Positions 1-64,000 of a DNA stretch of 64,000 nucleotides are shown in pieces (position 1 is the stretch's first letter; each line of letters opens with the position of its first letter). Under the pieces are notes generated by a model. It was not told where the DNA came from. It made no database searches and was given only the letters and a program-made list of their open reading frames with translations. Position numbers and translations under genes: made by a program. Source of the stretch: Candidatus Tepidifontimicrobium thermophilum. Its GTDB lineage: Bacteria; Sysuimicrobiota; Sysuimicrobiia; Sysuimicrobiales; Sysuimicrobiaceae. The stretch spans positions 1 to 64,000 of the forward strand of contig JAVKHO010000012.1 of assembly GCA_031459915.1 (NCBI GenBank). Reading direction: 5' to 3'.

Positions 1-250
1 AGAAGTACTTGATCAGCACGTGGAGCTTCTCCCGGTCCTGCGGCGTCAGTTCCTGCTGGAAGTGCGCCATGCGGTCGCTGGAAAGGCGCTCGGGGTCTCG
101 GAAGGCCCGCACCACGTCCTCGTAGCGGGTCACCAGCCACCCGCCCCAGCGGTCGTTCCAGTGCACGGGGTCGTGGTCCCGGAGCCGGGCGAAGTACGTG
201 TACGGGTCGCGCACCACCTCGGGCGCCAGCAGGTCTTCCTGGACGAGCAC
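1..250 (-). CDS. Cytochrome P450, N-terminal part (runs off window start)
   Basis: Not in the ORF track. Manual translation from GTG at 250: VLVQEDLLAPEVVRDPYTYFARLRDHDPVHWNDRWGGWLVTRYEDVVRAFRDPERLSSD, the typical bacterial P450 N-terminal pattern; GGAGGGAG SD upstream. The heme motif lies outside the window. Confidence 0.8.
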   Translation of the reverse strand, partial: MLVQEDLLAPEVVRDPYTYFARLRDHDPVHWNDRWGGWLVTRYEDVVRAFRDPERLSSDRMAHFQQELTPQDREKLHVLIKYF

Positions 251-270
251 CCCACTCCCTCCCCTCGGCT

Positions 271-316
271 CGACCGATCGGTCGGCTAGGGGCATTATAA
301 CCGACCGCGCGGTCGG
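271..316 (-). promoter_or_regulatory. P450 promoter: TATAAT -10 flanked by two perfect palindromic operators
   Basis: CGACCGATCGGTCG (271-284) and CCGACCGCGCGGTCGG (301-316) flank a minus-strand TATAAT (294-299). Confidence 0.65.
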
Positions 317-1560
317 GACGCCGCCGGGCGGGGCACCCCCGCGGTCACCAGGGCGGGACGGCGCAGGGACTCCGCAGCCAGGCGCACCACCGGGTCCAGC
401 AGCTCCGGCCGCACCCGGTCCGGGGTGTCCTCGGGCGAGTGGTAGTGGGGGTCGCCCGGGCGGTGCAGCATGGCGGCAGGGATGCCCGCGCGCTCGAAGG
501 CGACGTGGTCGCTGGAGCCCATCCGCTGCTCCTCCACCGAAATGTCCAGTTCGCGGGCGGAGTGCAGGACCGCGTCCACGACCCGGCGGTCCGCTCCCGT
601 GTTGCCCACGAGCAGCCGCCCGCCCGCCCCCACCATGTCCAGGTTCAGCATGGCCGCCAGTCCCCGGGCGCGGGGGCTGCGGGCGTACGCCGAGGATCCG
701 AACAGCCCCCCCTCCTCCGCGCCGAAGGCGGCCACCTCCACGGTCCAGGCCGGAGGCCGCGACCGCAGGGCCCGTGCGGCCTCCAGGGCTGCAGCGACGC
801 CGCTGGCGTTGTCGTTGGCGCCGGGGCTGCCCTCCACGGAGTCCACGTGCGCGCCCAGCAGCACGCGGGCCGCCGAACGGCCCGGGAGTTCTCCCACCAC
901 GTTCCAGGAGGCACGGGTCTCCAGCAGGGTGTCTACCACCAGGGAGACCACCACCGGCCCCCTCCCGACCAGCTCCCGCAGCCGGAGCCCTTCCTCCCTG
1001 GAGACGGTGACCGCGGGAATCCCGGCGGGTCGAGTCAGGGTCCCCACTACGGGACCCGGCTCGTGGTTGTAGACCACCACGGCCCGCGCCCCAGCACGTG
1101 CCGCGTTCTCCGCCTTCTGCAGGAACGTGATACCGCCGCGCTCCACCAGGGCCACCTTTCCCCTCGCGTCCACCTCCTGAAAGTCTTCCGCGAGCCCGCG
1201 GCCGGCCACCACGAGGGGCGCCACCACCTGGCCTCCCGTGGAGTACGCGAGGGCGCGGGGCGAGAGGCGTACGCGCACGGGGCTCGTGACCTCCAGGGCC
1301 ACCTGGCGGGTCTCGAAGTACGGGAACGGGAAGTCCGTGATCTGTACGTGGTAGCCCGCGGACCGCAGTTGTGCGGCCACGTACTCCGCCGCGCGGCGCT
1401 CCGCGGCGCTGCCGGCCACACGGGGACCGAGAGCCGCCAGGGCCGCCACGTGGGACCACGCGCGGGCGCCTGCGTCCTCCACAGGAGCGCCGGGCGCAGC
1501 CGCAGCCCACACGGCAAGAAGGGCCACGGCGACAAAACCACACCGTCCGCGCACCGTCAT
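295..1560 (-). CDS. Secreted M28 family aminopeptidase with PA domain
   Basis: Signal-peptide-like N-terminus; PA domain (RGGITF..K..NA); GAHVDSV, GANDNASG, GAEEGGL.GS, NLDMVG, SDH motifs. Confidence 0.9.
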   Translation of the reverse strand: MTVRGRCGFVAVALLAVWAAAAPGAPVEDAGARAWSHVAALAALGPRVAGSAAERRAAEYVAAQLRSAGYHVQITDFPFPYFETRQVALEVTSPVRVRLSPRALAYSTGGQVVAPLVVAGRGLAEDFQEVDARGKVALVERGGITFLQKAENAARAGARAVVVYNHEPGPVVGTLTRPAGIPAVTVSREEGLRLRELVGRGPVVVSLVVDTLLETRASWNVVGELPGRSAARVLLGAHVDSVEGSPGANDNASGVAAALEAARALRSRPPAWTVEVAAFGAEEGGLFGSSAYARSPRARGLAAMLNLDMVGAGGRLLVGNTGADRRVVDAVLHSARELDISVEEQRMGSSDHVAFERAGIPAAMLHRPGDPHYHSPEDTPDRVRPELLDPVVRLAAESLRRPALVTAGVPRPAASRPRGRL

Positions 1561-1603
1561 CCGGCCTCCACGGTCGTCCGCACGCGTAGCGGGGGTGTGA
1601 AGG

Positions 1604-2095
1604 TCAGCCGTCCTGCTGGAAGGCTTCCCGCAGCTGCCGGTAGGTGTCCTCCAGGTGCTGGGGGATCACCTTCACGTCCGCCAGGACCGGCATGAAGTTG
1701 GTGTCCCCGGCCCACCGCGGGACCACGTGCACGTGCAGGTGGTCCACGATCCCCGCGCCCGCGGCCCGGCCCAGGTTGATGCCGATGTTGAAGGCCTGGG
1801 CGCCCAGCGCGCGGCGCAGGGCCCGCACGGACCGCCGCACCGCCTCCCACAGGTCCTGGACCTCCGCGGGGCTCAGGTCCTCCAGGTCCCCCGTGTGCCG
1901 CACGGGGACGGCCATCACGTGGCCGCTGTTGTACGGGTAGCGGTTCAGCATCACGAAGGCCGACCCACCCCGCCACACGATGAGGTTCTCCTCGTCGCGT
2001 CCCTCCGCGGGCTTGGTGCAGAAGATGCAGCCCTCCGGCTCCGGGCCCTTGATGTACGCCAGCCTCCACGGCGCCCAGAGCTGCTCCAACTCCAC
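1604..2095 (-). CDS. HIT family hydrolase (Ap4A phosphorylase/hydrolase-like)
   Basis: LWAPWR..YI, CIFC, NRYPYNSGH, HLHVHVVPRW.GD.NF. Confidence 0.9.
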   Translation of the reverse strand: MELEQLWAPWRLAYIKGPEPEGCIFCTKPAEGRDEENLIVWRGGSAFVMLNRYPYNSGHVMAVPVRHTGDLEDLSPAEVQDLWEAVRRSVRALRRALGAQAFNIGINLGRAAGAGIVDHLHVHVVPRWAGDTNFMPVLADVKVIPQHLEDTYRQLREAFQQDG

Positions 2096-2102
2096 CCTCC
2101 CG

Positions 2103-2861
2103 TCAGCTGGAACCCCGTGGGCGGGAAGCCAGCAGGCCCAGGCGCACCAGGGCTTCCGCCGCCGCGGCCTGCTCCGCCTCCTTCTTCGTCCGGCCCCGCC
2201 CCTCGCCCAGGACGCGGCCGCCCACCTCCACGGCGGCCACGAAGGCCTTCGCGTGGTCGGGCCCCTCGGTGGCGGTGATGCGGTAGCGCGGCAGCTTGCG
2301 CTCGTGCTGCTGGACGTACTCCTGCAGCTGGCTCTTGAAGTCCGCAGGGACCTCGTCCAGACCCTCCAGCCGCTCCGCGTACCACCGGCTCACCAGGGCG
2401 TGCGCCACCCCGAACCCCGAGTCCAGGTACACCGCGCCCACCACCGCCTCCAGCACGTCCGCCAGCATGCTGGACCGCTCCCGGCCGCCGCCCCGCTCCT
2501 CCCCGCGGCCCAGCAGGATGTACGAGCCCAGGTCCAGGCTCCGGGCGATGCCGGCCAGGGTGGGCTCGTTCACCAGGCGGGCCCGCAGGCGTGCCAGGTC
2601 GCCCTCGCTGCGGTCCGGGAAGCGGCGGTACAGGTGGTCGCTCACCACCAGGTTCAGGACCGCGTCCCCCAGGAACTCCAGGCGCTCGTAGGTGCCCAGG
2701 CGCTCCCCGCCCTCCTCGTGGGCGTAGGAGCCGTGGGTCAGGGCGAGGTTGAGCAGGCGCAGGTCCCGGAACCGGACGTCCAACCGCTCCTCCAGCTCCC
2801 GCAGCCGGTCCGCCCGCTCGCGGTCCAGCCCCTCGCTCACCGTCCCCGCGTGAACGGCCAT
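2103..2861 (-). CDS. rnc: Ribonuclease III
   Basis: ERLEFLGDAVL signature and C-terminal dsRBD (KSQLQEY..Q, G.G.TKKEAEQ.AA). Confidence 0.97.
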   Translation of the reverse strand: MAVHAGTVSEGLDRERADRLRELEERLDVRFRDLRLLNLALTHGSYAHEEGGERLGTYERLEFLGDAVLNLVVSDHLYRRFPDRSEGDLARLRARLVNEPTLAGIARSLDLGSYILLGRGEERGGGRERSSMLADVLEAVVGAVYLDSGFGVAHALVSRWYAERLEGLDEVPADFKSQLQEYVQQHERKLPRYRITATEGPDHAKAFVAAVEVGGRVLGEGRGRTKKEAEQAAAAEALVRLGLLASRPRGSS

Positions 2862-2949
2862 GGTCTGCCGCTACACCGTCCGGAGGACCGCCGCGTCCCC
2901 GTGGCTTGCCAGCGCGATCCCGTAGGTCAAGCTCTCCCCGGACATCCGG

Positions 2950-4212
2950 CTAGCTGTCCTCCACCCTCCGGACCGCGAGGGTGCAGTTGTGGCCGCCGAA
3001 CCCGAAGGCGTTGGACAGCGCTGTCCGCACCGTTGCGGGCCGGGCCCGGTTCGGCACGTAGTCCAGGTCGCAGTCGGGGTCGGGGTTCTCGTAGTTGATG
3101 GTGGGCGGCAGGACCTGGTGGTACACGCTCAGGGCGCAGGCGATGAGCTCGACCCCGCCCGCGGCGCCCAGCAGGTGGCCCGTCATGGACTTGGTGGAGC
3201 TCACCGCCAACCGGTAGGCGTGGTCCCCGAAGACCCGCTTGATGGCCAAAGTCTCGAACTTGTCGTTGTACGGGGTGCTGGTGCCGTGGGCGTTGATGTA
3301 GTCCACGTCCTCGGGTCGCAGGCCCGCGTCGGCCAGGCACCGGGCCATGCACTGGGCCGCCCCCTCGCCCTCGGGGTCCGGCTGCGTGATGTGGTAGGCG
3401 TCCGCGCTCATGCCGTAGCCTACCACCTCGCAGTAGATGCGCGCCCCGCGGGCGCGGGCGCTCTCCAGCTCCTCCAACAGCACCACCCCCGCGCCCTCCC
3501 CCATGACGAAACCGTCGCGGTCCCGGTCAAACGGACGCACCGCTCGCTCGGGATCGTGGTTGCGGGTGGACATGGCCTTCATGGAGCAGAAGCCCGCGAT
3601 GGACAGGGCCGTGATGGCTGCCTCGGTGCCGCCCGCGATCATGGCGTCCGCGTCGCCCCGCTGGATGATCTTGAAGGCGTCGCCGATACAGTGGCCGCCC
3701 GTGGCGCAGGCGGTGACCACCGAGGTGTTGGGCCCCCGGGCCCCGAACAGGATGCTCACCATCCCCGCGGCCATGTTGCTGATGAGCATGGGGATGAAGA
3801 ACGGGCTCACGCGGTCAGGCCCCCGCTCCAGCAGCACCCGGTGCTGCTCCTCCCAAGTGTGGGCCCCGCCGATGCCGGAGCCCAGCACCACGCCCACCCG
3901 GTCCCGGTTGGCGGGGGTGATGCGGAAGTCCGCGTCCTCCAGGGCCATACGGGTCGCCGCGATGGCGAACTGCACGAACCGGTCGTTCCGGCGGACCTCC
4001 TTGCGGTCCATGTACTGGAGGGGGTCGAAGTCCCGCACCTCCGCGGCGATCTGCGTGGGGAACGGGGAGGGGTCGAAGGACTCGATCCGCCGGACGCCGC
4101 TGCGGCCCTCCAGGAGGGCGTTCCAGAAGGCCTCCTTGCCGATCCCGACGGGGGTGACCACCCCCACCCCCGTGACGGCAACCCTGCGCCGGTGCTGGCT
4201 CAAGGGTCCCAC
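2950..4212 (-). CDS. fabF: 3-oxoacyl-ACP synthase II
   Basis: [32 protein letters not shown]. Confidence 0.97.
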
Positions 4213-4289
4213 CTATCGGGGATCCGCCAGGGCACGGGGTCTTCGGGGGCCCTGGCCGCCGGGTGCCGCGCGGCCTCCGCCGACAACCC

Positions 4290-4541
4290 CTAGCCCTCCT
4301 TGGCCGCCTGGAGGTGTTCCTCGATGTACTGCACCGCCTGCCCCACCGTCTGGATCTTCTCGGCTTCCTCCTCGGGAATCTGGATGCCGAACTCTTCCTC
4401 CAGGGCCATCACCAGCTCCACCACGTCCAAAGAGTCCGCGCCCAGGTCCTCCACGAAGGAGGCGTTCTCCGTCACCTCGTCTTCCTCCACGCCCAGCTGC
4501 TCCACCACGATGGCCTTCACCCTCTCGAACGTTGACGCCAT
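4290..4541 (-). CDS. acpP: Acyl carrier protein
   Basis: [20 protein letters not shown]. Confidence 0.97.
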
Positions 4542-4574
4542 CTCCGCCTCCTCGCCGCGCCCGCTCGTTTTCCC

Positions 4575-5330
4575 CTACTTCATTACCATACCACCGTCCA
4601 CGTTCAAGACCTGGCCGGTGATGTACGCCGCCTGCTCGCTGCACAGGAACACCACCGCGGGGGCGATCTCCCCGGGCGTGCCCGTGCGGCCCATGGGAAT
4701 CTGGGAGGTCAGCCACCGGCGCTGGTCCTCGTCCAGGGTCTCGGTCATGCGGCTGTGCACGTAGCCCGGGGCGATGGCGTTCACGGTGATGTTCCGGGAC
4801 GCCACCTCCCGCGCCACCGCCTTCGTGAAGCCCACGATGCCCGCCTTGGCGGCCACGTAGTTCGCCTGGCCCGCGTTGCCCACCAGCCCCACCACGGACG
4901 TCACGTTCACCACGCGGCCCCAGCGCGCCCGCAGCATGTCCCGCAGGGCCTCCCGGGTGCACAGGAACGTCCCCGTGAGGTTGGTGTCCAGCACCCGGCG
5001 CCAGTCCTCCAGCCGCATGCGGACCACCAGCCCGTCCCGCAGGGTCCCCGCGTTGTTGACCAGGATGTCCACCCGGCCCAGCTGCTCCCGCACCTCCCGG
5101 AAGAACCGCTCCACGTCCTGCTCCGACGCCACGTCCCCGCCCACCACCACCGCCCGGCCTCCCTCGCCGCGGATGCGGTCCGCCACGCGCAGGGCCCCGT
5201 CCCGGTTGGAGCCGTAGTGGACCGCCACCGCGGCACCCGCCCGGGCCAGGGCCTCGCAGATGGCGCCCCCGATGGCGCCGGAACCTCCGGTCACCAGGGC
5301 CACCTTGCCGCGCAGGTCCACGCCCTGCAT
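4575..5330 (-). CDS. fabG: 3-oxoacyl-ACP reductase
   Basis: SDR motifs TGGSGAIG, NNAG, YVAAK; start re-set to ATG at 5330; fab context. Confidence 0.95.
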   Translation of the reverse strand: MQGVDLRGKVALVTGGSGAIGGAICEALARAGAAVAVHYGSNRDGALRVADRIRGEGGRAVVVGGDVASEQDVERFFREVREQLGRVDILVNNAGTLRDGLVVRMRLEDWRRVLDTNLTGTFLCTREALRDMLRARWGRVVNVTSVVGLVGNAGQANYVAAKAGIVGFTKAVAREVASRNITVNAIAPGYVHSRMTETLDEDQRRWLTSQIPMGRTGTPGEIAPAVVFLCSEQAAYITGQVLNVDGGMVMK

Positions 5331-5334
5331 CGCC

Positions 5335-6330
5335 TTAAATCCTCGCCCCCGGGCTCGGCCGTGCACCCGTTTCCCCGGTGGCGGAGCTAAGGCTTCCCCC
5401 ACCCAGGGCCGCCGCGGTCTTCTCCAGGGAGGCCCGGTCCTCCACGTGCCAGGTCGTGGCGCCCCGCGCGCAGCGCTTCACCAGACCCGACAGCACCGTG
5501 CCCGGTCCCAGCTCCACGAAGGTGTCCACGCCGTCCTGGACCATGTAGGCCACCGACTGCGCCCAGCGGACGGGGCTAGCCACCTGGTCGACCAGCAGGC
5601 GGCGGATGTCCGCGGCCCTGTGGACCGGCCGGGCGGTGACGTTGGCCACCACGGGCAGCTCCGCGTCCCGCAGGACCACTCGGTCCAGCGCCTCCCGCAG
5701 CCGCTCCGCCGCGGGCCGCATCAGGCGGGTGTGGAACGGGGCGGACACCGCCAGCAGCACCGCCCTCCGGGCGCCCGCGGCCTTCGCCAGCCGCACCGCC
5801 TCCTCCACCGCGGCGCGGTCCCCGCCCACCACCACCTGGTCCGGAGCGTTGTAGTTGCTGGCCTCGCAGACCCCCAACGCCGAGGCCTGCTGGCACACCC
5901 CCTCCACCGCCTCCGCGGGCAGGCCCAGCACCGCGGCCATGGCGGTCTTGCGTCCCTCCGTGGCCTGCTGCATGAACAGCCCCCGCTGGCGCACCAGCCA
6001 CACCGCGTCCTCGAACTCCAGGCTGCCCGCACACACCAGGGCAGTGTACTCCCCCAGGCTCAGGCCCGCGGCCACTACCGGAGGCGGGATGCGGCCGCGG
6101 GCCGCCTCCAGGCACGCGAGGCTGGTGACCAGGATGGCGGGCTGCGTGTTCTCCGTCCGCTGCAGGGCCTCCTCCGGTCCTGAGCGGCACAGCTCCAGCA
6201 GGTCAAACCCCAGCACCGAGGAGGCCCGCTGGAACAGGGCACGGGCCCGGGGAAACGCTTCGGCGAGATCCACCCCCATGCCTACGTACTGCGCCCCCTG
6301 GCCGGGGAACACGTACGCCACGCCGCCCAT
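5335..6330 (-). CDS. fabD: Malonyl-CoA:ACP transacylase
   Basis: FPGQGAQ, TQPA, GLSLGEY, SAPFH; 3' part of ORF 5335..7221 starting at ATG 6330. Confidence 0.95.
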   Translation of the reverse strand: MGGVAYVFPGQGAQYVGMGVDLAEAFPRARALFQRASSVLGFDLLELCRSGPEEALQRTENTQPAILVTSLACLEAARGRIPPPVVAAGLSLGEYTALVCAGSLEFEDAVWLVRQRGLFMQQATEGRKTAMAAVLGLPAEAVEGVCQQASALGVCEASNYNAPDQVVVGGDRAAVEEAVRLAKAAGARRAVLLAVSAPFHTRLMRPAAERLREALDRVVLRDAELPVVANVTARPVHRAADIRRLLVDQVASPVRWAQSVAYMVQDGVDTFVELGPGTVLSGLVKRCARGATTWHVEDRASLEKTAAALGGGSLSSATGETGARPSPGARI

Positions 6331-6332
6331 GC

Positions 6333-7325
6333 CTACCCCCAGCGCAGGGCGCAGGAAGCCCAGGTGAGCCCGCCGCCGAACGCCACCAGTACCACCAGGT
6401 CCCCCGGCTTGACGCGCCCCTCTTCCACCGCCTCGTACAGAGCCACGGGGACCGACGCGGAGGAGGTGTTCCCGTACTTGTGCACGTTCACGTAGAACTT
6501 CTCCAGGGGCTGGCGCAGGCGCTCCGCTGCAGCCTGGATGATCCGCACGTTGGCCTGGTGCGGGATGAACAGGTCCACCTCGTCCGCCGAAACGCCCGCC
6601 CGCTGGCAGGCTTCCTCGATGGCGCGCGGGATGATGCGGCTGGCGAACTTGAACACCTCGGGACCGTTCATGTGGATGTAGTGCTGGGCCCGCTCCACGG
6701 TCTCGTACGAGGCGGGCAGCCGGCTCCCCCCGGCGGGCAGGCTCAGAAGCGAGCTGCCCCCACCGTCCGCGCCCAGCCAGAACGACAGCAGCCCCGCCTG
6801 GCTGTCGGAGGGGACGACCACCGCGGCGCCCGCGGAGTCCCCGAACAGCACGCACGTGGCCCGGTCCTTCCAGTTCGTGATGCGGGAGAGGGTGTCCGCG
6901 CCCACCACCAGGACCCGCTCCGCCAGGCCCGCGACGATCTGGGCGTGGGCGAGGCCGAGGGCGTAAACGAAGCTGCTGCACGCTGCAGAGACGTCCACCG
7001 CCCCCGCCCGCTTGGCGCCCAGCCGCTCCTGCACCAGACAGGCGGTGGCGGGGAAGATCATGTCGGGGCTGGCGGTGCCCACCAGGATCAGGTCCAAATC
7101 CGCGGCGTCCACCCCGGCGCGTTCCAGGGCCTCCCGCGCCGCCTCCAGGGCCAGGTCGCTGGTTGCCTCCTCCGGCGCCGCCACGCGCCGCTCCTTGATC
7201 CCGGTGCGCACGGTGATCCACTCGTCGGTGGTGTCCACCATGCGCTCCAGGTCCGCGTTGGTGAGAACCCTGCGGGGCACGTACCGCCCCAGGCCCGCGA
7301 TCCTGCTCGACCGGTGCAACCCCAT
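6333..7325 (-). CDS. fabH: 3-oxoacyl-ACP synthase III
   Basis: AACSSF, HQAN, GNTSSAS, FGGGLTW. Confidence 0.96.
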   Translation of the reverse strand: MGLHRSSRIAGLGRYVPRRVLTNADLERMVDTTDEWITVRTGIKERRVAAPEEATSDLALEAAREALERAGVDAADLDLILVGTASPDMIFPATACLVQERLGAKRAGAVDVSAACSSFVYALGLAHAQIVAGLAERVLVVGADTLSRITNWKDRATCVLFGDSAGAAVVVPSDSQAGLLSFWLGADGGGSSLLSLPAGGSRLPASYETVERAQHYIHMNGPEVFKFASRIIPRAIEEACQRAGVSADEVDLFIPHQANVRIIQAAAERLRQPLEKFYVNVHKYGNTSSASVPVALYEAVEEGRVKPGDLVVLVAFGGGLTWASCALRWG

Positions 7326-7358
7326 GGTCCCTCCGTCCTGCGTTCGGTGTGTGCTACC

Positions 7359-8381
7359 TCAGGTGGACGCCGCGTCCGCCGCGGGGGAGGCAGTCAGGCG
7401 CAGGCTCTCCCGCTGGATGACCTCCGGCAGCCGCTGGCGCACCTCCTCCTGAGCCACCCGCAAGGCGTTGTACACCGCGTGGGCGTTGGAAGCCCCGTGC
7501 CCGATCACCACCACCCCCCGCACCCCGAGCAGCGGCGCGCCGCCGTACTCCGTGTAGTCGATCCTCCGGCGTAGGGCCCGCAGCCGCGGCCGCAACAGCC
7601 ACACCGCGAACTTGGCCCGCAGTGACCGCCGGACCTCCTCCCGGATGATCTGGAACAGGCCCTGCGCCATCCCCTCTCCCAGCTTGAGGACCACGTTGCC
7701 CACGAACCCGTCGCAGACCAGCACGTCGCAGGCGCCGAAGAACACCTGTCGGCCCTCCACGTTCCCCACGAAGTTCAGGTCCGTGGCCCGCAGGAGCTCC
7801 GCGGTGCGCACCACCAGCTCGTTGCCCTTCCCCGCCTCCTCGCCGTTGCTCAGCAGGCCGACCCGCGGGGAAGGGATCCCCAGCACCCGCTCCGCGTACA
7901 CGCTGCCCATGAGGGCGAACTGTAGCAGGTGGCGCGGCCGACAGTCCACGTTCGCCCCCACGTCCAGGGCCACCAGGCGGCCCCGCAGGGTGGGCAGCAC
8001 CGCGGCGATGGCGGGCCGGTCCACGCCCTCCACCCGCCCGAGGGTGAGCAGGGACGCCGCCATCACCGCGCCGGTGTTGCCGGCGCTGAAGAAGGCGTCC
8101 GCCTGGCCGGACCGCACCAGCTCCAGGCCCTTGGTGATGGAGTTGTCGGGCTTGCGGCGCAATGCGGTGGTGGGCGACTCGTCCATCCCCACCTGCTGGG
8201 AAGCGTGCACCACCCGCACGCGGGAGGCGGGCGGGCGGTGGCGCTTCAGCTGCTCGCGTACCACCTCGTCCGGTCCCACCAGGAGGACGTCGATCCCGAG
8301 GCGCTCTGCGGCAGCCAGCGCACCCGCCACCACCTCCGCCGGCGCGTGGTCTCCACCCATGGCGTCCACCGCAACGCGCAT
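7359..8381 (-). CDS. plsX: Phosphate acyltransferase
   Basis: AVDAMGGDHAP, SAGNTGA, LDVGAN, DGFVGN, GGAPLLG; start re-set to ATG at 8381. Confidence 0.96.
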   Translation of the reverse strand: MRVAVDAMGGDHAPAEVVAGALAAAERLGIDVLLVGPDEVVREQLKRHRPPASRVRVVHASQQVGMDESPTTALRRKPDNSITKGLELVRSGQADAFFSAGNTGAVMAASLLTLGRVEGVDRPAIAAVLPTLRGRLVALDVGANVDCRPRHLLQFALMGSVYAERVLGIPSPRVGLLSNGEEAGKGNELVVRTAELLRATDLNFVGNVEGRQVFFGACDVLVCDGFVGNVVLKLGEGMAQGLFQIIREEVRRSLRAKFAVWLLRPRLRALRRRIDYTEYGGAPLLGVRGVVVIGHGASNAHAVYNALRVAQEEVRQRLPEVIQRESLRLTASPAADAAST

Positions 8382-8440
8382 CCTGTCCGCCCTACACCAG
8401 CCCCGTGTTGCGGCGCATTCTGCCTCCCGCGGATGTGTCC

Positions 8441-8635
8441 CTACGAGGCCCGGCGTCCGGCTTCCTCCACAGGCACCACCTGGCGGCCGCCGTAGGTCCC
8501 GCAGGTGGGGCACACGTGGTGGGTGAGCTTCGGCGTCTTGCACTTCGGGCACGGCACCAGGTGCGGGACCGCCACCTTCTGCAGGGCCCGCCGTCGGGCC
8601 ACGCGCATGTGCGAGTGTCTTCTGGACCGGCTCAT
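8441..8635 (-). CDS. rpmF: 50S ribosomal protein L32 (zinc-binding form)
   Basis: Basic N-terminus, CPKC...HHVCPTCGTY; between yceD and plsX; GGAGG before ATG at 8635. Confidence 0.92.
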   Translation of the reverse strand: MSRSRRHSHMRVARRRALQKVAVPHLVPCPKCKTPKLTHHVCPTCGTYGGRQVVPVEEAGRRAS

Positions 8636-9147
8636 GGAAGACCTCCCAGGACGTTCTGGAGCTCCTGCCACCGCGGGTCGGCCTGGCGCGGTGCGCAGCC
8701 ACACGGGCTCGTGTTGCGGTCAGCCCCGCAGACCGGGCACAGGCCCGCGCAGTCGGGCCGACAGAGGGGGACCAGGGGCGCGGCCAGGAGCAGGTGCTGG
8801 CGGGCCACCTCCGTCACGTCGACCTCAGGATCGGTCAGCGGCATGACCAGGACCCCGTCCTCCACCGGCACCTCCTCCGTGGGACCCAGGTCGGGATCGT
8901 ACCACTCGTCCACCACCGCGGACAGCTCTGTCCGGAAGGACCGGAGGCAACGGCCGCAGACCAGCTCCGCCTCCGTGGAGAACCGTGCGGACAGGCGCAG
9001 CCGCCCGGCCACCGCCCACAGCTCCACGTCCCCGCGGACCGGACCGACAAAGGGCAGGTCCTCCGCCCCGGACGGCACGGGCTCGTCCAACTGCAGGCGC
9101 AGCCGGCGGCCGGGGCTGGAGCGAACCTGTTCTGCGGAGACCTTCAT
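8632..9147 (-). CDS. yceD: YceD/DUF177 family protein
   Basis: CGRCL, LCRPDCAGLCPVCG, DPRW; upstream of rpmF. Confidence 0.9.
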   Translation of the reverse strand: MKVSAEQVRSSPGRRLRLQLDEPVPSGAEDLPFVGPVRGDVELWAVAGRLRLSARFSTEAELVCGRCLRSFRTELSAVVDEWYDPDLGPTEEVPVEDGVLVMPLTDPEVDVTEVARQHLLLAAPLVPLCRPDCAGLCPVCGADRNTSPCGCAPRQADPRWQELQNVLGGLP

Positions 9148-9190
9148 AACAGCACCGCGCGCCCGGACTTCCGGGCGCGCACTCCCACTG

Positions 9191-9219
9191 ATCTTAGGCC
9201 CGGTGCGGAGGGAAGTCAA
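9191..9219 (-). promoter_or_regulatory. Sigma70-type promoter of the yceD-rpmF-plsX-fab operon
   Basis: TTGACT-N17-TAAGAT on the minus strand. Confidence 0.6.
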
Positions 9220-9253
9220 GGCGAAAGCCAGACACGGCGCACCCCACAGGCTC

Positions 9254-9709
9254 TCACCCTTCCCGGCGACGGTCCAGGATCTCCTTGCCCTTCCGGATGC
9301 TCAGCAGTACCCGCAGCACCCCCTGCTCCAGGTCGTCCAGGACCTGACGGGCGTACTCCTCCGCGCCCCTGCGGGTCTCGTCGGCCTCCTCGCGCGCGCG
9401 CGCCAGGATCTCCTCGGCCTTCGTCCGGGCGTGCCGGACCACCTCGTGTTCGTCCACCCGGTGGGCCAGCTCCTCCTGCGCCTCCGTCACGATCCTGCGG
9501 GCCTGCTCCTGAGCCCGCTGCAACACCTCCTCCGCCGCAGCCCGCAGGCGGTGCGCCTCCGCCAGCTCCGCGGGCAGACGCGCCCGCAACATCTCCAGCA
9601 GGCTACGGACCTCCCGCTCGTCCACGATGCGCTTGTCCGTCCAGGGCACGGTCCCGGCACGGCTCACCAGCGCCTCCAGCCGGTCCAGCAGCTCGAACAC
9701 GCTGTCCAC
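9254..9709 (-). CDS. Conserved coiled-coil protein (ATP synthase b/DivIVA-like) usually found after coaD
   Basis: LDRLE.LV...VPW....VD, LP.EL..A, long Ala/Glu/Arg helix; coaD-X-yceD context. Confidence 0.75.
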   Translation of the reverse strand: MDSVFELLDRLEALVSRAGTVPWTDKRIVDEREVRSLLEMLRARLPAELAEAHRLRAAAEEVLQRAQEQARRIVTEAQEELAHRVDEHEVVRHARTKAEEILARAREEADETRRGAEEYARQVLDDLEQGVLRVLLSIRKGKEILDRRREG

Positions 9710-9713
9710 GGCT

Positions 9714-10193
9714 TCACGCCCCGCCGAACCGGCGCCGCAGGCGGACCCTTACCCCTTCGGGGACCAGCCCGTCCACGGACCCGCCCAGACGCGCCACCTC
9801 CTTGATGAGGGTGGAACTGACGAACCCGTACTCAGGGCTCGTGGGCAGGAACACCGTCTCCAGCTCGGGTGCCAGGCGGCGGTTCACGTGGGCCATCCGC
9901 AGCTCGTACTCCAGGTCCCCCACCCGCACGCCCTTCACGATGGCCGACGCCCCACACCGCCGCGCGAACTCCACCGTAAGCCCGTCGAAGCTCTGCACCT
10001 CCACCCCCTCCAGGCCCGCTACCGCCTCCCGCAGCATGTCCACCCGCTCCTGGACCGTAAACAGCGGCTCCTTGCCGGACTCCAAAGCCACGCCGACCAC
10101 CACGCGGGCAAAGAGCGCCCGCGCCCGGCGGATCACGTCCACGTGCCCGTTGTGCACGGGGTCAAAGGTCCCCGGGTACACCGCGACCTTCAC
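9714..10193 (-). CDS. coaD: Phosphopantetheine adenylyltransferase
   Basis: YPGTFDPVHNGH, VSSTLIKE. Confidence 0.96.
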   Translation of the reverse strand: MKVAVYPGTFDPVHNGHVDVIRRARALFARVVVGVALESGKEPLFTVQERVDMLREAVAGLEGVEVQSFDGLTVEFARRCGASAIVKGVRVGDLEYELRMAHVNRRLAPELETVFLPTSPEYGFVSSTLIKEVARLGGSVDGLVPEGVRVRLRRRFGGA

Positions 10194-10749
10194 CAGTAGC
10201 TCCTTTCGCCCTGCGGAGGAACGCCACCGCGGTGTCGCCGTAGGTGCGCTGCCAGGTCACCTCGAGCCCCTCCACCGCCACGGGCTCGCCGCGGGCGCCT
10301 TCCGCCACCACCAGCCCGTCGTCCCGCAGGACCGGGCTGTGCGCCAGCGCCCGCAGGGCGCGCTGCAGCCACCCGCTGCGGTACGGAGGGTCCAGGAAAA
10401 TCAGGTGGAAACGGTCGCCCCGCTGCTCGAGCCTCCGCAGGGCCCGCAGGGCGTCCGCCCGCCACACCTCCGCCCGCCCCGTGAAGCCCGCGGCCTGCAG
10501 GTTGGCCCGCAGCCCGGCTACGGTCCTGGGGTCGAGCTCCACGAACACCGAGCGCCGGGCGCCGCGGCTCAACGCCTCGATCCCCAGCGTCCCCACCCCC
10601 GCGAACAGGTCGAGCACGTCCGCGTCCACCACCCGGTCCGCCAGGGCGTTGAAAATCGCCTCCCGCACCCGGTCCTGGGTCGGCCGCGCGGCCACCCCCC
10701 GAGGCACCCGCAGCCGCTTCCCCTTGGCCTCCCCCGCGGCGACCCGCAC
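10162..10749 (-). CDS. rsmD: 16S rRNA m2G966 methyltransferase
   Basis: RPT.DRVREAIFN, LDLFAG.G, EALSRGA, DPPY. Confidence 0.94.
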   Translation of the reverse strand: MRVAAGEAKGKRLRVPRGVAARPTQDRVREAIFNALADRVVDADVLDLFAGVGTLGIEALSRGARRSVFVELDPRTVAGLRANLQAAGFTGRAEVWRADALRALRRLEQRGDRFHLIFLDPPYRSGWLQRALRALAHSPVLRDDGLVVAEGARGEPVAVEGLEVTWQRTYGDTAVAFLRRAKGATGEGRGVPGDL

Positions 10750-10751
10750 CG

Positions 10752-12836
10752 TCAGCCCACCGCCAGGTACGCCCCGGACTCCGCGTACCGCCGCAGCAGG
10801 CGCTCCCGCAGGACCCGGTGCTCCGGCCGTTCCAGCTGCGGGTCCTCCTCCAGGATGCGCTCCGCCGCCTCCCGCGCCCGCTCCAGCAGCGCCACGTCCC
10901 CGATGGGGTCGGCCACCCGGAACTCCGGCAGCCCGTGCTGGCGCGTGCCGAAGAACTCCCCCGGACCCCGCAGCTCCAGGTCCACCTGCGCGATGCGGAA
11001 CCCGTCGTTGGTGTCCACCAGGGCGTCGATGCGTCGCCGCGCCTCGTCAGTCGGCAACGCCGAGATCAGGATACAGTAGGACCGGTGGGACGAACGGCCC
11101 ACCCGGCCCCGGAGCTGGTGCAGCTGCGCGAGCCCGAAGCGGTCCGCGTCCTCCACCACCATCACCGTGGCGTTGGGGACGTCCACCCCCACCTCGATCA
11201 CCGGGGTGGCCACCAGCACCTGGATCTCCCCGCGGCGGAACGCCTCCATGACCGCGTCCTTCTCCGCCACGGGCATGCGGCCGTGCAAGAGGCCCACCCG
11301 CAGGTCGGGGAACACCTGGGTGCGCATGCGCTCGTACAGCTCCACCGCGGCGGAGGCGTCCACGCGCTCGGACTCCTCCACCAGGGGGCACACCACGTAC
11401 GCCTGGCGGCCTGCCTGGACCTGCTGGCGGACGAACTCGTACACCCGGTCCCGGCGGTCCGGAAAGCGGTGGTAGGTCCGCACCGGGTGCCGGCCCGGGG
11501 GCAGCTCGTCCAGTACGGAGACGTCCAGGTCGCCGTACAGGGTCAGGGCCAGGGTCCTGGGGATGGGTGTCGCGGTCATGACCAGGACGTCAGGCTCGTG
11601 TCCCTTGGCCCGAAGGGCCGCCCGCTGCGCCACCCCGAACTTGTGCTGCTCGTCCACCACCACCAGGGCGAGCCGGTCGAACACCACGTCCTCCTGCAGC
11701 AGCGCGTGGGTGCCCACCACCAGGTCCGCCTCGCCCCGCGCCACCTCCGCCAGCACGGCCTCGCGCTCGCTTCTCCGCATCCCACCCGTCAGCAACACCA
11801 CCCGCACGCCCACAGGCTCCAGGAACCGGCGGAAGGTGAGGTAGTGCTGCTCCGCGAGGATCTCCGTGGGCGCCATCACCGCAGCCTGGTGCCCGCCGCC
11901 CGCACACACCACCACCGCGGCCGCTGCCACCACGGTCTTGCCGGAACCCACGTCCCCCTGCAGGAGGCGGTTCATGGGGTGCGGGGAGTACAGCTCCCGG
12001 CGGATCTGCTCGATGGCCCGGCGCTGCGCGCCGGTGAGCTGGAACGGTAGGGTGTCCAGGAAAGCCTCCAGCAGGCCCCCGTCCTCCCGGTAGCGGTGGG
12101 GCTTGGTGGCGGCGGCGACCGCGCGCCGCCGCAGGAGCAGGGCCAGCTCCAGCTCCAGGAACTCCGCGAAGGCCAGGGTGCGGCGCGCCCGGTCGCCCTC
12201 CTCCACGGTGTCGGGGAAGTGTACCCGCCAGAGGGCTTCCCGTACAGGGAGCAACCCGTACCGGGCCCGCACGTCTTCTGGAAGGAGCTCGGGGACCCGC
12301 TGCGCGAAGGCTTCCAGGGCCGCGTGCACCGCCCGCCGCACCAGCCGGGGCGACAGCTGCTCGGTGGCCGGGTGGACGGGGACCACGCGGCCCGTGTGCA
12401 GGGTCCCGTCCTCCTCGGAGGCCCGCTCGAACTCCGGGGACTCCACCTCGATCTGGCCCCGCTCCCGCCGCACCCGTCCCCAGAGGACGATCTCGGTCCC
12501 CGGGGACAGGACCTTGTCCAGGTGGCGGCGGCCCCAGAACTTGGCCACCGCCACCGCCGTCCCGTCCGTGACGTACACCTCCGTGAGCTTCTTGGGGCTG
12601 CGCAGCTGCGGCTCCCGCAGCCGTACCACCTTCACCCGGAAGGTGGCGAAGCTGTCGTGCGCGGCCCCGTACAGGGTGGCGAAGTGGCTGCGGTCCTCGT
12701 ACCGGCGCGGCACGTGGTACAGGAGGTCTTCCACCGTCCGGATCCCCAGGCGCGCGAAGGCCTGCGCCAGGCGGGGCCCCACGCCCCGCACGTACTGGAC
12801 GGGCTGCTGCAGAGGGTCTGCGACCCGCGTGGTCAT
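10752..12836 (-). CDS. recG: ATP-dependent DNA helicase RecG
   Basis: QGDVGSGKT, DEQHKFG, MTATPIPRT, QLHQLRGRVGR, RGPGEFFG; start re-set to ATG at 12836. Confidence 0.97.
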   Translation of the reverse strand: MTTRVADPLQQPVQYVRGVGPRLAQAFARLGIRTVEDLLYHVPRRYEDRSHFATLYGAAHDSFATFRVKVVRLREPQLRSPKKLTEVYVTDGTAVAVAKFWGRRHLDKVLSPGTEIVLWGRVRRERGQIEVESPEFERASEEDGTLHTGRVVPVHPATEQLSPRLVRRAVHAALEAFAQRVPELLPEDVRARYGLLPVREALWRVHFPDTVEEGDRARRTLAFAEFLELELALLLRRRAVAAATKPHRYREDGGLLEAFLDTLPFQLTGAQRRAIEQIRRELYSPHPMNRLLQGDVGSGKTVVAAAAVVVCAGGGHQAAVMAPTEILAEQHYLTFRRFLEPVGVRVVLLTGGMRRSEREAVLAEVARGEADLVVGTHALLQEDVVFDRLALVVVDEQHKFGVAQRAALRAKGHEPDVLVMTATPIPRTLALTLYGDLDVSVLDELPPGRHPVRTYHRFPDRRDRVYEFVRQQVQAGRQAYVVCPLVEESERVDASAAVELYERMRTQVFPDLRVGLLHGRMPVAEKDAVMEAFRRGEIQVLVATPVIEVGVDVPNATVMVVEDADRFGLAQLHQLRGRVGRSSHRSYCILISALPTDEARRRIDALVDTNDGFRIAQVDLELRGPGEFFGTRQHGLPEFRVADPIGDVALLERAREAAERILEEDPQLERPEHRVLRERLLRRYAESGAYLAVG

Positions 12837-12877
12837 CCCGTAACCCTGTTCGACCCGGGCGGCCGGTTTCCTGGCGT

Positions 12878-12907
12878 TTGCGGGCCGCGGGCGGGCCGTG
12901 GTAGAAT
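12878..12907 (+). promoter_or_regulatory. Putative rpmB promoter
   Basis: TTGCGG-N18-TAGAAT with extended TG. Confidence 0.5.
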
Positions 12908-12956
12908 CGGCGGGCGCCAGCACGGCGGCGGCCCCAGCAGCGGACGGTGAGTGGAG

Positions 12957-13148
12957 ATGGCGAGGACGTGCGAGATCTGCGGAAAGGGCCCGAGGTCGGG
13001 CCACAGCGTCTCCTTCAGCAACAAGCACAGCAAGCGGCGGTTCGTGCCGAACCTGCAGCGGGTGCGCGCCGTGGTGGACGGCGTGCCTCGCCGGGTCCGC
13101 GTGTGCACCACGTGCCTGAAGGCCGGCCGCATCAAGCGGGCGGTGTAG
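12957..13148 (+). CDS. rpmB: 50S ribosomal protein L28 (zinc-binding form)
   Basis: CEICGK, RRFVPNLQ, VCTTCLK. Confidence 0.96.
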   Translation: MARTCEICGKGPRSGHSVSFSNKHSKRRFVPNLQRVRAVVDGVPRRVRVCTTCLKAGRIKRAV

Positions 13149-13179
13149 CAAGCGCGGCTCGTGGACGCACCGTGACCGG

Positions 13180-14076
13180 TCAGGCCACGGGCGGCCGGGT
13201 GCCCCGCAGCCGCCAGACCAGCTCCTGAAGGGCCTGGGGGCCCAGGACGTACACCTCCCCGCAGAACCGGCACCGCACCTCCGCGCGGCCTTCTGCCAGG
13301 AGGGACTCCACTTCCTCGGCGCCCAGGAGCGCCAGCACCCCTTCCACCCGCTCGCGGGAACAGGTGCACCGGTACCGCACGGGCCGTTCCTCCAGGATCT
13401 GCGCGCCCAGGCGGCCGAGGGCAGCCCGGGCCAGGTCCGCGGAGGAGGCTCCCTCGCGGACCAGCTGTGTCACCGGAGGAAGGGCCCGCACGTGCGCTTC
13501 CAGGTAGTCCCGGACTCCAGGGTCCGCGTCCGGCATCACCTGCACGATGAACCCGCCTGCCGCGGACACGCGTCCGTCCGGTTCCACCAGGACGCCCAGG
13601 GACACCGCGGACGGTACCTGCTCGGACTGTGCCAGGTAGTACGCCAGGTCCTCCGCGATCTCACCGGAGACCAGGGGCGCGCTGCCGTGGTACGGCCACC
13701 GCAGCCCCAGGTCCTTGGTCACGTGCAGCATCCCGCGTCCCACCGCGGCCCCCACGTCCAGCTTGCGCCGGCTTGAAAGCGGCAGGTGTATCGTGGGGTT
13801 CTGCACGTAGCCCCGCACGTCGCCGGAGGCGGTGGTGTCCGTGACGATCCCGCCCAGGGGGCCGTCCCCCAGGATCCGCAGGGTCACCTTCTGCTGGCCT
13901 TCCAGGGTGGCGCTCAGCAGGCTCGAAGCCGTGAGGGCGCGTCCCAGGGCCGCGGCCGCGGTGGGTGCCGCTCCGTGCCGCCTGCGGGCCTCCTCCACCA
14001 GCCGGGTGGTGACGCACGCGAAGGCCAGCACGCCTTCCGACCCCATGGCGCGGACCAGGGTTTCCACGTCCTCCAC
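13180..14076 (-). CDS. hslO: Hsp33 redox-regulated chaperone
   Basis: AAALGR.LT, GEIAEDL.YY..SEQ.PS, CxC...CxxC. Confidence 0.95.
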   Translation of the reverse strand: MEDVETLVRAMGSEGVLAFACVTTRLVEEARRRHGAAPTAAAALGRALTASSLLSATLEGQQKVTLRILGDGPLGGIVTDTTASGDVRGYVQNPTIHLPLSSRRKLDVGAAVGRGMLHVTKDLGLRWPYHGSAPLVSGEIAEDLAYYLAQSEQVPSAVSLGVLVEPDGRVSAAGGFIVQVMPDADPGVRDYLEAHVRALPPVTQLVREGASSADLARAALGRLGAQILEERPVRYRCTCSRERVEGVLALLGAEEVESLLAEGRAEVRCRFCGEVYVLGPQALQELVWRLRGTRPPVA

Positions 14077-14080
14077 CTCC

Positions 14081-14770
14081 TCACGCGCGCGGGCGCGGCC
14101 TCCTCACGCGGACGGCCAGCAGTTCGCCTTCAGACACCGCCACCCACGCAGGCTCCTCTGTGACCTCGTTGCTGACCCCGAGGGTGCTGCCGAGGGTCAG
14201 GGTGCCGTCCACCAGAGCAAACCGAAGGCCGCCTGTGTGGATTCCCGAGCTGTGGGGCCGCAGGGAGAACAAGGACACCCAGTCGCCCACGCGGGCGTCC
14301 AGCTCCACCCGGCCCCGCACGAGCTGCACCAGGGTCCCTCCGGCCACTACCCGTAGGTCCACCCCGCGGTCCGCCGCGTAGCGGGGCAGGAGCAGGTTGG
14401 CGAGCTCGTGGTCCACCCGCTTCCCGATCCCGCCCAGGAGGTAGGCGGTGCGGAAGCCCCGTTCCGCCACCACGTCCACCGCCAGCTCGCTGTCCGTCTT
14501 GTCCTTGGCCTCGGGGTAGCGGAAGCGCTCGGCCCCCACCTGCTCCAGCCAGTTCACCAGGCCAAGGTCCAGGGAGTCCCAGTCCCCCACCACCACGTGC
14601 GGCCTCCAGCCCGCGCGGTGGGCCCGGGCCACGCCGCCGTCCGCGCACACCACGAGGCTCGCGGCACGGTAGCGGCGTGGCAGCGGACCGCGCCCTCCGG
14701 CCACGATGGCTGCGTACGGCTCCTCCGGCCTCACGGAAGGCATGGTAGCCTGGAGGACCGACGCGGGCAA
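14081..14770 (-). CDS. thiN: Thiamine diphosphokinase
   Basis: CADGG, VGDWDS, KDKTD.ELA, G.R.DH, LGVSNE; start could be ATG 14743. Confidence 0.92.
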   Translation of the reverse strand: MPASVLQATMPSVRPEEPYAAIVAGGRGPLPRRYRAASLVVCADGGVARAHRAGWRPHVVVGDWDSLDLGLVNWLEQVGAERFRYPEAKDKTDSELAVDVVAERGFRTAYLLGGIGKRVDHELANLLLPRYAADRGVDLRVVAGGTLVQLVRGRVELDARVGDWVSLFSLRPHSSGIHTGGLRFALVDGTLTLGSTLGVSNEVTEEPAWVAVSEGELLAVRVRRPRPRA

Positions 14771-14816
14771 AGCCCGCCTGAATCCGGGGTGACGCGGCCG
14801 CGTCGCCGCGCAGGCT

Positions 14817-15335
14817 TCAGTCCGACCTTTCCGAGGGCGCCGGGAGGGCGCGCAGGACGAGCAGGGTCAGCACCACGCTGACCACCACCTCCGGCAGCAT
14901 GTAGGAGCCGTTGTACGCCGCAGAGTACACCCACGGACTGGTCCCCCGCGGCGCGTACTGGGCGAAGAACACCACCCCGCTGAGGAGGTGGGAGACGAAC
15001 CGGCCCGCCCCGCCCACCACCACGCCCAGCCAGGGCAGATGCGGGAAAAAGCCCGCCAAGCCGAGGGCGCCAAACGCCACCGGGTAGTCCAGCAGGAACT
15101 GCACAGGGTGGACGAACACCGGCTCCAGTACGAAGTTCACCAGCCCCAGCAACACACCGGCTGCGATGCCCGTGCGCGGTCCCCACCGCAGGCTCAGGTA
15201 GAACACCGGCACCATGCTGCCCGCGGTGATGGAACCTCCCTGGGGCAGCTGGTACACCTTCACCAGGCCCAGGGCGGCGCCCAGGGCGACGGCGATCCCG
15301 GACTCCGCCAGCTGCCGCGTGCGCAACGACTTCAC
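14817..15335 (-). CDS. thiT: ECF S-component, thiamine transporter ThiT
   Basis: PQGGSI, HPVQFLLDYP.AF, SGVVFF..YAP, YS..YNGSY; GTG start at 15335. Confidence 0.92.
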   Translation of the reverse strand: MKSLRTRQLAESGIAVALGAALGLVKVYQLPQGGSITAGSMVPVFYLSLRWGPRTGIAAGVLLGLVNFVLEPVFVHPVQFLLDYPVAFGALGLAGFFPHLPWLGVVVGGAGRFVSHLLSGVVFFAQYAPRGTSPWVYSAAYNGSYMLPEVVVSVVLTLLVLRALPAPSERSD

Positions 15336-16153
15336 CCTGCACCTCCCCCCGCGGCCCCGTCCGGCCGCAACCACTGGAACAGCGGGTTGCACGGCCCGAC
15401 CCCACGGCCCAGGGGCAGGCCGTACCGGATGGCCTCCGTCACGAACTCCTTCCCCTTCCTGACGGCTTCCCGGACGGACAGGCCCCGGCTCAGGTACGCC
15501 GCGATGGCCGCGGACAGCACGCAGCCCGTCCCGTGGGTGTGGCGGGTAGACAGGCGCTCTGCCCGCAGCTCCTCGAACCCGTCCCCGTCGTAGAACACGT
15601 CCACGGGGTCGCCCTCCAGGTGGCCGCCTTTCACCAGGACCGCCCTCGGCCCCAGGTCCCGCAGGGCACGCGCGGCGTCCCGCATGTCCTCGACTCCCCG
15701 GATGGGCCGGCCCAGCAGGGCTTCCGCCTCCGGCAGGTTGGGGGTGATGACCAGGGCCAGGGGCAAAAGCTGCGCCCGCAGGGCGTGCTGTGCTTCCGGC
15801 CGCAGCAGGGGCGCGCCGCTTTTGGCCACCATCACGGGGTCCACCACCAGCCGATCCAGCCGGTGGTGGCGGACCCGGTCCGCCACCGCCTCGATGATGG
15901 GCACGCTGCTCAACATGCCCGTCTTGGCCGCGTGCACCCCGATGTCCTCCACCACCACGTCGATCTGCCGGGCCACCACCTCCGGGGGCACCTCGTGCAC
16001 CGCGTACACCCCCGTGGTGTTCTGGGCGGTCAGCGCGGTAATCGCACTCATTCCGAACACCCCGAGGGCCGAGAAGGTCTTGAGGTCCGCCTGGATGCCA
16101 GCCCCTCCCCCGGAGTCCGAACCCGCGATCGTCAGCGCCTTCGGTACCGTCAC
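15332..16153 (-). CDS. thiD: HMP/HMP-P kinase
   Basis: IAGSDSGGGAGIQADLKT, VDPVMVAKSG, TPNLPEA, HGTGC. Confidence 0.96.
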   Translation of the reverse strand: MTVPKALTIAGSDSGGGAGIQADLKTFSALGVFGMSAITALTAQNTTGVYAVHEVPPEVVARQIDVVVEDIGVHAAKTGMLSSVPIIEAVADRVRHHRLDRLVVDPVMVAKSGAPLLRPEAQHALRAQLLPLALVITPNLPEAEALLGRPIRGVEDMRDAARALRDLGPRAVLVKGGHLEGDPVDVFYDGDGFEELRAERLSTRHTHGTGCVLSAAIAAYLSRGLSVREAVRKGKEFVTEAIRYGLPLGRGVGPCNPLFQWLRPDGAAGGGAG

Positions 16154-16800
16154 CTTTCCGCACCTCCCCGCTCCTGCAGTGCCGCGTCCACCACCTCCCG
16201 CAGCCGTCGGGTGGCTTCCACCATGTCGTCCGCTGCCGCCACCGCGGAGACCACCGCCACCCCCGCGGCGCCCGCGCGGATTACCTCCGCGGCGTTGTCC
16301 AGGGTGATGCCGCCGATGCCCACCACCGGGATGCGCACCGCCTCCACGATCCTCCGCAGGCCTTCCGGACCGATGGCACCTCCCGCGTCCGGCTTGGTGG
16401 CGGTGGGGAACACGGGCCCCACGCCGAGGTAGTCCGCGCCGTCCGCCTGGGCTCGCAGCGCCTCCTCCACGGTGCCCGCAGAGGCTCCCACGACCCGGTC
16501 CGGACCCAGAAGCCGGCGCGCGTCCGCCACGGGCAGGTCGTCCTCTCCCACGTGGGCGCCGTCCGCCTCCGCCGCCAGGGCCACGTCCACCCGGTCGTTC
16601 ACCACGAAGGTCGCCCTCGCCCTGCGGGTCAGGGCGCGGAGCTGGCGGGCCCACTGCACCAGCTCCCGGCCGCTGGCCTGCTTGTCCCGAAGCTGCACCA
16701 CCGTGGCTCCTCCCACCAGGGCCGCGCGCGCGACGTCCTCGTGGCTTCGGCCGCGGAAGGTGCGGTCGGTGATCACGTACACCCGCAGATCCAGCCGCAC
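16150..16800 (-). CDS. thiE: Thiamine-phosphate synthase
   Basis: QLRDK, VNDRVD, H.G.DD, GPVFPTATK, IGGI. Confidence 0.96.
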   Translation of the reverse strand: MRLDLRVYVITDRTFRGRSHEDVARAALVGGATVVQLRDKQASGRELVQWARQLRALTRRARATFVVNDRVDVALAAEADGAHVGEDDLPVADARRLLGPDRVVGASAGTVEEALRAQADGADYLGVGPVFPTATKPDAGGAIGPEGLRRIVEAVRIPVVGIGGITLDNAAEVIRAGAAGVAVVSAVAAADDMVEATRRLREVVDAALQERGGAER

Positions 16801-16801
16801 C

Positions 16802-17635
16802 TCACCCCCCGTGCGGAGCCGCGGGCAGTTCCACCAGGCTCGCGCGCACGCCAGCCCGCAGGTCCTGCGGCTGGAGGCGGGCCAGCTGGTCCAGGAGGGC
16901 CACCCGGAAGCTAGCAGGCCCACAGGCCTGTTCGGCCGCCCGCTCCGCAGCGTAGCCGAAGTACGCTAGCGCCGCAGCAGTAGCTGTGAGGGGGTCGTCC
17001 GCCACCGCGAGGAAGCACGCCACTACCCCGCTGGCCATGCAGCCGGCCCCTGCCACACTTCTCAGCCACGGGTGCCCGTTGTCCACGGCCACAAACCGCA
17101 CGCCGTCTGCGACCCAGTCCCGCGGCCCGGTCACTGCAGCCACCACGCGGTGACGCCGCGCGACCTCCCGGGCCACCTCCTCCGGAGGGCTTGCCGCCCC
17201 CACGGACTCCACCCCGCGCAGGAAGCCTTCCCCTCCTGCCAGGTGAGCCATCTCCGCCAGGTTGCCCCGCACCGCGGTAACCGGAAGTTCCCGCAACAAG
17301 CGCCGGGCTGCGTCGGCCCGGAGTTTGGTGAGGCCGACCCCCACGGGATCCAGCACCACCGGCACCCGGCGTTCGCCCGCCCGGCGGCCCGCGAGCAGCA
17401 TCGCCTCCACCCGGCGGGGCGTGAGGGTGCCCAGGTTCAGCGCCAGGGCGGAAGCAGTCGCGGCCACCTCCTCCACCTCTTCACAGGCGTGGGCCATCAC
17501 GGGGAGGGCGCCTGTGGCCAGGGTGGCGTTCGCCACGTCGGTGGCGCTCACCACGTTGGTGATGTGGTGCACCAGGGGCCGGAGGCCGCGGACCCGGTCC
17601 AGGAGTTGCGCGCTGACTTCGCCGAGCGGCTCCAA
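16802..17635 (-). CDS. thiM: Hydroxyethylthiazole kinase
   Basis: PLVHHITN.V, NLGTL, VLDPVG, RGN..E, GAGC. Confidence 0.95.
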   Translation of the reverse strand: MEPLGEVSAQLLDRVRGLRPLVHHITNVVSATDVANATLATGALPVMAHACEEVEEVAATASALALNLGTLTPRRVEAMLLAGRRAGERRVPVVLDPVGVGLTKLRADAARRLLRELPVTAVRGNLAEMAHLAGGEGFLRGVESVGAASPPEEVAREVARRHRVVAAVTGPRDWVADGVRFVAVDNGHPWLRSVAGAGCMASGVVACFLAVADDPLTATAAALAYFGYAAERAAEQACGPASFRVALLDQLARLQPQDLRAGVRASLVELPAAPHGG

Positions 17636-17639
17636 CCCG

Positions 17640-18992
17640 CTACCTCCGCCGTGCCAGGACGGCGTACAGCACGAAGCTCAACGCCAGGCTGGGCAGCGAA
17701 CCGCCGAGCCAGGGGAGGTGGCTGGAGAGCGGGAAGGGGGCTCCTGTGGCCCCGAACAGGGACGACAGCAGGGCCTTCCAGCCAGGGATCTCCGTGGGGA
17801 CGATCCACTGGTACACCACAAACCCCACGAGCCAGGAGACGAAGCCGGGCCAGCGCGGTGCCCGGGCTGCGGGACCGTACAGGTCGTCCGGGAAGACGCG
17901 GCGCCGCCGGACCACGAAGTAGTCCGCGGCCAGGACCCCGAAGAGGGGCACGAAAAAGGCCCCGATGAGGAACAGGAACGACTCGTACTGCACCAGGGGT
18001 ACCGTGGCCGCGAGGGCTGAACACACCACCCCGGCTCCCACCGCCAGCTGCTTGCGGTTCGCCTGCGGCCACAGGTTCTGCAGGGACACCGAGGTGCTGT
18101 AGATGTTGGCGAACGCCTCGTCCGTCTCGTCCACGAGGAGGATGGCCAGGGCCACCGCCCCCGCAGGGATGGCCAGCACCGCGGCCACCAGGTCCTCCGC
18201 CCGCAGGGCCAGCATGAAGAGGGCTCCCAGGCCGTAGAACCACACGTTGGCCAGGCCGTAGCCCACCGCGGTGCCCCAGAAGGCACCCCCCGGTCGGGTG
18301 GCGAAGCGCGTGTAGTCGGCCACCAGGGGGATCCACGACACCGGCATCGCCACCACCAGGTCCACACCCAGCCAGAAGGACAGCTCCCCGGTACCGGGCC
18401 GGTTCCACAGGGTGGCGATGTCGAAGCGCGCCAGCGCGTACCACGTCAGGTACACGGTGGAGGCCAGGACGAACCAGATGGCGTAACGGCGCAGCCACCG
18501 CCGGACCACCACGATGGGCCCGCCCACCGCCATCAGGGTGGTCAGCAGGCCGAAGAGGGCCACCCACGCCACGTAGTTGGACGCGCCCAGCAGCCGCCGT
18601 GTGATGGCGTCGGCGCTGGTGGCGATGATGAGGATCTCGAAGGCGCCCCAACCGATGTTCTGCAGCACGTTCAGGGCCGTGGGCACCGCCGAGCCGCGGA
18701 TGCCCAGAGGCGCGCGCAGGAGGACCATGCTGGGCGCCCCCACCTCGGCACCGATCCACGCGGCCACCCCCAGCAGCAGGTTCCCCAGGACGGCTCCCAC
18801 CACCGTGGCGAGAAGCGCGTCCCGCAGCCCCAAGCCGGGCACCAGCAGCGCCCCGGCGACCAGCAGCAGCAGGCTCACCCCGAGGTTGAACCACAGGACG
18901 AACACCTCCACCGCGGCCAGGGGCCGCTGCTCTGTGGGGATGGGTTCAACGCCCCACTCGGCGGCAAGCGTCGCTTCCCGGGCGTCCGCCAT
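17640..18992 (-). CDS. cytX: NCS1-family putative hydroxymethylpyrimidine permease
   Basis: Multi-pass membrane protein; NVLQ..GW..FE, AMP.SW.PL.ADY.RF, FANIYS; thi operon context. Confidence 0.85.
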   Translation of the reverse strand: MADAREATLAAEWGVEPIPTEQRPLAAVEVFVLWFNLGVSLLLLVAGALLVPGLGLRDALLATVVGAVLGNLLLGVAAWIGAEVGAPSMVLLRAPLGIRGSAVPTALNVLQNIGWGAFEILIIATSADAITRRLLGASNYVAWVALFGLLTTLMAVGGPIVVVRRWLRRYAIWFVLASTVYLTWYALARFDIATLWNRPGTGELSFWLGVDLVVAMPVSWIPLVADYTRFATRPGGAFWGTAVGYGLANVWFYGLGALFMLALRAEDLVAAVLAIPAGAVALAILLVDETDEAFANIYSTSVSLQNLWPQANRKQLAVGAGVVCSALAATVPLVQYESFLFLIGAFFVPLFGVLAADYFVVRRRRVFPDDLYGPAARAPRWPGFVSWLVGFVVYQWIVPTEIPGWKALLSSLFGATGAPFPLSSHLPWLGGSLPSLALSFVLYAVLARRR

Positions 18993-19483
18993 CAGGCCAC
19001 CACCTCCGGCACCGCCCGCGCCCGCACCAGGGCCTGCAGCACCAGCCAGCCGAGCACCGCGCCGGGCACGCTGCTGGCCAGGAAGAGGGGCAGGAGTGTA
19101 GATAGCGGAATGGCCTTCCCCATGAAGAGGGGCGCCACCAGGAGGCTACCGAGGGTGGCTCCCACGGGGCCGGTGCCCACGGGCTCCAGCAGCCCCGCCC
19201 AGGCGTGGCGCCACCACCGGTACGCGAAGCCCACCACCAGGGCCCCGGGGATCCCTCCAGGGAACGCCAGCAGGGTGCCCACGCCGAACAGGTTACGGAG
19301 CACCGCGGCCAGGGTCGCGGCCAGGGCCGCGTACCACGGCCCCAGGACTACCCCCGCCACCGCGTTGGTCATGTGCTGCCAGGGCAGCAGCTTCGCTCCG
19401 GCCACCGGGATCGACCCCGGCACGAAAGACAGGACCACCGGGACCGCTGCGAACACTGCGGTGAGGACCAGCTTGCGCGTCAT
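18992..19483 (-). CDS. thiW: ECF S-component ThiW (thiazole precursor)
   Basis: P.QH..N...GV.LGPWY, LRN..G.GTLLAFPG, EP.GTG..G, SS.PG. Confidence 0.9.
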   Translation of the reverse strand: MTRKLVLTAVFAAVPVVLSFVPGSIPVAGAKLLPWQHMTNAVAGVVLGPWYAALAATLAAVLRNLFGVGTLLAFPGGIPGALVVGFAYRWWRHAWAGLLEPVGTGPVGATLGSLLVAPLFMGKAIPLSTLLPLFLASSVPGAVLGWLVLQALVRARAVPEVVA

Positions 19484-20103
19484 GGTTCGCCTCCTTCCCA
19501 CGTCATCTCCCAGAAAGCCCGCTCCAGCTCCGCCACCCGCCGGAAAGCCTCCTCTGCAGCCTCCTGTTCCGCTGCGGAGGCAGGCCCTAGCGCCCGGCTG
19601 GCGCACGACTCGAGTGAAGCCACGTACTGCGCGAAAGCCGGCTGCGTCCAGCGGCGTACGAAGTCCCGGTACGGCTCGGCACCTGGCGCGGCACCTGTCC
19701 AGGCGTCCAGGTACGCCCGCTCGCACGCCCACAGGGCGGTGATCTGTGCAGGGTACGGCGCGTGGCGCAGCGACTGGAGGAAGTCCACGTACTCGCGGCA
19801 GGTGGGGTGGACCTGGACGTCCAGGGCCAGGCCGCGCTCCCGGGCATGGCCCTCGAACCAGTCCAGTTCGTCCACCAGGGCCAACAGTCCAGAAGCCACC
19901 ACCCGCTGGTCCGGCCGCGGGGCGGCGGCCAGGACGTACGCCTGTGAGGTCAGCAACCCGCGGACGAAGTGGTAGTCCTGGACCAGCCAGCGGCGGAACG
20001 CGGGTTCCGGCAGGGCTCCCGTGCGCACGCCCTCCAGGAAGGGGTGGCGCGTGGCACTGTCCCACAGCGCGCGGTACCGCACGAGCAGCGTCTGCGGGCT
20101 CAC
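19480..20103 (-). CDS. TenA family protein, TenA_E-like
   Basis: HPFL, WLVQDY.F, WACERAY, E..FW; GTG start at 20103. Confidence 0.85.
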   Translation of the reverse strand: MSPQTLLVRYRALWDSATRHPFLEGVRTGALPEPAFRRWLVQDYHFVRGLLTSQAYVLAAAPRPDQRVVASGLLALVDELDWFEGHARERGLALDVQVHPTCREYVDFLQSLRHAPYPAQITALWACERAYLDAWTGAAPGAEPYRDFVRRWTQPAFAQYVASLESCASRALGPASAAEQEAAEEAFRRVAELERAFWEMTWEGGEP

Positions 20104-20720
20104 ACAGACCTCCACGCGCTGTCGAAGAACTCGTACTCCAGCTGCATGGCCCGCCGGTACAGCTCCTCCAGCCGGGCTCGGTCCCCGCCGTAGCGGTCCA
20201 GCAGCCCCTCCAGGGTCTGCGCCAGCCGCTCGAACTCCGGGCTGCCGTACGTGCGCACCCACTCCCCGTACGGGCTACCCTCCCGCAGGACTGTCTGGAG
20301 CCGGGAGCCCAGGTACGCGTACAGCCGCATGCACGGGGTCTGGGCCGCCACCCCGTGTCCGACGGGTTCCAAAGCCGCGGTGCGCAGCAAGAAGTCGGTG
20401 TACGCGGAGGTGGCGGGCGCCGGGGACGGCTGCAGGTCCACGCCCCACCGCCGCGCGTACTCCCGGTGCAGCCGCAGTTCGTCCACAGCACCGTCCAGCA
20501 GGGCCTTGAAGGTCACCAGGCCCTCCCGGTCCGGGGCCTTGGCCAGCAGCAGGGCGTAGGCCCGCACGAACGCGTCAAGGAAGTAAGCGTCCTGCCCCAC
20601 GTAGAACCGAAAGCGCTCCAGGGGCAGTTCGCCGGAGGCGATGCCCTGCAGGAAGGGGTGGTTCGAGCACGCCTCCGCCAGCTCCGCGTTAGCCCGCCAG
20701 AGTTCTTCTGCCAGTCCCAC
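20100..20720 (-). CDS. tenA: TenA family thiaminase II / aminopyrimidine aminohydrolase, TenA_C-like
   Basis: HPF..GI..G.L, YVGQDA.FL, PCMRLY (catalytic Cys), LEYEFF; GGAGG then GTG at 20720. Confidence 0.9.
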   Translation of the reverse strand: MGLAEELWRANAELAEACSNHPFLQGIASGELPLERFRFYVGQDAYFLDAFVRAYALLLAKAPDREGLVTFKALLDGAVDELRLHREYARRWGVDLQPSPAPATSAYTDFLLRTAALEPVGHGVAAQTPCMRLYAYLGSRLQTVLREGSPYGEWVRTYGSPEFERLAQTLEGLLDRYGGDRARLEELYRRAMQLEYEFFDSAWRSV

Positions 20721-20782
20721 ACGCACCTCCCACACAAACACGACCGCCAGGCCCGAGCAGGACCTGGCGGTTTCTGGGGTCT

Positions 20783-20892
20783 CGCCACTTCCCCACGCCA
20801 GCATTACCTGGATCGGGTCTTCGGGGTCTGCGGCATTGGCCCGCTGGGCCGGCCGCACTCTCAGCCCGGCTCTTCCGAGCTCCCCCAGGGCT
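20783..20892 (-). ncRNA. TPP riboswitch
   Basis: GGGG...GCUGAGA...ACCC...ACCCGAUCCAGGUAAUGCUGGCGUGGGGA core directly upstream of the thi operon; boundaries approximate. Confidence 0.93.
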
Positions 20893-20929
20893 TGCTATGC
20901 GGTTTTGCGCGGCAGCTCGCCGCACCCTC

Positions 20930-20956
20930 ATTATCGCACGGCCCGTCGTCTGTCAA
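20930..20956 (-). promoter_or_regulatory. Putative thi operon promoter
   Basis: TTGACA-N15-GATAAT (short spacer), overlapping the pdxT stop codon. Confidence 0.5.
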
Positions 20957-21537
20957 CCCACTCCGCCCGCGGACGCCGCCAGGCTGCAGAAGTACCGGTG
21001 CACGCCGGTGTAGCCGGTGATCTCCGGGTGGAAGGTCGCACCCAGCAGGCGCCCCTGTCGGACCAGCACCGGCAGCCCCTCGTGGCGGGCCAGGACCTGT
21101 ACCCCTTCGCCCACCCCCGTGATCACGGGCGCGCGGATGAAGGCCACGCGGAAGGGGTTGGGGTCCACCGCAGGGCAGGCGAGGTCGTCTTCGAAGCTCT
21201 CCCGCTGCCGCCCGTACGCGTTGCGCTCCACCGCCACGTCCATCAGGCCCAACAGAGGGGGTTCACCCCCCGAGGCGCGACGGGCCATGAGGATCAGCCC
21301 CGCGCAGGTACCGAACACCGGCATCCCCTCCTGCGCGCGGCGGCGGATGGCCTGGTCGAGCCCGCAGCGCGCCATGAGGGCGCCCAGGGTGGTGCTCTCG
21401 CCGCCCGGCAGGACCAGGGCCTGGACGTCCTCCAGCGCCTGCGGCGTCCGCACCAGGACCGGCTCGGCTCCAACCTCGCGCAGCACCTGCGCGTGCTCGG
21501 AGACGTCTCCCTGCAGCGCCAGCACGCCGACCCTCAC
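20953..21537 (-). CDS. pdxT: PLP synthase glutaminase subunit
   Basis: GVLALQG, PGGESTT, GTCAG, RNAYGRQRESF, FIRAP, FHPE. Confidence 0.97.
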   Translation of the reverse strand: MRVGVLALQGDVSEHAQVLREVGAEPVLVRTPQALEDVQALVLPGGESTTLGALMARCGLDQAIRRRAQEGMPVFGTCAGLILMARRASGGEPPLLGLMDVAVERNAYGRQRESFEDDLACPAVDPNPFRVAFIRAPVITGVGEGVQVLARHEGLPVLVRQGRLLGATFHPEITGYTGVHRYFCSLAASAGGVG

Positions 21538-21564
21538 GAAAACCACCTCCTCGCGGCCAGGCTG

Positions 21565-22455
21565 TCACCCGCCCCGGGTCTGGAGGAGCTCTGCGGGCTC
21601 CAGCCGCCGCACGTCCAGTCCCCGCATAGGCTCGCCCAGACCCTCGCAGGCCCGCGCCACCGCGTCCGGGTCGTCGTAGTGGGCCACCGCGTCCACGATG
21701 GCCCGCGCCCGGCGGGCCGGGTCTTCGGACTTGAAGATCCCGCTTCCCACGAACACGCCGTCGCAGCCCAGCTGCATCATCAGGGCCGCGTCCGCGGGCG
21801 TGGCGATCCCGCCCGCGGCGAAGTTCACCACGGGCAGCCGGCCGAGCCGCCGCACCTCCAGCACGAGCTCGTACGGCGCCCGCAGGTCGCGGGCGGCGGT
21901 CATCAGCTCCTCCTCCGGCAGGGCCTGCAGCCGGCGGATCTCGTCCAGGATCTGGCGGACGTGCCGTACCGCCTCCACCACGTTGCCCGTGCCCGCCTCT
22001 CCCTTGGTGCGGATCATGGCCGCGCCCTCCCCGATGCGGCGCAGCGCCTCCCCCAGGTCCCGGGCCCCGCACACAAACGGCACGCGGAAGCGCCGCTTGT
22101 CGATGTGGTGCTGCTCGTCCGCGGGGGTCAGGACCTCGCTCTCGTCGATGAAGTCCACCCCGATGGCCTCCAGCACCTGGGCCTCCACGAAGTGGCCGAT
22201 CCGGACCTTGGCCATCACGGGGATGGTGACCGCGGCCATGATGGCCTTGATGCGGGCGGGGTCCGCCATCCGGGCCACGCCACCCTCCGCCCGGATGTCC
22301 GCGGGCACCCGTTCCAGCGCCATCACCGCCACCGCACCCGCGTCCTCCGCGATGCGCGCCTGCTCCGGGGTGGTCACGTCCATGATCACCCCGCCCTTCA
22401 GCATCTGCGCGAGCCCTCGCTTGACCCGCTCCGTCCCGACCTCGCGCAACTGCAT
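21565..22455 (-). CDS. pdxS: PLP synthase lyase subunit
   Basis: [40 protein letters not shown]. Confidence 0.98.
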
Positions 22456-23462
22456 CACCTCCCCACCTGCGTCTGCTGCTCTAGCCGTTCCAGGGCGCGC
22501 CACAGCTCGTCCACGGGATACGGCTCCAGGGGCTCCCGCTGGCAGCCCAGGACCTTCCAGTTGCCGCGCTCCACGAACCTCCCCACCACCGCCGCAGGGA
22601 CTCCCGCCTCCTCCAGGGCGGCCACGGTGCGGTCGGGCACCGGGGTGGCCACCAGCAGCGCCCCGCTGCTCACGAGCCCCAGGGGGTCTACGTCCACCAG
22701 GGAACACACCGCCTCGGTCTCCGGCCGCACAGGAACACGGTCTGCGTACAGCTCCACCCCCACCCCGGAGGCGGTGGCCATCTCCACCGCCGCGGCCAGG
22801 ATCCCCCCTTCTGTGGCGTCGTGCATGGCCCGGGCACCCGCCCGGACCGCCGCGCGGCCGTCCCGCACCACGCTGATCTCCTCCAGGAACGCCTGGGCCC
22901 GCTGTACCACGTCCGCTCCCAGGTGCCGCCGGAAGTACGCTTCGAAGTCCGAAGCGAGGATCGCGGTCCCCTCGAGCCCGGCGGCCTTGGTGAGGACCAA
23001 AAAGTCCCCGGGTCGGGCCCCGGAGCTGGTGACGAAGGCGTCCCTGCGGGCCCGGCCCACCGCGGTGGTCACCACCAGGGTCCTCGGCAGGTCCGCGGTC
23101 ACCTCCGTGTGCCCGCCCACGATCTCCGCCCCCAGCTCCGCGGCGGCCTGTCCTGCCTGCTCCATCAGCTCCCGTAACTCGTCCTCCTCCGCGCCTTCCC
23201 GGAGCAGGACGTCCATCAGCAGCGCCACCGGCTCGGCACCCGTGGCCGCCAGGTCGTTGGTGGCCACGTACACCGCGATCCGGCCCAGGTGGCGGGTGGC
23301 GCCCGTGATGGGGTCGGTGGTGAGCACGCACACCCACTCGCCGAAGTCCACCACGGCACAGTCCTCTCCCACCCGCGCCCGGACCAGGACCTCCGGCCTG
23401 CGGCCCAGGTGCGGGTACACCAGCCGCTCCAGGAGCTCGGGCGGGACCTTCCCCACCCGCAT
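22455..23462 (-). CDS. AIR synthase-related (PurM/HypE/SelD/ThiL superfamily) protein of unknown function
   Basis: [53 protein letters not shown] at 23462. Confidence 0.88.
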
Positions 23463-23980
23463 CAGCGGGGAGCCACCACGCCCCGGAGGACCGAGGAGCC
23501 GGCTAGCCCCACCACGACCCCGGACAGCACCTGGAACAGGTTTCCGGGGACCTCCGTGGCTGCCGCGTGGGGCCCCAGACCCAGCAGGAACGCCTCGCTC
23601 ACGTAGTACCCGGCCACCATCCAGGTGCCCGCCACCGCACACGCGACCACCGCGCGGGCAGCCCAGACTGCACCCGCAGCCTCCGGCCCCCTCAGCACGC
23701 GCCAGAACAGGTAGCCTGCCAGCCAGCCTTCTACGGCCTTGATCACCAGGGTGAACGGCGCGAACTGGGCGTAGCCGCCCAGCAGGTCCGCCAGCGCGGA
23801 TCCCACGCCGCCCGCCACCAGCCCGTGGACCGGACCCAGCAGCAGGGCCGTCAGGTAGATCACCGTCTCACCCAGGTTGATGTAGCCCTGGGTCGCGGGG
23901 ACGGGGATCCGGATGGCCAAGGTAGCGGCGGCCACCAGGGCCGTGGCCAGTGCTCCCGCGGTCAGGTCCCGGGTACTCAC
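23462..23980 (-). CDS. ECF S-component, probable vitamin B6 substrate (PdxU2/HmpT-like)
   Basis: IP.P.T.GY.N.G, G.GSALAD...GY...AP.T..IK..EG, N..Q; first gene of the pdx operon. Confidence 0.8.
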
Positions 23981-24041
23981 CCTCCACCTCCCTGCAACGA
24001 GGTCGGTTGCGTCGCCACCTACCGCCGTAGCTTACCGGCAC

Positions 24042-24090
24042 AAGTGGTTTGCAAAAACGTCCACTTTCGTCCAAGATGCAAATGCCACCT
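24042..24090. promoter_or_regulatory. Putative PdxR operator
   Basis: AT-rich intergenic with AAGTGG (24042-47), inverted CCACTT (24061-66) and a third CCACCT (24085-90). Confidence 0.55.
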
Positions 24091-24092
24091 CC

Positions 24093-25541
24093 ATGGAGTT
24101 GAGCTTCACGCTGCGGGGAAGGCCCAGGGCGCAGGAGCTGGCCCAGCAGATCCGCTTTGCCATCCTCGAGGGCCGGCTGAGGGCTGGGACCCGCCTGCCG
24201 TCCACCCGGGCCCTGGCGGAGTCTGTCGGCTGCTCGCGGACGCTGGTCACCGCAGTGTACGAGGAGCTGGTCGCAGAGGGTTACTTGGAGGCCCGGCGGG
24301 GGTCGGGCACCTACGTGGCGGCAGAGCTGCCGGTGGCTTCGGTGGTAACGGAAGGCCTCACAAGCCCCCCTCCTAAGTGGTTGGAACCCCTGCGGGACCC
24401 CGACGGTGACTCGCCCGGCTCGGACGAGTGCCGGGTGGACTTCACCCTGGCCCGCCAGGTGGTGGAGCCCGTGAGCCGGCGCAGCTGGGCCCGCATGTGG
24501 CGGGCGGTGGGCCGGCAGAGCCCGCCCCGGGACGCCGGGCCTCCCGAAGGCGACCCGGGCCTGCGGGAAGCCATCGCCGAATACGTAGGCCGCGCCAGAG
24601 GACTGCGCTGTGGCCCGGACGACGTCGTGGTCACCACGGGCGGGGTCCGCGCCCTGGACCTCGTGGCGCAAGCCGTACTGCGTCCCGGGGACCCTGTGGC
24701 CGTGGAGGAACCCGGGTACCCGGCGGCGCGGAGGACCCTCGAGGACCGGGGAGCGGTCCTGCTGCCCGTACGCGTGGACGACGACGGGCTGCACGTGGTC
24801 GAGCTCGGCAGTGCACCCCTGGTGGTGTACGTCACGCCTTCCCACCAGTACCCGCTGGGGGTCCGTATGTCCGTGTCCCGGCGTGTGGCCCTTCTGGAAT
24901 GGGCTGCAAGGCACGACCGCCTCGTGGTGGAGGACGACTACGACAGCGAGTTGCGGTTCGACGGCCCGCCGCTCCCTGCGCTGGCGGGCATGGAGCGGGC
25001 CGGACGGGTGGTATACGTAGGGACGTTCTCCAAGGTCCTGGCGCCCGGGCTCCGGCTGGGCTACGTGGTGGCCCCGAGGTGGCTGCGGGAGCGCCTGGTC
25101 CGTCTCCGGGAACGTTCCGGGGACCGGGTCCCCTGGCCGGTGCAGCGGGCCCTGGCCGCGTTTCTGGGAAGCGGCGACTTCGACCGGCACGTGCGCCGGG
25201 TCCGGCGCCAGTACGCGGAGCGGCGCAGCGCCCTGCGGGAGGCGCTGCAACCGGCGTCGGGCGTCGCGCGCCTGCGGGGGATGGAAGCCGGCCTGCACGC
25301 GTTTCTGCAGTTCACGCCGGAGCTGGACGAGCTCCACCTCGCTGAGGTCGCCCGTCGGCGGGGTGTCCGCGTGAGTCCCCTGGCGCCTTTCTACCTGGGC
25401 ACCCCGGACCGCCGGGGGTGGCTGCTCGCCTACGGCGGGCTGTCGACCCAGCAGGTATGGTGGGGCGCGCGGGTGCTGACCGAGGTCCTCCTGGAGTCCG
25501 TAGAGCTGCGGGCGAAGGAGCCGCTGGGTGGCCGCCCGTGA
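24093..25541 (+). CDS. pdxR: MocR/GabR-family PLP-dependent transcription regulator
   Basis: wHTH LPSTR.LA...SR..V...Y..L..EGY; aminotransferase domain TPSHQYPLG, EDDYDSE, GTFSK; divergent from the pdxST operon. Confidence 0.9.
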   Translation: MELSFTLRGRPRAQELAQQIRFAILEGRLRAGTRLPSTRALAESVGCSRTLVTAVYEELVAEGYLEARRGSGTYVAAELPVASVVTEGLTSPPPKWLEPLRDPDGDSPGSDECRVDFTLARQVVEPVSRRSWARMWRAVGRQSPPRDAGPPEGDPGLREAIAEYVGRARGLRCGPDDVVVTTGGVRALDLVAQAVLRPGDPVAVEEPGYPAARRTLEDRGAVLLPVRVDDDGLHVVELGSAPLVVYVTPSHQYPLGVRMSVSRRVALLEWAARHDRLVVEDDYDSELRFDGPPLPALAGMERAGRVVYVGTFSKVLAPGLRLGYVVAPRWLRERLVRLRERSGDRVPWPVQRALAAFLGSGDFDRHVRRVRRQYAERRSALREALQPASGVARLRGMEAGLHAFLQFTPELDELHLAEVARRRGVRVSPLAPFYLGTPDRRGWLLAYGGLSTQQVWWGARVLTEVLLESVELRAKEPLGGRP

Positions 25542-25762
25542 ACCTGGCCTTCCTGCTGCTGGCCCTCGACGGCAACACACCTGCCCAGGTAGCCCGGGAA
25601 GCCCGGAATCTGCCCGGCGTGTCGGAGGTCTACGCCACCCTGGGGCCCTACGACGTGGTGGTGGTCGCCCGGACAGAGTCCAGCCGGGACATCCCCGCCC
25701 TGGCCGAGCGGCTCCGGAGGATCCACGGCGTCGTTCAGGTGGTGACCTGCGTGGCCGTCTGA
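25538..25762 (+). CDS. Stand-alone Lrp/AsnC ligand-binding (RAM) domain protein
   Basis: 74 aa, GV.EVY...GPYDVV, I.GV....T; GTGA overlap with the pdxR stop. Confidence 0.8.
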   Translation: MNLAFLLLALDGNTPAQVAREARNLPGVSEVYATLGPYDVVVVARTESSRDIPALAERLRRIHGVVQVVTCVAV

Positions 25763-25794
25763 CCTGCGGGCCGGGCACGTGCGCTAGCGGGAGG

Positions 25795-26727
25795 TCACAC
25801 CCGCACGCGCGGGGTGACCACCGTCATCTCGTCCAGGATCCGCTGCGCCACCTCCAGGGCTTCCAGCCCCGCCTCCCCCGGCACCCGGGGGGTCGCGTCT
25901 CCCCGCACGCAGGCCAGGAAGTGCCGCAGCTCCGCCCGCAGCGGCTCCTCGTGCCGGACCGGGAACTCCCGGCGGCCTGTGGCGGACCGCACCACCATGT
26001 GCTCCCGCAGGTAGTTCAGGTACACCGACCCGCCAGAAGTGGTGACCTCGATTTCCGCGGCCTTCTGCGGGGAAACCCGGCTTGCCACCAGACTCGCCAC
26101 GCACCCGTCCTCGAGGACCAGGTGCGCGACCGCCAGGTCCTCGTCCCCGTCGTACAGGCGCGCGCCGATCCCCGTCACCCGGTTCACGTGGGACCCTGTC
26201 AGTGAAAGCACGATGTCGATGTCGTGGATCATGAGGTCCATCACCACGCCCACGTCCGTGGCGCGCCCCGGCTGGTAGGGGCGCACCCGCCGTGCCTGGA
26301 CGAACACCGGCTCCCGGGCGCGCTGCAGCAGCTCTTCCACCGAGGGCTTGAACCGCTCCACGTGGCCCACCAGCAGCACCAGGTTCCGGGCCCGCGCCAG
26401 GGCCACCAGCTCCCGCGCCTCCTCCACCCGGGCGGTGATGGGCTTCTCCACCAGGACGTGCACGCCTGCCTGCAGGAGGTCGCGGGCGATGGCGTAGTGG
26501 TGCACGGTGGGTGCCACCACGCTCACCGCGTCCACCTTCCCCACCAGCTCCCGGTGGTCCAGGAAGCCCGGGACGCGGTAGCGGGCGCTGAACTCCGCCA
26601 CTTCCTCCGGGTTAGGGGAGACCACCGCGACCAGATGGGCTTCGGGTAGCTGGTGGTAGATGCGGACGTGGTGGCGCCCCCACTTGCCCAACCCGACCAC
26701 GCCCACGCGCACGGCCTCCGGCTTCAC
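25795..26727 (-). CDS. Gfo/Idh/MocA NAD-dependent oxidoreductase (GnnA/WbpB-like)
   Basis: GLGKWG, LVEKP, GHVERF, VVMDLMIHDID; GTG at 26727. Confidence 0.88.
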   Translation of the reverse strand: MKPEAVRVGVVGLGKWGRHHVRIYHQLPEAHLVAVVSPNPEEVAEFSARYRVPGFLDHRELVGKVDAVSVVAPTVHHYAIARDLLQAGVHVLVEKPITARVEEARELVALARARNLVLLVGHVERFKPSVEELLQRAREPVFVQARRVRPYQPGRATDVGVVMDLMIHDIDIVLSLTGSHVNRVTGIGARLYDGDEDLAVAHLVLEDGCVASLVASRVSPQKAAEIEVTTSGGSVYLNYLREHMVVRSATGRREFPVRHEEPLRAELRHFLACVRGDATPRVPGEAGLEALEVAQRILDEMTVVTPRVRV

Positions 26728-27836
26728 GGGGAAGCCACCACCTGCCGCGCGAACTCCCGGACCGCGTCCACCACCCTCCGCAGGTCGCCCTCCGTCAGCG
26801 CCGGATGCACGGGCAGGGACAGGACCTCGCCGCTCGCGCGCTCGGCCTGGGGCCACCCGCCGGGCGTGTACCCCAACCGCCGGTAGGGCTCGGTGTGCGG
26901 GACCGGCTCCGGGTAGTACACGCGGGTCTCCACGCCCCGCGCCCGCAGGTGGCGGCTCAACTCGTCGCGGCGCCGGGCCCGCACGGTGTACTGGTGGTAC
27001 ACATGGAAGTACCCCTCCGGCTCCGTGGGCGGGAGGATCCCGGGGAGGTCCCGCAGGACTTCGGTCAGGGTCTGCGCGTTCCGGCGGCGCGCGGCGTTGC
27101 GCTCGTCCAGCTTCTCCAGCTGCCCCAGGCCCAACGCCGCCGCCAGGTCAGTCATCCGGTAGTTGTGGCCCACCACCTCGTACCGGTACGGGCCGGACTG
27201 TCCCTGGTGCACCAACAGCCGGACCCGGCGGGCCAGCTGTGGGTCCCGGGCGACCACCATGCCGCCCTCCCCCGTGGTCATGTTCTTGGTGGGGTAGAAG
27301 CTGAACACCGCGGCCACGCCGAACCCGCCCACCCGCCGACCCCGCAGGGCCGCGCCGTGGGCCTGTGCCGCGTCCTCCACCAGCCACACCCCGTGGCGGT
27401 CCGCCAGCTCTGCGAGCACGTCCACGGCCGCCGGCAGCCCGTACAGGTGCACCGCCACGATCCCGCGCACCCTGGGGTGACGGCGGAGCGCGTCCTCCAC
27501 GGAGGACGGGTCGAGGTTGAAAGTTACCGGATCGATGTCCACAAACACGGGACGGGCGCCGCGGTGCACGACCGCGTTGGCGGTGGCCGCGAAGGTGAAC
27601 GCGGGGACCACCACCTCGTCGCCAGGTCCGACCCCCAGGGCCTCCAGCAGCACCTCCAGGCCCGCGGTTCCGGAGCTGGTGGCCACCGCGTGGGGCACCT
27701 GCACGTACGCGGCGAAGGCAGCCTCGAACCGCTCCACCCACTCGCCCGAGCTCAGCTTTCCGGAGGACAACACTTCCAGCACGCGCCGGCGGTCCGCCTC
27801 CGTGACCACGGGTCGGGCGATAGGCACCCAGTCCAC
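26724..27836 (-). CDS. DegT/DnrJ/EryC1/StrS sugar aminotransferase (GnnB/WbpE-like)
   Basis: SSGTA, VHLYG, EDAAQAHG, SFYPTKN.TTGEGG, G.NYRM, SLP.HP; start GTG 27836 after GGAGG. Confidence 0.92.
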   Translation of the reverse strand: MDWVPIARPVVTEADRRRVLEVLSSGKLSSGEWVERFEAAFAAYVQVPHAVATSSGTAGLEVLLEALGVGPGDEVVVPAFTFAATANAVVHRGARPVFVDIDPVTFNLDPSSVEDALRRHPRVRGIVAVHLYGLPAAVDVLAELADRHGVWLVEDAAQAHGAALRGRRVGGFGVAAVFSFYPTKNMTTGEGGMVVARDPQLARRVRLLVHQGQSGPYRYEVVGHNYRMTDLAAALGLGQLEKLDERNAARRRNAQTLTEVLRDLPGILPPTEPEGYFHVYHQYTVRARRRDELSRHLRARGVETRVYYPEPVPHTEPYRRLGYTPGGWPQAERASGEVLSLPVHPALTEGDLRRVVDAVREFARQVVASP

Positions 27837-27859
27837 TTCCACCTCCGCGGACACGAAGC

Positions 27860-27887
27860 GACCCCTCCGGCCACCACCAGAGGGGTC
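27860..27887 (-). terminator. Stable hairpin downstream of the small prepilin-like gene
   Basis: GACCCCUCUGG-UGGUGG-CCGGAGGGGUC, 11-bp stem, weak U tail. Confidence 0.45.
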
Positions 27888-27981
27888 TACAACAGACCGG
27901 GGCGCCGCGACGGCCGCTTGCGGCGCAGCCCCCTCGTCATCTCCCACCACCGGTCCCGGCGCGGCCGACACGCCACGGCCG

Positions 27982-28128
27982 CTACTGGATCACCACCCGC
28001 CGGTTGGTGGCCAGGACCCAGATGAGGAACGCCAGCAACAGGACCACCAGCAGCTCCGCCTGACCGGAGCGGTCGCCGAGCCAGCGCCGCAGCCACGCCC
28101 GTACCTGCGCGTAGAGGAACTCGCCCAT
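27982..28128 (-). CDS. 48-aa single-TM protein with prepilin-like (class III signal) motif
   Basis: Not in the ORF track. MGEFLYAQVRAWLRRWLGDRSGQAELLVVLLLAFLIWVLATNRRVVIQ; GGAGGTG SD; GC-rich third codon positions. Confidence 0.75.
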   Translation of the reverse strand: MGEFLYAQVRAWLRRWLGDRSGQAELLVVLLLAFLIWVLATNRRVVIQ

Positions 28129-28151
28129 CGCTCACCTCCGCGCCGTTTTTC

Positions 28152-28610
28152 CTAACCTCCGCCGGAGGCCCCTGCGGTTTCCTCCGCCCGCTTGCGCAGG
28201 GCCTCCAGCATGCCCTCCGCGTTCTTCCGCACGAGCTGCCGGACCAGGTTCGTGAGCAGCGGGCCCAAAAGCGGGATCCGCAGTTCGTAGTCCAGCACCA
28301 GACGGACCGAGCAACCGCCCGGTGCCGGCTCGAAGCTCCACGTCCCCTCGAACCGGTCGAAGTCGCCCTCCCGCTGGCGGAACGTGCACACCCGCCGCGC
28401 GTCGTCCCACTCGTCCTCCTCGGTCCAGGCCACGCGCCGGCCCTGGATCCTGCCGACCCACGCGGTGACGGTCCGGCTGCCGTCCCGGTGGACCACCCGC
28501 AGGCTCTCCACGTCCGGCATGAACTCCGGGAACTGTTCCACGTCCTTCGCGACGGTGTACACGTGGTCCACGGGCGCGCGGACGAACGTCTGCACCTCCA
28601 CCACCGGCAT
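28152..28610 (-). CDS. SRPBCC/START (Coq10/polyketide cyclase-like) protein
   Basis: D.E.FPEFMPDV, W.E.D.W, Q.EGDF..F.G.W.F. Confidence 0.85.
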   Translation of the reverse strand: MPVVEVQTFVRAPVDHVYTVAKDVEQFPEFMPDVESLRVVHRDGSRTVTAWVGRIQGRRVAWTEEDEWDDARRVCTFRQREGDFDRFEGTWSFEPAPGGCSVRLVLDYELRIPLLGPLLTNLVRQLVRKNAEGMLEALRKRAEETAGASGGG

Positions 28611-28653
28611 CCTGATCCCTCCAGGGAAGGATACGCCGTGCGCGGACCAAGTC

Positions 28654-30423
28654 CTACGTGGCCGCCCAGGGCTTGAGCCGGCTCAGCAGGGCCCACGGCA
28701 GCTCCGCCTCCACGTGTACCGCGTCGGGGTGGTACTCCTCGCGCAGCACACGGCCTCCCCGCCGCAGCTCGGCCAGCAGCCCGGCCTGCGCGTAGGGGAT
28801 CCGCAGGCGGGTGCGCGGCCACCCTGGCAGCGCCTGCGCCACCCGCGCCAGGAGCTCCTCCAGTCCGGTCCTCCGCAGGGCGCTGATGGGGACCCCGCCC
28901 GTGCGGGCCACCAGCTCCGCCACCCGGTCCGCGGGAAGCCGGTCGGTCTTGTTGAGGGCCAGCACCGTGGGCTTGCCGTCGGCGCCCAGCTCCTCCAGCA
29001 GCTCTTCCACCGCCCGGCGCTGCCGTTCCCAGGCGGGATGGGACACGTCCAGGACGTGCACCAACGCGTCGGCCTCCGTCACCTCCTCCAGGGTGGCGCG
29101 GAAGGCCGCCACCAGCTGCGTGGGCAGCTTCCGCAGAAAGCCCACGGTGTCCACCAGCACCACGGGCCGCCCGTCGGGCAGACGCGCGCGGCGCGCGGTG
29201 GGGTCCAGGGTGGCGAACAGCTTGTCCTCCACGAACACCTGCGCACCGGACAGGGCATTGAGGAGGGTGGACTTGCCCGCGTTGGTGTACCCCACCAGGG
29301 CTACCACGGGGACCTCCGCCTGCTGGCGGGCGCGCCGCTGCGTCCGCCGGGCCCGCGCCACCTCCTCGATGCGGGCACGCAGCTCGTCGACGCGCCGGCG
29401 GACGCGGCGGCGGTCCGTCTCCAGCTGCGTCTCCCCTGGGCCCCGGGTCCCGATCCCACCGCCCAGGCGGGACAGCAACACCCCCTTGCCCACCAGCCTC
29501 GGCAGCAGGTAGGTCATCTGCGCCAGTTCCACCTGGAGGCGGCCCTCCCGGGTCCGGGCGCGGCGGGCAAAGATGTCCAGCACGAGCGCGGTGCGGTCCA
29601 CCACCTTGACCCCCAGCTCCTCCTCCAGGTTGCGCTGCTGCGCGGGCGTGAGCTCCTCGTCGAACACCACCAGGTCCGCGGCCTCCCGCTCCACCAAGGC
29701 GCGCAGCTCCGCCACCTTCCCGCGGCCGATGAGGGTCGCCGGGTCCGGGCGCGGGCGTTCCTGGGTCAGCACATCCACCACCTCCGCGCCTGCGGTCTCC
29801 GCCAGACGGCGCAGCTCCTCCAGGGACTCCGGGTCCGAGTAGCCACCGCGTCCCGGCACCACCAGCCCCACCAGCACCGCCCGTTCCGGCCGCTCCGAGC
29901 CCGAGGGCGCGCCCCGCGAGGCTTCCTCCACGGCCCGGATGCGGTCTGCGGCGCGGAGGTGGCCCAGCGTCTCCAGGTCGAAGGGCCCCTCTAGCTGCAA
30001 CGACCCGGCCGCGCTGCTCACCCACGCCTCCGTCACCTGTCCGCGGCGGTGACCTAAGGTCACCAGAAGGTCCAGGCGCGCGCCTTCCAGGAGTTCTAGG
30101 TCCGCGTCGGTGGGATACGCTTCCGGCTGGTCGTACACCAGCACCAGCCGCAGGCCGCACGGCCGCCCGTCCCGGCGCCGCTGCAGGGTGGCCTCCAGTT
30201 CCGGCCAGTTGCGCCCGAGCAGCACGTGGGCGCAGTGGGCGTTCCGCGACAGCAGAACTCCGACCCCGCGACGGGCCACGTGCGCCAGCTGCGCCAGCCG
30301 GGCCGCCAGCTCCGGGTCGCACACGAGCTCGGGGGCGAACGTCCGACCGCGCAGCGCCGCGACCAGGTTCCGGGCCTCCTTGGACAGCCGGTGCGTGTTG
30401 CCGATCAGGAACGGGAGCCGCAC
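28654..30423 (-). CDS. hflX: GTPase HflX with long N-terminal extension
   Basis: DIFARRA.T.EG.LQVELAQ, GTRGPGET, GYTNAGKST, DTVGF, NKTD. Confidence 0.95.
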   Translation of the reverse strand: MRLPFLIGNTHRLSKEARNLVAALRGRTFAPELVCDPELAARLAQLAHVARRGVGVLLSRNAHCAHVLLGRNWPELEATLQRRRDGRPCGLRLVLVYDQPEAYPTDADLELLEGARLDLLVTLGHRRGQVTEAWVSSAAGSLQLEGPFDLETLGHLRAADRIRAVEEASRGAPSGSERPERAVLVGLVVPGRGGYSDPESLEELRRLAETAGAEVVDVLTQERPRPDPATLIGRGKVAELRALVEREAADLVVFDEELTPAQQRNLEEELGVKVVDRTALVLDIFARRARTREGRLQVELAQMTYLLPRLVGKGVLLSRLGGGIGTRGPGETQLETDRRRVRRRVDELRARIEEVARARRTQRRARQQAEVPVVALVGYTNAGKSTLLNALSGAQVFVEDKLFATLDPTARRARLPDGRPVVLVDTVGFLRKLPTQLVAAFRATLEEVTEADALVHVLDVSHPAWERQRRAVEELLEELGADGKPTVLALNKTDRLPADRVAELVARTGGVPISALRRTGLEELLARVAQALPGWPRTRLRIPYAQAGLLAELRRGGRVLREEYHPDAVHVEAELPWALLSRLKPWAAT

Positions 30424-30427
30424 AGGG

Positions 30428-31603
30428 TCACCGCAGCCCGCGCAGGCGCTCGATTGCCTCCTTCAACCGGTCCTCCGGCGTGGTGAAGGACAGCCGCACG
30501 TACCGGTCGCCCACCTCCCCGTATCCAACCCCCGGGGTGACCACCACCGCGGCGCGGTCCAGCACGTGCTGCGCGAAGGTGACGGAGTCGAACCCGTCAG
30601 GTACTTCCGCCCACAGGTAGAAGGTGGCGCGAGGGCGCCCGACCCGCCACCCGGCTTCCCGCAGGCCGTCCACCAAAAGGTCCCGGCGCGCCTGGAAGAC
30701 CGCCACCCGCTGGCGGACCGGCTCCTCCGGCCCCCGCAGGGCGGCCTCCCCGGCCCGCTGGACGGCCACGAACACCCCGCTGTCCAGGTTCGTCTTCAGC
30801 TTGGCCAGCGCCGCCACCACGTCGGGGTTCCCGCACACCCAGCCCAGGCGCCAGCCTGTCATGCAGAAGGTCTTGGACAGGGAGTGGAACTCCACCCCGA
30901 CCTCGAGGGCCCCCGGCGCCTGCAGGAACGACGGCGGGCGGTAGCCGTCGTAGGCGATCTCCGAGTAGGAGTTGTCGTGCACCACCACCACGTCGAACTC
31001 CCGCGCGAAGCGCACCACCTCCTCGAAGAAGTCCAGCTCGACGGTGGCCGCGGTGGGGTTGTTGGGGTAGTTCAAAAACATCAGGCGGGCCCGCCGGGCC
31101 ACCTCTGTGGGGACCTCGCTGAGGTCCGGGAGGAACCCTGAGGCGGGCCGCAGCGGTAGGGACTGCGGGACTCCGTCCGCCAGCAGGGTCGCCACCCGGT
31201 ACACGGGGTACCCCGGGTCGGGCACGAGGGCCACGTCCCCGGGGTTCAGCAGGGCCCACGGCAGGTGCGCAAGGCCTTCCTTGGACCCGATGAGGGCCAG
31301 CACCTCTCGGTCGGGGTCCAGCCGGACGCCGAACCGCCGCTGGTACCAGTCCGCCACCGCGGCCCGGAAGCTCCCGGTCCCCGGATACGGGGGGTAGCGG
31401 TGGGTGGAGGGGTCCGCAACAGCTTGGCGCATGGCCTCCACCACGTGCTCCGGGGTGGGCAGGTCGGGGTCGCCCACCGCGAGGCTGATCACGTCAACTC
31501 CCCGCCGTTGCAGCTCCTCTGTCCGGCGGTCCAGGTCCGCGAACAGGTAAGGCGGTACCCGCTGCACCCGCTCCGACTCGCGTTGGCGCGTGGTGGGTTC
31601 CAT
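30428..31603 (-). CDS. dapL: LL-diaminopimelate aminotransferase (class I PLP enzyme)
   Basis: PPYLFA, GDPD.PTP, IGSKEG, NYPNNPT, HSLSK...MTGWR, DSG.F. Confidence 0.82.
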   Translation of the reverse strand: MEPTTRQRESERVQRVPPYLFADLDRRTEELQRRGVDVISLAVGDPDLPTPEHVVEAMRQAVADPSTHRYPPYPGTGSFRAAVADWYQRRFGVRLDPDREVLALIGSKEGLAHLPWALLNPGDVALVPDPGYPVYRVATLLADGVPQSLPLRPASGFLPDLSEVPTEVARRARLMFLNYPNNPTAATVELDFFEEVVRFAREFDVVVVHDNSYSEIAYDGYRPPSFLQAPGALEVGVEFHSLSKTFCMTGWRLGWVCGNPDVVAALAKLKTNLDSGVFVAVQRAGEAALRGPEEPVRQRVAVFQARRDLLVDGLREAGWRVGRPRATFYLWAEVPDGFDSVTFAQHVLDRAAVVVTPGVGYGEVGDRYVRLSFTTPEDRLKEAIERLRGLR

Positions 31604-31630
31604 CGTCACCTCCTCGATCCTCTCGCAGCC

Positions 31631-32587
31631 CTAGGATAGCCCAAGCGCAACACCCTCCGCCCGCAGGACCTCCAGTACACGTTCGCTCACCGCGTCCGGT
31701 GGGAGGTCGTCCACGTCCACCCATCGGACCCTGGGATCTGCCCGGAACCACGTCCACTGGCGCTTCGCGTACCGGCGGGTGTTGCGCTCCAGCTGGCGTA
31801 CGGCCTCCTCCAGGCCCACCTGGCCCAGCACGTACGGCACCAGCTCCTTGTACCCCAGGCCCTGCATGGCGGGCTTGGAGGGATCCACGCCCCGGGCCAG
31901 CAGCGCCCGCACTTCCTCCACGAGCCCTGCGGCCAGCTGCTGCTGGATGCGCCGGGAGATCCGTTCGTACAGCCGCATCCGGTCCACGGTGAGGCCCACC
32001 TGGAATGCCTCTTCCCCCGCCTCGCGCCGGGCCAGCTGGCTGAAGGGCCGTCCGGTGTGCACCACCACTTCGAGCGCGCGGATCACCCGGCGCAGGTTCT
32101 GCGGGGGAATCCGGGACGCGGCCTCGGGGTCCAGCTCCATCAGGCGGCGGTACAGTACCCCAGGTTGCTGCCGTTCCTGTTCCTCCCAGGCCCGGCGGGC
32201 TGCCCAGTCTGGCGGCACCTGCGGGATCCGAAGGCCGTCTACCACGGCCCGCACGTACAGCCCCGTCCCGCCCACCAGGATCGGCACCCTCCCCCGCGTG
32301 CGGATGTCCGCGATGGCCTGCCGGGCCAGGCGCTGGAAGTCCCAGACGGTGAACACCTCCGCCGGGTCCGCCACGTCCAGCAGGTGGTGCGGGACCCGGG
32401 CCCGCAGGGCCGCGGTGGGCTTGGCGGTCCCGATGTCCATGCCGCGGTAGACGGTGCGGGAGTCCGCGCACACCACCTCCCCGCCCAGCCGCTCCGCGAG
32501 CTCCACCGCCACCGCGGACTTCCCCACGGCGGTGGGGCCCACCACCACCAGGAGCGGCAAGCCACGGACACCAGGAGTCCTGTCCAC
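31631..32587 (-). CDS. miaA: tRNA dimethylallyltransferase
   Basis: GPTAVGKS, DS..VYRGMDIGTAK, GGTGLY, GYKE, YAKRQ.TWF; start uncertain (GTG 32587 or TTG 32560). Confidence 0.95.
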   Translation of the reverse strand: MDRTPGVRGLPLLVVVGPTAVGKSAVAVELAERLGGEVVCADSRTVYRGMDIGTAKPTAALRARVPHHLLDVADPAEVFTVWDFQRLARQAIADIRTRGRVPILVGGTGLYVRAVVDGLRIPQVPPDWAARRAWEEQERQQPGVLYRRLMELDPEAASRIPPQNLRRVIRALEVVVHTGRPFSQLARREAGEEAFQVGLTVDRMRLYERISRRIQQQLAAGLVEEVRALLARGVDPSKPAMQGLGYKELVPYVLGQVGLEEAVRQLERNTRRYAKRQWTWFRADPRVRWVDVDDLPPDAVSERVLEVLRAEGVALGLS

Positions 32588-32609
32588 GGTCCGAGAACAC
32601 CGTACAACG

Positions 32610-35210
32610 ATGGACACCCCCATGATGCGTCAGTACCAGGCCCTGAAGCGGGCCTACCCAGGCACGCTCCTGCTGTTCCGCCTGGGGGACTTCTACGAGC
32701 TGTTTGGCGAGGACGCAGAGGTCGCCGCCCGGGTGCTGGACCTCACCCTCACCTCGCGTCCCGTGGCCAAGGGCCGACGGGTCCCCATGTGCGGGGTACC
32801 CCACCAGACCCTCGAGTCGTACCTGAGCCGGTTGCTGGAACGCGGTTTCCGCGTGGCCATCTGCGAGCAGGTGGAGGACCCGCGCAAGGCCAAGGGGCTG
32901 GTACGCCGCGAGGTGGTGCGGGTGGTCACGCCGGGGACGGTCACCTCGGAGGCCTTGCTGCCGCCCCGGGAGAACGTGTACCTCGCCGCCGTCAACCCCA
33001 CCGCCCAGCGGTGGGGCGTGGCGGTGGCGGACCTGTCCACCGGGGAGTTCCGGATCACCGAGCTGGAGCCGGAAGCGGCCGTGCAGGAGCTGGAGCGGCT
33101 CTCGGTCCGGGAGGTCCTGCACCCGGAAGGGAGCGAGCTCCCACCGACCGTGGGCGGCGCCCGTACCCCGTACGAACCGTGGCGGTTCGACCTGCAGGAG
33201 GCCAGGCGAGTGCTGTGCGAGCAGTTCCAGGTGGTCTCCCTGGACGGCTTCGGCTGCGGTGACCTCCCGCTGGCCACGGGCGCCGCGGGCGCCCTGATCC
33301 AGTACCTGAGGGAAACGCAGCGCAGCGGCCTCCTCCACATCCACGGCCTGCAGGTGTACCGGCCCCAGGAGACCCTGCTCCTGGACCCAAGCGCGGTGCG
33401 CAGCCTGGAGCTGCTGCAGCCCCTGGCGGGCAAGGACCGCAGGGCGACCCTGGTGGGGGTGCTGGACCGGACCCGCACCAGCATGGGGGGCCGGCTGCTC
33501 CGGCGCTGGATCCTGGCCCCCCTTCTGGACCGGGCCCGCATCGAGGCGCGTCTGGACGCGGTGGAGGAGCTCGTCCGCTACACCCACCGTCCGCAGCTGC
33601 AGGAGCGGTTGGGACAGGTGGCGGACCTGGAGCGGCTGGTGGGACGGTGCGGCCACGGTTCGGCCAATCCGCGCGACCTCGTGGCGCTGCAGCGCAGCCT
33701 GGCCGCGGTGGCGGAGCTGCACCGGCAGGCTTCCGGGTTCCGCAGCGCCCTGCTCCAGGAGGTAGCGTCCCGGCTGGACAGCCACGACGACCTACGGGAG
33801 GAGCTGCAGCGCGCCCTGGTGGACGACCCGCCCAGCAACCCGCGCGAAGGAGGCTTCGTCCGCGAGGGGTACGACGCAGAGCTGGACCAGCTGCGGCGCG
33901 CCGCGAGCGACGCCAAGCGGTGGATCCGCGACCTGGAAGCCCGGGAGCGGGAGCGGACCGGGATCAAGAGCCTTCGGGTAGGGTTCAACAAGGTCTTCGG
34001 CTACTACATCGAGGTCACCCGCCCCCACCGGGACCGCGTGCCGCCGGACTACGAGCGCCGGCAGACCCTGGTGGGGGCCGAACGCTACGTCACCCCTGAG
34101 ATGAAGGAGCGCGAGGCCCTGATCCTGAACGCGGAGGAGCGGCAGAGGGAGCGGGAGTACGAGATCTTCTGCAGCCTTCGGGACCGAGTGGCCGCCCGGG
34201 GGGCTTCGCTTCTCGCCACCGCCTCCGCGGTGGCCACCCTGGACGTGCTTTGTTCGTTCGCGGAGGTGTCCGAGGCGTACGGCTACGCGCGGCCGGAGCT
34301 GGTGGACGAGCCCGTCCTGGAGGTGGAGGGGGGAAGGCACCCGGTAGTCGAGCGGCTGCTGGAGGAGCCCTTCGTCCCCAACGACCTCCGCATGGACCCC
34401 CGGCGTCGGATCGCGGTGGTCACGGGCCCCAACTTCGCGGGCAAGTCCACGTACCTGCGGCAGAACGCCCTGTTGGTGATCCTGGCGCAGGCGGGCTGTT
34501 TCGTGCCCGCCCGGTCTGCCCGGGTGGGGCTGGTGGACCGGGTGTTCACCCGGGTGGGAGCCGCCGACGACCTGGCGGGGGGGCGCAGCACCTTCCTCGT
34601 GGAGATGCAGGAGGTGGCCAACATCCTGCGCAACGCCACGCCCCGCAGCCTCGTGATCCTGGACGAGGTGGGCCGCGGGACCGCCACCTACGACGGGCTC
34701 AGCATCGCGTGGGCAGTGGTGGAGTACCTGCAGGCCCACGCACGGCCCCGGACCCTGTTCGCCACCCACTACCACGAACTCACGGAGCTCGCTGGGCGCC
34801 TGGACGGGGTGTTCAACCTGAACGTGCGGGTCCGCGAGGAAGGCGAGCGGGTGGTGTTCCTGCACCAAGTGGCGGAGGGCGCCTCCGACCGCGCCTACGG
34901 CATCCACGTGGCCCGGCTGGCGGGCGTGCCGCGGGAGGTCACCCGTAGGGCCGCAGAGCTGTTGGAGGAGCTGCAGGGCCTGGCCCGGAAGGAGGGAACC
35001 CTGGCCCGGCGGGGCCGCGCGGTGCAGATGGCTCTTCCCCTGTCAGTGCCCTCGGAGGTGGAGGCGGAGCTGGCCTCCCTGGACCTGGCGTCCATGACGC
35101 CCCTGGAGGCCCTCAACAAGCTGCACGAGCTTCAGCAGCGGGTGCGGGAGCGCACTCGCGCGGAGCCGTCCAAGGTGGTGCGCATGCGTCCCGCGCCCGG
35201 GAAGCGCTGA
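32610..35210 (+). CDS. mutS: DNA mismatch repair protein MutS
   Basis: TPMMRQY, GDFYELF, GPN.AGKST, STFLVEM, DEVGRGT, ATHYHEL. Confidence 0.98.
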   Translation: MDTPMMRQYQALKRAYPGTLLLFRLGDFYELFGEDAEVAARVLDLTLTSRPVAKGRRVPMCGVPHQTLESYLSRLLERGFRVAICEQVEDPRKAKGLVRREVVRVVTPGTVTSEALLPPRENVYLAAVNPTAQRWGVAVADLSTGEFRITELEPEAAVQELERLSVREVLHPEGSELPPTVGGARTPYEPWRFDLQEARRVLCEQFQVVSLDGFGCGDLPLATGAAGALIQYLRETQRSGLLHIHGLQVYRPQETLLLDPSAVRSLELLQPLAGKDRRATLVGVLDRTRTSMGGRLLRRWILAPLLDRARIEARLDAVEELVRYTHRPQLQERLGQVADLERLVGRCGHGSANPRDLVALQRSLAAVAELHRQASGFRSALLQEVASRLDSHDDLREELQRALVDDPPSNPREGGFVREGYDAELDQLRRAASDAKRWIRDLEARERERTGIKSLRVGFNKVFGYYIEVTRPHRDRVPPDYERRQTLVGAERYVTPEMKEREALILNAEERQREREYEIFCSLRDRVAARGASLLATASAVATLDVLCSFAEVSEAYGYARPELVDEPVLEVEGGRHPVVERLLEEPFVPNDLRMDPRRRIAVVTGPNFAGKSTYLRQNALLVILAQAGCFVPARSARVGLVDRVFTRVGAADDLAGGRSTFLVEMQEVANILRNATPRSLVILDEVGRGTATYDGLSIAWAVVEYLQAHARPRTLFATHYHELTELAGRLDGVFNLNVRVREEGERVVFLHQVAEGASDRAYGIHVARLAGVPREVTRRAAELLEELQGLARKEGTLARRGRAVQMALPLSVPSEVEAELASLDLASMTPLEALNKLHELQQRVRERTRAEPSKVVRMRPAPGKR

Positions 35211-35211
35211 C

Positions 35212-36885
35212 GTGCCGCGGATCCGCGTGCTCGAGGGATGGCTGGCGGACCGCATCGCCGCGGGGGAGGTGGTGGAGCGGCCCGCTTCGGTGGTGAAGGA
35301 GCTGGTGGAGAACGCTCTGGACGCGGGCGCCCGTCGGATCACCGTGGAGTTCTCCGGCGGTGGCTTCGAGCTGGTGCGGGTGTCTGACGACGGCGAGGGG
35401 ATGGATCCGGAGGACGCAGCCCTGTGCCTGCGCCGGTTCGCCACCAGCAAGCTGGGGTCGCCGGACGATCTCCGCCGGATCCGCACTTTGGGTTTCCGGG
35501 GCGAAGCCCTCCCGAGCATCGCGGCGGTCTCGCACGTGGAGATCCTCACCTGCGACGGTCATGTGGCCACCCGGGTGCGCGCGGAGGGCGGGTCCGAGCC
35601 CCGCACGGAGCCGGCCAGCGCTCCCCGCGGCACGGTGGTGACCGTGCGGCGCCTGTTTTACAACACCCCCGCGCGCCGCAACTTCCTGCGGTCCGTGGCC
35701 CGAGAGGCGGCCCTGTGCCTGGACGCCGCGGAGCGGCACGCCCTCGCCCGTCCCGACGTAGCCTTCCGCGTGGTGCGGGACGGCCGGGAGGTAGTGGCGT
35801 GGCCCGCGGAGGACCCGCTGCGGCGGGCCAGCCGCATTCTGGCGGTACCGGCAGACGAGCTGCTGGCGGTGGAGGCCCAGGCTGGCGGCGTGCGGGTCTG
35901 GGGATTTCTGGCCCCGCCGTCCTTCGCCCGCCGCAGCCGCTCCGGGCAGTACTTCTTCGTGAACCGCCGGCCCGTCACCAGCCCGCTACTGAGCCGCGCG
36001 GTGGAGCAGGGCGCCCGGACCCTGGTGTTCACGGGGCAGCATCCCGCCTGCGTCCTGTACGTGGAACTCTCCCCCGAACAGGTGGACCCCAACGTGCACC
36101 CGCGCAAGCTGGAGGTGAGGTTCGCAGACGAGGGCCGGGTGTTCGCCGCGGTGGAGCGCGCGGCGCGGGATGCGTACCGTTCCCGGCCGCTAGTGCGCGC
36201 GGTCCCTCTGTCCACGTCCCCGCCCCCCGCCGCCGCGCCCGGGGCCACGGGCTGGCAGGTCCGCGAGCCCACGCAGCTCGCGGTCCTGGAAGCCGAGCCG
36301 GCCAGACGGCTGCCGCGTCTGCGCCTTCTGGGCCAGCTGGCCAGCACCTACCTGCTGGCGGAGTCCGCGGAGGGGCTGGTGGTGGTGGACCAGCACGCGG
36401 CCCACGAGCGCGTCCTGTACGAGCGGCTGCTGCGGGACCGCGCCCGCGGCGCCCACGGGCAGCTGCTGGCGGCACCGGTCACGGTGGACCTGAGTCCCTC
36501 GGAGATGGCCTTGCTTCCCGAGGTGTCGCCCGTCCTGCGCGAGCTGGGCCTGGAGGTGGAGCCCTTCGGCGGCAGCACAGTGCTGGTGCGCTCGGTGCCC
36601 GTGATCTCGGGCCGGCTCCCGCCGGAGGCGGTGCTGCGCGCCTGCCTGCGGGAGGGCCTGTGGGACGGAGCCCCTACCGCGGGCCAGCGGGCCGTGGAGC
36701 GCGCCGCCAGCGTGGTGGCCTGCCACAGCGCGGTGCGGGCCGGGGACGCCCTGTCGGCGGAGGAGATGCGCGCGCTGCTGGAAGACCTGGAGCGGTGCGA
36801 CGACCCCTACACCTGCTTCCACGGCCGGCCGACCCTCGTGGTGGTGCCCCTGGACGCGCTGGAGGGGTGGTTCCTCAGGCGCTGA
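35212..36885 (+). CDS. mutL: DNA mismatch repair endonuclease MutL
   Basis: IAAGEVVERP, GFRGEAL, DQHAAHER, C.HGRP. Confidence 0.97.
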   Translation: MPRIRVLEGWLADRIAAGEVVERPASVVKELVENALDAGARRITVEFSGGGFELVRVSDDGEGMDPEDAALCLRRFATSKLGSPDDLRRIRTLGFRGEALPSIAAVSHVEILTCDGHVATRVRAEGGSEPRTEPASAPRGTVVTVRRLFYNTPARRNFLRSVAREAALCLDAAERHALARPDVAFRVVRDGREVVAWPAEDPLRRASRILAVPADELLAVEAQAGGVRVWGFLAPPSFARRSRSGQYFFVNRRPVTSPLLSRAVEQGARTLVFTGQHPACVLYVELSPEQVDPNVHPRKLEVRFADEGRVFAAVERAARDAYRSRPLVRAVPLSTSPPPAAAPGATGWQVREPTQLAVLEAEPARRLPRLRLLGQLASTYLLAESAEGLVVVDQHAAHERVLYERLLRDRARGAHGQLLAAPVTVDLSPSEMALLPEVSPVLRELGLEVEPFGGSTVLVRSVPVISGRLPPEAVLRACLREGLWDGAPTAGQRAVERAASVVACHSAVRAGDALSAEEMRALLEDLERCDDPYTCFHGRPTLVVVPLDALEGWFLRR

Positions 36886-37335
36886 CCGCGCCGCCTTGCA
36901 GCCCTTCGTAAACGTCCTCCAGGTTGAGGCCCGCGCCGAGACGGTCCGCCTTCACCACCCCGGCGCCCCGAAGCTCCTCCCGCCACCCCGGGCCGTTCGC
37001 ATCCCGTCGCCAGGAGTCGGCTTGCGGCCGGTGGGAATCCAGCAACAGCGAACCGCGCAGGTCGGGAATCTCGAGGTAAGCCAGCAGCTTCTCCGGCCGG
37101 TCCACCCCCGCCGGAGTGGGAGCGCGCATCTCTGCCACGCAGCACGGCCGCGTCTTGTAGTGCTCCTCCTGATGCGGCGGGTGGCACACCCCCATCACGT
37201 CCGGCTAGTAAAAGTGGTCCGGCCCTACTCGAGCTTCACGTCTGCCGCGTGGACCGGCAACCGGTCTTTCGGGCCGCCGACCACAGCAGGTCCCCGAGGT
37301 TCGTCACCAGCCTCGCGTGCCGCCCGCTACCCCAC
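36875..37335 (-). pseudogene. Degraded Uma2/DUF820 family endonuclease
   Basis: Reconstructed across two frameshifts and a TAG at 37205-37207: GGSGRHARLVTNL...TGCR/VHAADVKL/RVGPDHFY*PDVMGVC...EKLLAYLEIP...LEDVYEG; 5' end missing. Confidence 0.75.
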
Positions 37336-38658
37336 CACGGCAGCCTCTGCCAGCGGCTCGCCCCGCAGCACCCACGAGCCCGCCTCGCGGATGCGGACGG
37401 AGACCACCCGCCCCACCCAGTCGGCAGGTCCGTCCAGGGTGACCACCTTGTTCGTGCGGGTCCGCCCCACCACGCCGCCAGCCCGCCCCACCTCCTCCAC
37501 CAGGACCTCCTGGGTGGTGCCCACCAGGGCCTGGTTCCGCGCGTAGGCCACCCGCTCCGCCAGCTGGTTGAGGGCCCACAGGCGGCGCTGTTTGGTCTCC
37601 TCGTCCACCTGGTCGGGGAAGGTGGCGGCCTTGGTGCCCGGCCGCGGGGAGTAGCTGGCGGTGTTGCAGGCATCGAACCCGACCTGCTCCACCAGCCGCA
37701 AGGTGTTCTCGAACTGCTCCTCGGTCTCGCCCGGAAACCCCACGATGAGGTCGGTGGTGATGCTGGCCTCGGGCAGGTAGCGCCGGATGATGTCCACCGT
37801 CCGCAGGTAGTCAGACACCGTGTACGTCCGGTGCATCCGGCGCAGCACCTCGTCGTCCCCGGACTGCACGGGCAGGTGGATGTGCTCGCACGCCTTCGGG
37901 AGCTCCGCCACCGTGCGGACCAGCTTCTCCGTCATGTCGCGGGGGTGGCTGGTGGTGAACCGGATGCGCTGGATCCCCTCCACCTCGTGCACCCGCCGCA
38001 GCAGGTCCGCCAGGTCCGTGCGCGGGCGCAGGTCGTGGCCGTAGGAGTCCACGTTCTGGCCCAGCAGGGTGACCTCCACGAACCCCTGGGCCGCCAGCTC
38101 CCGGACCTCCGCCACCACCTGCTCGGGCGGCACGCTGCGCTCCCGTCCCCGCACGAAGGGGACGATGCAGAAGGTGCAGAACTTGTTGCAGCCGTGGATG
38201 ATGTTCACGTACGCGCGGACCCGCCCGCGCCGGGCCGCAGGCAGCACCGGGAGCGGCTCGTCCTTGGGACGGCGGTCCCACACCTCGTACACCCGCTGGC
38301 AGCCCTCCTGCACCTGACGGAGTAGGTCGGGCAACCGGTGCAGGTTGTGGACGCCGAACACCAGGTCCACGTGCGGGACCCGCCGGAGCACCTCCTCGCG
38401 GTCCTTCTGCACCAGGCAGCCAGCGACCCCGAGGATCAGGTTCGGTTTCCGCTGCTTGAGCCGCCGCAGCTCGCCCAGCCGTCCGTAGGCGCGCTCGTCC
38501 GCGCCCTCCCGGACGGTGCAGGTGTTCACCAGCACCACGTCCGCGTCTTCGGGTCCTTCCGCGGGCTGGTAACCCATGGACTCCAACAACCCCGCGAGGG
38601 TCTCGGAGTCCCGGACGTTCATCTGGCAGCCGTAGGTGATGACGTGGTAGCGCGGCAT
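37327..38658 (-). CDS. miaB: tRNA methylthiotransferase
   Basis: TYGCQMN..DSE, GCNKFCTFC, FTTSHP, C-terminal TRAM domain. Confidence 0.97.
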   Translation of the reverse strand: MPRYHVITYGCQMNVRDSETLAGLLESMGYQPAEGPEDADVVLVNTCTVREGADERAYGRLGELRRLKQRKPNLILGVAGCLVQKDREEVLRRVPHVDLVFGVHNLHRLPDLLRQVQEGCQRVYEVWDRRPKDEPLPVLPAARRGRVRAYVNIIHGCNKFCTFCIVPFVRGRERSVPPEQVVAEVRELAAQGFVEVTLLGQNVDSYGHDLRPRTDLADLLRRVHEVEGIQRIRFTTSHPRDMTEKLVRTVAELPKACEHIHLPVQSGDDEVLRRMHRTYTVSDYLRTVDIIRRYLPEASITTDLIVGFPGETEEQFENTLRLVEQVGFDACNTASYSPRPGTKAATFPDQVDEETKQRRLWALNQLAERVAYARNQALVGTTQEVLVEEVGRAGGVVGRTRTNKVVTLDGPADWVGRVVSVRIREAGSWVLRGEPLAEAAVVG

Positions 38659-38659
38659 C

Positions 38660-39157
38660 CTACGCCGCCCCCTGGGGCCGCAGGACCGGCAGCACCAAGC
38701 GGAACACCGCCAGGCTGATCCCGCTGTCCACCAAGTGGTGCAGGACGGTACCCCCAGCCACGAACAGCCCCGCCTGGAAACCCGTCCCCAGCCACCACAC
38801 CGCCAGCCCCTCGCCCACCGCGTGGATGGGAAGCGCTACCGCCAGCGCAGCCCAGAACGGCCAGCCCCGGCGGACCAGAAGCGCCCCCACGAGCCCCCAC
38901 ACGGCATGGGTGAAGGCGCGGGCTCCGATCACGGGGTTCAGGGTGATGGTGAACCCCACCGCGGAACCCAGCCCCACGAGCGCCGCCACCGCGGGGCTCA
39001 CCAGCATGGACAGCATGGACGGGACGTGGGAGGCGAAGGTGGCGGAGTAGTTGAGCGCAGGGATAAAGAGCTGCAGCGGCGTTCCCCGGAACGCGAAGGG
39101 GATGAGCAGAGCCACGGCGGTCAGCAGCCCTCCCACGGTGATCTCCCGGGTGCTCAT
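38660..39157 (-). CDS. ECF S-component, NiaX-like (niacin?)
   Basis: LLTA...LIP, T.ASHVP, SP..A..V..GS..GF, RA..H, PIHA..E; substrate is inferred. Confidence 0.7.
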   Translation of the reverse strand: MSTREITVGGLLTAVALLIPFAFRGTPLQLFIPALNYSATFASHVPSMLSMLVSPAVAALVGLGSAVGFTITLNPVIGARAFTHAVWGLVGALLVRRGWPFWAALAVALPIHAVGEGLAVWWLGTGFQAGLFVAGGTVLHHLVDSGISLAVFRLVLPVLRPQGAA

Positions 39158-39227
39158 GGAGCCCTCCTCCTCTCGGCCAATAGGATGATACGACGGCCCG
39201 CCGCGCGGCGCTTCCCGGGCCGTCAGG

Positions 39228-42200
39228 TCACCCCAGGGCCGCGGGGCCCGCGGTGGGCTGCGGGATCGGGGCAGCCTGGGCGAACTCCACCGCGTCCAGC
39301 AGCGCCCAGGCGGTTTCCAGGGACGTCAGGCAGGGCACCCGGGCCTCGAACGCCGCCCGGCGCAGCCGGAAGCCGGGCCGCGTGGGGTCGTAGCCCACGG
39401 TGGGCACGCACACCACCGCGGCCACCTCGCGGCCCCGCACCGCGGCGACGGCCTCCCCGTAGTCCAGGCGGCGGTGGGGCAGCCCCGCGCGCTGCAGCGC
39501 CTCCGCGGTGCCGGGCGTGGCCCACAGCACCAGCCCTGCCGCCACCGCCCGCCGCGCCAGCCGCACCGCCTCCGCACGCTCCCGCCGCGCCACCGACAAG
39601 AGCAGCGGCCCCTGCAAGGGCAGGCGCGCGCCCGCGGCCACGAAGGCCTTGTACAGCGCACCCGGCAGGTGCCGGTCCAGCCCGATGACCTCTCCTGTAG
39701 ACCGCATCTCCGGCCCCACGGCTACCTCGGCTCCCGGCAGCTTCTCGCTGCTGAACACGGGCGCCTTCACGCCCACCTGCCGTGGGGCCGGCAGGTGGTA
39801 GACGCCCGGGAAGCCCAGTTCCTCAAGGGACGCGCCCAGCATGACCCTCGTGGCCACCTGCACCAGGGGGATCCCCAGCACCTTGCTGACGAAGGGCACC
39901 GTCCGGCTGGCCCGCAGGTTCGCCTCCAGCAGGTACACCCGGTAGCCGTGCACCACGAACTGGGCGTTCAGAAAGCCCCGGACGCCCAGGGCGCGGTTCA
40001 GGGACTGCAGGATCTCCACCACCCTCGAGGCCACCTCGGGCGGCAGGTGCGGCGCAGGGAACACCGTCATGCTGTCCCCGGAGTGCACGCCCGCCCGCTC
40101 CACGTGCTGCATCACGCCGGGCACCAGCAGGTGGGTCCCGTCGCCGATGGCGTCCACCTCCAGCTCCACGCCCGGCAGGTAGCGGTCCACCAGGACCGGG
40201 TGCTGGGGGTCCACCGCCAGGGCGGCCCGCACCACCCGGTCCAGCTCCTCCGCGGAGTACACCACCCGCATCGCCCGGCCGCCCAGCACGTAGGAGGGCC
40301 GCACCAGCACCGGCAGCCCCACCTTTGCCACCAGGTCACGCGCCTCCTCGGGCGACCGCACCGCGCCCCCGGGGGGCCTTGGAATCCCCAGGCGGCTGAG
40401 GAGGGCGTCGAACTTCTCCCGGTCCTCCGAGATGTCCAGGCTGTCCGCGGAGGTCCCCAGCACGGGTACACCCGCCCGGTGCAGGGGCCCGGCCAGGTTC
40501 AGGGCCGTCTGGCCCCCGAACTGCACCAGCACCCCCACCGGCCGTTCCTTTTCCACCACGTGCAGCACGTCCTCCACCGACAGCGGCTCGAAGTACAGCC
40601 GGTCGGAGATGTCGAAGTCGGTGCTGACGGTCTCGGGGTTGCAGTTCACCACCACCGCCCGCAGGCCCGCTTCCCGCAGGGACCGCACCGCGTGCACCGT
40701 GCTGTAGTCGAACTCGATGCCCTGGGCGATGCGGATGGGCCCGGAGCCGAGCACGACCGCGCAGGGCCGTGGGTCGTCCTCCGCCTCGTCCTCCTCCTCG
40801 TAGGTGCTGTAGTAGTACGGCGTGGCCGCGGGGAACTCTCCCGCGCACGTGTCCACCAGTTTGTAGGAGGGCCGCAGCCCCAGCGACTTCCGGTAGGCCC
40901 GCACCGCCTCCTCCGTGGTCCCCCAGACCCGCGCCACCTCCGCGTCCGACATCCCCACCCGCTTGGCCTCCGTCAGGGCTTCTGGCGACCGGTCGCGCGC
41001 CAGATGCCGCTCCACCTCCACCACCCGCGCCAGCTCCCACACGAAGAAGGGGTCCACCAGGCTGCGGCGGCTCAGCTCCTGTGGGTCCGCCCCGCGCCGC
41101 AAAAGTTCCGCCAGGGCCCACAGCCGCTCGTCGCAGGGGGTCTGTGCCCGCGCCCACAGGGCGTCGTCAGGAAGCGCCGCCAGCTGCGGGTGGTACAGGC
41201 CCACCCCCCCCGCCTCCACGCTCCGCGCGGCCTTCAGCAGCGCCTCCGTGAAGGTCCGGCCGATGGCCATCACCTCTCCCGTGGACTTCATCTGGGTGCC
41301 CAGGCGCCGGTCGGAGTCCGCGAACTTGTCAAACGGCCACCGGGGGATCTTCACCACCACGTAGTCCAGGGCCGGCTCGAAGCACGCGGTCCCGCGGGTG
41401 ATGGGGTTCTGGATCTCCCACAGGCGGTAGCCCACCGCGATCTTGGCGGCCACCCGCGCGATGGGGTAGCCGGTGGCCTTGCTGGCCAGGGCGCTGCTGC
41501 GGGACAGCCGCGGGTTCACCTCGATCACGTAGTACCGCTCGGAGGCGGGGTCGAGGGCGAACTGCACGTTGCACGCCCCACGCACGTCCAGGGCCCGGAC
41601 GATGCTCAACGCCGCGCTGCGCAGCATCTGGTGCTCCCGGTCGCTGAGGGTGAGGCTCGGCGCCACCACGATGCTGTCCCCGGTGTGCACGCCCATGGGG
41701 TCTACGTTCTCCATGTTGCACACGGTGATCGCGTTGTCGTCCGCGTCCCGCACCACCTCGTACTCGATCTCCTTCCAGCCGCGGACGCTGCGCTCCACCA
41801 GCACCTGGCCGATGGGGCTGGTGGCGATCCCGCGGGCCGCCACCTCGTACACCGCCTCCCGCCCCTCCGCCAGACCGCCGCCGGTGCCGCCCAGGGTGAA
41901 GGCGGGCCGGATCACCACCTCGCCGCCCAGGGCCTCCGCAAACGCCACCGCCTCCTCCGGGGTGGAGGCGACGGTGCTCTCCGGCACCGGCTGGCCGATG
42001 CGGGCCATCAGGTCCCGGAAGCGCTCCCGGTCCTCCGCGTCGTGGATGGCGTGCAGGGGGGTGCCCAAAAGTTCCACACCCAGCCGTTCCAGGACACCCA
42101 GGCGCGCCAGCTCCGCGGCCAGGTTGAGTCCCACCTGCCCTCCGAGGGTGGCCAGAAGCCCCTGGGGCCGCTCCACCTCCAGGACCCGGGCCACGGACGC

Positions 42201-42413
42201 CGCGGTGAGGGGCTCCAGGTACACCCGGTCCGCAGTCTCGGGGTCGGTCATGATGGTGGCGGGGTTGCTGTTGACCAGCACCACCTCCACGCCTTCCTCC
42301 GCCAGCGCCCGGCAGGCCTGGGTCCCCGAGTAGTCGAACTCCGCGGCCTGCCCGATGACGATGGGGCCGGAGCCGATCACCACCACCTTCCGGAGGTCGG
42401 CTCGCCTGGGCAC
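39228..42413 (-). CDS. carB: Carbamoyl-phosphate synthase large subunit
   Basis: GSGPIVIGQAAEFDYSG, duplicated ATP-grasp domains, MGS-like C-terminus; GTG 42413. Confidence 0.97.
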   Translation of the reverse strand: MPRRADLRKVVVIGSGPIVIGQAAEFDYSGTQACRALAEEGVEVVLVNSNPATIMTDPETADRVYLEPLTAASVARVLEVERPQGLLATLGGQVGLNLAAELARLGVLERLGVELLGTPLHAIHDAEDRERFRDLMARIGQPVPESTVASTPEEAVAFAEALGGEVVIRPAFTLGGTGGGLAEGREAVYEVAARGIATSPIGQVLVERSVRGWKEIEYEVVRDADDNAITVCNMENVDPMGVHTGDSIVVAPSLTLSDREHQMLRSAALSIVRALDVRGACNVQFALDPASERYYVIEVNPRLSRSSALASKATGYPIARVAAKIAVGYRLWEIQNPITRGTACFEPALDYVVVKIPRWPFDKFADSDRRLGTQMKSTGEVMAIGRTFTEALLKAARSVEAGGVGLYHPQLAALPDDALWARAQTPCDERLWALAELLRRGADPQELSRRSLVDPFFVWELARVVEVERHLARDRSPEALTEAKRVGMSDAEVARVWGTTEEAVRAYRKSLGLRPSYKLVDTCAGEFPAATPYYYSTYEEEDEAEDDPRPCAVVLGSGPIRIAQGIEFDYSTVHAVRSLREAGLRAVVVNCNPETVSTDFDISDRLYFEPLSVEDVLHVVEKERPVGVLVQFGGQTALNLAGPLHRAGVPVLGTSADSLDISEDREKFDALLSRLGIPRPPGGAVRSPEEARDLVAKVGLPVLVRPSYVLGGRAMRVVYSAEELDRVVRAALAVDPQHPVLVDRYLPGVELEVDAIGDGTHLLVPGVMQHVERAGVHSGDSMTVFPAPHLPPEVASRVVEILQSLNRALGVRGFLNAQFVVHGYRVYLLEANLRASRTVPFVSKVLGIPLVQVATRVMLGASLEELGFPGVYHLPAPRQVGVKAPVFSSEKLPGAEVAVGPEMRSTGEVIGLDRHLPGALYKAFVAAGARLPLQGPLLLSVARRERAEAVRLARRAVAAGLVLWATPGTAEALQRAGLPHRRLDYGEAVAAVRGREVAAVVCVPTVGYDPTRPGFRLRRAAFEARVPCLTSLETAWALLDAVEFAQAAPIPQPTAGPAALG

Positions 42414-42414
42414 G

Positions 42415-43521
42415 TCAGGCCGTCCCCGCCGCGCGCGCGGTCGGGCGCGCGGGCTGCAGGCGCTCCAGGAAGCGGTCAAACAGGTCCCGGGAGTCCCGGG
42501 GCCCGGGCCGGGCCTCCGGGTGGAACTGCACCGCGAACACCGGCAAAGCTTCGTGTGCGAGGCCCTCCACGGTGCCGTCGTGCAGGTTGCGGTGGGTCAC
42601 CCGCAGGCCGGTGCCGGCCAGGCTCGCCTCGTCCACCGCGTAGCCGTGGTTCTGGGTGGTGATGCGCACGCGCCCTGTGTCCACGTCCAGCACCGGGTGG
42701 TTGGAGCCCCGGTGTCCGAAGGGCAGCTTGAAGGTCCTCGCCCCTGCGGCCAGGGCCACCAGCTGGTTGCCCAGACACACGCCGAACACCGGCACCCGCC
42801 CCCACAGGGCCCGGACCTCCCGGGCCGTGGCCTGCAGGCGCGCGGGGTCGCCCGGGCCGTTGCTCACCACCACGCCGTCGGGGTTCAAACTCAGAATCTC
42901 CCGGGCCGTGGCGCGGTGGGGGACCACCACCACCTCGCAGCCCCTGGCGTGCAGCTCCCGTGCGATGCCGAGCTTGAGCCCGCAGTCCACCACGGCCACC
43001 CTGGGGCCCTCGCCGGGCAACGTGAAGGGAGCGGGCGGGGAGACCTCCTCCACCACGTCCACGCACGACAGGTCCGGCACCGACCGGGCCTGTTCCACCA
43101 GCTCCCGTGGGTCCCGGGCTCCCGTGGCCAGCACGCCCCGCTTGAGCCCGCCGGCCCTCAGGTGGCGGACCAGCTTCCGGGTGTCCACCCCTTCCAGCGC
43201 CACCACGCCCCAACGCCTCAGGTAGTCGGACAGGGGGATGCGGCCGGCCCAGTGCCACGTGTACGGGCTGCAGTGGCGCACCACGAACCCGCGCAGGAAC
43301 GGCCGCCGGGACTCCGCCCAGCCGGGCTCGACCCCGTAGGTGCCCATCATGGGGAAGGCCATCACCACGATCTGGCCCGCGTACGAGGGGTCCGTGAGGA
43401 CCTCCGGATATCCGGTCATGCTGGTGGTGAACACCACCTCGCCCGCGGCCTCGCCCTCCGCCCCCACGCTGCGGCCCCGCAGCACCAGCCCGTCCTCCAG
43501 CGCCAGGTACGCCTCCGTCAC
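42415..43521 (-). CDS. carA: Carbamoyl-phosphate synthase small subunit
   Basis: GEVVF.T.MTGY, SNGPGDP, CLGNQ, QFHPEA.PGP; GTG 43521. Confidence 0.97.
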   Translation of the reverse strand: MTEAYLALEDGLVLRGRSVGAEGEAAGEVVFTTSMTGYPEVLTDPSYAGQIVVMAFPMMGTYGVEPGWAESRRPFLRGFVVRHCSPYTWHWAGRIPLSDYLRRWGVVALEGVDTRKLVRHLRAGGLKRGVLATGARDPRELVEQARSVPDLSCVDVVEEVSPPAPFTLPGEGPRVAVVDCGLKLGIARELHARGCEVVVVPHRATAREILSLNPDGVVVSNGPGDPARLQATAREVRALWGRVPVFGVCLGNQLVALAAGARTFKLPFGHRGSNHPVLDVDTGRVRITTQNHGYAVDEASLAGTGLRVTHRNLHDGTVEGLAHEALPVFAVQFHPEARPGPRDSRDLFDRFLERLQPARPTARAAGTA

Positions 43522-43532
43522 CCTGCACCTCC

Positions 43533-43570
43533 GTGGCATGAGTATGCACGATACTGCATAGATATGCAAC
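43533..43570 (-). promoter_or_regulatory. Tandem ARG boxes overlapping the carA promoter
   Basis: TGCATAGATATGCA (43555-68) and GGCATGAGTATGCA (43535-48), 20-bp period; overlapping TTGCAT-N17-CATACT. Confidence 0.8.
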
Positions 43571-43711
43571 GCCGGACGCGCCTCACCGGCGGGTCCGCGC
43601 CGCGTGCGGCCGGACGGAAGTGCACCTGTACGTCGGGGGAACCCGTGGGGTCGGCAGGACACCAGCCATAGCTCCCTCCCGGAGAGCCTTCATGGCGTTT
43701 TGGACAGTCTA

Positions 43712-44428
43712 TCAGTGGTCGGTGCGGGAAGTAAAGCCCCGGAGGCACAGGACCACCGCCGCGGCGGCCACCGCGGCGGTCTCCGTGCGCAGCACCAGCG
43801 GCCCCAGGCTGCACAGGGTGCCCACCTCTTCCAGCCGGGCCACCTCCGCGGCGTCGAAGCCGCCCTCCGGCCCCACGAACAGCGCCAGGTCGCAGGCGGA
43901 GGACTCCCTCACCAGGTCCGCCAGGGGACGCCCTCCGCTTTCCCACAGGACCAGCCGCAGCTGGTGCGCCCGGAACCGCTCCACAGCCTGGGGGAAGTCC
44001 ACCACGCGCTCCACCTCCGGAACCGTGGGACGGCCGCACTGCTTGGCCGCCTCCGCCACCACCCGGCGCCAGCGCTCGGAGCGGTCTCCAGTCGCGACGG
44101 TGCGCCGGGTCCGCACCGGGACGAAGCTTGCGACCCCCAGCTCCGTGCCCATGCGGACCACCAGGTCCATGCGGTCTCCCTTGGGCACGCCCTGATACAG
44201 GGTGAGCCGGTACGGGAGGGAGGCTGCGGGCAAAGCGCGCACCACCCGCGCCCGCGCGGGCGCGACCTCCACCAGCTCCGCCTCCCACTGGCTTCCCGCG
44301 CCGTCGAAGGCCAGGAACCGGTCGCCTGGCTGTAGCCGCAGCACCCGCACCGCGTGGCGGGCCTGGCGGGGGTCCAGGAGCAGCCAGGTGGGATCGCGGG
44401 GGTCCGGTCTAGCCAGAAGGCGCCGCAC
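43712..44428 (-). CDS. rsmE: 16S rRNA m3U1498 methyltransferase
   Basis: H...VLR, TELG, EAAKQC.R, VGPEGGF, LRTETA. Confidence 0.94.
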   Translation of the reverse strand: MRRLLARPDPRDPTWLLLDPRQARHAVRVLRLQPGDRFLAFDGAGSQWEAELVEVAPARARVVRALPAASLPYRLTLYQGVPKGDRMDLVVRMGTELGVASFVPVRTRRTVATGDRSERWRRVVAEAAKQCGRPTVPEVERVVDFPQAVERFRAHQLRLVLWESGGRPLADLVRESSACDLALFVGPEGGFDAAEVARLEEVGTLCSLGPLVLRTETAAVAAAAVVLCLRGFTSRTDH

Positions 44429-45317
44429 GGTTTTGCCCGCCCGCGGCGCGCAGCACCGCGGCCCTCCACTCGCCGTCCCGCAGCAGGCGCTCCACCCGCA
44501 GGCCGTGCGCTGCGGCGGCCTCCAGGACCGACTTCGCGTTGCCGGCCACCATCCCCGATACCACCCAGGCACCGCCCGGCCGCAGGTGACGGCCCACCAG
44601 GGGCACTGCCCGGAGCAGCACCTCCGCGGTGATGTTCATCAGCACCACGTCCGCCCGGCCCCGCACCGGTCCGAACAGGTCCCCGCACCGCACCACCACC
44701 CGGTCGCTCACGCGGTTGGCCCGCGCGTTGGCCCGCGCGATCTGGCAGGCCAGCCGGTCGCAGTCCACCGCCAGCACCCGCGCGCCCAGCTTGGCCGCGG
44801 CGATGGCCAGGATTCCGGACCCGGTCCCCACGTCCAACACCCGCGCACCCCTTCGCACCAGGTCAGGCAGCACCCGCAGGCACAGCCGCGTGGACTCGTG
44901 CAGCCCCGTACCGAAGGCCATGCCCGGGTTCAGCACGAGAACCAAGGCCCCGCCGCCACGGCGGTGGTGGGCCCAGGGCGGCCGGACGAGGAACCGACCC
45001 ACCCGGAACGGCTGGAAGTGCCGCCGCCACGCGGTCTCCCACGGCTGTCCCGGGATGGTCCTGACCCGGACCTGGCAGGCGCCCGGATCCAGCCCCCACG
45101 CCGCCACCTGCCGGATGCGCCCAAGTAGGGCCTCCACGCACCGGCGGGACACCGGGTCATCCGGAAGCCACGCCACCAGCCTCACCCCGCCGTCCCCCCG
45201 CTCCTCCGCCCACCCCGGTACCAGCTCGACCAGCTGTGCCGCTGCCACCTCCGCGGCCTCGGGCGAGGTCACCACGGACACCTCTAGCCAGGACGAACTG
45301 GCCTTGCCCGGCCTCAC
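44409..45317 (-). CDS. prmA: Ribosomal protein L11 methyltransferase
   Basis: W...[26 protein letters not shown]. Confidence 0.94.
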
Positions 45318-46408
45318 GACAGCAGGTCCTTCACGCGGTCGGAGAACTTGCGGCGCTGGGGCTTGACGTCCAGGCCCATGGTCCTGGCCAGTTCCAGCAG
45401 CAGCCGGCGCTGCTCCCCGGTGAGCTGTCGGGGGATCTCCACCCGCACCCGGAAGTGCAGGTCGCCCCGGCGCCCCTGCAGGTCAGGCATGCCGCGGCCC
45501 TTCAGGGTCAGCACCTCTCCGGGCTGCACGCCTGCGGGCAGGGTGACCCGCTCCGGACCGTCCAGGGTGGGGACCTCCACCTCGTCGCCCAGGGCCGCCT
45601 GGACCATGGAGACGGTCAGATCCGCGTAGAGGTCGCGTCCCTTCCGGTGGAAGACCGGGTGCCGGCTCAGGTGCAGCACCACGTACAGGTCTCCCCGGGG
45701 CCCGCCGTGCACACCCGCCTCGCCCTCCTCCGGAACGCGCAGCGTGGTGCCGTCTTCCGCGCCCGGTGGCACCCGCACGGTCACCGTGCGCTGCGCCTCC
45801 ACGCGCCCGGCACCTCCGCACCGGGCGCACGGGTTCACCAGGATCGTGCCCTCGCCGCCGCAGCGGGGGCACGTGGTGATCTGGGTGAAGTGGCCGAACG
45901 CGGTCCTCCGGGAGTACCGCACCTGCCCCGACCCGGCGCAGGACGGGCATTCCCGCAGCCCGCCGCCTCGCTCCGCGCCGGTTCCGAAACACGACGGGCA
46001 CGTCTCCAGCCGCGTGACCTCCACCGACCGCTCCGCCCCCCGTGCGGCCTCCTCCAGGGTCACCTCCAGGTCGTACCGGAGGTCGGCACCGCGCTGAGGC
46101 CCGCGCTCCTGACGCGGCGCGGCCCCCCCGAAGAAGGCCTCGAACAGCTCCTCGAAGGGGCTGCGGAAGTCAAACGGGCCAGGCGCGGGCGTGCCCCTGC
46201 GGCCCAGGCGGTCGTACTCCGCGCGTTTCTGAGGGTCTGACAGAACCTGGTAGGCCTCGTTGATCTCCTTGAAACGTTCCTCCGCCTGCGGGTCGTCCTT
46301 GCGCACGTCAGGGTGGTACTCGCGGGCCAGGCGGCGGTAAGCCGCCTTGATCTCCTCCAGCGAGGCGTCCCGCGGAACGTTCAGGACCTCGTAGTAGTCG
46401 CGCGGCAT
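45314..46408 (-). CDS. dnaJ: Chaperone DnaJ
   Basis: J-domain HPD, four CxxCxGxG repeats. Confidence 0.97.
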
Positions 46409-46534
46409 CGCCTGCGGTCACCCCCTGGCGGCGGGGCCTGCAGCCGACCTCCCCTGGCCCGCCCCACGCACGCGCCATCTAAGTAGGGTACCCCAATAAC
46501 GGAAACGTCGGCCGGTGCCTGGGCCCTCCGGCCC

Positions 46535-47581
46535 CTACACCGCGTAACTGAGGCTGTGGGAGAGGGCCTGGGCCAGGTAGCGGACCAGGGCGATGGTCCG
46601 CGCGTAGGGCATGCGGGTGGGCCCCACCACGCCCACCACGCCGACGGTACGGCCCCGGACGCGGTAGGCGGCAGCCACCACGCTGCAACTCCACATCTCG
46701 CCCACCGGGTTCTCCCGCCCGATCCGGACGTGGACGTCCGTGGGGGCCGGAAGGAGGACGTCCCGGAGCACCTCCTCCCGGTCCAGGGCAGCCAGCACCG
46801 GCCGCGCGCGGCGCACGTCCTGGAACTCCGGCTGCTTGAGGATGTTGGACACGCCCTCCACGAAGAACCGCACGCCGGTCCGCAGGCCCCCGTAGCGGCG
46901 CAGCTGCGCTACGACCGCCTTCACCAGGTCCGCCTGGTCGGGCACGGCCGCGGCGATCCGTTCCGCCACCCCGTCCGTGATCTCCGACACGGACAGACCT
47001 GCCAGGGCCCGGGTGAGCAGCTGGGAGACCTGACGGAGGTCGTCCTCCGTGGCCGGCCGCTGCAGCCGGACCACGCGCTGCTCCACCGCCCCTTCCGCGA
47101 CGACCAACAAAAGCGCCCGCTGGTCCGACAGAGGAACGAGGTGCAGGCGCTGGAGACGTCGAGGCCCGTCCGGGGTGCTGGCCACCGACGGGTAGTCCGT
47201 GAGGGAGGCCAGGGTCTGGACCGCCTCGGCCAGGGCGTCCTCCGGGTGGTCCTTGGACTGCATCCGGCGACGGATGCGCTCGCGTTCTGCCGCGCTCAGC
47301 CGCTGCTCCACGCCTGCGGCCGGGTGACCGGCCATCAGCCAGTCCACGTACAGGCGGTAGGCGCGGTCCGTGGGCACCCGTCCCGCGGAGGTGTGCGGCT
47401 GGTACAGGTAGCCCATCTCCGTGAGGGCGTGCATTCCGTTGCGGATGGTGGCCGCACTCACGCCGAGCCCGTAACGCTGGCACAGGGCTTCCGAGGCCAC
47501 GGGCTCCGCCCGGGCCACGTACTCCTGGATCACCGCCCACAGGATCTGCTGCTTACGCGCGTCCAGCTCCCGCGCCAGCAT
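46535..47581 (-). CDS. hrcA: Heat-inducible transcription repressor
   Basis: ATIRN.M, QPHTSAGRVPT, GPTRM.Y. Confidence 0.95.
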   Translation of the reverse strand: MLARELDARKQQILWAVIQEYVARAEPVASEALCQRYGLGVSAATIRNGMHALTEMGYLYQPHTSAGRVPTDRAYRLYVDWLMAGHPAAGVEQRLSAAERERIRRRMQSKDHPEDALAEAVQTLASLTDYPSVASTPDGPRRLQRLHLVPLSDQRALLLVVAEGAVEQRVVRLQRPATEDDLRQVSQLLTRALAGLSVSEITDGVAERIAAAVPDQADLVKAVVAQLRRYGGLRTGVRFFVEGVSNILKQPEFQDVRRARPVLAALDREEVLRDVLLPAPTDVHVRIGRENPVGEMWSCSVVAAAYRVRGRTVGVVGVVGPTRMPYARTIALVRYLAQALSHSLSYAV

Positions 47582-47625
47582 GGCCAAAACCACACCGACG
47601 GCTCTCGCTCCTCGAGCCCCTCCGC

Positions 47626-47652
47626 CTAGCACTCAGGCGCCCAGAGTGCTAA
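47626..47652. promoter_or_regulatory. CIRCE element
   Basis: CTAGCACTC-N9-GAGTGCTAA upstream of hrcA. Confidence 0.93.
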
Positions 47653-47689
47653 CTCCCGCGCCCACGGTAGCATCCGCGCTGTTGGCCGG

Positions 47690-49231
47690 TCAAGCGCGGG
47701 ACGACGCGGCGCCCCGACGGAACAGGCCCACGACCACCCGCAGCTCCTCGATGCGGGTCAGGGCGCTGGCCACTAGGTACGCGGCACCGCCGGCAGCCAG
47801 GGCGAAGGCCAGCTGCACCAGCTGGCCCCGAAGGCGCTGGGGATCCACCCACCCTCCCGCTCCCTGTGCCGCGGCCCAGGCGGCTAGGCCGCACAGTGCC
47901 GCGGCGGCCATCGCCCGCGCCACGCTGCGCCCCACCCGGCGGCCCTCCAGCGAGCCCAGCCGCCGCCGGGCCAGCCACAGCAGCGTCGCCACGTTGACGG
48001 TGGAGACTGCGCTGGTGGCCAAGGCGATCCCCATGTGGCCCCACCACCTCATGAACAGCCAGTCCAGCACCGCGTTCAGGACGATCATGGCCGCACCCAC
48101 CCGCACGGGCGTCGCCATGTCGTGCAGGGCGTAGAAGACCCGGGTGACCACGGTGTAGCACGCCACCGACACGAGCCCGACCCCGTAGGCGGCCACCGCC
48201 CCCGCCACCGCGTCCGTGGCCTCCGGGCCGAAGGCGTACCGTTCAAAGAGGACCCGTACCAGCAGGTCGGGCACCGACACGTACAGGGCCAGCACGGGCG
48301 CGGTGGCGAACACTGCCGCCCGCAGCCCCAACGACGCGGTCCGACGTAGGGATTCCAGGTCCCCAGTGCCGGCGTGGCGCGACAGGTGGGGGAAGATGGC
48401 GGTGGCGATGGAGATGGCGAAGAACCCCACGGGGGCCTGGACCACCTCGTACGCGTAGTCCAGCACCGCCACCGCGTTCACCGTGCCGCCCGGGAGGTAC
48501 GAGGCGAACACGCGGTCCACGTAGCTGTTGACCTCCACCACCGCCAGGCCCATCATGGCCGGCAGGGCCAAGCGCACCACCTCCCGCAGGGCCGGGTGCC
48601 GGAGTTCCAGCCGGGGCCGGTAGCGGAGGCCGGCGCGCAGCGCCGCGGGGACCTGCACCAGGCACTGCGCCGCGGTGCCCAGTACCCACGCCACCGCGAG
48701 CCCGCGGATGTCCCACAGGGGTGCCAGGACCACAGAGGCCCCGATGATCACCAGGTTGAACAGCAGGGGCGCTAGAGCCGGTACGGTGAACTGCTGGTGG
48801 GACTGCAGGTATCCGGTGAGGAACAGGGAGACGCCGAGGAAGAACATCGCCACGAACAGGATCCGGGTGAGTTCCGTGGCCAGCTCCAGGAGCCGCGGCG
48901 CCGCCGCGAACCCCGGCGCCGCCACCGGGATCACCCAGGGCGCCACCGCCTGGCCCGCCGCCACCATCGCCAGCCCCACCAGCAGGACGAAGGTCAGCAG
49001 GTTGTTGACCACGCGGTCGGTCTCCGCGGGGTCCCCGCGGGTGAGGTACCGGGTGATGGTGGGGATGAACACGATGCTCAGGGTGCCGCCCATCAGCAGC
49101 CGCTGCACGAAGAACGGCACCGAGTAGGCCACCACGTAGGCGGCCTTGGCGTCGCCGGCGCCGAACAGGGCCGCCACGGTAGCTTCGCGCACCACCCCCA
49201 GCAGGCGGCTCGCGACCGCCGCGGCGGCCAT
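47690..49231 (-). CDS. murJ: Lipid II flippase MurJ/MviN
   Basis: SRLLG..RE, FIP, PVG.FAISIATA.FP, FYAL.D..TP; true start may be upstream (see findings). Confidence 0.93.
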   Translation of the reverse strand: MAAAAVASRLLGVVREATVAALFGAGDAKAAYVVAYSVPFFVQRLLMGGTLSIVFIPTITRYLTRGDPAETDRVVNNLLTFVLLVGLAMVAAGQAVAPWVIPVAAPGFAAAPRLLELATELTRILFVAMFFLGVSLFLTGYLQSHQQFTVPALAPLLFNLVIIGASVVLAPLWDIRGLAVAWVLGTAAQCLVQVPAALRAGLRYRPRLELRHPALREVVRLALPAMMGLAVVEVNSYVDRVFASYLPGGTVNAVAVLDYAYEVVQAPVGFFAISIATAIFPHLSRHAGTGDLESLRRTASLGLRAAVFATAPVLALYVSVPDLLVRVLFERYAFGPEATDAVAGAVAAYGVGLVSVACYTVVTRVFYALHDMATPVRVGAAMIVLNAVLDWLFMRWWGHMGIALATSAVSTVNVATLLWLARRRLGSLEGRRVGRSVARAMAAAALCGLAAWAAAQGAGGWVDPQRLRGQLVQLAFALAAGGAAYLVASALTRIEELRVVVGLFRRGAASSRA

Positions 49232-49376
49232 GATGCCCGCCGCCTTCGCGATCTGCCTAGGGGCCCCGGTGTGGGCTTCTGGCGTGGCTTGCAGGCGGAT
49301 GGGCCACCTCCGGCTGCGGTCGGCTGCCGATATGGTACAATGCGCCGGGACCGTCGGTGAGAGGAGGTCGCACGGC

Positions 49377-49622
49377 GTGGCGAAGCGGAGTCGTTCGGCG
49401 CTCAAGCGGTTGCGGCAGACGGTCAGGCGGACCCTGCGCAACCGTGCGGTGAAGTCCAAGGTGAAGACGCTCGTCAAGAAGGCCCGGAGCACCCGGGATC
49501 TGGAAGCCCTGCGAGCCGCGGTGAAGGCTATCGACAAGGCCGCGGCCAAGGGGATCCTGCACCGCAACACCGCAGCCCGCAAGAAGAGCCGGCTGATGCG
49601 GGCCGTTCTGCAGCCCGGCTAG
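49377..49622 (+). CDS. rpsT: 30S ribosomal protein S20
   Basis: SALKR.RQ, IDKAA.KGILH.N.AARKKSRL; GGAGG SD; TGGTACAAT extended -10 at 49333-41. Confidence 0.95.
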   Translation: MAKRSRSALKRLRQTVRRTLRNRAVKSKVKTLVKKARSTRDLEALRAAVKAIDKAAAKGILHRNTAARKKSRLMRAVLQPG

Positions 49623-50602
49623 GCGCGGGCCCCGGCCGGCCCACACAGCCGCACCACCAGCTGCTGGACCAGCACGTCCGCGGCGCCCGCGGACGTCTTC
49701 AACTGCAGGTCCGTCCGCTCGATGTGCTGGTACAGCTCCGCCAGCCGCCCGCTCCCTAACCGCCGTACCTGCTCCCGATACCGCCCAAAGAGCCACGCAC
49801 GGCTGCCGAGGGCCTGCCGCACCTGCCCGGAAGTGGCCCTCTGCGCGACCAGCGCCTGCGTGTACAGCAGGGCCCGGAAGTGGGAGGCCAGGAGCGCCAC
49901 AAGTCCCACCGGGTTTTCCCGCTCCAGCAACCTCTGCAGCACCCGCAACGCGGTCCCCGCGTCCCCCGCCGCCACCGCGTCCGTGAGGGCGAACACGGAC
50001 ACCTCCGCGCCGTGCGAGGCCACCGCCTCCACGTCGGACAGCTGAAGGGTGGCGCGCTCCCCGGCGTACGCCACCAGCTTTTCCACCTCTCCCGACAGGG
50101 CATGCAGGTCGGTGCCCACCGCGGCCACCAGCGCCCGGGCCGCCTCCCCCGTGATGCGCTTGCCCAACTCTCGCACCCGGGAGGTCACCCACGCGACGGC
50201 GTCCCGGGCCTCCAGCGGGTTGGCCTCCACCACCTCCGCCACCCGCTGGAGCACCCCCCAGAGCCGGCGGCGCCGGTCCAGGGAAGCCGCTTCCAGCACC
50301 AGCACGCACGCCGGGGGATTTGCTTCCAGGTACGCCGCCAGCCGCTCCTGGGCGGGCGCGGGCAGGCGGTCCGCCTGCCGCACCACCACCACCCGAGTGC
50401 CCCCGAAGAAAGGCAGGGTGTCCGCCCGCGTGAGGATCTCCGCAACGTCCACTTCCGCGGCGTCCAGCTGGTCGAGGTTCAGCTCCTGTTCCGCGGGGGT
50501 CAAGTAGGCACTCACCAGGCGTGCTACCGCCCTGCGGCGCAGCCACGCCTCCTCACCCACCACCACGTAGACCTGCCTTCGCGGAGCACGTTCGCGGCTC
50601 AT
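49619..50602 (-). CDS. holA: DNA polymerase III subunit delta
   Basis: Y...GEE, TLPFF...RVV, EVEKL..Y, VF.L.DA, D..LK; comEC-holA-rpsT context. Confidence 0.9.
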   Translation of the reverse strand: MSRERAPRRQVYVVVGEEAWLRRRAVARLVSAYLTPAEQELNLDQLDAAEVDVAEILTRADTLPFFGGTRVVVVRQADRLPAPAQERLAAYLEANPPACVLVLEAASLDRRRRLWGVLQRVAEVVEANPLEARDAVAWVTSRVRELGKRITGEAARALVAAVGTDLHALSGEVEKLVAYAGERATLQLSDVEAVASHGAEVSVFALTDAVAAGDAGTALRVLQRLLERENPVGLVALLASHFRALLYTQALVAQRATSGQVRQALGSRAWLFGRYREQVRRLGSGRLAELYQHIERTDLQLKTSAGAADVLVQQLVVRLCGPAGARA

Positions 50603-50829
50603 CGACCTTCCTCTTCCAGCCCGTCCAACGCGTCCCGCACCCGCGCCCGCCACGGGTTGGGTGCCAGGCGCACCTGGATCCGCACACCGCTTCCCTCCCG
50701 GGCGCTCCGCGGCAGGGCCGAGCGGGGCAGGAAGGCTGCCTGACCGCCTTCCAGGACGAGCACGGCTACCTCGTCCTCCACGCGGTCCACCACGCCGTAC
50801 AGCACCACGGTCTGGTCGTCTGCACCCAC
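50599..50829 (-). CDS. DUF3006-like small protein
   Basis: VVDRVE...AVL, LP..AREG; follows comEC. Confidence 0.7.
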   Translation of the reverse strand: MGADDQTVVLYGVVDRVEDEVAVLVLEGGQAAFLPRSALPRSAREGSGVRIQVRLAPNPWRARVRDALDGLEEEGR

Positions 50830-53063
50830 AGCGCCCTCCCGTCCGTGCGAATGGTCACCGCGCCGTCGCGGTCCGTGCGGTACACGGGGATCCCGAGCCG
50901 GCCGTAACGCGCCAGCACCTCGCGGTGCGGGTGCCCGTACGGATTCCAGCGGCCCACGGACAGCACCGCCACCTTAGGGGAGACCGCCCTCAGGAAGGGG
51001 TCGGTGCTGCTCGTGCGGCTGCCCTGATGCGGGACTTTCAGCACCTCCGCCCGCAGGTCTTCCCCCGAGGCCACCAGCGCGCCCTCCGCGCCTGCCTCCA
51101 CATCCCCCGGAAAGAGGAACCGGACCTGCCGGTAGCGCAGCGACACCACCACCGAGTTCTCGTTCGCCGCGGACGGCCCCTGCCAGAGGGTCTGCGCCGG
51201 CCACAGCACGTGCAGGTCCACTTCACCCAGACTCACCCGCACACCCCGCCGTGCCAGGTGGTACGGGATCCGCCGATCGCGCACCGTCTGCAGGAACGCC
51301 GCGTAGACGGGAGAAGGGTGCGGGTAGCCACCGTCCAGCACCACGCCGGCCCCAAACCGCCGCAGGGTGTGTGCGAGGCCGGCCACGTGGTCCGCGTGCG
51401 GGTGGCTCAGCACCGCTACGTCCACCCGGCCACCGCTTCTCGCCAGGAAGCTGGTGATCGGCTCTGCCTCGGGCCCGCCGTCCACCACCACCCGGTGCCC
51501 GTGCGGGGTGCGGATCACGACCGCGTCGCCCTGACCGACATCCAGGAACACGACTTCGGCAAGGGGTGGCGGCGGGAGAGCCCGGACCCACACCGACGCG
51601 GCGACCGCCAGGACCGCGGCCACCACCGCCCTCCCGGTTCGCACCCACCCCCGCCACGCGGCCACCGCCAGCAGGGCACACCACGCCAGTACCAGCGCGC
51701 CTGCTGTCGGGTCTGTGGCGTGCGCGGTGGCAGCGGGCAACGAGGAAACCGTGCGGGCTACCCAGACCAGGTACGCACACCCGGCCCCCGCCAGCCACAA
51801 CACCGGCAGCGCGGCCGGAAGCCAAGCAAGCCCCAGCAGGCCGCCCACAAGGCCCGCGGGCACCACGAACGCGGACGCGGGTACGGCCAGCACGTTGGCC
51901 ACCACCGCCCACGGCTGCAACTGGCCGAAGTGCCACACCACCAGGGGGGCCACGAACAGCTGGCAAGAGACGGCCGCCGCCACGCCCTCCCGTACCAGCT
52001 GCGGTCCGTTCCCGAAGGCCCCCTCCAGGGGCCGGGCCAGCAGCACAAGCCCCGCGGTGGCCGCGAAGGAGAGCTGGAAGCCGACGTCCACCAGCCACAG
52101 CGGCCGTACGGCTACCAGCGCTGCGGCCGTGAACGCCAGCAGCGTGTAGGGATCCACCTCCCGCTTGAGCAGTCCCGCGGCCACCCCCACTCCGGCCATC
52201 AGCGCTGCCCGCGCCATCGAGGGCTCCCACCCGGCTACCCACGCGAACACCAGCACCGCCGCCAGGGCTCCGACGACCCGTACCGGCCGGCGGAACCGGC
52301 GCAGGGCCAGGTAGGCCGCGGCGGCCACGGTGGACAGCTGCGCGCCCGAGGCCACCAGCAGGTGCACCAGCCCGCTTGCCCGGAACACCTCCTGCAGGTC
52401 GCGGTCCGGCACGGGGATCCCCAGCACGACCCCCGCCAGCACCGCGTCCAGAGGAGGGCCCAGGGCCCTCTGGTAGACCCGGCGCAGCGCCTCGCGAGCC
52501 CACGAGGGCCAGCGCAGCCACGGGGGGCCATGGCCGCGCTCTACCACCTCCACCTGCTCCGCCACCAACACAGCCCGGGCGTCCTGGCGGTAAAGCCAGC
52601 GCGCGGGGTCGGGTTGCCCTGGGTTTGTGGGCACGGGAAGCGGTAGCAGCCTTCCACGGACCCGCACCACGTCTCCGGCGGAGACCGGCCTGTGGCCGCG
52701 TACCTGCACTCGGCTGGGCCGCACGCCTGCGGGCCGCAGCACGTGCGTAGCCTGGAGGACGAACCGCCTGCCGGCGGTGACGGCCAGTCCTTCCACTTCC
52801 ACCACCTGGCCGGCTCGGCCCGCTAGCTGGTCCGGCCCCGGGGGCGTACGGGCCCGCGCGCCTGCAGCGGCACCCGCAGCCGCAGCACAGACCATCAGGA
52901 CTGCGGTCGCGGATCGGGCCCGGCCTGCGGCCCACACGCACACGGGCACAAGCGCCGCAGAAACCCCCAGGGCAGCCTGAACGGGAACCAGACCGTGCAC
53001 TCCCGCCGCGGCGCCCGCGACGAAGGCTACGGAAACCCACACTAGCGGCCTGCGCACGTCCAC
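50766..53063 (-). CDS. comEC: DNA uptake channel ComEC/Rec2
   Basis: G..HL..ASG, GFQLSF, LDVGQGD, SHPHADH, N..S, KVPHQGS, YGHP, RTD..G. Confidence 0.95.
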   Translation of the reverse strand: MDVRRPLVWVSVAFVAGAAAGVHGLVPVQAALGVSAALVPVCVWAAGRARSATAVLMVCAAAAGAAAGARARTPPGPDQLAGRAGQVVEVEGLAVTAGRRFVLQATHVLRPAGVRPSRVQVRGHRPVSAGDVVRVRGRLLPLPVPTNPGQPDPARWLYRQDARAVLVAEQVEVVERGHGPPWLRWPSWAREALRRVYQRALGPPLDAVLAGVVLGIPVPDRDLQEVFRASGLVHLLVASGAQLSTVAAAAYLALRRFRRPVRVVGALAAVLVFAWVAGWEPSMARAALMAGVGVAAGLLKREVDPYTLLAFTAAALVAVRPLWLVDVGFQLSFAATAGLVLLARPLEGAFGNGPQLVREGVAAAVSCQLFVAPLVVWHFGQLQPWAVVANVLAVPASAFVVPAGLVGGLLGLAWLPAALPVLWLAGAGCAYLVWVARTVSSLPAATAHATDPTAGALVLAWCALLAVAAWRGWVRTGRAVVAAVLAVAASVWVRALPPPPLAEVVFLDVGQGDAVVIRTPHGHRVVVDGGPEAEPITSFLARSGGRVDVAVLSHPHADHVAGLAHTLRRFGAGVVLDGGYPHPSPVYAAFLQTVRDRRIPYHLARRGVRVSLGEVDLHVLWPAQTLWQGPSAANENSVVVSLRYRQVRFLFPGDVEAGAEGALVASGEDLRAEVLKVPHQGSRTSSTDPFLRAVSPKVAVLSVGRWNPYGHPHREVLARYGRLGIPVYRTDRDGAVTIRTDGRALWVQTTRPWCCTAWWTAWRTR

Positions 53064-53076
53064 CCCCGGACCGAAC

Positions 53077-53110
53077 TCCCGAAGAGTGAACGCGCCCAGC
53101 CGGGTTTTTT
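53077..53110 (-). promoter_or_regulatory. Conserved motif upstream of comEC (copy 1)
   Basis: AAAACCCGG-N6-GCGTTCACTCTTCGGGA; near-identical copy upstream of yraN. Confidence 0.5.
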
Positions 53111-53129
53111 GACGAGGTCGCGGGCCCGT

Positions 53130-55058
53130 CTACCGCCGCTGGCGGACCTCGTCCAGGACGCGGACCACGAACTCCTCCAGGGGAAAGGTGCCCAGCTCCC
53201 CGCGGCTGCGGTGGCGGACCGCCACAGCCCCGGCCTGCTCCTCGCGGTCGCCCACCACCAGCATGTAGGGGACCTTGTTCACCTGCGCGTCGCGGATCTT
53301 CTTAGCCACCTTCTCGCTCCGGAGGTCCACCTCCGCCCGCAGGCCCGCCTCCCGCAGCCGGTCCCGTACCTGCTGGGCGTAGTCGCCATGGCGGTCCGCC
53401 ACGGGGAGGACCCGGACCTGTTCGGGGGCCAGCCACAGGGGGAACGCGCCCGCGTGGTGCTCGATGAGGATGCCCAGGAACCGTTCCAGGGAGCCCAGCA
53501 GCGCCCGGTGGATCATGACGGGCCGGTGCGGGCGGTTGTCCTCGCCCACGTAGGTCAGGTCGAAGCGCTCGGGGAGCACGAAGTCCAGCTGCACCGTGGT
53601 GAGCTGCCACTTCCGGCCCAGGGCGTCGTGGAAGTACACGTCGATCTTCGGACCGTAGAAGTTCGCCTCGCCCGGCGCGCGGGTGTAGGGCGCCCCGTGG
53701 CGGCGCAGGGCCGCCTCCAGGGCCGCCTCCGCCCGCTCCCACACCTCCGGAGCCCCCGCGTACCTTCCCGCCTGCGCAGGGTCCCGTACGGACAGCATCA
53801 CCTCGTACGTCTCGAAGCCGAAGGCGCGGTGGACGGAGAACGCCAGGTCCAGCAGGCTGAGGATCTCCTCCTCGATCTGGTCCGGCCGGCAGAAGATGTG
53901 CGCGTCGTCCTGGGTGATCATCCGCACCCGCAGCAGCCCGTGCAGGACCCCGGACCGCTCGTACCGGTACACGGTCCCGAACTCCGCCAGCCGCACGGGG
54001 AGCTCCCGGTAGCTGCGGGTGCGGCTGGCGTAGATGGCCACGTGGAAGGGACAGTTCATGGGCTTCACCAGGTAGCGCTGCCCCTCCACCTCGATGCCGC
54101 TGAACATGTTGTCCCGGTACCAGCTGAGGTGTCCGCTGCGCTCCCACAGCTCCTCCCGGGCCACGTGGGGCGTGTACACCCACTGGTAGCCGCGGCGGTC
54201 CAGCTCCGCCCGCAGGAACTCCTCGATGCACCGGCGGACCACCGCGCCCCGCGGGTGCCAGAGCACGAGGCCGGGGCCGATGCTGTCCTCGATGCTGAAC
54301 AGCTCCAGCTCGCGTCCCAGCCGTCGGTGGTCGCGCCGCTTCGCCTCCTCCAGCCGGTGCAGGTAGGCCTCCAGCTGCGCGGGCTCCGGGAAGGTGATCC
54401 CGTACACCCGCTGCAGCATCTCCCGCCGCTCGTCGCCCCGCCAGTACGCCCCGCTGCAGCCTAAGACCTTGATGGCCCGGATCAGCCCCGTGCGCGGGAT
54501 GTGGGGACCCCGGCACATGTCCAGAAAGCCGTCCTGCCGGTAGAAGGAGACACGTTCGTCCGGGATCCCCTCCAGCAGCTCCAGCTTGTACCGCTCCCCC
54601 ATCTCCTGGTACAGGCGCACCGCTTCCGCGCGGGGGAGTTCGACCCGTTCGATGACCTGGTCCCGCGCCGCCAGCTCCCGCATCCGGTCCTCGATGCGCT
54701 GCAGGTCCTCCGGTTCCAGAGGCCGGCCCACGTCGATGTCGTAGTAGAACCCGTCCTCGATGGGGGGGCCGATGGCCAGCTTGGCCTGCGGGAACAGCTC
54801 CTTCACCGCCTGCGCCAGCAGGTGGGCGGAGGAGTGCCAGTAGATCTGGCGGCCCTCGGGGTCCTCGAACCGCAAAAACCGCACCTCCGCGTCGCCCTCC
54901 ACCTGCGCGCTGAGGTCCCGGGCCTGTCCGTCCACCACGGCGGCCAGGACCCCCTCCTCGCCCCGCAGGCGTGCCACCTCCGCCAGGGGCGTCCCCGCGG
55001 GGACCTCCACCTGCGAGCCGTCCGGGAACCGGACCCGAACCGTCTGCGACCCCTCCAC
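53130..55058 (-). CDS. thrS: Threonyl-tRNA synthetase
   Basis: TGS domain, HSSAHL, RDHRRLG, KPMNCP, YRYE.SG, GLLRVR, FYGPK, HRA..GS.ERF. Confidence 0.98.
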   Translation of the reverse strand: MEGSQTVRVRFPDGSQVEVPAGTPLAEVARLRGEEGVLAAVVDGQARDLSAQVEGDAEVRFLRFEDPEGRQIYWHSSAHLLAQAVKELFPQAKLAIGPPIEDGFYYDIDVGRPLEPEDLQRIEDRMRELAARDQVIERVELPRAEAVRLYQEMGERYKLELLEGIPDERVSFYRQDGFLDMCRGPHIPRTGLIRAIKVLGCSGAYWRGDERREMLQRVYGITFPEPAQLEAYLHRLEEAKRRDHRRLGRELELFSIEDSIGPGLVLWHPRGAVVRRCIEEFLRAELDRRGYQWVYTPHVAREELWERSGHLSWYRDNMFSGIEVEGQRYLVKPMNCPFHVAIYASRTRSYRELPVRLAEFGTVYRYERSGVLHGLLRVRMITQDDAHIFCRPDQIEEEILSLLDLAFSVHRAFGFETYEVMLSVRDPAQAGRYAGAPEVWERAEAALEAALRRHGAPYTRAPGEANFYGPKIDVYFHDALGRKWQLTTVQLDFVLPERFDLTYVGEDNRPHRPVMIHRALLGSLERFLGILIEHHAGAFPLWLAPEQVRVLPVADRHGDYAQQVRDRLREAGLRAEVDLRSEKVAKKIRDAQVNKVPYMLVVGDREEQAGAVAVRHRSRGELGTFPLEEFVVRVLDEVRQRR

Positions 55059-55071
55059 CGGCACCACCTCC

Positions 55072-55298
55072 AAAAAACTCGGTGCGCCCCGTCCTGGGAC
55101 GGGGCGCACCCGCGGTTCCACCCAGGTTCCCGCCACCCGGCGGGCCCTCTCCGCGCGTTTTCGGGCGCACCCGGCGGGCCTACTGCGAGTTCAGCCCGCG
55201 GCTCCGAGGGGGTACCGCCACCGCCGCCCACAGGAGTTCCCAGCGCGCCTCCCTCTCTGCAGCCGGCCGGACGGTGCGGCGCGTCCTCTTCCTCGCCT
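55072..55298 (-). ncRNA. T-box leader with Thr (ACC) specifier and intrinsic terminator
   Basis: AACCUGGGUGGAACCGCG (55111-28), terminator GGUGCGCCCCGUCC..GGACGGGGCGCACC plus U6, AGUA box, candidate ACC specifier at 55211-13. Confidence 0.9.
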
Positions 55299-55305
55299 CG
55301 AGGCC

Positions 55306-55334
55306 ACCATACTGGCCGGCGCCGCCTGTGTCAA
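55306..55334 (-). promoter_or_regulatory. thrS promoter
   Basis: TTGACA-N17-TATGGT. Confidence 0.7.
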
Positions 55335-55391
55335 ACGGCCCGCGTGGACCGCGCGGGCGTACCATGTTGGCAGAACTCCCGGGAGGGGGCT

Positions 55392-56831
55392 GTGGATCCG
55401 GAGGCCCTTCACTCACCCACCCGCTGGCTCGCAGCCCACGGGGTGTCGGTGCCGGACGAGCTGGTGGAGCTCGAGGGGTGGTGGGCGTCTAGCGGGCGCG
55501 CGGTCTCCGAAGCCGTTGACCGCATGGGGACTCCGTGGCTGCGGATGTTCGACCGGCTCGGGGAGCGCACGGACGAGGTCCTGTACCCGCCGGAACACCG
55601 CGCCATGCTGTTACGGGGCTACCGCGCGGGCGCGGTGTGGCACGCACTGGAAGGGGAGGGACTCGAGGCCACCTTCCGGATCGGGTACGTCACCAGCTTC
55701 TTCGACCCCGGGGCCTACTGCCCGTACACCGTGTCCCTGGCTACGGCCCTGGCCGTGCACAAGTACGCCGAACCCGCGGTGCGGGAACGTTTCCTGCCGC
55801 TCCTGCTGCGCAGGGACGACGGCGTGTGGCAGGGCGCCACGTGGATGACGGAGTCCGCGGGAGGTTCGGACCTGGGGACTGCCGTGCAGACCACCGCCCG
55901 CCCCGAGGGGGAGCGGTGGCGGTTGCAGGGGGAGAAGTTCTTCGCCAGCAACGTGGGCGCGGAGCTGGCCCTGGTGGCGGCGCGGCGGCCGGGCGCGCCG
56001 AGAACGGTCCGGGGGCTGAACCTCTTCCTGGTGCCCCGCTGGAGTTCAGACGGCCGGCTCAACTACCGGGTACGGCGGCTCAAGGACAAGGTGGGCACTC
56101 GGTCGGTACCGACCGGAGAGGTGGAGCTGCTGGACAGCGAGGCTTACCTCCTGGGCCGCCCGGAGGACGGCGTGTACCACGTGCTGGAGGTCCTCAACGT
56201 CTCCCGGGTGGCCAACGCGGTGGGCAGCGCGGCCCTGGCGCAAAGGGCTCTGGCGGAGGCGGTGGAGTTCGGACGCCGCCGGGTGGCCTTCGGCCGGCCC
56301 GTGCTTGAGCACCCGCTGCTGCGCACCCAGTTCCAGGCGAACCTGGAGCGGGTACGGGCGGCGTTCGCCCTCGCGTGGTTCGCGGTCCGGCTGCTGGAGC
56401 AGGTCTGGCAGGAAGTACCGCCGTACCCGGCCCGCTACCACACCTTCCGCCTGGTCACCCACCTGGCGAAGTTCTGGACCGCGGAGGTGGCCTTCCAGTC
56501 GGCCCGGTGGTGTGTGGACGTGCACGGGGGCGCGGGCGTGCTGTCCGAGCACGGGGTGGAACGGCTGATCAGGGAGGCGCTGATCCTCCCCATCTGGGAG
56601 GGCACTCCACACCGCCAGGTGCTGGACGGGCTGGAGGTAATGGTCCAGAAGGGCGCGCACGAAGCCCTCCTGGACGAGCTGGCCCGTGCGGACCCGCGTC
56701 GGGCGGAGGCCCTGCGGGAGCGCATACGGGCCCACCTGGAACTGCCCCACGAGCAGCGCGAAGCCCACGCGGACAGCCTGTTCGCGGAGCTGGCGAGCTT
56801 CACCGGCGCGGCCCTGAGCGGCCAGGGATAA
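55392..56831 (+). CDS. Acyl-CoA dehydrogenase family protein (AidB-like)
   Basis: CP......A, ATWMTE..GGSD, G.K.F.S, RLKDK.GTRS.PTGEVE, IWEGT; GTG at 55392 after GGAGG. Confidence 0.85.
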   Translation: MDPEALHSPTRWLAAHGVSVPDELVELEGWWASSGRAVSEAVDRMGTPWLRMFDRLGERTDEVLYPPEHRAMLLRGYRAGAVWHALEGEGLEATFRIGYVTSFFDPGAYCPYTVSLATALAVHKYAEPAVRERFLPLLLRRDDGVWQGATWMTESAGGSDLGTAVQTTARPEGERWRLQGEKFFASNVGAELALVAARRPGAPRTVRGLNLFLVPRWSSDGRLNYRVRRLKDKVGTRSVPTGEVELLDSEAYLLGRPEDGVYHVLEVLNVSRVANAVGSAALAQRALAEAVEFGRRRVAFGRPVLEHPLLRTQFQANLERVRAAFALAWFAVRLLEQVWQEVPPYPARYHTFRLVTHLAKFWTAEVAFQSARWCVDVHGGAGVLSEHGVERLIREALILPIWEGTPHRQVLDGLEVMVQKGAHEALLDELARADPRRAEALRERIRAHLELPHEQREAHADSLFAELASFTGAALSGQG

Positions 56832-57288
56832 ACCGCCTGCGCCGCCCGGGCTCGAGGTCTGGCCGGAACGCGTCCGGGACCACCTCCACACGGACCGGCC
56901 GCCCATCCGGACTCAGGTCCACCGCCACCGCGTCGAACCGGCACGGCGGGAGTGGGCGCTGTCCAAGGGCCTGCAGGTAAGCCTCGGCCAGCCGCACCAG
57001 CTGGCGCTGCTTGTGCGCGGTGATGGCCTCAAGGGGGTGGCCGTGTTCCGGCCCCGCGCGGGCCTTCACCTCCACAAACACCACAGCCCCGCGGTGCTCG
57101 CACACCAGGTCCAGCTCGCCGAACCGGAAGCGCACGTTTCGGGCCCGGACCCGGTAGCCCAGCCGCTCCAGGGCTCGGGCCGCCGCTTCCTCGGCCTGGA
57201 GGCCCGCGGACCGCCGGGGGTCGGTCACCTCCTGGTCAGGGTCCGACCGGTCCGGCCACCGCCGCAGAATCCCCAGCCACCGGAGCAT
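56800..57288 (-). CDS. yraN: YraN family nuclease
   Basis: G..AE..A...L...GY, RN.R...GELDL, FVEVK.R, RFD.V, DAF; downstream of rnhB. Confidence 0.92.
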   Translation of the reverse strand: MLRWLGILRRWPDRSDPDQEVTDPRRSAGLQAEEAAARALERLGYRVRARNVRFRFGELDLVCEHRGAVVFVEVKARAGPEHGHPLEAITAHKQRQLVRLAEAYLQALGQRPLPPCRFDAVAVDLSPDGRPVRVEVVPDAFRPDLEPGRRRRFIPGRSGPRR

Positions 57289-57322
57289 CCCGTAAGAGGG
57301 AACGCAGCAAGACCGGGTTTTC
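57288..57322 (-). promoter_or_regulatory. Conserved motif upstream of yraN (copy 2)
   Basis: GAAAACCCGG-N7-GCGTTCCCTCTTACGGG directly before ATG. Confidence 0.5.
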
Positions 57323-57354
57323 GCGGCACCCGGGCCCCCTAAGTGGCAGAGTGT

Positions 57355-57972
57355 CTACGGGTTCTGGGAGTCCGGCCACAGGTCCAGCCCGAGGGTCCGC
57401 ACGGGGGCGAAGGAGCGTCGGTGGACCGGGCTCGGGCCCAGGCGCCGCAACGCCTCCAGGTGCGCGGGGCACGCGTAGCCCTTGTGCTGCGCGAAGCCGT
57501 AACCCGGGTAGGCGCGGTCCAGCTCCACCATGATGCGGTCCCGCTCCACCTTGGCCAGGACGGAGGCGGCCGCGATGCAGGCCACCGTACCGTCTCCGCC
57601 CACCACCACCCGCTGCGGGAGGTCCGTGACGAGTCCCCATCCCCCGTCCACCAGGACCACGGAAGGCCGGACGGAGAGCTGCTCCACCGCGCGCCGCATG
57701 GCCAGGCGCGAGGCGTGCAGGACGTTCAGCCGGTCCACCTCCTCCACGGTGGCCTGCGCCACGGCCCAGCTCACCGCCCTGCGGCGGATCGCCTCCGCCA
57801 CCTCCTCCCTTTGGTGGGGCGAAAGACGCTTGCTGTCCTGCAGCCCGGGGATCCGCGAGCGCGCGTCCAGGACCACCGCTGCGGCCACCACGGGGCCCGC
57901 CAGGGGCCCTCTTCCCGCCTCGTCCACGCCGGCCACGTAGCGGTAGCCGGCCCGCCGGAGGCCGCGCTCCAC
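57355..57972 (-). CDS. rnhB: Ribonuclease HII
   Basis: GVDEAGRGPLAGPV, DSK, AASVLAKV.RD, HKGY, HRRSF; start uncertain. Confidence 0.95.
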   Translation of the reverse strand: MERGLRRAGYRYVAGVDEAGRGPLAGPVVAAAVVLDARSRIPGLQDSKRLSPHQREEVAEAIRRRAVSWAVAQATVEEVDRLNVLHASRLAMRRAVEQLSVRPSVVLVDGGWGLVTDLPQRVVVGGDGTVACIAAASVLAKVERDRIMVELDRAYPGYGFAQHKGYACPAHLEALRRLGPSPVHRRSFAPVRTLGLDLWPDSQNP

Positions 57973-57986
57973 GCTGTACAGGGAGG

Positions 57987-58628
57987 TCAGTGCACCAGGC
58001 CGACCCGGTGTGGAGGCCAGTACACCACGACCGCCTTGCCCACCACGTTGCGCACCGGCACGAGCCCGAAGAAGCGGCTGTCCTCGCTGTTGCACCGGTT
58101 GTCCCCCATCACGAACAGGTGCCCCGCGTCCACTTTCTTCGGCCCGTAGTTCTGCGGACAGCTGCTGTCCCCCTGGCTGGGGGTGAGGTCCGGGCGTGCC
58201 TTCCCGTTCACCACCACGACCCCGGACCGGAGCTGCACCGTATCCCCGGGGAGCCCCACCACGCGCTTCACGAAGTCCTTGCCGGGGTTCAGGGGGTAGC
58301 GGAATACGATCACGTCGCCCCGCTGGATGGGCGCCAGGCGGTAGTAGAACTTCGCCACCAGGATTCGGTCACCCACCCGCAGGGTGGGCTCCATGGAGCC
58401 CGAGGGGATGTAGAAGGCCTGGACCACGAAGGTGATGATGACAAAGGCCAGGACCACCGCGAACAGCGCCGCGTCCACGGTCTCCAGGACCATGCGACGC
58501 ACCGCGGGGGAGAACAGGTACGCCCGGCGGATCACGGTGCGGGCGGCCAGCAGCCCCGCCGCCACCGCCAGGATGACCACGGGGATGCTGGGCTCCGACA
58601 GAGACATCGGGAACGCGGTGCCTCTCAT
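57987..58628 (-). CDS. lepB: Signal peptidase I
   Basis: IPSGSMEPTL..GD, FVKRVVGLPGD, MGDNR..S.DSR.FG. Confidence 0.94.
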   Translation of the reverse strand: MRGTAFPMSLSEPSIPVVILAVAAGLLAARTVIRRAYLFSPAVRRMVLETVDAALFAVVLAFVIITFVVQAFYIPSGSMEPTLRVGDRILVAKFYYRLAPIQRGDVIVFRYPLNPGKDFVKRVVGLPGDTVQLRSGVVVVNGKARPDLTPSQGDSSCPQNYGPKKVDAGHLFVMGDNRCNSEDSRFFGLVPVRNVVGKAVVVYWPPHRVGLVH

Positions 58629-58754
58629 CTCTTCCCCAACGCCACAGCGGCGCGGCCGTCCCGTCCACCGCCCCCTGTGGCGGTCGAAAGCCCCGGCCTT
58701 CCACTCCCAACGATCACGGTTCTCGCAGACCCACCCGGGGCTGCTACGGTGCCG

Positions 58755-59096
58755 CTACCGACGCTCCTTGATGCGGGTTTCCTTCCCGACCTTCTCCCGC
58801 AGGTAGTACAGTTTGGCGCGCCGCACCTGGCCCCGGCGGACCACCTCGATGCGTTCCAGCCGCGGGGAGTGCAGGGGGAAGATCCGCTCCACCCCCACGC
58901 CGTGCGAGATCCGCCGCACCGTCACCGTCTCCCGCAGCCCGCCGCCTCGCCGCGCCACCACCACGCCCTCAAACGCCTGCACCCGCTCCCTGCCGCCCTC
59001 CACCACCTTGAAGTGCACCCGCACGGTATCCCCCGGCCCGAACTCCGGCAGGTCCCGCTTGAGCTGCTCCTGCTCTACCAGCGCGATCTTGTCCAT
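58755..59096 (-). CDS. rplS: 50S ribosomal protein L19
   Basis: [28 protein letters not shown]. Confidence 0.98.
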
Positions 59097-59186
59097 GATG
59101 GCGTCCCCTCACCGACCTCGTCTCCGCTGCCCGCGCGCCGCCGTACCGCACGTCCCGGGGCCCGGACGGCGGACCACAAACACGAA

Positions 59187-59960
59187 TTATACACCACCCC
59201 CGCCGCCCTCCCGTTCCTCCCGCAGGACCTCCTCCAGGAGGGCGCGGTCCTCTTCGTCCAGCTGTGCGGCCTGCAGCAGGTCGGGCCGCCGCCGCAGGGT
59301 GCGGCGGATCGCCTCCTTGCGCCGCCACCGGGCGATGGCCTGGTGGTTGCCCGACAGGAGCACCTCCGGGACCCGCAGCCCCTCCACCTCCGCGGGCCGG
59401 GTGTAGTGCGGGTAGTCCAGGAGGCCCCGGGTGAAGGAGTCCTCCCGCACCGACGCCTCGTCGCCCACCACCCCGGGCACCAGGCGCGCGGTGGCGTCCA
59501 CGATGACCATGGCTGCCAGCTCCCCACCTGTGAGCACGTAGTCGCCGATGGAGATCTCCTCCGCCCTGAGCCCCACCGCCACCCGTTCGTCCACGCCCTC
59601 GTAGTGCCCGCACAGGATCACCAGGTGGCCCGCGCGGCTCAGCTCGTACGCCAGGCGCTGGGTGAAGGGGCGGCCCTGCGGGGAGGTGAGGATCACGCGG
59701 CCGAGGCCTCCGGCCTCCTGGGCGATGGCCCGGGCCGCGGCGAAGAAGGGTTCCGCCTTCATCACCATCCCGGGCCCTCCCCCGTACGGGTAGTCGTCGG
59801 TGGTGCGGTGCCGGTCGGTGGTGAAGTCCCTCAGGTTCCACACCCGGACCAGCAGCAGTCCGGCCCGCTGGGCCCGCCCCAGCACGCTCAGCTGCAGGGG
59901 CGCGAAGGCCTCCGGGAAGATGGTCACGACGTCCACCCGCAGCTTCGGCCGGTCCGGCAC
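59187..59960 (-). CDS. trmD: tRNA m1G37 methyltransferase
   Basis: PYGGGPGM, CGHYEGVDER, SIGDYVLTGGE, PHYTRP. Confidence 0.97.
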   Translation of the reverse strand: MPDRPKLRVDVVTIFPEAFAPLQLSVLGRAQRAGLLLVRVWNLRDFTTDRHRTTDDYPYGGGPGMVMKAEPFFAAARAIAQEAGGLGRVILTSPQGRPFTQRLAYELSRAGHLVILCGHYEGVDERVAVGLRAEEISIGDYVLTGGELAAMVIVDATARLVPGVVGDEASVREDSFTRGLLDYPHYTRPAEVEGLRVPEVLLSGNHQAIARWRRKEAIRRTLRRRPDLLQAAQLDEEDRALLEEVLREEREGGGGGV

Positions 59961-60479
59961 CTACGCCTCCACCAGACCCGGCAGCAGGCGCACGGTGATG
60001 CGGCGCTGGTCGGCGCGGACCTCCCGGACCACCTCCCGCACCGCAGGCAGCAGGACCTCGCGCCGCGCGCCCCGGACCACGTACACGTCGTGGGCGGGCC
60101 CACGCAGGATCTCCTCTAGCGTCCCCAGGGTCTGCCCGTCCTCCGTGACCACCTGACAGCCGACCAGGTCCGCCACGTAGTACGTGCCCTCCGGAAGAGG
60201 GGCCGCCTCCTCGCGGCGCACGCACACCTCCGCGCCCCGCAGCCGCTCCGCGGCGATCCGGTCGTCCACCCCCTCCAGCTTCAGGAGGAAGGCGCCCGCG
60301 GCACGGCGCACCGACTCCACCCGGCGCTCCTCCGTGCCCCACGGCGCCACCAGCCAAACGGTCCGCAGGCCCAGCAGCCGCTCGGGGAAGTCGGTGTCGG
60401 GGACGAGGCGGACCTCGCCCCGGAGGCCGTGCGGCCGCCCGACCCACGCCACCCGCAACCGGTCCTGCGCGGCCCTCAT
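59961..60479 (-). CDS. rimM: Ribosome maturation factor RimM
   Basis: PHGLRGEV, YY..DL.G..V, DVYVV, LLPAV. Confidence 0.94.
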   Translation of the reverse strand: MRAAQDRLRVAWVGRPHGLRGEVRLVPDTDFPERLLGLRTVWLVAPWGTEERRVESVRRAAGAFLLKLEGVDDRIAAERLRGAEVCVRREEAAPLPEGTYYVADLVGCQVVTEDGQTLGTLEEILRGPAHDVYVVRGARREVLLPAVREVVREVRADQRRITVRLLPGLVEA

Positions 60480-60883
60480 CCCCCCCGGATCTCCATCACG
60501 ATGCCGTCCTTGACGACGATCTCCGTACGCCCGAGCTTGTGGAACAGGTTGTCGCCCACGTGGACCTCCACCTGGGCGTCCACGGTGAGCTGCGGGAACT
60601 CCGTATTGAGCTCCAGGGTCCGGGCCTCCCGCAGCCGTTCCTGCAGCTCCGCCCGGAGGGCCTCGTGCCGCTGCCGTTCCAGCTCGAGCTGCTGACGCAC
60701 GGCCCGGGTGTGCGGGGTGACCTGGCGCTCCAGCTCCATGCGGCGGATCTGCGTCTCCACCTGCCCCAGCAGGTCCTCCACCCGGCGCAGGGCCTCCTCC
60801 AGCTCCCGCACGTACAGCTCCTTGAAGGTCTCCGTCACGATGGCCTTGACCACTACCGGACGCAGCAGGGTGATCTTCGTCAT
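60476..60883 (-). CDS. ylqD: YlqD family protein
   Basis: R.V.VK.IVTE..K, coiled coil, VGDN, EIVVKDG.V.EIR; between khpA and rimM. Confidence 0.85.
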   Translation of the reverse strand: MTKITLLRPVVVKAIVTETFKELYVRELEEALRRVEDLLGQVETQIRRMELERQVTPHTRAVRQQLELERQRHEALRAELQERLREARTLELNTEFPQLTVDAQVEVHVGDNLFHKLGRTEIVVKDGIVMEIRGG

Positions 60884-60892
60884 CGCCTCCTC

Positions 60893-61147
60893 CTACCGGG
60901 CTTCCGGCCTGGGTCGCCCGTCCTCAATCTCCAGCAGCACCACCCGGCCGCCCCGCACCCCCGCGGCCCGCACCAGGGTCCGCAGGGCCCGCGCCATGCG
61001 TCCGCCCCGGCCGATGACCTTGCCCACGTCCTCCGGCGCTACCCGCACCCGCAGCACCGTGCCCCGGTCGTCCTGCGCCTCCTCCACCTGGACCAGTTCG
61101 GGCCGCGCCACGATCCCCCGCAGGACGTACTCCACCAGCTCCCGCAT
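60893..61147 (-). CDS. khpA: KH-domain RNA-binding protein KhpA (YlqC)
   Basis: D.GKVIGRGGR.A.ALRT. Confidence 0.93.
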   Translation of the reverse strand: MRELVEYVLRGIVARPELVQVEEAQDDRGTVLRVRVAPEDVGKVIGRGGRMARALRTLVRAAGVRGGRVVLLEIEDGRPRPEAR

Positions 61148-61150
61148 GGC

Positions 61151-61435
61151 CTACTCCTGCGGCCGGCGGCTGGCCCGGCGCCGCTGCCACTCCTGCAGGA
61201 TCCCCGTCTTCTGCAGCAGCACCCGCGCGCTGTCCGACGGCCGCGCGCCCCGCTCCAGCCACGCGATGGCCCGCTCCGCGTCGATGTGGATGGTGGACGG
61301 CTCCGTGCGCGGGTTGTAGTGCCCCAGGATCTCGATGGACCGCCCGTCCCGCGGGGCCCGGGAGTCCGCCACCACCACCCGGTACACGGGCTGGTGCTTC
61401 TGCCCCATGCGCATCAGTCGGATCTTCACCGCCAT
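61151..61435 (-). CDS. rpsP: 30S ribosomal protein S16
   Basis: VKIRL.R.G, YR.VVADSR.PRDG, G.YNP. Confidence 0.98.
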
Positions 61436-61460
61436 CGTCTCCCTCCTCCGTGCGTGGTGT

Positions 61461-62792
61461 TCAAACCGGCGGCCACAGGGGACGCTTGCCCCGGCGTCCC
61501 ATGCGCTCCAGCTCCCGCATCATCCGCTTGGCCTCCTCGAACTGCTTGAGGAGACGGTTCACGTCCTGCACCGTGGTCCCGCTGCCGCGGGCGATCCGCC
61601 GCTTGCGGCTGGCGTTCAGGATGGCCGGGTCCCGGCGCTCCTGAGGGGTCATGGAGTCCAGGATGGCCTCCATACGCTTGAGCTCCCGCTCCTGCGCCTC
61701 CGCCTCCGGCCGCCGGCCCCGCAAAGCCGCGACTCCCGGGATCAGCTCCAGGAGGCTGTCTAGAGGCCCCATGCGCCGCACCTGCCGGAGCTGCTCCCGG
61801 AAGTCCTCCAGGGTGAACTCCGCCCGGCGCAGCTTGCGCTCCAGCTCCGCGGCGCGCTGGGCGTCCACCGCCTCCCGGGCGCGCTCCACCAGGGTCAGCA
61901 CGTCCCCCATACCAAGGATCCGGGAGGCCATGCGGTCCGGGTGGAAGGGCTCCAGGGCCTCCAGCTTCTCCCCGGTTCCCACGAACATCACCGGCCGCCC
62001 CACCGCGGCCACCACCGACAGCGCGGCCCCACCCCGGGCGTCCCCGTCCAGCTTGGTCAGGACCACCCCGTCGATGGTGAGCGCCTCGTGGAACCGCTGC
62101 GCCACCCGCACCGCCTCCTGCCCGGTCATGGCGTCCACCACCAAAAGGACGTAGTGGGCCGCCGCAGCGTCCCGGACGCGGCGCAGCTCCTCCAGGAGGT
62201 CGTCGGCCACGTGCACGCGACCCGCGGTGTCCACCAGGACGAAGTCGTAGCCCGCGGAACGCGCGTGGTCCACCGCGGACCGGGCCACCTCTGCGGGGTC
62301 TGTGAGGGCTGGGGCGAACACGGGGACGCCCGCCCGCTCGCCCACCACCTGGAGCTGGCGGACCGCCGCGGGGCGCTGCAGGTCCGCGGCCACCAGCAAG
62401 GGCCGTCGGCCGCGCTTGCGCAGGTACAGGGCCAGCTTCGCCGCCTGGGTGGTCTTGCCGGTGCCGTGGAGCCCGCACAGGAGCACCACCGTGGGGGGTC
62501 TGGGAGCGGGCACCAGCTCCCGGTGCTCCCCGCCCAGCAGCCGGACCAGCTCCTCGTAAACCACCTGGACCACCTGCTGCGCCGGGGTCAGGCTCTTCCA
62601 CACCTCCCGTCCCACCGCGGCCTCGCGGACCCGGGCGATGAAGTCCCGCACCACCTGCACGTGAACGTCCGCCTCCAACAGGGCTAGCCGCACCTCCCGG
62701 ACCGCGGCCTCCACGTCCTCAGGCCGCAACACCCCCCGCCCGCTCAGACGGCGGAACACGCCCGCGAGCCGGTCCTGCAGGGCCTCAAACAC
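61461..62792 (-). CDS. ffh: Signal recognition particle protein
   Basis: [38 protein letters not shown] domain; GTG 62792. Confidence 0.97.
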
Positions 62793-63408
62793 CGTGCACC
62801 CTCCGCGTCCCGCGGTACACCCGATAGCCTCCGCCCCGCTCCACCTCTTCGGCTTCCCCGAAGACCTCCGCCACCAGCCGGCCCAGGGTTTTCGCCCCCT
62901 GCGCGGTCCGGGCCACCAGGTAGAACGAGCCACCGGGCTTCAGGTGCGCGGGGGCGCCTTCCACCATGGCCCGCACCACCGCCCGGCCGGCCCGGATGGG
63001 CGGGTTGGTAGCGATGACGTCAAAGGTGCGGCCCGCCACCGGCTCGTACAGGTCTCCCTGTAGCACCTCCACGTTGAGGACCCCGCAGCGCCGGGCGTTC
63101 TCCCGCGCCAGCTGCACCGCGCGCGGGTTGATGTCCACCAGGACCGCACGACCCCGCACCGCTAGGCTCGCGGCCACGATCCCCACCACCCCGTACCCAC
63201 AGCCCAGGTCCAGCACCTCGTCCTCGGGACCCACCTCCAGGGCCTCGAGCAGCAGGCGCGTGCCGCGATCGACGCCCCGGTAGGAGAACACCCCGCGGTC
63301 GGTGAGGAACTGAAACCGCCGCCCCCCGAACTCCAGCTCCACCACCCGGGGCCGGGAAGACACCTGGGGAGCCGGGCTGAAGTAGTGGGCGGCCTGCCGG
63401 GGGCTCAC
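62785..63408 (-). CDS. Class I SAM methyltransferase (RsmC/YbxB-like)
   Basis: HYFS..P, GVFS...VD.GT, LDLGCGYG, TNPPIRAG. Confidence 0.88.
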   Translation of the reverse strand: MSPRQAAHYFSPAPQVSSRPRVVELEFGGRRFQFLTDRGVFSYRGVDRGTRLLLEALEVGPEDEVLDLGCGYGVVGIVAASLAVRGRAVLVDINPRAVQLARENARRCGVLNVEVLQGDLYEPVAGRTFDVIATNPPIRAGRAVVRAMVEGAPAHLKPGGSFYLVARTAQGAKTLGRLVAEVFGEAEEVERGGGYRVYRGTRRVHGV

Positions 63409-63779
63409 AGCAGCTCCCGCAGCGCCCGGACCCTCGCCAGAAGCCGCTGCGCCACTCTCCCGCTGACCGTCCTGCGGATCTCTCCCTCCAGGGCGTCCAG
63501 CTCCTGCAGCAACAGCTGCCGGCGCCGGTCCTCGCCCCGCGCCCGCTGCACCAACCCCAGCAGCTCCTCGTACCGGACCAGCTCCGCCAGGGACCGGCGG
63601 AGGCTGTCGTGGATGGCCTGCCGGGTGACGCCCAGGCGTTCCGCGATCTCCGACAGGGAGAGGTCGTCGTGGAAGTACAGAGCGACCAGCTGCTGCTGCC
63701 GCGGGGTCAGCAGCCGCGCGTACGCGTCGAACAGCCGGATGACGGTGAACCGGTCGGCCAGCAGGCGGTCCGTGGCCAT
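63405..63779 (-). CDS. ylxM: YlxM family HTH protein
   Basis: LFD.Y..LLT..Q, DLSLSEIA, TRQA.HD...R, YEE.LGL. Confidence 0.93.
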   Translation of the reverse strand: MATDRLLADRFTVIRLFDAYARLLTPRQQQLVALYFHDDLSLSEIAERLGVTRQAIHDSLRRSLAELVRYEELLGLVQRARGEDRRRQLLLQELDALEGEIRRTVSGRVAQRLLARVRALRELL

Positions 63780-63839
63780 CTCCTGTAAAGTCTCCTTCCT
63801 TTACAGGAGAAGGCTACCACGCCCCGCGCCGGGTATCAA
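63779..63839 (-). promoter_or_regulatory. ylxM promoter with 12-bp perfect inverted repeat
   Basis: TTGATA-N17-TAGCCT (63811-39) followed by TCTCCTGTAAAG-N8-CTTTACAGGAGA (63779-810). Confidence 0.65.
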
Positions 63840-63896
63840 CCGCGGCAGACGGCCCCGCGGCTCGCCCGTCCGCTCACGGCTCCGTCGGCCGGCCCG

Positions 63897-64000
63897 TCAG
63901 CGGTCGCGCCCACCGCCTACCAGCCCCTGGGCCCTCCACTTGCGGAAGATCTCCACACAACGGCGGTGTGCCTCCTCGACGGCCTCACGGGGAGTCGTGC
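63897..64000 (-). CDS. C-terminal fragment of an unidentified protein (possibly a solute-binding protein)
   Basis: ...TTPREAVEEAHRRCVEIFRKWRAQGLVGGGRDR*; open to the window end. Confidence 0.4.
   Translation of the reverse strand, partial: TTPREAVEEAHRRCVEIFRKWRAQGLVGGGRDR

Follow-up and report, generated by a model that had tools for sequence, protein, structure and literature searches.

A PurM/ThiL-fold protein encoded with PLP synthase is a predicted vitamin B6 kinase

PLP is a requirement of all cells, and according to the available text of a 2023 survey (PMC9997740), which lists free-living archaea without a known route, alternative B6 kinases are still to be found. The locus described here, from Candidatus Tepidifontimicrobium thermophilum (phylum Sysuimicrobiota), encodes a transporter S-component, an enzyme of the PurM/ThiL fold and PLP synthase together, and raises the question of what the enzyme does. 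The window, that is, the whole stretch of DNA that was analyzed, is 64,000 nucleotides long.

The features of the locus are collected in Table 1. The original prediction had placed the S-component, the enzyme, pdxS and pdxT in one operon divergent from pdxR, and its coordinates were correct. Both 1-nt TGATG stop/start overlaps that it had reported were present in the sequence (23464-23460 and 22457-22453), and no hyp, pur or sel genes were found in the locus, as it had stated. The absence of pdxK, which it had noted for the locus, extended to the genome (96% complete), where no PdxK/PdxY was detected at cut-off. The other AIRS-fold genes of this genome were PurL- and PurM-sized genes on contig C2 (assigned by size only) and a selD on contig C16. 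The thi operon below pdxT is separated from it by a TPP riboswitch and terminator of its own; the riboswitch is a boundary, and the thi operon is separately controlled and lies outside the B6 unit. Neither this riboswitch nor the gene for the Lrp/AsnC domain had figured in the original prediction. As a separate observation, the latter gene keeps near the enzyme gene in relatives without pdxR at the locus.

Table 1. Features of the pdxR-pdxST locus in window coordinates.
Feature	Position	Strand	Support
S-component gene	23980-23462	-	PF07155 above cut-off
PurM/ThiL-fold enzyme gene	23462-22455	-	335 aa, AIRS (PF00586) + AIRS_C (PF02769)
pdxS, PLP synthase lyase subunit	21565..22455	-	NF003215 525 bits vs cut-off 395
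pdxT, PLP synthase glutaminase subunit	20953..21537 (alternative start 21546)	-	TIGR03800 212 bits vs cut-off 105.55
pdxR, PLP-sensing MocR-family regulator, divergent	24093..25541	+	NF052282 425 bits vs cut-off 320
Predicted PdxR operator	24042..24090	-	direct hexamers 24090-24085 + 24066-24061, inverted hexamer 24047-24042
Stand-alone Lrp/AsnC ligand-binding-domain gene, 74 aa, overlaps pdxR stop	25538..25762	+	PF01037
TPP riboswitch	20773..20896	-	RF00059 56 bits
Terminator-like hairpin beyond TPP riboswitch	20771-20743		

The enzyme is a member of the PurM/HypE/SelD/ThiL superfamily by its two AIRS domains, its fold and its ATP/Mg acidic residues. The motifs GEDCA, TD, ND, GGHTE and HDATEGG, which had been read from the sequence, were all found, with the key residues invariant in 65 aligned homologues. 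The acidic residues D34, D50, D70 and D215 were invariant in the alignment of 55 main-clade rows and aligned with the HypE, ThiL and SelD aspartates. The predicted structure (pLDDT 96.5) gave TM scores of 0.7-0.8 to HypE, SelD and ThiL. A profile search had been suggested as a check for an uncharacterised PurM-like subfamily, and it bore this out: the enzyme scored under the cut-offs for HypE (TIGR02124, 118 < 251.6 bits), ThiL (TIGR01379, 101 < 184 bits) and SelD (TIGR00476, 102 < 125 bits) and formed its own clade in the tree, outside the 5-row HypE clade and the 7-row ThiL group. All three identities were rejected; no hyp genes are nearby, and the N-terminus (MRVGK) is without the Cys/Sec of SelD. 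A C-terminal cysteine motif, which we take to be a feature of HypE, is likewise missing from the enzyme. The COG2144-type AIR-synthase-like proteins (sll0787, TIGR04049, 55 < 321; methanogenesis marker 2, TIGR03267, 60 < 365) were also excluded. Neither PF08543 nor PF00294 was matched; the enzyme is therefore not a member of the ribokinase-fold B6 kinases (PdxK/PdxY/ThiD2), though it may work like one. Members of the family, which we take to be possibly the one labelled PurM-like1 (cd06061) in CDD, carry only the name "AIR synthase family protein" at NCBI. Homologues include those of Anaerotignum lactatifermentans and Tissierella simiarum (WP_216515624.1).

A role as a thiamine-pathway kinase, either a ThiL-like TMP kinase or a kinase acting on HMP that an HMP transporter brings in, had to be weighed at this point. 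The window's genome has thiE and a true selD, no thiL was found in it, and the thi operon follows directly. Across the host phylum thi genes are often downstream of the enzyme gene, with thiT-thiN or thiMED in many relatives, and an archaeal sister clade adjoins thiD, a cytX-like permease, thiE and a TPP riboswitch. However, the riboswitch of the thi genes sits after the enzyme gene, and over-cut-off ThiL co-occurs with the family in L006, L011, G001 and G397. The thiamine-linked clade differs from the main clade at five residues (N69, E120, E227, S266 and E319), and its members were second copies in 6/6 genomes examined. Five relatives (92-98% complete) keep the enzyme gene without pdxS, pdxJ, PdxK, full-length ThiD or ThiE, and carriers lacking ThiE and ThiD could not use TMP or HMP-P. 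The TMP kinase alternative put forward in the original prediction is thus weakened by the co-occurring true ThiL and by these five relatives, and we regard a thiamine-pathway kinase as very unlikely.

Regulation and gene neighborhood pointed to vitamin B6. The predicted operator, beside a divergent pdxR, consists of two direct repeats and one inverted repeat, the layout given for B. clausii pdxR-pdxST in the available text of PMC10450172, and its hexamers were conserved across 10 aligned upstream regions. The S-component, whose only PDB match was 4HZU chain S (E 2.5e-12), is a putative member of the HmpT/PdxU2 type and is predicted from its sequence to import a B6 vitamer. An S-component of this same type adjoined the enzyme gene in 16/30 archaeal and 18/30 host-phylum loci, while none lay within 1.5 kb of it in 30 Clostridia loci. 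PLP-dependent enzymes of eight types directly adjoined it in 27/80 GTDB loci, a raw count without a matched background, and in 43/80 neither neighbor was adjacent (pcrA-ligA, vanW, rph or an amidase instead). The expected linkage of homologues to B6 was thus seen in bacteria and archaea, through the S-component, PLP enzymes and an RNA shared with pdxST.

This RNA was detected in family f3 relatives as RF00050 matches of 53-72 bits directly upstream of the S-component and enzyme genes, and in 41/47 metagenome matches, in relatives without PdxR, it preceded the enzyme operon or pdxST; a terminator lies downstream. Together with the Pfam name of PF07155, these matches could indicate that transporter and enzyme serve riboflavin/FMN. 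Against this, the RNA is a distinct variant, with a GTATG core and non-rib genes downstream in 7/7, where a canonical FMN riboswitch would have a GGATG core and rib genes. Canonical switches were found in the same genomes, preceding ribD or a different S-component (PF12822) in 10/10. Furthermore, a RibF kinase was present in 4/5 genomes tested and the window's own operon has PdxR. We regard a riboflavin/FMN role as extremely improbable. The variant RNA is a candidate B6 riboswitch, perhaps the first to sense vitamin B6; a literature search found no report of a B6-sensing riboswitch.

The distribution of the family fitted that of a B6 kinase, replacing PdxK and being kept where de novo synthesis is absent. 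PdxK was scored with the single model NF005491, and ThiD-like PdxK and moonlighting ThiD were counted without separation. Among 80 host-phylum genomes the enzyme family was present as a single copy in 72 and pdxS in 38, whereas neither PdxK over cut-off nor pdxJ was found in any; 42 were without the de novo pathway, and 35 of these had the enzyme gene. In 200 Clostridia the family occurred in 69 and PdxK in 114, with both in 8 (39.3 expected; Fisher p 3e-22), while pdxS controls gave p 0.09 and 0.15; 25 had neither, 19 of which also lacked pdxS. On an RpoB tree of 149 of these Clostridia, 12 independent pairs differed in the family; PdxK changed in the opposite direction in 6.7 of them and in the matching direction in 0.0 (median p 0.016), and the controls with pdxS gave p 0.73 and 0.51. 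The anti-correlation with pdxK that had been proposed therefore appeared in Clostridia by counts and on the tree. In 121 archaea, counted without correction for kinship, the family was present in 63/65 pdxS-less genomes (56/65 at a stricter score) and 28/56 pdxS-bearing genomes. ThiD was present in 108, and all 13 archaea without any ThiD/PdxK-type kinase had the family and were without pdxS.

A role in B6 metabolism other than vitamer phosphorylation was also considered, for example an ATP-dependent step that repairs or converts a damaged or oxidised vitamer, or one that handles an imported phosphorylated vitamer. All of the linkage evidence indicates B6 but leaves the reaction unspecified, the chemistry generally known for the fold activates the oxygen of an amide or a phosphate, and ThiD, present in most carriers, could moonlight. 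The Clostridia exclusion, however, is specific to PdxK and absent for PdxS, and some carriers have no ThiD/PdxK-family kinase at all; such a role is unlikely.

Gene order, family membership, ATP/Mg residues, co-regulation signals and distribution together support the reading of the enzyme as an ATP-dependent vitamin B6 kinase non-homologous to PdxK, to which we assign a probability of roughly 0.78. The enzyme would stand in for PdxK where that kinase is missing. The S-component would import an unphosphorylated vitamer, pyridoxal or pyridoxamine, and the enzyme would move the ATP phosphate onto its 5'-hydroxyl, while PdxST would make PLP de novo and PdxR would turn on the entire operon at low PLP. 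In relatives without PdxR the variant RNA and its terminator may take the place of the regulator. To our knowledge, the characterised members of the fold act on phosphate (ThiL), selenide (SelD) or amide oxygen (PurM, HypE) and not on an alcohol, and we know of no alcohol phosphorylation by the PurM/ThiL fold. A kinase role would thus be a new reaction type for the superfamily, would set right which gut Clostridia and hot-spring archaea are predicted to be B6 auxotrophs, and would end false hydrogenase-maturation calls; the family is one named, widespread candidate often mis-annotated as "HypE" or "hydrogenase maturation factor". More tentatively, at slightly under even odds, the fold represents a third, structurally unrelated B6 kinase class that closes the salvage gap throughout one bacterial phylum, in a third of Clostridia and in most Thermoproteota, and the variant RNA that controls the enzyme gene and pdxST in this phylum is a riboswitch sensing PLP or a different B6 vitamer.

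Compared with known enzymes, HypE (TIGR02124; PDB 3WJP, 2Z1E) is nearest in fold and sequence (TM 0.81, 24% identity) and shares the ATP/Mg aspartates, but has GDxK and RDxTRGG where the enzyme has GGH(T)E and HDxTEGG. ThiL (TIGR01379; PDB 3C9T) shares the fold and is a vitamin kinase, although its acceptor is a phosphate whereas that of the enzyme would be an alcohol. SelD (TIGR00476; PDB 3U0O) has an N-terminal Cys/Sec that the enzyme lacks; the invariant Lys5 of the enzyme falls opposite Lys20 of E. coli SelD in the alignment and GGH occurs in both, and because of this lysine and motif a SelD-like dikinase route is conceivable as an alternative chemistry.

Of the six pocket residues given for HmpT/PdxU2 (PDB 4HZU) in the available text of PMC4860826 (E41, H84, Q87, Y120, N140 and Q143), the S-component has identical equivalents of E41, Y120, N140 and Q143, while H84 is replaced by Lys and Q87 by Glu in 18/18 aligned S-component sequences. 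The variant RNA shares the scaffold of the FMN riboswitch (RF00050), but its core reads GTATG where the canonical switch has GGATG, and its 3' strand differs. The FMN-riboswitch subtypes in the available text of PMC6298564 precede COG3601 or EmrB/NorM, whereas the variant precedes B6 genes, and "pyridox" does not occur in the main text of that paper. In the searched main text and supplement on PdxR regulons the PurM-fold gene is not named, the sole match being COG2144, a different family. Finally, in the PdxR-pdxKU salvage locus of Streptococcus, as given in the available text of PMC11619246, and in the PdxR regulons covered in the available text of PMC5320631, one regulated unit likewise brings together PdxR, an S-component of PF07155 and either a kinase or pdxST; in these systems a ribokinase-fold PdxK stands where the window has the PurM-fold protein.

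The 335-aa PurM/HypE/ThiL/SelD-fold protein of the window (hereafter the enzyme, and its homologues the family) is probably a vitamin B6 vitamer kinase, to which reading we assign a probability of about 0.78. The operon order S-component, enzyme, pdxS, pdxT, divergent from pdxR, and the two TGATG stop/start overlaps were found in the sequence as originally noted.

Features of the B6 locus and its flanks
Feature	Position	Strand	Remarks
S-component (ECF, PF07155)	23980-23462	-	first gene of operon
AIRS/AIRS_C protein (enzyme), 335 aa	23462-22455	-	domain matches
pdxS	22455-21565	-	over NCBIfam cut-off
pdxT	21537-20953	-	over NCBIfam cut-off
pdxR	start 24093	+	over NCBIfam cut-off
TPP-riboswitch thiamine salvage operon	14081-20896	-	two tenA-like genes, thiW, cytX, thiM, thiE, thiD, thiT, thiN
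Stand-alone Lrp/AsnC ligand-binding domain, 74 aa	25538-25762	+	

Across ten aligned upstream regions a hexamer was conserved in three copies, two direct and one inverted, the layout described for the B. clausii PdxR operator in the available text of PMC10450172. The separate thiamine operon opens after pdxT with a TPP riboswitch and terminator. The Lrp/AsnC domain gene adjoins the enzyme locus throughout the phylum, and at three loci (L038, L050, L066) a complete Lrp and an aminotransferase lie downstream of the enzyme gene.

In profile searches the enzyme scored below the cut-off of all 18 matched models (HypE 118/251.6, SelD 102/125, ThiL 101/184), and its AlphaFold model (pLDDT 96.5) matched HypE, SelD and ThiL structures at TM 0.7-0.8 with 20-26% identity. 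In a tree of 80 proteins (quick search), 61 bacterial and archaeal family members formed a single branch (SH-aLRT 99), with 5 HypE, 7 ThiL-like, 3 SelD and 4 PurM rows all apart from it. These scores and this branch bear out the proposal of a separate PurM-like subfamily grouping with neither HypE nor ThiL. Residues K5, D34, D50, N69, D70, H118, E164, S197, H214, D215, E227 and S266 were invariant in 55/55 main-clade rows, K5 aligning with K20 of E. coli SelD. The family numbers 2013 representatives (50% identity) at E 1e-30, some HypE-level matches being counted in. Databases label members either 'AIR synthase family protein' or, erroneously, HypE, and the JGI labels 'HypE' or 'hydrogenase maturation factor' on many of them (P0004, P0016, P0278 and others) are mis-annotations by the tests run here. 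Against the kinase reading, alcohol phosphorylation lies outside the reactions known for this fold.

Among 80 Sysuimicrobiota genomes of completeness >= 80%, the family was present in 72, while neither pdxJ nor PdxK, the known ribokinase-fold B6 kinase, was detected over cut-off in any (best PdxK score 72 bits of 231). The de novo PLP synthesis gene pdxS was missing in 42, of which 35 have the enzyme gene. Fourteen carriers had neither pdxS nor any ThiD cross-match; in the five checked further (completeness 92-98%) no full-length PF08543 kinase was found, and no ThiE beyond one partial match of 26 bits. These tallies count the unpublished genomes G014 and G019 (the source of L111), and the claims do not depend on these alone.

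The anti-correlation with PdxK was evident in 200 scored Clostridia genomes (G178 left unscored; two ThiD-level matches of 82-83 bits excluded from the PdxK count). The family occurred in 69 and PdxK in 114, with only 8 carrying both against 39.3 expected, 61 the family alone, 106 PdxK alone and 25 neither; association with pdxS was found for neither family nor PdxK (p 0.09, 0.15). Because related genomes are not independent, an RpoB tree was built from 149 of these genomes, all those with a listed location. In 12 independent pairs differing in the family, PdxK was opposite in a mean of 6.7, in the same direction in 0.0 and unchanged in 5.3 (median p 0.016, range up to 0.125), with pdxS controls at p 0.73 and 0.51, and PdxK-only lineages sat within family-bearing clades several times over. 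Thirty-nine genomes had the family without PdxK or pdxS. Nineteen, several of 0.8-1.7 Mb, had none of the three and may import PLP or use a further kinase.

With respect to archaea, 121 genomes from the phylum of G082 (a Nitrososphaerota MAG) were sampled, 91 with the family and 56 with pdxS. The family was present in 63/65 genomes without pdxS (56/65 at a stricter score) versus 28/56 with it, as raw genome counts, and all 13 genomes without any ThiD/PdxK-type kinase carried the family and had no pdxS. Six archaeal rows (L375, L377, L361, L368, L369, L349) form a sister clade, which is a second copy in all six genomes and differs at several main-clade invariant positions; for five of the six, the neighbour is thiD, a cytX-like permease or a TPP-riboswitch-controlled thiE. 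The sister-clade protein is likely a thiamine-moiety kinase, and the wider family probably has more than one activity. That the enzyme itself is a thiamine-pathway kinase is favoured by this linkage, by thiamine genes frequently lying downstream in relatives, and by a window genome with thiE but no thiL, in which TMP would therefore require a phosphatase ahead of ThiN. However, the thiamine genes are under a TPP switch of their own, four cases have a true ThiL as well as the enzyme, and some carriers have neither ThiE nor ThiD, making this reading improbable.

B6 linkage was found among both bacterial and archaeal homologues. Of the best-scoring 30 archaeal loci, 16 had a PF07155 S-component gene no more than 1.5 kb away; the corresponding counts were 18/30 own-phylum loci (window counted), 10/80 GTDB loci and 0/30 Clostridia loci. 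PLP-dependent enzymes of eight types (annotated via cluster representatives) directly adjoined in 27 of the best 80 of 468 GTDB loci, with neither signal in 43 of these 80, and glyA adjoined in 7/28 Clostridia loci scanned. As raw tallies over interrelated loci, these counts are supporting, not decisive. In one Clostridia group a DUF2225 gene lies immediately 5' of the enzyme gene, often with glyA 3' (L122, L127, L129, L130, L133, L137, L139, L141, L080). In one archaeon a ComB-like (PF04029) gene, possibly for a B6-phosphate phosphatase, follows S-component and enzyme (L294:2508-3290). Elsewhere, one ORF (L014:7068-8126) fuses an RsmD-like methyltransferase (PF03602) with a CoaD-like nucleotidyltransferase.

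In relatives without pdxR at the locus, the S-component and enzyme operon lies behind an RNA that matches RF00050 (FMN riboswitch) at 53-72 bits, which on its own would point to riboflavin. The Rfam model gave 18 matches in 10 genomes, one weak and without the core. The ten canonical GGATG-core RNAs preceded ribD (6) or a PF12822 S-component (4), whereas of the seven GTATG-core RNAs, which have an altered 3' strand, four preceded S-component and enzyme, two pdxST and one a PF13531 binding protein. Given this division, and RibF in 4/5 genomes tested, it is very improbable that S-component and enzyme serve riboflavin/FMN. In G029 the variant precedes both the S-component and enzyme operon and pdxST, and a canonical switch stands at another place. 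The altered core base sits immediately 5' of an adenine that we map to A99. Pairing of A99 with FMN is described in the available text of PMC6298564.

A metagenome scan with the variant pattern returned 49 loci, 47 after removal of two chance matches, the first gene being S-component in 28 (enzyme gene next in 26), pdxS in 13, binding protein in 3, amino-acid permease in 1 and unassigned in 2. Near-duplicates were many, with 32 and 11 distinct sequences in the two main classes, all loci combined. The PF13531 protein was about equally like AfuA and PLP-binding P5PA (6WCE, E 1e-15), and a GC hairpin and T run (terminator) followed the variant in the four cases inspected. Variant loci (L398-L401, L403, L458, L459, L404-L452) all lie outside the window; with PdxR in the window and the variant in relatives, two independent regulators link the enzyme to pdxST. 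The variant RNA is a candidate vitamin B6 riboswitch; no report of a PLP riboswitch was found in literature searches, subscription journals being mostly outside their coverage. That the enzyme is a B6 kinase and the variant a B6-sensing riboswitch, taken jointly, is held tentatively, at slightly under even odds.

With the enzyme as B6 kinase, the S-component would import pyridoxal or pyridoxamine, the enzyme would phosphorylate the imported vitamer, and PLP would feed back via PdxR or the variant RNA. Alternative B6 kinases are still to be found according to the available text of PMC9997740; the family is named neither there (supplements included) nor in that of PMC5320631 (supplement included), and literature searches found no published link between the family and B6. 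The sole solved relative of the S-component is L. brevis HmpT (4HZU), from which pyridoxamine was recovered (PMC4860826, available text); 4/6 pocket residues are kept, while H84 is Lys and Q87 is Glu in 18/18 aligned S-components. Published FMN variants, in the available text of PMC6298564, stand ahead of COG3601 or efflux pumps, whereas the variant RNA stands ahead of B6 genes. The enzyme is proposed to work as PdxK does, yet it lies outside the PdxK family.
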